DNA of 11,547 nt from Gemmatimonadota bacterium. Its GTDB lineage: Bacteria > Gemmatimonadota > Gemmatimonadetes > Gemmatimonadales > GWC2-71-9. The stretch is from positions 1 to 11,547 of the forward strand of contig JBDHDE010000090.1 of NCBI GenBank assembly GCA_039591655.1. The letters run 5' to 3'. Below, in pieces: positions 1 to 11,547 of the stretch. The translations under genes and the position numbers were made by a program. A model generated the notes under the pieces. The model saw only the letters and a program-made list of their open reading frames with translations. It had not been told where the DNA came from and did not search any database. The first letter of the stretch is position 1. Every line of letters starts with the position of its first letter.

Positions 1-4
1 AACG

Positions 5-184
5 ATGGTGCTGCGCTGCCCCACCTGCCAAACCAACGCCTGGTACGTCCGGGGCGACTTCTTCGGCAAGTGGGTCGTGTGTCCCAAGTGCGAGCGGCCG
101 TTTCCGTGGCGCGACGCCGAGAGGGATGACTCCCGGATCTCGGGTCCCTACGCGACGCGGCTGCCGCAGAAGGAGGAGAAGTAG
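5..184 (+). CDS. Small zinc-ribbon protein (59 aa, MJ0042-type CxxC...CxxC finger); may extend upstream of the window
   Basis: Manual translation from ATG at 5: MVLRCPTCQTNAWYVRGDFFGKWVVCPKCERPFPWRDAERDDSRISGPYATRLPQKEEK*. Two CPxC pairs 17 residues apart; TAG at 182-184 directly abuts the next ATG at 185. Absent from the ORF track because it is under 60 aa. The frame is open to the window edge. Confidence 0.8.
   Translation: MVLRCPTCQTNAWYVRGDFFGKWVVCPKCERPFPWRDAERDDSRISGPYATRLPQKEEK
171..176 (+). promoter_or_regulatory. Shine-Dalgarno site for the gene starting at 185
   Basis: AGGAGG 8 nt upstream of ATG 185, inside the 3' end of the zinc-ribbon ORF. Confidence 0.75.
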
Positions 185-681
185 ATGCAGCAGGTCCGTA
201 ACGCATGGCCGCTCCCGGCGCTCGTCGCGCTGGCATTGGCCGTCCCGGCCGCCGCCCAGGAGCCCCAGGCTCTGGTGATCTCGGCCGAGAACCTCATGGC
301 CGGCGATCAGCAGCACCAGGACCTCGCCCAGCGGGGCGGCGATCCCAACTCGCTGCTCCCCGGCGACGTGGTCCGCTACCAGCTGGTGTTCACCAACATC
401 ATCAGCGACTCGGTCCGCAGGGTCGAGTTCACCGACCCGATCCCCGAGGGCCTGCAGTACGTGGGCGCGAGGACGTCGTCATCGAGTTCTCCAACGACGG
501 CGGACAGACCTACTCAGCACAACCAATGAGAGAAGTGGTCGAGAACGGGTTGCGGGTCATGCGACCCGCCCCGCCTCAGACCTACACGCACATCCGCTGG
601 CGCGTCGGGGGCTGGATTCAGCCCGGCGCGCAGGTAACGGCGGAGTTTCGGGCACGCCTGCCCGAGCCGGGCAACGACTAG
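185..681 (+). pseudogene. Exported single-domain DUF11-like (conserved repeat domain) protein, frameshifted at about 464-466 (true pseudogene or sequence error)
   Basis: Frame of ORF 185..529 gives a Sec signal (..ALALAVPAAA|Q) and DUF11-type motifs LLPGDVVRYQLVFTN and FTDPIPEGLQYVG, then degenerates (ARTSSSSSP). Frame of ORF 205..681 is junk up to 465, then gives the expected continuation REDVVIEFSNDGGQTYS...YTHIRWRVGGWIQPGAQVTAEFRARL to TAG 679-681. Confidence 0.8.
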
Positions 682-713
682 ACCCGGCGTAGGACCGAAC
701 CGAACAACCCCAT

Positions 714-719
714 AGGAGG
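714..719 (+). promoter_or_regulatory. Strong Shine-Dalgarno site for the gene at 725
   Basis: AGGAGG 5 nt upstream of ATG 725, preceded by an A/C-rich stretch (ccgaaccgaacaacccc). Confidence 0.75.
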
Positions 720-724
720 GAGCG

Positions 725-1972
725 ATGCAACGGAAGTTCCTCACCAGGCTAGGAGGCTTGGCCCTCGTCGGGCTGTTCCTGGCCGTGGTCGCTGGCCCAG
801 CATCGGCGCAGACGCCGGAGGGCACGACCATCACGAACTTGGCGGTCGTCAGCTGGACGGACGCCAACAGCAACAGCTACGCGCCGGACAGCGCCAGCGT
901 CGACGTGATCGTCGGCTACCAGGCTGGCGTCGACGTGATCGCGGCTGCCGCCTCGGTCACCCCGGCGTCGCCGAGTACAGACGACACGCTGTACTTCGAC
1001 GTGGCGAACATCGGTAACGGCACCGAAGCCGTGCAAATGGACACGAACACCACGGTGGCCGGCGTCATTACCAACGTTCGCTGGTGGTACAACTCCTCCG
1101 TGTACGCGACGCTGGCTGCCCTCAACGCGCAGCTAGCCTTGTCCACGGACTCCCTGGCACAAGGAGACACGATCGCGATCCGGGTGATCTACGACGTGAA
1201 CTCGGGCCAGGGCGGCCAGTCGACCCGCTTCGATCTGACCGCAACCACCCAGCGAGCTGGCTCGCCGGACACCGACACGGATTCGACGTTCATCAGTCCG
1301 CCCGCGGCGTACGCAGTCGCCGTGACGCCGGATGATTCGGCGGTGAGCCGGCTCCCCAGCAACGGGACCAACTACACGCTCCAGTTCACTGTGACCAACA
1401 ACGGAAACAGTGACGAGGACATCGACGTCATCGCGAGCGTGGATCCCGGAACGGCGCTCACCATCGTGTCGGTGGGCGGCCTGGCGGGCGACAGCAACCA
1501 GGTCAACGTCACCGCCGTCGGTGGAACCGCGACGGTCGACGTGGTGGTCTCGGTCGGCGACGTCGCCGCGGGAACACTCGACACGCTGTTCCTGCTGGGT
1601 CGCGTCGTGGCGAACCCCGCTACGACGGACAACGGCAACTACAACGTCACCGTCATTCGCCCGAGCATCAACATCGCGAAGGCGGCCTACCGGGACGATC
1701 AGTCCACACTGATCAACACCGGCGGTGGGGACCGCGTGGTACCTGGTGAGTTCATCCAGTACCTCATCACGGTCACCAACAACGGCGACGCGGACGCCTC
1801 CAGCGTGCACGTCGACGACACCCTGCCGGGCCAGGTGACGTACGACTCGAACACCCCTGACGCCGGGGGCTGGACGATCAACGAGGCGGCGGGCGACATC
1901 GACGCCGATCTGGCGGGAACGCTGGCTCCAGCGGCCAGTCGGTTCTTCTGGGTCCGGGTCCAGATCAACTAG
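725..1972 (+). CDS. Exported DUF11-domain protein, putative major fibre/pilin subunit (signal peptide, N-terminal beta-hairpin, two Ig-like domains, C-terminally truncated DUF11)
   Basis: Sec signal ending GPASA|Q29; T/V/D/A-rich beta composition; two repeats with F.V.N.GN (YFDVANIGNG, QFTVTNNGNS); C-terminal INIAK...VVPGEFIQYLITVTNNG...VDDTLPGQVTY...GTLAPAASRFFWVRVQIN matches the DUF11 (PF01345/TIGR01451) pattern. The pilin role is inference. Confidence 0.9.
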   Translation: MQRKFLTRLGGLALVGLFLAVVAGPASAQTPEGTTITNLAVVSWTDANSNSYAPDSASVDVIVGYQAGVDVIAAAASVTPASPSTDDTLYFDVANIGNGTEAVQMDTNTTVAGVITNVRWWYNSSVYATLAALNAQLALSTDSLAQGDTIAIRVIYDVNSGQGGQSTRFDLTATTQRAGSPDTDTDSTFISPPAAYAVAVTPDDSAVSRLPSNGTNYTLQFTVTNNGNSDEDIDVIASVDPGTALTIVSVGGLAGDSNQVNVTAVGGTATVDVVVSVGDVAAGTLDTLFLLGRVVANPATTDNGNYNVTVIRPSINIAKAAYRDDQSTLINTGGGDRVVPGEFIQYLITVTNNGDADASSVHVDDTLPGQVTYDSNTPDAGGWTINEAAGDIDADLAGTLAPAASRFFWVRVQIN

Positions 1973-1977
1973 GAGCG

Positions 1978-2904
1978 ATGCAGCCTCCTATGAGGTGTTT
2001 CGGGGTTTCGTTCGGTAAGGACGGGCAGAGGCCCGCACGCGGCCTTCGGGTCGTGCGGGTCCTCTGCCTGCTCCTGCTGCTCGGGGTGCTGGCGCCGGCA
2101 GTGCGGGCCCAGACCCCAGCAGGGACGCAGATCAACGCGTTCGCCGTCGTCAGCTACGAGGCACCGAACGGGGCCGTTTTCACCGCGCAGTCCAGCGTAG
2201 TCGTGATGATCGTCGCGCAGGTAGCAGGCGTGGATGTGGAACCGCCGCGCTCGGCTATCGGCGATCCCGGAACGACGGTCGTGTTCAATCACACGCTGGT
2301 CAACGTGGGGAACGGCACTGACGACATCACTGTGACCGCCACCTCTCGAGTGGGTTGGCCGGTACGGGTGCACGTGGACGCCAACACGGACGGCACCCTC
2401 GACGCCGGCGATCCCCAGGTGAGCGGCCCTGTTACACTGGCCATGGCCGACACCGCATACCTCTTGGTCGCGGTGGACGTGCCGGCATCAGCCATCGTTC
2501 GCGGCACGACCGACACGGTCGACGTGGTCGCCACCAGCGGCTTCGACCCGTCCGTGACGGACGCGCTGATCGACGAGCTGTTCATTCAGGATGTCGGCGT
2601 CCTCGTCTCCCTGACGAAGGTGGTGGACCGCCCGACGGCGACCACCGGGGACGTCCTGACCTACACCATCACCTACATCACGACGGGCATCAACACGGCC
2701 ACGAGCGTGCAAATCGCGGACGTGATCCCGGTCGGCGCGACGTACCTCCCCGGCACCCTGCTGTGGAACGGAACGCCGCAGACCGACGCCGCCGATGCCG
2801 ACGCCGGCTTGTTCGACAACCCGGGGAATCGGGTCGTCTTCAGCGTCGGTGACCTCAATGGCGGCGACAGTGGTACGGTGAGCTTCCAGGTGAGGGTCGG
2901 CTGA
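1978..2904 (+). CDS. Exported DUF11-domain protein, paralog of the upstream gene, putative minor subunit (one Ig-like domain plus truncated DUF11); start uncertain (ATG 1978, ATG 1990 or GTG 2053)
   Basis: Hydrophobic signal LCLLLLLGVLAPAVRA|Q; mature N-terminus QTPAGTQINAFAVVSY resembles QTPEGTTITNLAVVSW upstream; both share AGVDV and N.GNGT; DUF11 motifs VSLTKVVDRPTATTGDVLTYTITY, IADVIPVGATYLPGTL, GDLNGGDSGTVSFQVRV. Stop overlaps the next start (TGATG). Confidence 0.88.
   Translation: MQPPMRCFGVSFGKDGQRPARGLRVVRVLCLLLLLGVLAPAVRAQTPAGTQINAFAVVSYEAPNGAVFTAQSSVVVMIVAQVAGVDVEPPRSAIGDPGTTVVFNHTLVNVGNGTDDITVTATSRVGWPVRVHVDANTDGTLDAGDPQVSGPVTLAMADTAYLLVAVDVPASAIVRGTTDTVDVVATSGFDPSVTDALIDELFIQDVGVLVSLTKVVDRPTATTGDVLTYTITYITTGINTATSVQIADVIPVGATYLPGTLLWNGTPQTDAADADAGLFDNPGNRVVFSVGDLNGGDSGTVSFQVRVG
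2022..2070 (+). promoter_or_regulatory. Strong intra-operon RNA hairpin with C(UUCG)G tetraloop (mRNA stabiliser or attenuator candidate)
   Basis: GGCAGAGG(2024-31)/CCTCTGCC(2061-68), CCCGCAC(2032-38)/GTGCGGG(2053-59) and GGCC/GGTC closing TTCG (2045-48). It starts about 50 nt after the 725..1972 stop and has no U-tract. Confidence 0.65.
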
Positions 2905-5900
2905 TGTCGCGCCGCAGCCGCCGGATGGGCTTCAGCCATCTCGCGCGTCGCGCGGTCCAGCTGTTCGTGCTGGCCGCCGCGGTGTGTGGGCCGGTCGAGC
3001 TGCGTGCGCAAACCGTCGTGAGCAACACCGCCGGCGTGTTCTACGGAACCCTCGCCGGCCCGGATTCGAGCTTCTCGAATGCGGCCAACACCAACCTCAT
3101 GGCCCGGATCGGCGAAGAGCTCGAGTACACGATCCAATTCGACAACGGATCTGCCACGACCGAAGCTCGCAGCGTGCAGCTGGTCGACACTCTGCCCACC
3201 GGTCTCGAGTACGTGTCGGCGACACCAGCCGCAGTTATAAGCGGCCAGGTGCTGACATGGGACCTGGGCGATGTCGCGCCGGGTGCTTCCGCACAGGTCG
3301 TCCTCCGGGTGCGGGTGACCCAGGACGTCCGCGACACGCTGCGCGTGCGGAACGTGGCGGTGCTCGGTGCGCTCAATGCTCCGGCCGAGCTGGCCATCGC
3401 ACCCGAGGTCGAGCTGCTCGGTCCCGACGCCTCACTACTCGGCATCGAGAAGACCGCCGATGTCGTGGAGGTCGGGCTGGGTGAGACGGTTCCCTATACC
3501 ATAACGTTGGAGAACACCGGGGTCGTGCCGGTCAGCGACCTGCGGATCCACGACTCGCTCCCGGCGGGCGTGGAGTTCTCGGGGGGATCGCTCCTCGGTG
3601 CAGATTCGATGCAGCTCAGTGGACGTGAGCTGATCTTCTACGTTGCGGGACCGCTGGATCCCGGCGAGACAGTCAGCGTGCACTACGCCGCTGCAGTCGT
3701 CTCCCCAGAGACAGACGTAATCGAGAACCGCGCCTACGCGACTGCCGAGAACAACCTCGTGGTGTCCGAACCGGTAGTAGCCTGGGTGCGTGTGCGGACC
3801 AGCTATCCGATGGAGACCCGGACCGCTATAGGTAAGGTCTGGCTCGACCTGGACGCCGATGGCTACCAGGACAGCGACGAGCAGGGCGTAGCCGGAGTGG
3901 ATATCTGGACCGACGACGGTGAGGTCTCGACCACCGATAGCGAAGGCAAGTTCTCGTACCCCAACGTCCGTCCGGGACACCACGCGTTCCGGCTGGACCG
4001 CAGCCGCAGCACCGTGCCGGCGTCCTACCGCGTCGATGAGGACATCGTCGTTCTCGACGCAGACGGCTGGACGTCGCCGCGCATCACCTTCCGACTCGTC
4101 CCCGCCGAGGCGTTCGTCTCGCAAGTGCAGCTGCCGGTGTCCTGGCGGCTCCACGCACGACCGGTGCACGAGACCCTCGTGCCCCAGGGGGCGCCGCGGG
4201 AGGAGGATCGTGTGACCCTGGCCCGGTTCGAGTCGGGCAGGGCCCAACCGATCCTCGCGTTCGAGAGCCGGAGGTTCCAGGCGCGTCTCGCGCAGCTGCT
4301 CGAAGCGCGGCGCGATTGCCGCCTCGAGATCGCCGGACACGCCGACTACCGTCCGATCCTGCGCGGCCCGTACCGCGACAACTGGGAGCTTTCGTCGGCT
4401 CGAGCTGACTCTCTCGCCGCGTATCTGGAAGCGCTCGGCCTCGCCGCTGGTCAGGTCAGCACCGAGGGCCGTGGCATCAACGAGCCCGTGGCTGCAGGCA
4501 GGGATCCCGTCTCGCTCCAGCTCAACCGCCGGGCCGAGGTGCAGTTGGTCTGCCCCGGCGTGGACGCGCTGACGGCCGAGGCACAGACGGTGGAGTATGA
4601 GGCCCTCATCACCAACCCCTTCGACGTCCCGGTCAGCGGGATCGCCGTGCGGTTCGAGCCCGCCCCCGACTCTGCGGTGGTGCTCCTCGGCGACTCGATC
4701 CTGGGACGCTTCGCTGGCGAGCGGGTAGACCTGCCGCTCGTGCCGCCGCAGGCCGAACTGTTGGTTCGTGCCTGGGCGCCCGCCGGCGCGGACTCTATTG
4801 CCGCCGTGCTGGAGAACGTCGGCCGGCAGCCTGAACGGCTGCTCGCTCAGGTCCACAACCCGATCGTCGAGTACGAGGCGACCAGCCTCGGGAGCGCCGT
4901 GGTGGATAGCGCTCTCCCGCCGACGGTGGCGCCGCTCGGCACCACTATCGACATCGTGCTCCAGCCCGAGCCGGCCGGGTGGCCCGCAGTGACCTACCCG
5001 TTGCCGGAAGGCTGGCAGTTCGTGCCGGGTTCCGCCCGGATCGGCGGAGAGCAAGCACCCGAGCCCAAGGTGGAGCAGGACCGCACCGGCGCCCCGGTGC
5101 TGGCGTGGCACCTCAGGGACCGGGAGATGCAGCCGCTGACCATCACCCTGGTCATGGGCAACGCCATCCCGGTGATGGAAGAGGTGGCGATACCGGCCCT
5201 GCGGACCGCAGCGGACCGGGAGGCCGATGCGGCCAACGCCTTCCTCGCAGGCCCCGCGGTCTCGTTCTTCAACCCCGCCGACGGCAGTGTGCTAGCAAGC
5301 GACCGGCTGTTCGTCGGCGTGAAGGGTGAAGCCGGACAGCCAGTTGTCCTGCTCGACGGCGACTCGGTGATAGGCGAAGCCGTCCTGCGGCCCGACGGCG
5401 TCCACGACTTCATCGGTGTCCCACTGTCTCGCGGGCCCCACCGGCTCCGGGTGCGGATGCACAACTCCTGGAACCAGGACCGCTGGGACAGCCTGGACGT
5501 CCACGTGACCGGTCTGCCTGCCCAGTTCGAGGCCCCGCGCCGCGTCGAGCTGATGGCGGACGGACACAGCATGACCCACGTGCGAGTGCGGGTGCTGGAC
5601 GCCTGGGGCGTGCCGGTGGTGCACCCCACGGCTGTCACCGTCTCGGCGGAGGGCGCCGAGCCCGTGGGCGACGACGCCGATCACTCATCGGTCGGCCATC
5701 AGATCCGCACCAACGCCGCCGGCTGGCTCACAGTCGCCTTGACACCGGGTCGTAACGTGGGCCCCGGCCTGCTGACGCTCACCTACGGCGACGTGATCAG
5801 CGACGTAGAGCTCGAGCTCATCGCCGCCGCGCGGCCCCTCATGCTCACCGGCGTGGGACGCATCGGCGTCGGTGCGGCCCCTGACGCGATGGGCACGATC

Positions 5901-8285
5901 ACGGCGCGCGGGCGCCTGGACCGTCGCACCTCGGTCACCCTGACCTACGACTCCCGCCGGGTCGACGGCGGTCGCGGCGCGTTCGGCCGCGACGTCAACC
6001 CGTTGGACGAGGCGCAGGATCCGATCTTCGGGGACGCCAGCCAGGTTCGCACGGTGAGCGCTTCCCGCGAGGTGTTCTCCGCCCGCATCGAGCGCGGCTT
6101 CGACTGGCTGGCGGCCGGCGACGTGAGCACCAGCGATTTCTCCGCAGGCCTGAGGCTGAACGCCTACCAGCGCTCCCTCTCCGGCGGCGCGGCCCGGATC
6201 ACCACGGGTCCGGTGGTGTGGCGCGGCTTCGGGAGCCTCACCAGCCAGCACATCGCCCAGACACAGATCCGAGGCGACGGGATCTCCGGACCGTATCAGC
6301 TAGCGCTGAACATCCTTCCCGGGACCGACCGAGTCGTCATCGAGACCCGGGCCCGGGAGAACGCCGAGCGCGTCCTGAGCCAGCAGGCGGTGACGCGCCA
6401 CATCGACTATCAGATCGACTACGAGCGGGGCACGCTGATGTTCAAGCGGCCGGTGCCCGCAGCCGATCCCTATGAGAACCCGGTCTTCATCATGGTGACG
6501 TACGAGGCCCAGGGCGGCGGCGAAGACCGCCTGGTGGCCGGTGCCCGGGCGACGTTCGACGCCGGCCGCCTGATCGACGCACCAGGGCTGAGGACCTTCG
6601 AGTTCGGCGTTACCGGCGTCCGCTCCGACGAGCCCACTGGCGCGCACTATCTGGCGGGCGCCGACCTGCGGATGGTGCACACACGGGCCGTGACCCTCGG
6701 TGCGGAGGTCTCCTACTCCGAGACCCCCGACTCCAGCGGCTATGCCGTCGCCGCGGACGGAGAGGTCCGGTTCCTCAGTGGCCACGTGAGCCTGAACGGC
6801 CGCTACATGCGGGTGGACCCGGGGTTCGGCAACCCGTCGAACGTCGGGGTCGTGGCAGGCACCGAGGAGTATGGCTTCGGCGGCGGGCTCAAGTTCGGGC
6901 CCACCCGGCTCCGGGCATCGCACCAGCGCCAGCGCTTCACGCTGCAGGGTGTGGAGCGGTCGCGCACCACGATGGGCATCGAGCAGTCGGTGGGGCGGCA
7001 CCTGAGCCTGGACCTCACCGGCAGCGACGACCGGTTCAGCACCGGTGGCGGCACCGACATCTCGCAGGCCGGCGAGGCGGTGCTCACGTTCTCGCCCATC
7101 TCGAACCTCAGGCTCTGGACCGAGGGCCGCTACCAGTTCAAGCAGGAGGGCAACCTGGTGCTCCCGGACCATCTGGGCGGCGGCGCTGCCTGGCGGGTGA
7201 GCCGCGGAGTGAGCCTCGAGGGCCGCTTCCGCCGGGTCCACCTGCCCGACGGCTCCACTAGCTACTCGGTGGCCAACCTCGGCGTCCAGACCGACCTCGG
7301 CTTCGGCACCAGGGCCTGGGGCAAGTACCGGCTGGCGGGCGGCGCCTCGGGCAGCCACAGCGCCGCGGTGATCGGTCTCAACAACCAGCTGCGCCTCGGC
7401 TCGGCCCTGCAGCTGAACACCATGTTCGAGCGCCGCTTCGGCCTGAGCAGCGCGCCCATCGAGGACCCGGTCCGGGCCCTCCCGTTCGTCCAGGCGGAGG
7501 AGGACTACTGGAGCGCCGGCCTCGGAATCGAGCTGGTGCCGACCAACGGCCCGTACCGCCTCTCCGCCCGCGGCGAGTACCGGGACGGCGATTTCCTCTC
7601 CTCCCAGCTGGCGACGCTGGGTGGCGAGGTCGCGATCAGCCGTTCATTCGCGATTCTGTCGCGCAACGAGTACGTGCGCACCGAGCGCGCCGTGGCCGGC
7701 GGGCCCGGCGAGAGCCGCCGCATCTGGTCCCTGTGGGGTCTCGCCCTGCGGCCCATCAAGACCGACGCAGTCAACATCCTGGGCAAGTTCTCCTGGGTCG
7801 AGGAAGAGAACCCCCTGGGCGGCGGCGTGCTGACACAGGTGGGCGAGGAGCAGCGCATCATCGCAGCAGGCGAGATCATCTTCGCCCCGTTCGCCTCCAC
7901 GGAGCTGGCCGGTCGCTACGCCTACCGGCGGACCCAGGCAGACGCAGTGGTGCAGGACAGCCTGCTCCAGCAGCGCACGTCACACGCCGACTACATCGGC
8001 GCCCGGTTCAGCCAGTACTTCACCCGCTGGCTCGGTGTCCGGGCCGAGGGCCGCTACCTGTACGAGCGCACCAGCCGCGCCCAGCGCTGGGACGCCGCGC
8101 CTTCGCTGGTGCTCCGGCTGATCGAGGGTGTCGAGGTTGAGGGCGGCTACCGGTTCGGCGACCTGCGGGACCCGGACTTCTCGGTGCGCGGCGGCCACGG
8201 CTGGTTCATCACCTTCAGCGCCCGGATCACCGAGCAGATCTTCCCCACCGCCCTGGACTTCTGGCGGCCCCGCTTCAGCCGCTGA
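2904..8285 (+). CDS. Large multidomain outer-membrane protein (1793 aa): DUF11 x2, SdrD-B-like domain, OmpA/MotB-like peptidoglycan-binding domain, further Ig-like domains, large C-terminal beta-barrel
   Basis: Signal ending VELRA|Q36; DUF11 motifs at about 3102-3420 and 3438-3800; IGKVWLDLDADGYQDSDEQGVAGV...TTDSEGKFSY (SdrD-B-like, from 3828); FESGRA...IAGHAD..P....NWELSSARA...GRG..EPVA...NRRAEV (OmpA-C/MotB-like, about 4227-4550); LMADGHS...VRVLDAWGVPV (Big_1/invasin-like, about 5510-5830); about 800 C-terminal residues of Gly/aromatic-rich alternating amphipathic strands. Confidence 0.9.
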   Translation: MSRRSRRMGFSHLARRAVQLFVLAAAVCGPVELRAQTVVSNTAGVFYGTLAGPDSSFSNAANTNLMARIGEELEYTIQFDNGSATTEARSVQLVDTLPTGLEYVSATPAAVISGQVLTWDLGDVAPGASAQVVLRVRVTQDVRDTLRVRNVAVLGALNAPAELAIAPEVELLGPDASLLGIEKTADVVEVGLGETVPYTITLENTGVVPVSDLRIHDSLPAGVEFSGGSLLGADSMQLSGRELIFYVAGPLDPGETVSVHYAAAVVSPETDVIENRAYATAENNLVVSEPVVAWVRVRTSYPMETRTAIGKVWLDLDADGYQDSDEQGVAGVDIWTDDGEVSTTDSEGKFSYPNVRPGHHAFRLDRSRSTVPASYRVDEDIVVLDADGWTSPRITFRLVPAEAFVSQVQLPVSWRLHARPVHETLVPQGAPREEDRVTLARFESGRAQPILAFESRRFQARLAQLLEARRDCRLEIAGHADYRPILRGPYRDNWELSSARADSLAAYLEALGLAAGQVSTEGRGINEPVAAGRDPVSLQLNRRAEVQLVCPGVDALTAEAQTVEYEALITNPFDVPVSGIAVRFEPAPDSAVVLLGDSILGRFAGERVDLPLVPPQAELLVRAWAPAGADSIAAVLENVGRQPERLLAQVHNPIVEYEATSLGSAVVDSALPPTVAPLGTTIDIVLQPEPAGWPAVTYPLPEGWQFVPGSARIGGEQAPEPKVEQDRTGAPVLAWHLRDREMQPLTITLVMGNAIPVMEEVAIPALRTAADREADAANAFLAGPAVSFFNPADGSVLASDRLFVGVKGEAGQPVVLLDGDSVIGEAVLRPDGVHDFIGVPLSRGPHRLRVRMHNSWNQDRWDSLDVHVTGLPAQFEAPRRVELMADGHSMTHVRVRVLDAWGVPVVHPTAVTVSAEGAEPVGDDADHSSVGHQIRTNAAGWLTVALTPGRNVGPGLLTLTYGDVISDVELELIAAARPLMLTGVGRIGVGAAPDAMGTITARGRLDRRTSVTLTYDSRRVDGGRGAFGRDVNPLDEAQDPIFGDASQVRTVSASREVFSARIERGFDWLAAGDVSTSDFSAGLRLNAYQRSLSGGAARITTGPVVWRGFGSLTSQHIAQTQIRGDGISGPYQLALNILPGTDRVVIETRARENAERVLSQQAVTRHIDYQIDYERGTLMFKRPVPAADPYENPVFIMVTYEAQGGGEDRLVAGARATFDAGRLIDAPGLRTFEFGVTGVRSDEPTGAHYLAGADLRMVHTRAVTLGAEVSYSETPDSSGYAVAADGEVRFLSGHVSLNGRYMRVDPGFGNPSNVGVVAGTEEYGFGGGLKFGPTRLRASHQRQRFTLQGVERSRTTMGIEQSVGRHLSLDLTGSDDRFSTGGGTDISQAGEAVLTFSPISNLRLWTEGRYQFKQEGNLVLPDHLGGGAAWRVSRGVSLEGRFRRVHLPDGSTSYSVANLGVQTDLGFGTRAWGKYRLAGGASGSHSAAVIGLNNQLRLGSALQLNTMFERRFGLSSAPIEDPVRALPFVQAEEDYWSAGLGIELVPTNGPYRLSARGEYRDGDFLSSQLATLGGEVAISRSFAILSRNEYVRTERAVAGGPGESRRIWSLWGLALRPIKTDAVNILGKFSWVEEENPLGGGVLTQVGEEQRIIAAGEIIFAPFASTELAGRYAYRRTQADAVVQDSLLQQRTSHADYIGARFSQYFTRWLGVRAEGRYLYERTSRAQRWDAAPSLVLRLIEGVEVEGGYRFGDLRDPDFSVRGGHGWFITFSARITEQIFPTALDFWRPRFSR

Positions 8286-8317
8286 TCTCAGGCCGACCTT
8301 CGTGAGGTAGGATGGCC

Positions 8318-8337
8318 GTGACGGGATGGCCCGTCAC
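8318..8337. terminator. Inverted repeat after the operon, possible terminator between convergent genes
   Basis: GTGACGGG-ATGG-CCCGTCAC, a perfect 8-bp stem starting 33 nt after TGA 8285 and overlapping the stop of the minus-strand ORF; no clear U-tract. Confidence 0.45.
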
Positions 8338-8531
8338 TGGTCTCGTTCCGCCGTCTCCTCCCGCGCTCTCCGCGCAGCATCTAGGGTTCGGATCTCCCCC
8401 GCGACCAGCTCGCTGAACTGGGTCAGCGTGCGGCTGAGGGCCGCAACCTTGGCACCGGTAGTGGCCGACTCGGCGGGCTCAGTGAAGCGGCTCACGCCGT
8501 GGCCCCGCCGACACACGACGTCTATCTTCAC
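8334..8531 (-). pseudogene. Probable 3' remnant of a PqiC/ABC-transport auxiliary lipoprotein-like gene (or a small hypothetical protein)
   Basis: SRFTEPAESATTGAKVAALSRTLTQFSELVAGEIRTL resembles the last strand plus amphipathic helix of PqiC-family proteins as I recall them. No signal peptide or lipobox, and an in-frame TGA lies immediately before the GTG at 8531. Resemblance judged by eye. Confidence 0.4.
8523..8528 (+). promoter_or_regulatory. Candidate sigma70-type -10 element for the M24 peptidase gene
   Basis: TATCTT (TAnnnT) 30 nt upstream of ATG 8559 in GC-rich DNA; the same hexamer precedes the next gene; no good -35 element. Confidence 0.35.
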
Positions 8532-8558
8532 TCACGCCCCGATCCGAGAGCTATCACG

Positions 8559-9914
8559 ATGCTGTCACGAAGCTGGCTCCTAGTGTTTCCCGCTGCGCTC
8601 CTCGCTGCCCCGGCTGCCGCCCAGACCGTCACGCCCGAGCGCCCCTTCGGCACGCTGCGGGAACAGGCGGCCGTGCAACAAGCGTGGCTTGAGGAGCGCC
8701 TCGAGACCGTGCTCCCCCGCCTCATGCGGGAGTACGACGTCCAGATGTGGATTATCCCCATGCGGGAGTACAACGAGGACCCCCTCTTCAAGGCGCTGGC
8801 AGCGCCCACCGGCTTCGCCGCTCGGCGGCGCACGGTATTCATCTTCTTCGACCGCGGGCCGGAGGAGGGTGTGGAGCGGCTCACCATCGGCGGAGGCTCG
8901 CAGGGCGGCGTGTACGAGGTGATCCGCGAGACCGAGCAGGCGCCCGACGGCCGCCCCAGGGAGTTCTGGGGCCAGGACCAGTGGCAGGTGGTGGCCAAAG
9001 CCATCCGGGAGCGGGACCCCAGGAACATCGCGGTCAACATCTCCCGCGATCTCAGGTTCGCCGACGGGCTGAGCGCCGGCGAGTGGGAGCAGCTCCAGGA
9101 GGCGTTGGGCCCCGACCTGCTCTCACGGGTGGTGCGGGCCGAGCAGATGGCCCTGGACTACCTCGCCATCCGCGTGCCGGCGATGGATTCCACCTACCGC
9201 CGGATGGAGCAGCTGGTGCACGAGCTCATCGCCACCATGTTCTCCAGCGAGGTGATCACCCCCGGGGTCACGACCACCGAGGACGTGCGCTGGTGGTTCC
9301 GCCAGCGTCTCAACGATCTCGGCCTCGGCACCTGGTTCCACGCGTCGGTGGGCATCCAGCGACGGGGGACGAGCATGGCCGACTCGACCGACCCCGTGAT
9401 CCAGCGCGGCGACGTGCTCCACTGCGACGTGGGCGTTACCGCCCTGCGGCTCAACACCGACACCCAGCACATGGGCTACGTGCTGCGGGAGGGGGAGACC
9501 GACGCCCCAGCGGGACTCGAGGAGGCGCTGTACAATGCCAACCGGCTGCAGGACATCCTGCTCGCCGAGATGCGCCCGGGTCGCACCGGCAACGAGATCC
9601 TCTTCTCCGCCCTGGAGGCGATGCGGCAAGCAGGGATCGATGGCACGATCTACACCCACTCCATCGGCGAGCACGGCCACGGAGCGGGCCCCCTCATTGG
9701 GCTGTGGGATCGGCAGGACGGCGCGCCGGGTCGTGGCGACGTCACACTGCGGGCCGGCACCTGGCACTCCATCGAGCTTCAGGCCACGACGCCCGTGCCG
9801 GAGTGGGACGACCAGCGGGTCCGCATGATGCTGGAGGAGGAGGCGGCGCTCACGCCGCAGGGCGAGATGCGCTGGGTGCTGCGGCGCCAATCCGCGCTGC
9901 ACCTGGTGCGGTAG
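8559..9914 (+). CDS. Exported M24-family metallopeptidase (Xaa-Pro aminopeptidase-like), 451 aa
   Basis: ATG 8559 (GAGAG upstream) gives the Sec signal MLSRSWLLVFPAALLAAPAAA|Q, preferred over the GTG at 8499. Pita-bread-fold metal ligands appear in order: GDVLHCDVG, NTDTQH, YTHSIGEHGH, SIEL, LEEE. Confidence 0.9.
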   Translation: MLSRSWLLVFPAALLAAPAAAQTVTPERPFGTLREQAAVQQAWLEERLETVLPRLMREYDVQMWIIPMREYNEDPLFKALAAPTGFAARRRTVFIFFDRGPEEGVERLTIGGGSQGGVYEVIRETEQAPDGRPREFWGQDQWQVVAKAIRERDPRNIAVNISRDLRFADGLSAGEWEQLQEALGPDLLSRVVRAEQMALDYLAIRVPAMDSTYRRMEQLVHELIATMFSSEVITPGVTTTEDVRWWFRQRLNDLGLGTWFHASVGIQRRGTSMADSTDPVIQRGDVLHCDVGVTALRLNTDTQHMGYVLREGETDAPAGLEEALYNANRLQDILLAEMRPGRTGNEILFSALEAMRQAGIDGTIYTHSIGEHGHGAGPLIGLWDRQDGAPGRGDVTLRAGTWHSIELQATTPVPEWDDQRVRMMLEEEAALTPQGEMRWVLRRQSALHLVR

Positions 9915-9967
9915 GCTCGCGGGGCCGTCCTCTCGCGTCGGGCGTCGCACCCCCGCGGACACCTGGG

Positions 9968-10006
9968 TATCTTTAGGGCCGGCCGCCCGGACCGGTTAGG
10001 GCGGCC
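9968..10006 (+). promoter_or_regulatory. Candidate -10 element (TATCTT) followed by a GC-rich hairpin
   Basis: TATCTT at 9968-9973; GGCCGCCC(9981-88)/GGGCGGCC(9999-10006) perfect 8-bp stem. It could be a 5'-UTR hairpin of the S46 gene or a 3' structure of the M24 gene. Confidence 0.4.
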
Positions 10007-10075
10007 TCACCTTCGCACCTGCAGCAACTGCGGTTGGGAGCTAGATGGGGAGTTGGACTTACCAGTGAGGATTCC

Positions 10076-11547
10076 ATGAACAGACACAAGTTCTACGGCC
10101 TTGCGGCCTTGGCCCTGTTTGCGGTGGGCTGCGCCTCAAGCGGCCAGCAGACAGCCACGCAGGCGATGCCGGCGGCGGCGCCAGAGAAGATGGCAGTCGC
10201 GGCCGAACTGGCCATCAAACCGATCGAGCCGCATCGCTTCGACATGGGCAAGATGTGGACCTTCGAGAACGCCCCGGTGGACTACTTCGAGGAGGCCTAT
10301 GGGTTCCGCGCCACCGATGAGTGGCTGGAGACGGCGCGCATGGCCGCGCTGCGGATTCCCGGCTGCACGGCGTCGTTCGTGTCCGCCAATGGCCTGGTGA
10401 TGACCAACCATCACTGCGGCCGGGGCCACGTCTCGCGGGTGACCCGCGAGGGCGAGAACCTGCTGGACGAGGGGTTCTACGCCGAGACGCTCGAGGACGA
10501 GCGCCAGGCACCCAACATGTGGGCCGACCAGATGATCGTGCTGGAGGACGTCACTCAGCTGGTGCGCTCCGCCATCGATCCGACGGCTACCGATGACCAG
10601 CAGGTGGAGGCCCGGGATGCCCGGATGGAGGCAGTCGGTGACAGCGCCAGCGTGGCGCACGACCTGCAGTGCAGCGTGACAGAGCTGTACAACGGCGGCA
10701 AGTACTCGATGTACTGCTTCAAGCGGTACACCGACGTGCGGCTGGTCATGGCCCCCGAGCTCCAGATCGGGTACTTCGGCGGCGACCCCGACAACTTCAC
10801 CTACCCGCGGTACAACCTGGACTTCACGTTCTTCCGCGTGTACGAGAACGGCGAGCCCGTTACGCCGCAGACCTACTTCGAGTTCGACACCGACGGCGTG
10901 GCCGAGGGCGACGCGGTCTTCGTGATCGGGAACCCCGGCTCCACGGAGCGTTTGAGCACCTTCGCCCAGCTCGAGTTCAACCGGGATTACCGCGAGCCGT
11001 TCATCACGCGGCTGCTCCAGAGCCGGACGGACATCCTGAAGATGTACATGGAACACCACCCGGAGGAGCGCGCCAATTACATCAACCAGTGGTTCGGCTG
11101 GATGAACAGCTTCAAGCTGTATGCCGGCCGCACTAAGGCGCTGAACGATCCGGAGATCATGGGCCGCAAGCTGGGCTGGGAGATGCAGTTCCGGCAGGCG
11201 ATCCAGAGCAACCCCTCCCTCAACCGGCAGTACGGCACCCTGTGGGACGAGATCGCACAGCTGCGCGAGGAGATGGGCCAGCACTATCCGGTGCTGATGG
11301 CTCTGGCCACAGGCGGCGGGATCCGGGCCCGGACCCTGGGCACCGCGGCGCAGATGGTGCAGTACGCACAGATGGTCCAGGCGGGTGGCCCGGAGGACGA
11401 GGCACAGCAGCTGCGGGCGCGGATCGAGGGCGCCGAGATCAACACCGACCTCGACGGCCACATGCTGGAGGCGCAGATCGCCGACGTGGCACACCTGCTG
11501 GGGGCCAGCGATCCCTTCACACAGATGGTCCTGCAGGGTCGCAGCCC
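10076..11547 (+). CDS. S46-family dipeptidyl peptidase (DPP7/DPP11-like), predicted lipoprotein; 3'-truncated by the window end
   Basis: Absent from the ORF track because it has no stop in the window. GAGGA RBS at 10067-71; [19 protein letters not shown]19 lipobox; S46 motifs [25 protein letters not shown] (catalytic His), [34 protein letters not shown] (catalytic Asp), [12 protein letters not shown]. The catalytic Ser lies beyond the window. Confidence 0.93.

Follow-up and report, generated by a model that had tools for sequence, protein, structure and literature searches.

What might be built by four neighbouring genes whose products all appear to be exported and to carry DUF11 modules, in a locus where no known pilus machinery is recognisable? 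The question is raised by a contig of an uncultured marine-sediment Gemmatimonadota bacterium (the window, that is, the whole stretch of 11,547 nucleotides analysed here). An earlier note on this DNA had read the genes as a dedicated, non-homologous system for the export and assembly of a surface fibre, a proposal that is partly supported by the comparisons described below. We consider it reasonably probable that proteins with split DUF11/CLIPPER domains assemble into a surface fibre of the order adhesin-(gene 2)n-gene 3-gene 4, which would be locked by isopeptide bonds at many of its junctions and exported and anchored by gene 4.

Layout and distribution of the locus

The features discussed in the following are listed by position in the window.

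5..184, + strand: zinc-ribbon ORF (CxxC-x-CxxC), 59 aa from the ATG at 5
185..681, + strand: gene 1, signal peptide and one truncated DUF11; frameshifted here, about 165 aa when intact
725..1972, + strand: gene 2, 415 aa; a signal peptide and donor hairpin precede two complete Ig-like domains and a truncated DUF11 acceptor at the C-terminus
809..913, + strand: gene 2 donor hairpin, residues 29–63 with Asn38, directly after the predicted signal-peptidase site
1658..1969, + strand: gene 2 acceptor, residues 312–415 with Lys319 and Asp365; DUF11 positions 11–83 of 114, ending at the stop codon
1978..2904, + strand: gene 3, 308 aa; the signal peptide is followed by a donor hairpin, a single Ig-like domain, and a truncated DUF11 acceptor
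2904..8285, + strand: gene 4, 1793 aa; behind the signal peptide and a donor hairpin (Asn41) come two DUF11, SdrD-B, OmpA-like, and Ig/Big-like domains and the C-terminal module
3009..3101, + strand: gene 4 donor hairpin, residues 36–66, equivalent to the sequence that comes after the gene 3 C-terminus where the two genes are fused; followed directly by a gap of 45 nt
4227..4547, + strand: OmpA/MotB-like peptidoglycan-binding domain, gene 4 residues about 442–548
5826..8282, + strand: C-terminal module, gene 4 residues 975–1793 (819 aa); predicted outer-membrane beta-barrel of no named family

Genes 1 to 4 are co-oriented and tightly coupled, as the earlier note had stated, with gaps of 43 nt (genes 1/2) and 5 nt (genes 2/3) and a 1-nt overlap in TGATG (genes 3/4). 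Its description of the products as Sec-exported proteins with DUF11-like modules likewise holds: a signal-peptide-like N-terminus can be discerned by eye on each of them, and all match DUF11/TIGR01451, with TIGR01451 over its cut-off in all four and PF01345 in genes 2, 3, and 4 (gene 1 falls below, E 2e-4). The zinc-ribbon ORF, which lacks a signal peptide and whose stop codon abuts the start of gene 1, is placed by BLAST score between the adhesin gene and gene 1 in 19 of 43 loci and is probably a member of the operon in this lineage. The adhesin gene that relatives carry upstream is cut off here because the window starts at the contig start; in the relatives, it encodes Laminin-G/lectin-like and DUF2341 domains and varies from ~430 to 2,400 aa, domains and a length variation that are typical of tip adhesins. 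Downstream of the operon, the genes encode M24 and S46 peptidases. A scan of the region for promoters and terminators gave nothing above shuffles, and no RNA data set is listed as covering it.

Two gaps affect the operon copy in the window. In gene 1, 19 nt are missing near 465, leaving the frames 185–529 and 466–681; they are present in near-identical contigs of runs X1 and X4 (two studies) and in a more distant contig of run X3. The small single-domain protein claimed by the earlier note has its DUF11 match but no intact ORF in the window. In gene 4, 45 nt are missing at 3100/3101, which are present in runs X1 and X2, and their loss deletes the first, Lys-bearing strand of the first internal DUF11 (as compared to P0004). 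Judged by these contigs, each gap is an error or a lesion confined to this assembly or strain and, with gene 1 frameshifted and gene 4 short of one strand, the operon copy of this strain may be decaying.

Co-occurrence of barrel homologues with the subunit genes, set beforehand as a check on the fibre proposal, was observed. Genes 1 and 2 lie beside the barrel gene in 42 of the 43 Gemmatimonadota loci with enough flank (gene 1 in 42, gene 2 in 42, gene 3 in 41, an adhesin acceptor in 39). A locus without genes 1–3 beside its barrel (L033) is not a true exception, since its genome has, at another place and ahead of a run of N, the adhesin, the zinc ribbon, and the beginning of gene 1. Among 301 genomes of one draw, the close barrel type occurred in 22 and gene 1 in 22, with both present in 21; one genome (G282) had the close barrel type but no match to gene 1, and another (G247) showed the reverse. 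Similar clusters are found in four other phyla or classes; six of seven plasmid records (Acinetobacter, Deinococcus, two cyanobacteria, and two Alphaproteobacteria) carry the cluster. A two-gene layout of giant plus barrel without small subunits is present in Eleftheria (L030).

A DUF11 domain divided between proteins

CLIPPER/DUF11 (PF01345) is an intramolecular isopeptide domain of fibrillar adhesins (PDB 9IFR; PMC12617251). In the accessible part of that report it is described only as a whole domain repeated in one chain, with no mention of split domains, operons, or a barrel partner. The proteins considered here belong to the same family and share its Lys-Asp-Asn triad with matching spacing; the domain, however, appears to be split between proteins, and the bond would be intermolecular. 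Genes 1–3 end in a DUF11/CLIPPER domain that lacks its last two strands (gene 1 as judged from intact homologues): the C-terminal matches span positions 11–83 in gene 2, 2–84 in gene 3, and 2–76 in the adhesin, out of 114, as compared to 1–111 or 1–113 in complete repeats. Genes 2–4, in turn, start with the two strands that these C-termini are missing.

Gene 3 forms the start of 82 of 120 barrel homologues and is joined to gene 4 in 49 of 52 loci, and the fusions rebuild a whole DUF11 domain, in which the triad is present at 77 of 82 junctions. The median spacing across these junctions is 34 residues from Lys to Asp and 104 from Lys to Asn; the corresponding distances are 33 and 91 in the 9IFR crystal structure (PMC12617251) and, in the complete DUF11 of gene 4 itself (K183, D217, N275), 34 and 92. 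The terminal domains of genes 2 and 3 stop short of the strand that bears Asn; the full triad is found only at the junction of the fusions and in the second internal DUF11 of gene 4. A self-crosslinking domain that is cut in two across proteins likely points to head-to-tail plugging, which would in part be covalent. Judged by the fused homologues, gene 3 is the detached N-terminus of the gene 4 platform protein and may act as a basal adaptor. In this strain, it carries Ala54 at the donor Asn position, along with the acceptor residues Lys214 and Asp248.

The part list of the earlier note must be revised at this point: its 'minor subunit' is a detached platform base, the tip adhesin lies upstream of the window, and gene 1 resembles an acceptor rather than a PapD-like donor. 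The N-terminal portions of the two Ig-rich proteins are indeed paralogous (34 % over 131 aa, E 2e-9), but gene 3 is not a free-standing subunit in most relatives. The split-domain mechanism itself was absent from that note.

Gene 2 is the candidate repeating subunit of the shaft. Its AlphaFold2 model (pLDDT 93.7, pTM 0.71) consists of the hairpin and three Ig-like domains, with hairpin strands at mature positions 7–14 and 27–34; structural matches to the first domain begin at mature positions 36–40 and leave the hairpin outside. The hairpin is modelled at pLDDT 91–94 in the monomer, and a closed molecule, whose donor fills its own acceptor, could explain these values. The structure prediction and Foldseek search suggested by the earlier note were carried out for gene 2 and yielded, besides the Ig-like model, generic tandem Ig matches by Foldseek and VIA-align (best Z 11.4, no row standing out), which were rejected as leads. 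TTHA1873 (7WRK) matches the acceptor (Z 9.7, rmsd 2.2, 100 residues) and was not retrieved by sequence with three gene 1 queries. PDB sequence searches with gene 2 and with its profile gave nothing significant, and comparison of gene 2 to the barrel profile revealed no similarity.

Across 166 homologues of gene 2, the donor position is occupied by Asn in 139, Ser in 25, and Asp in two, while the acceptor Lys and Asp are each kept in 165. Since Lys stays in place even where the donor residue is Ser, its conservation need not mean a bond. Partner residues are less constant: gene 3 donors keep Asn in 34 of 51 cases and adhesin acceptors keep Lys in 26 of 39. Gene 2 keeps its Asn in all 13 loci whose adhesin acceptor is devoid of Lys, and its Lys in 12 of the 13 whose gene 3 donor has neither Asn nor Asp, counts that are not independent because the loci are related. 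In two loci (L054 and L076), it keeps both although both partners have lost theirs. Self-complementation within a single molecule would account for this pattern as well as polymerisation would.

Gene 1 contains the acceptor half only. It is devoid of a donor hairpin, and the isopeptide Lys is replaced by Ala (Ala in 47 and Val in two of 49 homologues). Together with two intact homologues, it matches DUF11-type families only, as a single domain of ~140 aa; its profile matches the CLIPPER structure 9IFR (E 0.0025) and, weakly, the grappling-hook structure 9FLP (E 0.024). An acceptor half without cross-linking Lys would receive rather than donate a strand, and gene 1 may serve as a reversible cap or chaperone for donor hairpins.

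A rather unlikely alternative to a long fibre is an adhesin that has been split into pieces without becoming longer, with one or few copies each of adhesin, gene 2, gene 3, and gene 4, linked by the same donor-acceptor pairing, forming a short stalk. Such a stalk of fixed length does exist in one chain: in the distant barrel type, one gene encodes 9–29 complete DUF11 repeats fused to the barrel (five of five scanned). Gene 3, moreover, is simply a piece cut off gene 4. The covariation analysis of the 166 gene 2 homologues (effective depth 65), which recovered the hairpin register and intradomain pairs, gave no donor-acceptor signal either (13 of the top 387 pairs as compared to ~19 expected by chance). 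Against a fixed length speaks the retention of Asn and Lys in gene 2 where the neighbouring partners have lost theirs, and presumably little would be gained by splitting unless one part repeats. In addition, gene 1 goes with the split type (it has no match in the 14 genomes where the distant barrel type occurs alone), which would fit a role in controlling repeated assembly.

The platform protein and its predicted barrel

Gene 4 ends in a module that is predicted to be a large outer-membrane beta-barrel. Residues 1205–1793 contain 21 strong alternating stretches as compared to 4.3 +/- 1.8 in 300 shuffles; the barrel is predicted from sequence features, some of which also occur in soluble beta-sandwiches. 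Distant homologues show weak matches to barrel families (SlpA_C 1.5e-7; MtrB_PioB 3.2e-6, over its cut-off; OMP_b-brl 3e-6; DUF2490, DUF5777, and BBP2), and Atlas neighbours at 0.97 include an 'outer membrane protein family protein'. On the protein of the window itself, no Pfam barrel family passes its cut-off, and a PDB sequence search with the barrel profile returned no relative; with the whole of gene 4, the PDB matches are to the OmpA/MotB-like and SdrD domains only. The module is widespread, with 1,725 cluster representatives at E<=0.001. The peptidoglycan-binding domain reported by the earlier note is real (OmpA family, residues 459–541, E 7e-11), but is an optional part, PF00691 being found in just 40 of 120 homologues, some of them fragments.

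Gene 4 would serve as both export pore and anchor. In the distant type, the repeats are N-terminal to the barrel, which suggests that the part preceding the barrel is displayed outside. Where an OmpA-like domain sits between donor arm and barrel, the arm must loop back through the pore or stay periplasmic. It appears improbable that the barrel is an anchor only, with subunits leaving the cell by other means (e. g., type II secretion or vesicles) and polymerising outside on the gene 3/4 arm, and with gene 1 as tip cap or chain starter. The somewhat higher scores of gene 1 against adhesin acceptors (median 30 bits) than against those of genes 2 and 3 (22 and 23 bits) would suit such a stand-in tip, and GhpB/C provide a precedent of barrel and OmpA anchors for a DUF11 filament secreted elsewhere (10.1101/2024.01.29.577165). 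A module of ~820 aa with dozens of alternating stretches is, however, far beyond the need of an anchor, and the cluster travels on plasmids across phyla with no secretion gene inside. That no surface fibre is formed at all, gene 2 closing on itself or the chain spanning the periplasm as a strut from outer membrane to cell wall, is very improbable: despite the confident monomer model and the position of the OmpA-like domain, this domain is absent from two thirds of homologues, the upstream gene is tip-adhesin-like, and a stalk of as many as 29 DUF11 repeats, as borne by the same type of barrel, would presumably exceed the periplasmic width.

Proposed assembly and relation to known systems

For the exported fibre favoured here, the parts carry signal-peptide-like leaders, and the donor begins at the predicted cleavage site. 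Adhesin and genes 1–3 stop at DUF11 positions 76–84 of 114, and the pairing seen in gene 3-4 fusions would also occur between the separate proteins. The repeating part would be gene 2, which alone among the free proteins combines both halves with an intact triad. By analogy to the crystallised CLIPPER domain, the Lys of the acceptor and the Asn of the donor would be joined under catalysis by the acceptor Asp, while junctions without a partner residue (in this strain, gene 3 to gene 2) would stay non-covalent. The Lys-less acceptor of gene 1 may hold donor hairpins reversibly in the periplasm until exchange. The chain would then exit the barrel tip first, growing at its periplasmic base until the gene 3/4 donor captures the last acceptor, and the optional OmpA domain would tie the platform to the cell wall.

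Type 1 and P pili (FimH-FimG/F-FimA(n)-FimI) are assembled by the chaperone FimC/PapD and the usher FimD/PapC. The likeness inferred for the present locus would comprise Sec export, incomplete Ig folds completed by the N-terminus of the next subunit, a tip adhesin that goes first, a small periplasmic helper, and an outer-membrane platform, all in one operon. The subunits are, however, multi-domain DUF11/CLIPPER proteins whose acceptor is C-terminal; two strands form the donor, a hairpin bearing the cross-linking Asn; the helper is an acceptor, its strand role reversed relative to PapD, which donates; and the platform itself carries the terminating donor. Usher PF00577 has no match in the 95 %-complete genome (E. 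coli control positive) or in 14 members of the C-terminal module; the Atlas neighbour of rank 28 (score 0.84) has PF00577 in 35 % of its members, which is below the lead threshold. Membership in the chaperone-usher class was rejected on these grounds, gene 1 not being a two-domain chaperone of the PapD family, and the claimed non-homology thus stands. The other absences stated in the earlier note were also reproduced, with no LPxTG, prepilin, or curli patterns in the five reading frames tested and no sortase (PF04203) in the 95 %-complete genome (three controls positive). A Pfam scan of the operon proteins for type IV filament and curli families was negative.

The barrel of type Va autotransporters is 12-stranded and comprises about 300 aa. 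The single-gene relatives resemble them in having a signal peptide, a long passenger stalk, and a C-terminal barrel, but the present module of ~820 aa has no Autotransporter Pfam match, and separate genes supply most of the passenger. Autotransporter, TpsB/Omp85, and intimin-type barrel families are found neither on gene 4 nor on 14 close members, with one sub-threshold IAT_beta match (E 0.0013) among 23 distant barrel homologues.

The best precedent for the proposed fibre chemistry is, by analogy, BsaA of Clostridium perfringens, a TasA-family protein for which mutagenesis has shown 'exchange and lock', that is, donor-strand exchange followed by an intermolecular isopeptide bond (10.1101/2024.11.04.621531). 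As far as that account goes, BsaA differs from the present operon in its family, its monoderm host, its SipW peptidase, and the lack of an outer-membrane barrel; no operon gene has a Pfam or NCBIfam match to TasA-family or SipW proteins, and homology would not be expected. Ig-like donor-strand fibres without classical usher include the archaeal Saci_0406 thread, to which an isopeptide bond is added (PMC9715654), TLP-1 (PMC11494351), the Pam pili of CPR bacteria (PMC13278184), and tat-fimbriae (PMC11821415). In the accessible descriptions, they use single-strand donors and single-domain or otherwise unrelated subunits, unlike the genes here, and none is among the 50 matches listed for each of the structure searches with the gene 2 model; TLP-1 fibrils were rejected as candidates on both counts. 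The grappling hooks GhpA (Aureispira) and GhlA (Litorilinea) are filaments of DUF11-like repeats (10.1101/2024.01.29.577165, 10.1101/2025.08.19.671072), apparently with one giant chain per strand and no split domains; in Aureispira, they go with type IX secretion and the anchors GhpB/C, which, as PorP/PorE homologues, were set aside as another system. Further reports share words only with the present case and do not, in their accessible parts, describe the system (PMC13723633, PMC12357932, PMC6329079, PMC12502724, 10.1101/2024.09.26.615229, PMC11145332). In line with the earlier note, a pilus of this kind was not found described in the literature searched.

We would venture, tentatively, that these genes represent a widespread pilus class of two-membrane bacteria, with an enzyme-free covalent split-domain fibre, a Lys-less decoy acceptor as chaperone, its own giant barrel derived from an autotransporter-like single-gene adhesin, and a self-supplied terminating donor. 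If true, diderm bacteria would gain a new class of pilus and a further family of outer-membrane exporters (over 1,700 sequence clusters at 50 % identity), a large number of genes labelled 'DUF11 domain' or 'OmpA family' would have a function, and Gram-negative cells would be seen to build covalent pili with no sortase. A route from a single-gene adhesin to a fibre of several subunits is outlined by the fused and the split forms. Covalent protein tags akin to SpyTag/SpyCatcher could be drawn from the donor-acceptor pairs as a natural source, and the predictions, which name single residues, are open to tests on short protein fragments.

The operon and its surroundings

The source genome comprises 3.3 Mb at 95% completeness, and the window represents its entire contig C90; by the names of its nearest homologues it belongs to Gemmatimonadota, and public runs containing at least half of the window's words are marine sediment metagenomes. 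The following features were assigned.

Features of the window
5–184, + strand: zinc-ribbon ORF, 59 aa, small and cytoplasmic, no family match above cut-off
185–681, + strand: gene 1, leader peptide (by eye), DUF11/TIGR01451 match
725–1972, + strand: gene 2, 415 aa, leader peptide (by eye), DUF11/TIGR01451 match
1978–2904, + strand: gene 3, 308 aa, leader peptide (by eye), DUF11/TIGR01451 match
2904–8285, + strand: gene 4, 1793 aa, leader peptide (by eye), DUF11/TIGR01451 match
8499–9914, + strand: M24 metallopeptidase, 3' of the operon
10076–11545, + strand: S46 dipeptidyl peptidase, 3' of the operon

The leaders and domain matches agree with the earlier note, which had claimed four co-oriented, exported proteins that all bear DUF11-like modules. 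Gene 4 starts with a leader and a short N-terminal segment, continues with two DUF11 domains, SdrD-B, an OmpA-like domain and Ig/Big-like domains, and finishes with a C-terminal module of 819 aa (residues 975–1793), for which no named family was found. The M24 and S46 genes are probably unrelated neighbours, since the pair follows the operon in the related genome G010 and not in G005, G022 or G020. The zinc-ribbon product is a possible regulator or assembly factor; one copy lies 3' of the barrel gene (in locus L055).

The window's copy carries two defects. With G010 and G005 as reference, a 19-nt gap near position 465 puts gene 1 in two frames, and these 19 nt are present in near-identical contigs of two sequencing runs from two studies (X1 and X4). 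Gene 4 lacks 45 nt at 3100/3101 that are present in runs X1 and X2. The gaps in genes 1 and 4 are either assembly errors or strain lesions, two origins that the contigs cannot separate; statements on gene 1 are based on intact homologues. A further difference from runs X1 and X2 lies at 3998, where the window contains 6 nt more, a two-residue insertion near residue 366 of gene 4.

A search baited with the C-terminal module gave 83 confirmed loci in Gemmatimonadota, of which the best 80 were used; neighbours were counted in the 43 loci with at least 8 kb upstream, the 37 with shorter flanks being excluded. Genes 1 and 2 each occur in 42 of the 43 and gene 3 in 41; an adhesin-type gene is present in 39, and the zinc ribbon, which sits between that gene and gene 1, in 19. 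Subunit genes thus do co-occur with the barrel gene, as the earlier note had envisaged, and beyond the phylum the same set of small gene, subunit gene(s) and barrel gene is found on six of seven plasmid records matching the module (Acinetobacter, frameshifted; Deinococcus, Synechococcus, Kovacikia, Pacificitalea and Novosphingobium). In one draw of 301 Gemmatimonadota genomes, 36 encode the module, 22 of the close type and 14 of the distant type only; gene 1 is present in 22 genomes, 21 of them with a close-type barrel and none among those with the distant type only, a co-occurrence that describes a pattern and not a statistic, as kin are not independent. In loci L092, L095 and L104, the gene 1 homologue is divergent from gene 2 (opposite strand) yet still adjacent.

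The adhesin gene is mostly the first of the cluster and widely variable in length. Two adhesins that were scanned contain Laminin-G/lectin-like and DUF2341 domains, and the C-terminal end is a truncated DUF11 domain. In the window's own genome, pieces of the gene lie on contigs C71 (1 to about 5,900, − strand) and C149, while a search of this genome for the adhesin C-terminus found none. Upstream of the piece on C71, genes for a sensor kinase and for a response regulator of the sigma-54 type were recognized by eye, with a like arrangement in L022, L023 and L024; they may control the operon.

DUF11 domains divided between proteins

DUF11 is now named CLIPPER, and its crystal structure contains a Lys715–Asn806 bond with Asp748 as catalytic residue (PMC12617251). 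Complete DUF11 repeats extend to profile position 111–113 of 114; the C-terminal matches stop at position 83 in gene 2, 84 in gene 3 and 76 in the adhesin. In these truncated domains (acceptors), Lys and Asp are retained and the Asn strand is missing; this strand, together with the next one (the donor hairpin), opens the mature products of genes 2, 3 and 4.

Natural fusions join the two halves and provide direct evidence for the split: in 82 of 120 gene 4 homologues (49 of 52 loci), gene 3 forms the N-terminus of the gene 4 protein, its C-terminus being followed, after a few residues, by precisely the stretch with which mature gene 4 begins. Lys, Asp and Asn occur at CLIPPER-like spacing in 77 of the 82 junctions. 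Genes 3 and 4 of the window are thus a single protein interrupted within a DUF11 domain, gene 4 having gained a new leader.

As modelled by AlphaFold2 (pLDDT 93.7, pTM 0.71), mature gene 2 consists of a hairpin of two strands plus three Ig-like domains, and structural matches to the first domain start past the hairpin.

The C-terminal module and its single-gene relatives

The C-terminal module is likely an outer-membrane barrel, as judged from its sequence. Residues 1205–1793 contain 21 strong alternating stretches (4.3 ± 1.8 in 300 shuffles), and six of 23 homologues scanned, drawn from the distant group and plasmids, match barrel families (SlpA_C, MtrB_PioB, OMP_b-brl and DUF2490 among them) at E < 0.002, with a seventh matching IAT_beta (E 0.0013). 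The nearest Atlas clusters, taken as one source of evidence, are unnamed or termed 'outer membrane protein'. Sequence searches returned neither a PDB relative of the module nor an usher match. At 50% clustering the module has 1,725 relatives, reaching past Gemmatimonadota. Of 120 gene 4 homologues, 40 have an OmpA-like domain listed; P0368, a barrel homologue of 1,629 aa, carries three SPOR domains in place of OmpA or DUF11, so that the module is joined there to a different peptidoglycan-binding tether.

The distant type comprises single genes of 2,100–5,324 aa, and all five that were scanned encode complete DUF11 repeats (9, 11, 12, 22 and 29) N-terminal to the same module; their genomes contain no gene 1.

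Single-gene giants of Gemmatimonadota (2,294–5,324 aa), each with 9–29 complete DUF11 repeats and the same barrel module
L114:2004–17975, − strand
L117:2180–15007, − strand
L115:6872–14779, + strand
L119:8032–14913, + strand
L120:3457–11535, − strand

These giants represent an autotransporter-like form of the system, and the operon thus looks like such an adhesin cut into re-joinable, repeatable parts.

Predicted assembly and known systems

The system is real and conserved, and apparently undescribed; the mechanism predicted for it is specific. No description of the operon, the split DUF11 domains or the barrel family was found in the literature searched (main texts, largely of open-access journals), in line with the earlier note, which knew of no characterization as one system; the supplements of the CLIPPER paper (PMC12617251) could list such proteins. 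The operon would work similarly to that of a chaperone–usher pilus, yet has neither usher nor PapD chaperone and is not a member, in agreement with the non-homology proposed earlier. CLIPPER adhesins use the same domain, which in the operon would be used across chains. The system is constructed from known principles: BsaA of C. perfringens (10.1101/2024.11.04.621531) is a precedent for exchange-and-lock chemistry, and archaeal threads (PMC9715654) for donor strands plus isopeptide bonds.

We consider it probable that the four genes and the adhesin build a fibre in which a tip adhesin would be followed by n copies of gene 2, then gene 3 and gene 4. Donor hairpins would form the junctions, part of them covalent, and the fibre would grow on the periplasmic side of gene 4, through which it would thread outward, with gene 1 as a reversible cap. 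Of these elements, the truncation, the leaders, the complementary segments, the fusion, the conservation and the co-occurrence are observed, whereas the pairing between proteins, the polymer, the bond, the part played by gene 1 and the route of export are inferred.

The residues of gene 2 bear on its copy number. Among 166 homologues, Lys319 and Asp365 are each present in 165 and Asn38 in 139, with Ser at the latter position in 25. The partners are less constant, as Lys occurs in 26 of 39 adhesin acceptors and Asn in 34 of 51 gene 3 donors (Ala54 in the window). Where the adhesin lacks Lys, gene 2 keeps its Asn (13 of 13 loci), and where the gene 3 donor lacks Asn or Asp, gene 2 keeps its Lys (12 of 13). 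This pattern fits self-pairing, in a polymer or a closed monomer, better than a chain with one copy, and it could also be explained by structural constraint alone; a test for donor–acceptor covariation within gene 2 was negative, as 13 of the 387 highest-ranking pairs were of this kind where about 19 would be expected (effective depth 65). A fixed short chain is unlikely, as gene 2 retains its residues where its partners have lost theirs. Still less likely, in our estimate, is a barrel that only anchors the fibre. A closed monomer or periplasmic strut, to which self-pairing within one chain would be equally suited, seems very improbable.

For the favoured fibre, gene 1 provides an acceptor only. 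Its Lys position is Ala or Val in 49 of 49 homologues, and therefore a donor could be held, not locked. Gene 1 is slightly closer to adhesin acceptors than to others, and a role as chaperone or as alternative tip is possible. A 160-aa hypothetical protein of Thermus thermophilus, TTHA1873 (PDB 7WRK), matches the truncated acceptor of gene 2 (residues 284–387 of the mature protein) in structure (Z 9.7, rmsd 2.2, 100 residues), with no link by sequence searches; it may represent a gene 1-like protein, with an acceptor only, whose structure is already solved. In some loci (L076:12421–15774, L106:1–3619 and L028:9047–13885) there are two genes of the adhesin type, or the subunit has two to three paralogues, which suggests exchangeable tips or mixed shafts.

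Follow-up and report, generated by a model that had tools for sequence, protein, structure and literature searches.

In engineered protein ligation systems such as isopeptag/pilin-C, SpyTag/SpyCatcher and SnoopTag/SnoopCatcher, a domain of the CnaA/CnaB type is cut and the pieces ligate spontaneously. One reactive residue is then carried by a short peptide and two by the rest of the domain; these pairs are laboratory products derived from Gram-positive pilins. In chaperone-usher pili (type 1 Fim, P pili), subunits are joined by one donor strand with no covalent lock; the tip adhesin is an acceptor without a donor, and the operons run from tip, adaptor and shaft to the outer-membrane component. 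In CLIPPER (DUF11) domains an isopeptide has been shown experimentally, with the triad Lys715/Asp748/Asn806 in crystal structure 9IFR from Acinetobacter silvestris B9T28_05395 (PMC12617251). The survey reporting this structure deals with intramolecular bonds only, and the terms 'split' and 'strand complementation' are absent from its text (PMC12617251). For BsaA of Clostridium perfringens, a member of the TasA family, a 'donor strand exchange and lock' has been described that involves an N35-K74 isopeptide and E56, and mutating any residue of this triad abolished oligomers (10.1101/2024.11.04.621531). BsaA is a homopolymer of a monoderm host and needs the SipW signal peptidase and type IV pilus genes (10.1101/2024.11.04.621531). 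In the archaeal thread Saci_0406, donor-strand complementation is accompanied by a proposed inter-subunit isopeptide, with release of ammonia from Asn and no known enzyme; the bond would link the alpha-amino group of Asp24 to Asn57 two subunits along, and involves neither a Lys nor a CLIPPER domain (PMC9715654).

We analysed a window of 11,547 nucleotides from a Gemmatimonadota bacterium that carries a locus of four genes, here called 'up', A, B and C. The last domains of A and B belong to the same Pfam family as 9IFR and have the Lys (first strand) and the Asp at the same positions. K and D are 34 residues apart in B and 33 in 9IFR; an N-x-A Asn motif on the last hairpin is common to the reference and to this locus, and the reference adhesin also pairs a CLIPPER stalk with an OmpA-like anchor (PMC12617251). 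In contrast to the single-chain CLIPPER adhesins, A and B break off after the F strand, and the last hairpin stands at the beginning of a different polypeptide that has a signal peptide of its own. Any bond formed would thus connect two chains. The arrangement resembles BsaA in having an N-terminal Asn donor, a Lys and an acidic catalyst on the acceptor and no sortase, a likeness that holds here at the level of sequence (10.1101/2024.11.04.621531). Unlike BsaA, the present system belongs to a diderm, comprises a number of different subunits, has Asp as the putative catalyst and would donate a complete hairpin; the Pfam matches of A, B and C (E up to 0.01) included no TasA-type family, a comparison made at the level of families. 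Loci of this kind share with chaperone-usher systems a tip-like protein, found in relatives, that is an acceptor without a donor, as well as the gene order, and differ from them in the two-strand hairpin and the predicted lock. Compared with the engineered Tag/Catcher pairs, the cut here would be natural, would recur in several proteins of one operon and would build a polymer. A full-text literature search found no paper joining the DUF11/CLIPPER isopeptide with donor-strand complementation in this way. Two candidates from the literature were rejected as not concerning split domains: the tafi paper deals with DUF1102, which overlaps with DUF11 in name only, and the Litorilinea grappling-hook protein is a single chain with 49 DUF11 domains.

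Gene layout and acceptor domains of A and B

The gene order up-A-B-C is conserved, and an A-type gene was present in 19 of 201 sampled genomes. The features of the locus are collected in Table 1. The stop codon of B and the start codon of C overlap, the ATG of C sharing a letter with the TGA of B ('TGATG', 2902-2906), and the C-terminal part of C (residues about 960-1793) is large and outer-membrane-protein-like. Fusions of 'up' to A do not exist, the long A frames being stop-to-stop run-ins. Matches to a sigma-54 promoter consensus were dropped (11 found, 11.0 expected), and for RNA data no holder of the locus was listed among public runs.

Table 1. Coordinates of the features of the locus within the window.
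Feature	Position	Strand	Description
Small first subunit 'up'	185..681	+	signal peptide, N-terminal strand with conserved Asn, DUF11-like domain without acceptor Lys
Subunit A	725..1972	+	415 aa; signal peptide 725-808, donor hairpin, two Ig-like middle domains, C-terminal CLIPPER acceptor minus last hairpin
Donor hairpin of A	812..910	+	residues 30-62, 'TPEGTTITNLAVVSW...VDVI'; N38 (836-838) in N-x-A motif
Acceptor domain of A	1661..1969	+	residues 313-415; K319 1679-1681, D365 1817-1819; CLIPPER without last hairpin
Subunit B	1978..2904	+	308 aa; leader and signal peptide 1978-2109, donor hairpin 2113-2211, one middle domain, truncated CLIPPER acceptor
Acceptor domain of B	2590..2901	+	residues 205-308; K214 2617-2619, D248 2719-2721; ends at F strand ('FQVRVG')
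Anchor protein C	2904..8285	+	1793 aa; signal peptide, donor hairpin, CLIPPER and SdrD_B domains
Donor hairpin of C	3009..3095	+	residues 36-64, 'QTVVSNTAGVFY...'; N41 at 3024-3026
Unsplit CLIPPER domain of C	3420..3800	+	residues 173-299; K183 (3450-3452), D217 (3552-3554), N275 (3726-3728), whole triad in one chain
OmpA-like peptidoglycan-binding domain of C	4278-4526	+	residues 459-541, i.e. mid-protein

The last domains of A and B matched Pfam DUF11 with 44.0 and 34.8 bits, respectively (cut-off 24.6), and TIGR01451 with 36.3 and 40.2 bits (cut-off 24). Both Pfam matches are partial: residues 336-413 of A correspond to positions 11-83 and residues 210-307 of B to positions 2-84 of a profile of 114. 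We also built a CLIPPER profile from 63 complete domains of the same loci (length 129; K12, D46, N104). On this profile A covers positions 22-87 and B positions 8-94, both matches end at the C-terminus of the protein, and both acceptors lack some 30 positions at the profile end, stopping immediately ahead of the Asn hairpin. A and B thus show the profile and the Lys and Asp of the CLIPPER family (PF01345; TIGR01451) but no Asn hairpin in the same chain, and by these sequence features they are truncated members of it. The complete CLIPPER domain of C, which matched positions 2-128 of the 129 (E = 1.9e-54), provides an internal reference for the split domains. When complete domains of these loci with a residue at the Lys position were tabulated (n=129, leaving out 50 further complete domains with a gap there), K and N occurred together in 96, K without N in 13, N without K in 2 and neither in 18; judged by such alignments, the K/D/N triad behaves as a unit.

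The earlier note had started from the presence of exactly one lysine in each mature subunit, and the translations bear this out for the A and B of the window. The A precursor contains K4, inside the signal peptide, and K319 (AAG, 'INIAKAAYR') only; that of B contains K14, in the N-terminal leader, and K214 (AAG, 'VSLTKVVDR') only. The residue numbers of the earlier note are those of the precursors, and the mature lengths of 387 (A) and 264 (B) assume cuts after ASA28 and VRA44, sites that were read by eye. Both lysines were said to sit on the first DUF11 strand, with the motif Asp kept in both domains, and this was confirmed: K319 corresponds to K291 on the first strand of the last domain in the AF2 model of A (mature strand 287-295), K214 aligns in our profile with the Lys of 'LSLEKTA', and the Asp is present as D365 in 'VDDTLPG' and D248 in 'IADVIPV'. 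Their assignment to the DUF11 isopeptide triad likewise agrees with the Pfam matches and with the triad of 9IFR (PMC12617251).

The number of lysines is another matter. The other proteins of the window contain 23 Lys in 2768 residues (0.83%), and at this background at most one Lys is expected with a probability of 0.17 in A and 0.36 in B. In so Lys-poor a genome a lone Lys in each protein may well arise by chance; the earlier note had itself added that a single Lys alone is not proof. Nor is it a trait of the family, as a single mature Lys was found in only 26/121 A-type and 55/121 B-type sequences, the window's own counted in, and A-type relatives have a mean of 3.6 mature Lys. The positions, on the other hand, are kept: the K319 column has Lys in 119 and the D365 column Asp in 120 of the 121 A-type sequences, and the K214 and D248 columns have Lys in 112 and Asp in 115 of the 121 B-type sequences. 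Every other Lys column of the A family reaches at most 60/121. In these alignments, the signal is the non-random position of the Lys and not the Lys count.

Structure comparison gave broad matches, too unspecific to bear on membership of the family. Foldseek against the PDB returned multi-Ig proteins only (TMq at most 0.40), and a wide VIA-align comparison returned generic beta-sandwich matches. In VIA-align, 9IFR aligned with the middle domain of A (model residues 165-283; Z 8.8, rmsd 3.2, 111 aligned residues), and the best row for the last domain of A was an AP-4 mu4 domain (Z 11.4). A phmmer comparison of B with PDB sequences yielded designed trefoils, which are chance matches only.

Donor hairpins, natural fusions and tip-like proteins

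A, B and C each open, after the signal peptide, with an N-x-A hairpin of the type missing from the acceptor domains; in the AF2 model of A its two strands occupy mature residues 7-14 and 27-34. A Pfam scan of the four N-terminal stretches of 40 residues gave no match, even at E up to 10, and our CLIPPER profile gave weak N-terminal matches in 20 of 120 A-type relatives and none in the window's A. As profile matches to the CLIPPER end are not significant, the identity of the hairpins rests on the N-x-A motif and on natural fusions.

Such fusions were examined in 57 loci with a B acceptor domain (56 relatives and the window). B is fused to C in 45 loci, and the C-type hairpin then follows directly after the F strand of B, with K, D and an N-x-[AGS] motif (within 28 residues past the F strand) in all 45; among 36 aligned fused forms, K171, D205 and N272 never vary. 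In the remaining 12 loci a stop codon and a new signal peptide stand at the break, and K and D are retained in 11 of them, as is the Asn of the C hairpin in 11. Fusions between A and B are also found (P0069, P0071 and an ORF of L060), in which the hairpin of B, devoid of a signal peptide, lies directly behind the last strand of A. They include the only two of 121 sequences without K319 (Q and A in its place), and the hairpin at their junction carries S or T and not Asn. Judged by these fusions and splits, the N-terminal hairpin is the missing end of the domain of the preceding protein, and the C hairpin is that of the acceptor domain of B. The natural fusions indicate that K214 of B most likely pairs with N41 of C, and K319 of A with N38 of another A. 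The proposal of the earlier note that the Asn arrives on a donor hairpin and would join subunits is supported by the truncations, fusions and splits and by the tally of donors and acceptors; for B, the partner of K214 would be N41 of C, and the B hairpin of the window has A54 (2137-2139) at the canonical Asn position, with N53 (2134-2136) one residue off.

Upstream of A, 46 tip-like ORFs were found in 45 loci. All of them end at the acceptor F strand and carry a D.[LIVM][PAS] motif, 36 match the Lys-site pattern, and the hairpin motif was found in the first 140 residues of none. The tip-like proteins of relatives thus have an acceptor domain and lack a hairpin, which argues for complementation in trans. 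The small subunit 'up' is about 170 aa long in relatives and has an Asn on its N-terminal strand in 64 of 67. Its acceptor Lys is not conserved, as no Lys column exceeds 24/67, and the motif Asp is replaced by Asn in 35/67; the absence of this Lys indicates that not every joint of a fibre would be covalent. The 'up' of the window appears in two frames, a stretch of 19 nt being missing behind position 465 of this assembly; the missing letters are present in 3/3 bridging contigs from public runs.

Assembly model and alternative explanations

From the domain boundaries, the conserved columns and the fusions, we lean towards the reading that the conserved lysines K319 and K214 serve bond formation in CLIPPER domains that lack their Asn hairpin, that the N-terminal hairpin of the next operon protein would likely insert in trans, and that a spontaneous Lys-Asn isopeptide is predicted to follow. 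The subunits would likely plug head to tail and would probably be locked covalently into a fibre without an assembly enzyme. The order would run from a tip-like adhesin (acceptor only, encoded outside this contig) through 'up', A (possibly in many copies) and B to C, each N-terminal hairpin filling the C-terminal domain of the more distal subunit, and C would hold the fibre at the envelope by its OmpA-like domain and its C-terminal membrane part. The likely covalent joints here would be those of K214/D248 of B with N41 of C, of K319/D365 of A with N38 of the next A, and of the tip Lys with the Asn of 'up'. The joint into 'up', which has no acceptor Lys, would be non-covalent, and so, probably, would that of the B hairpin into A, with Ala at the canonical position and the Asn one residue off.

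A covalent, sortase-free fibre had been proposed in the earlier note. No match to sortase PF04203 was found in the organism's own genome (95.24% complete), and the LPXTG (LP.TG) motif is absent from A, B and C, in line with the second half of this proposal; the first half would have to be narrowed, given the joint into 'up'. The same genome gave no match to PapD_N PF00345 or to the usher PF00577, for both of which control genomes matched, and the window ORFs gave no Pfam match to a PapD-type chaperone or usher.

As an alternative, subunits might plug in trans by donor-strand complementation and keep Lys and Asp for folding or packing, with no interchain isopeptide. The hairpin residue is indeed less constant than the acceptor residues: the N38 column of the A-type proteins (n=121) has N in 93, S in 25, D in 2 and a gap in 1, so that the conservation of K, D and N, named in the earlier note as a check, holds for K and D and is relaxed for N. 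The 25 Ser-38 proteins all retain K319, and the D365 position is Asp in 24 of them and Glu in one. The equivalent position in B-type hairpins is N in 51, S in 39 and A in 17 of 121 (S or A in 56/121). Together with the Lys missing from 'up', these substitutions fit a non-covalent joint. Precedents exist as well, as some DUF11 domains are reported without the bond (PMC12617251) and BsaA oligomers are reported to hold in SDS even without it (10.1101/2024.11.04.621531). The junctions between B and C tell against such a reading, however, since all of K, D and N are retained in 45/45 fused and 11/12 split junction domains. Moreover, the A-B fusion lineage loses K and N together, K without N is rare in complete domains of the same proteins (13 versus 96), and in each of the 30 loci with a recognised A-type and a recognised B-type hairpin, at least one of the hairpins able to enter the domain of A has a canonical N or D. 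We consider purely non-covalent complementation unlikely on these grounds.

A circular permutation in cis is more doubtful still. The hairpin of a subunit would fill its own C-terminal CLIPPER domain, K319-N38 would act as an intramolecular staple, and the products would be ring-closed, stable monomers and no covalent fibre. Two whole domains separate hairpin and acceptor, which makes the closure topologically possible, and for the type 1 pilin FimA folding is reported both into a self-complemented monomer and into a polymer (PMC6615685). In the AF2 model of a single mature A chain (mean pLDDT 94.2), the protein's own hairpin is placed at pLDDT 92-95, and because of this we keep the fold-back under consideration, at low probability; against it, the pTM of the model is only 0.73. 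In an AF2 model of the N-terminal part of a natural fused B-C protein (L035, 419 aa, 36 sequences), made to see whether a surplus hairpin loses confidence, the pLDDT fell only in residues 1-10, to 64, and that of the surplus N-terminal hairpin was 85-92 from residue 11 on. Covariation gave the pairing of hairpin and last domain little backing, as mutual information with APC over 178 distinct A-type sequences gave its top pairs (37-57 and 39-58) within the hairpin, and the signal between hairpin and last domain was weak and noisy. Evidence against closure in cis comes from several sides. Firstly, the acceptor of the tip-like proteins is open and a hairpin is missing from them altogether (0/46). 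Secondly, the fused B-C proteins contain one hairpin more than open acceptors; in the 45 loci the hairpin behind the acceptor already occupies it, and no partner in cis remains for the N-terminal hairpin. Thirdly, the A-B fusions place the hairpin of B, and not that of A, after the last strand of A. Finally, the window's B has no canonical Asn, and its K214 would be partnerless in cis.

A compositional origin, with the single Lys reflecting a GC-rich (65-72% in the window), Lys-poor proteome and being an ordinary conserved DUF11 residue of a monomeric adhesin, explains the Lys count but does not account for the truncation of the domains, the hairpins at the N-termini, the fusions and fissions or the conserved up-A-B-C order, and we hold it to be very improbable.

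Significance of the proposed naturally cut CLIPPER domains

The interpretation given in the earlier note is partly supported. Beyond the window, we tentatively suggest, with some reserve, that Gemmatimonadota and possibly other diderm phyla may build multi-subunit fibres from naturally cut CLIPPER domains, each subunit carrying a C-terminal 'Catcher' and an N-terminal 'Tag', so that one operon would provide several distinct pairs (tip/'up', A/A, B/C) whose self-assembly follows a set order and ends in self-ligation, without a sortase or a chaperone-usher system. Provided that the bond forms, a double-membraned bacterium would here have a pilus-like fibre with subunits that both assemble and become covalently ligated enzyme-free. 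It would combine donor-strand complementation with the spontaneous Lys-Asn isopeptide of CLIPPER domains and would carry the theme of the 2025 survey of intramolecular isopeptide domains over to bonds between molecules. Since one and the same domain occurs in fused form at 45 loci and in split form at 12, the family would also offer a natural account of how a Tag/Catcher-like pair can originate and, if the model is true, may be a source of new orthogonal protein-ligation pairs.

Truncated CLIPPER domains and their lysines

The C-terminal domains of the secreted subunits A and B both exceed the cut-offs of Pfam DUF11 and TIGR01451. DUF11 was renamed CLIPPER in 2025, in a paper that demonstrated by crystallography an intramolecular isopeptide bond, presumably catalyzed by Asp748, between Lys715 of the first strand and Asn806 of the last hairpin (PMC12617251). 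In the AF2 model of A, the first strand of the last domain (mature strand 287-295) holds K319. The Pfam DUF11 matches end at profile positions 83 (A) and 84 (B) of 114. With a profile of our own (63 complete domains from the same gene clusters, length 129, with Lys at 12, Asp at 46 and Asn at 104), A stops at position 87 and B at position 94, each being the very C-terminus of the protein; as the Asn lies at 104, the hairpin that bears it is missing from its usual place. Among the complete domains of these loci with a residue aligned at the Lys position (n=129, related sequences whose counts are not independent), 96 had Lys and Asn, 13 Lys without Asn, 2 Asn without Lys and 18 neither, and the triad of these domains behaves as a unit.

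The earlier note, which used precursor numbering, had described a single mature Lys per subunit together with a motif Asp, and the sequence bears this out: K319 with D365 ('DTLP') in A and K214 with D248 ('DVIP') in B. The Lys count itself is unremarkable. The other proteins of the window contain 23 Lys in 2768 residues, and with this background at most one Lys would be expected by chance with a probability of 0.17 in A and 0.36 in B; when each query was taken with its 120 best relatives (n=121 for each type), a single mature Lys was present in 26/121 A-type and 55/121 B-type proteins. Unlike the count, the position of the Lys is non-random, K214 being kept in 112/121 and D248 in 115/121 B-type proteins. 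The conservation of Lys, Asp and Asn, suggested as a check, held in A for the first two (Lys in 119/121 at the K319 column, Asp in 120/121 at D365) and was incomplete for N38, which is Asn in only 93 of the 121 (Ser in 25, Asp in 2). It is near certain that K319 and K214 are the CLIPPER isopeptide lysines.

Coordinates of features in the window and in related loci
Feature	Position	Length	Particulars
Small ORF, 3' end	2-181, frame 2		two C..C pairs ('CPTC...CPKC'); ends just before 'up'
'up', small first subunit	185-681 (+)		two frames, break behind 465; 19 nt missing relative to nearest relative L001
A	725-1972 (+)	415 aa	Lys only at K4 (signal peptide) and K319 (1679-1681)
N38 of A	836-838		hairpin Asn
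N415 of A	1967-1969		last residue
B	1978-2904 (+)	308 aa	Lys only at K14 (leader) and K214 (2617-2619)
B/C overlap	2902-2906		'TGATG'
C, anchor protein	2904-8285 (+)	1793 aa	residues about 960-1793 at 5781-8282
M24 metallopeptidase and S46 dipeptidyl-peptidase genes	8499-9914 and 10034-11545		after the operon
NtrC-type activator and GAF/PAS histidine kinase, example	L002:5286-6764 and L002:2926-4926 (minus strand)
Tip-like protein, example	L002:6978-8924		DUF2341 and Laminin_G_3
A-B fusion ORF	L060:1193-3268

Hairpin motifs at the N-termini

The stretch immediately following the signal peptide is TPEGTTITNLAVVSW in A, TPAGTQINAFAVVSY in B and 'TVVSNTAGVFY' in C. It shows the N-x-A motif with which complete CLIPPER domains end, examples being 'VLENRAVATAE' in our profile and 'VIENRAYAT' in the complete domain of C (K183/D217/N275). 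Profile searches with the short N-terminal stretches gave no significant match, and evidence was therefore sought independently in gene fusions and fissions. Position 38 of the A-type hairpin is nearly always Asn in species genomes. At the homologous position of the B-type hairpin, Asn is present in 51, Ser in 39 and Ala in 17 of 121 sequences; B of the window has Ala here (A54) and an Asn one residue before (N53), whose side chain should lie on the opposite face of the strand. Both hairpin types were recognised in 30 loci, and in all 30 the A-type hairpin, the B-type hairpin or both carry Asn or Asp. The N-terminal strand of 'up' keeps its Asn in 64/67 relatives; a conserved Lys is lacking in 'up', and Asn replaces the motif Asp in 35/67.

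The last residue of A, N415, covaries with N38 across the 121 sequences (position 38/last residue N/N in 83, S/K in 25 and D/D in 2). In the 25 S/K forms, which may represent a single clade, the D365 position is Asp in 24 and Glu in 1. In species genomes, N38 is also found alongside a C-terminal Lys.

Gene fusion, gene fission and the balance of donors and acceptors

The gene order up-A-B-C is retained in most of 80 related loci, and the acceptor domain of B, a CLIPPER domain without its last hairpin, was located in 57 loci (56 relatives and the window). B is fused in frame to C in 45 of the 57, the F strand ('FQVRV') being followed by a short linker and then by the hairpin of C; Lys, Asp and N-x-[AGS] are present in 45/45, and an alignment of 36 fused forms shows no variation at K171, D205 or N272. 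In the 12 remaining loci, including the window, F strand and hairpin are parted exactly at their junction by a stop codon followed by a further signal peptide; Lys and Asp are kept in 11/12 and the hairpin Asn of C in 11/12. In the window, where the TGA of B overlaps the ATG of C, the gene has thus been split precisely where the F strand of the domain would run on to the last hairpin. Taken with each other, fused and split forms indicate that N41 of C is the pairing partner of B K214 in the unsplit domain.

A second fusion joins A to B in three proteins of 672-692 aa (P0069, P0071 and the L060 ORF), where the hairpin of B, without signal peptide, is placed behind the last strand of A. K319 is missing from just 2 of 121 A-type sequences (replaced by Gln and Ala), and both belong to these fusions; the junction hairpin of the fusions has Ser or Thr instead of Asn and the B-type Lys is Thr. 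As acceptor Lys and hairpin Asn are both absent, they were lost together, and the triad has apparently been abandoned in this lineage.

In relatives, an additional conserved gene lies upstream of 'up' (18/18 loci with full flanks) and encodes a tip-like protein whose adhesin-like domains vary. All 46 tip-like ORFs, from 45 loci, have the acceptor F strand at their end and a D.[LIVM][PAS] motif; the Lys-site pattern was matched in 36/46, and the hairpin motif was found in 0/46 within the first 140 residues. The tip-like protein therefore has an open acceptor without a donor. C has a donor and no open acceptor, and the fused B-C form one surplus donor. The window is the entire 11.5-kb contig from a Gemmatimonadota genome bin and, because it begins just upstream of 'up', the tip gene lies outside it; contig C71 of the same genome carries a 1979-aa frame with domains and repeats similar to the tip-like protein.

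The donors and acceptors counted in the tip-like protein, C and fused B-C add up only when each hairpin inserts into a chain other than its own. Against this stands the AF2 monomer of A (mean pLDDT 94.2, pTM 0.73), in which the hairpin of A is placed with a pLDDT of 92-95, as it might be if it folded back into the last domain of A itself. In a control, the AF2 model of a fused B-C form, the surplus hairpin kept a pLDDT of 85-92 and a drop, to 64, was confined to residues 1-10, a pattern that fits either arrangement. On balance, completion of the split domains by another chain is likely.

Surroundings of the operon and predicted joints

The frame break of 'up' hardly marks a dead gene; an assembly error or a rare variant is the most likely cause, since 19 extra letters are present at exactly this point in 3/3 bridging contigs (X1, X3 and X5; three public runs, two studies). 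The small ORF before it looks like a zinc ribbon. Upstream of the operon, an NtrC-type sigma-54 activator is present in 11/18 and a GAF/PAS histidine kinase in 8/18 loci with full flanks; sigma-54 promoter motifs in the window did not exceed the number expected by chance. No Pfam family matches the last 830 residues of C, which by language-model features resemble clusters under the name 'outer membrane protein' (score of 0.97); relatives terminate in a conserved 'FWR.R' motif. The two peptidase genes follow the operon in L001 and in no other locus, and are therefore probably unrelated neighbours.

In agreement with the sortase-free fibre proposed in the earlier note, no sortase, PapD-type chaperone or usher was found in the genome (95% complete) and no LPXTG motif in A, B or C. 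The system thus belongs neither to the sortase pili of Gram-positives nor to the chaperone-usher pili, although the logic of the latter is similar. Among working systems, BsaA of C. perfringens comes closest, with a different fold and a monoderm host; its subunits undergo donor-strand exchange, after which an isopeptide forms between N35 and K74 with E56 (10.1101/2024.11.04.621531). Archaeal threads combine donor strands with a bond of the N-terminal amine to Asn (PMC9715654). Searches of the main texts of published papers yielded no account of split DUF11/CLIPPER fibres. The A-type gene is present in 19/201 sampled genomes of the phylum, that of the window included.

With the split domains completed by another chain, it is plausible, and slightly more probable than not, that a Lys-Asn bond would join chains at some joints. 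In the genome of the window, the locked joints would likely be tip-'up', A-A and B-C, and the joints 'up'-A and A-B would likely be unlocked.
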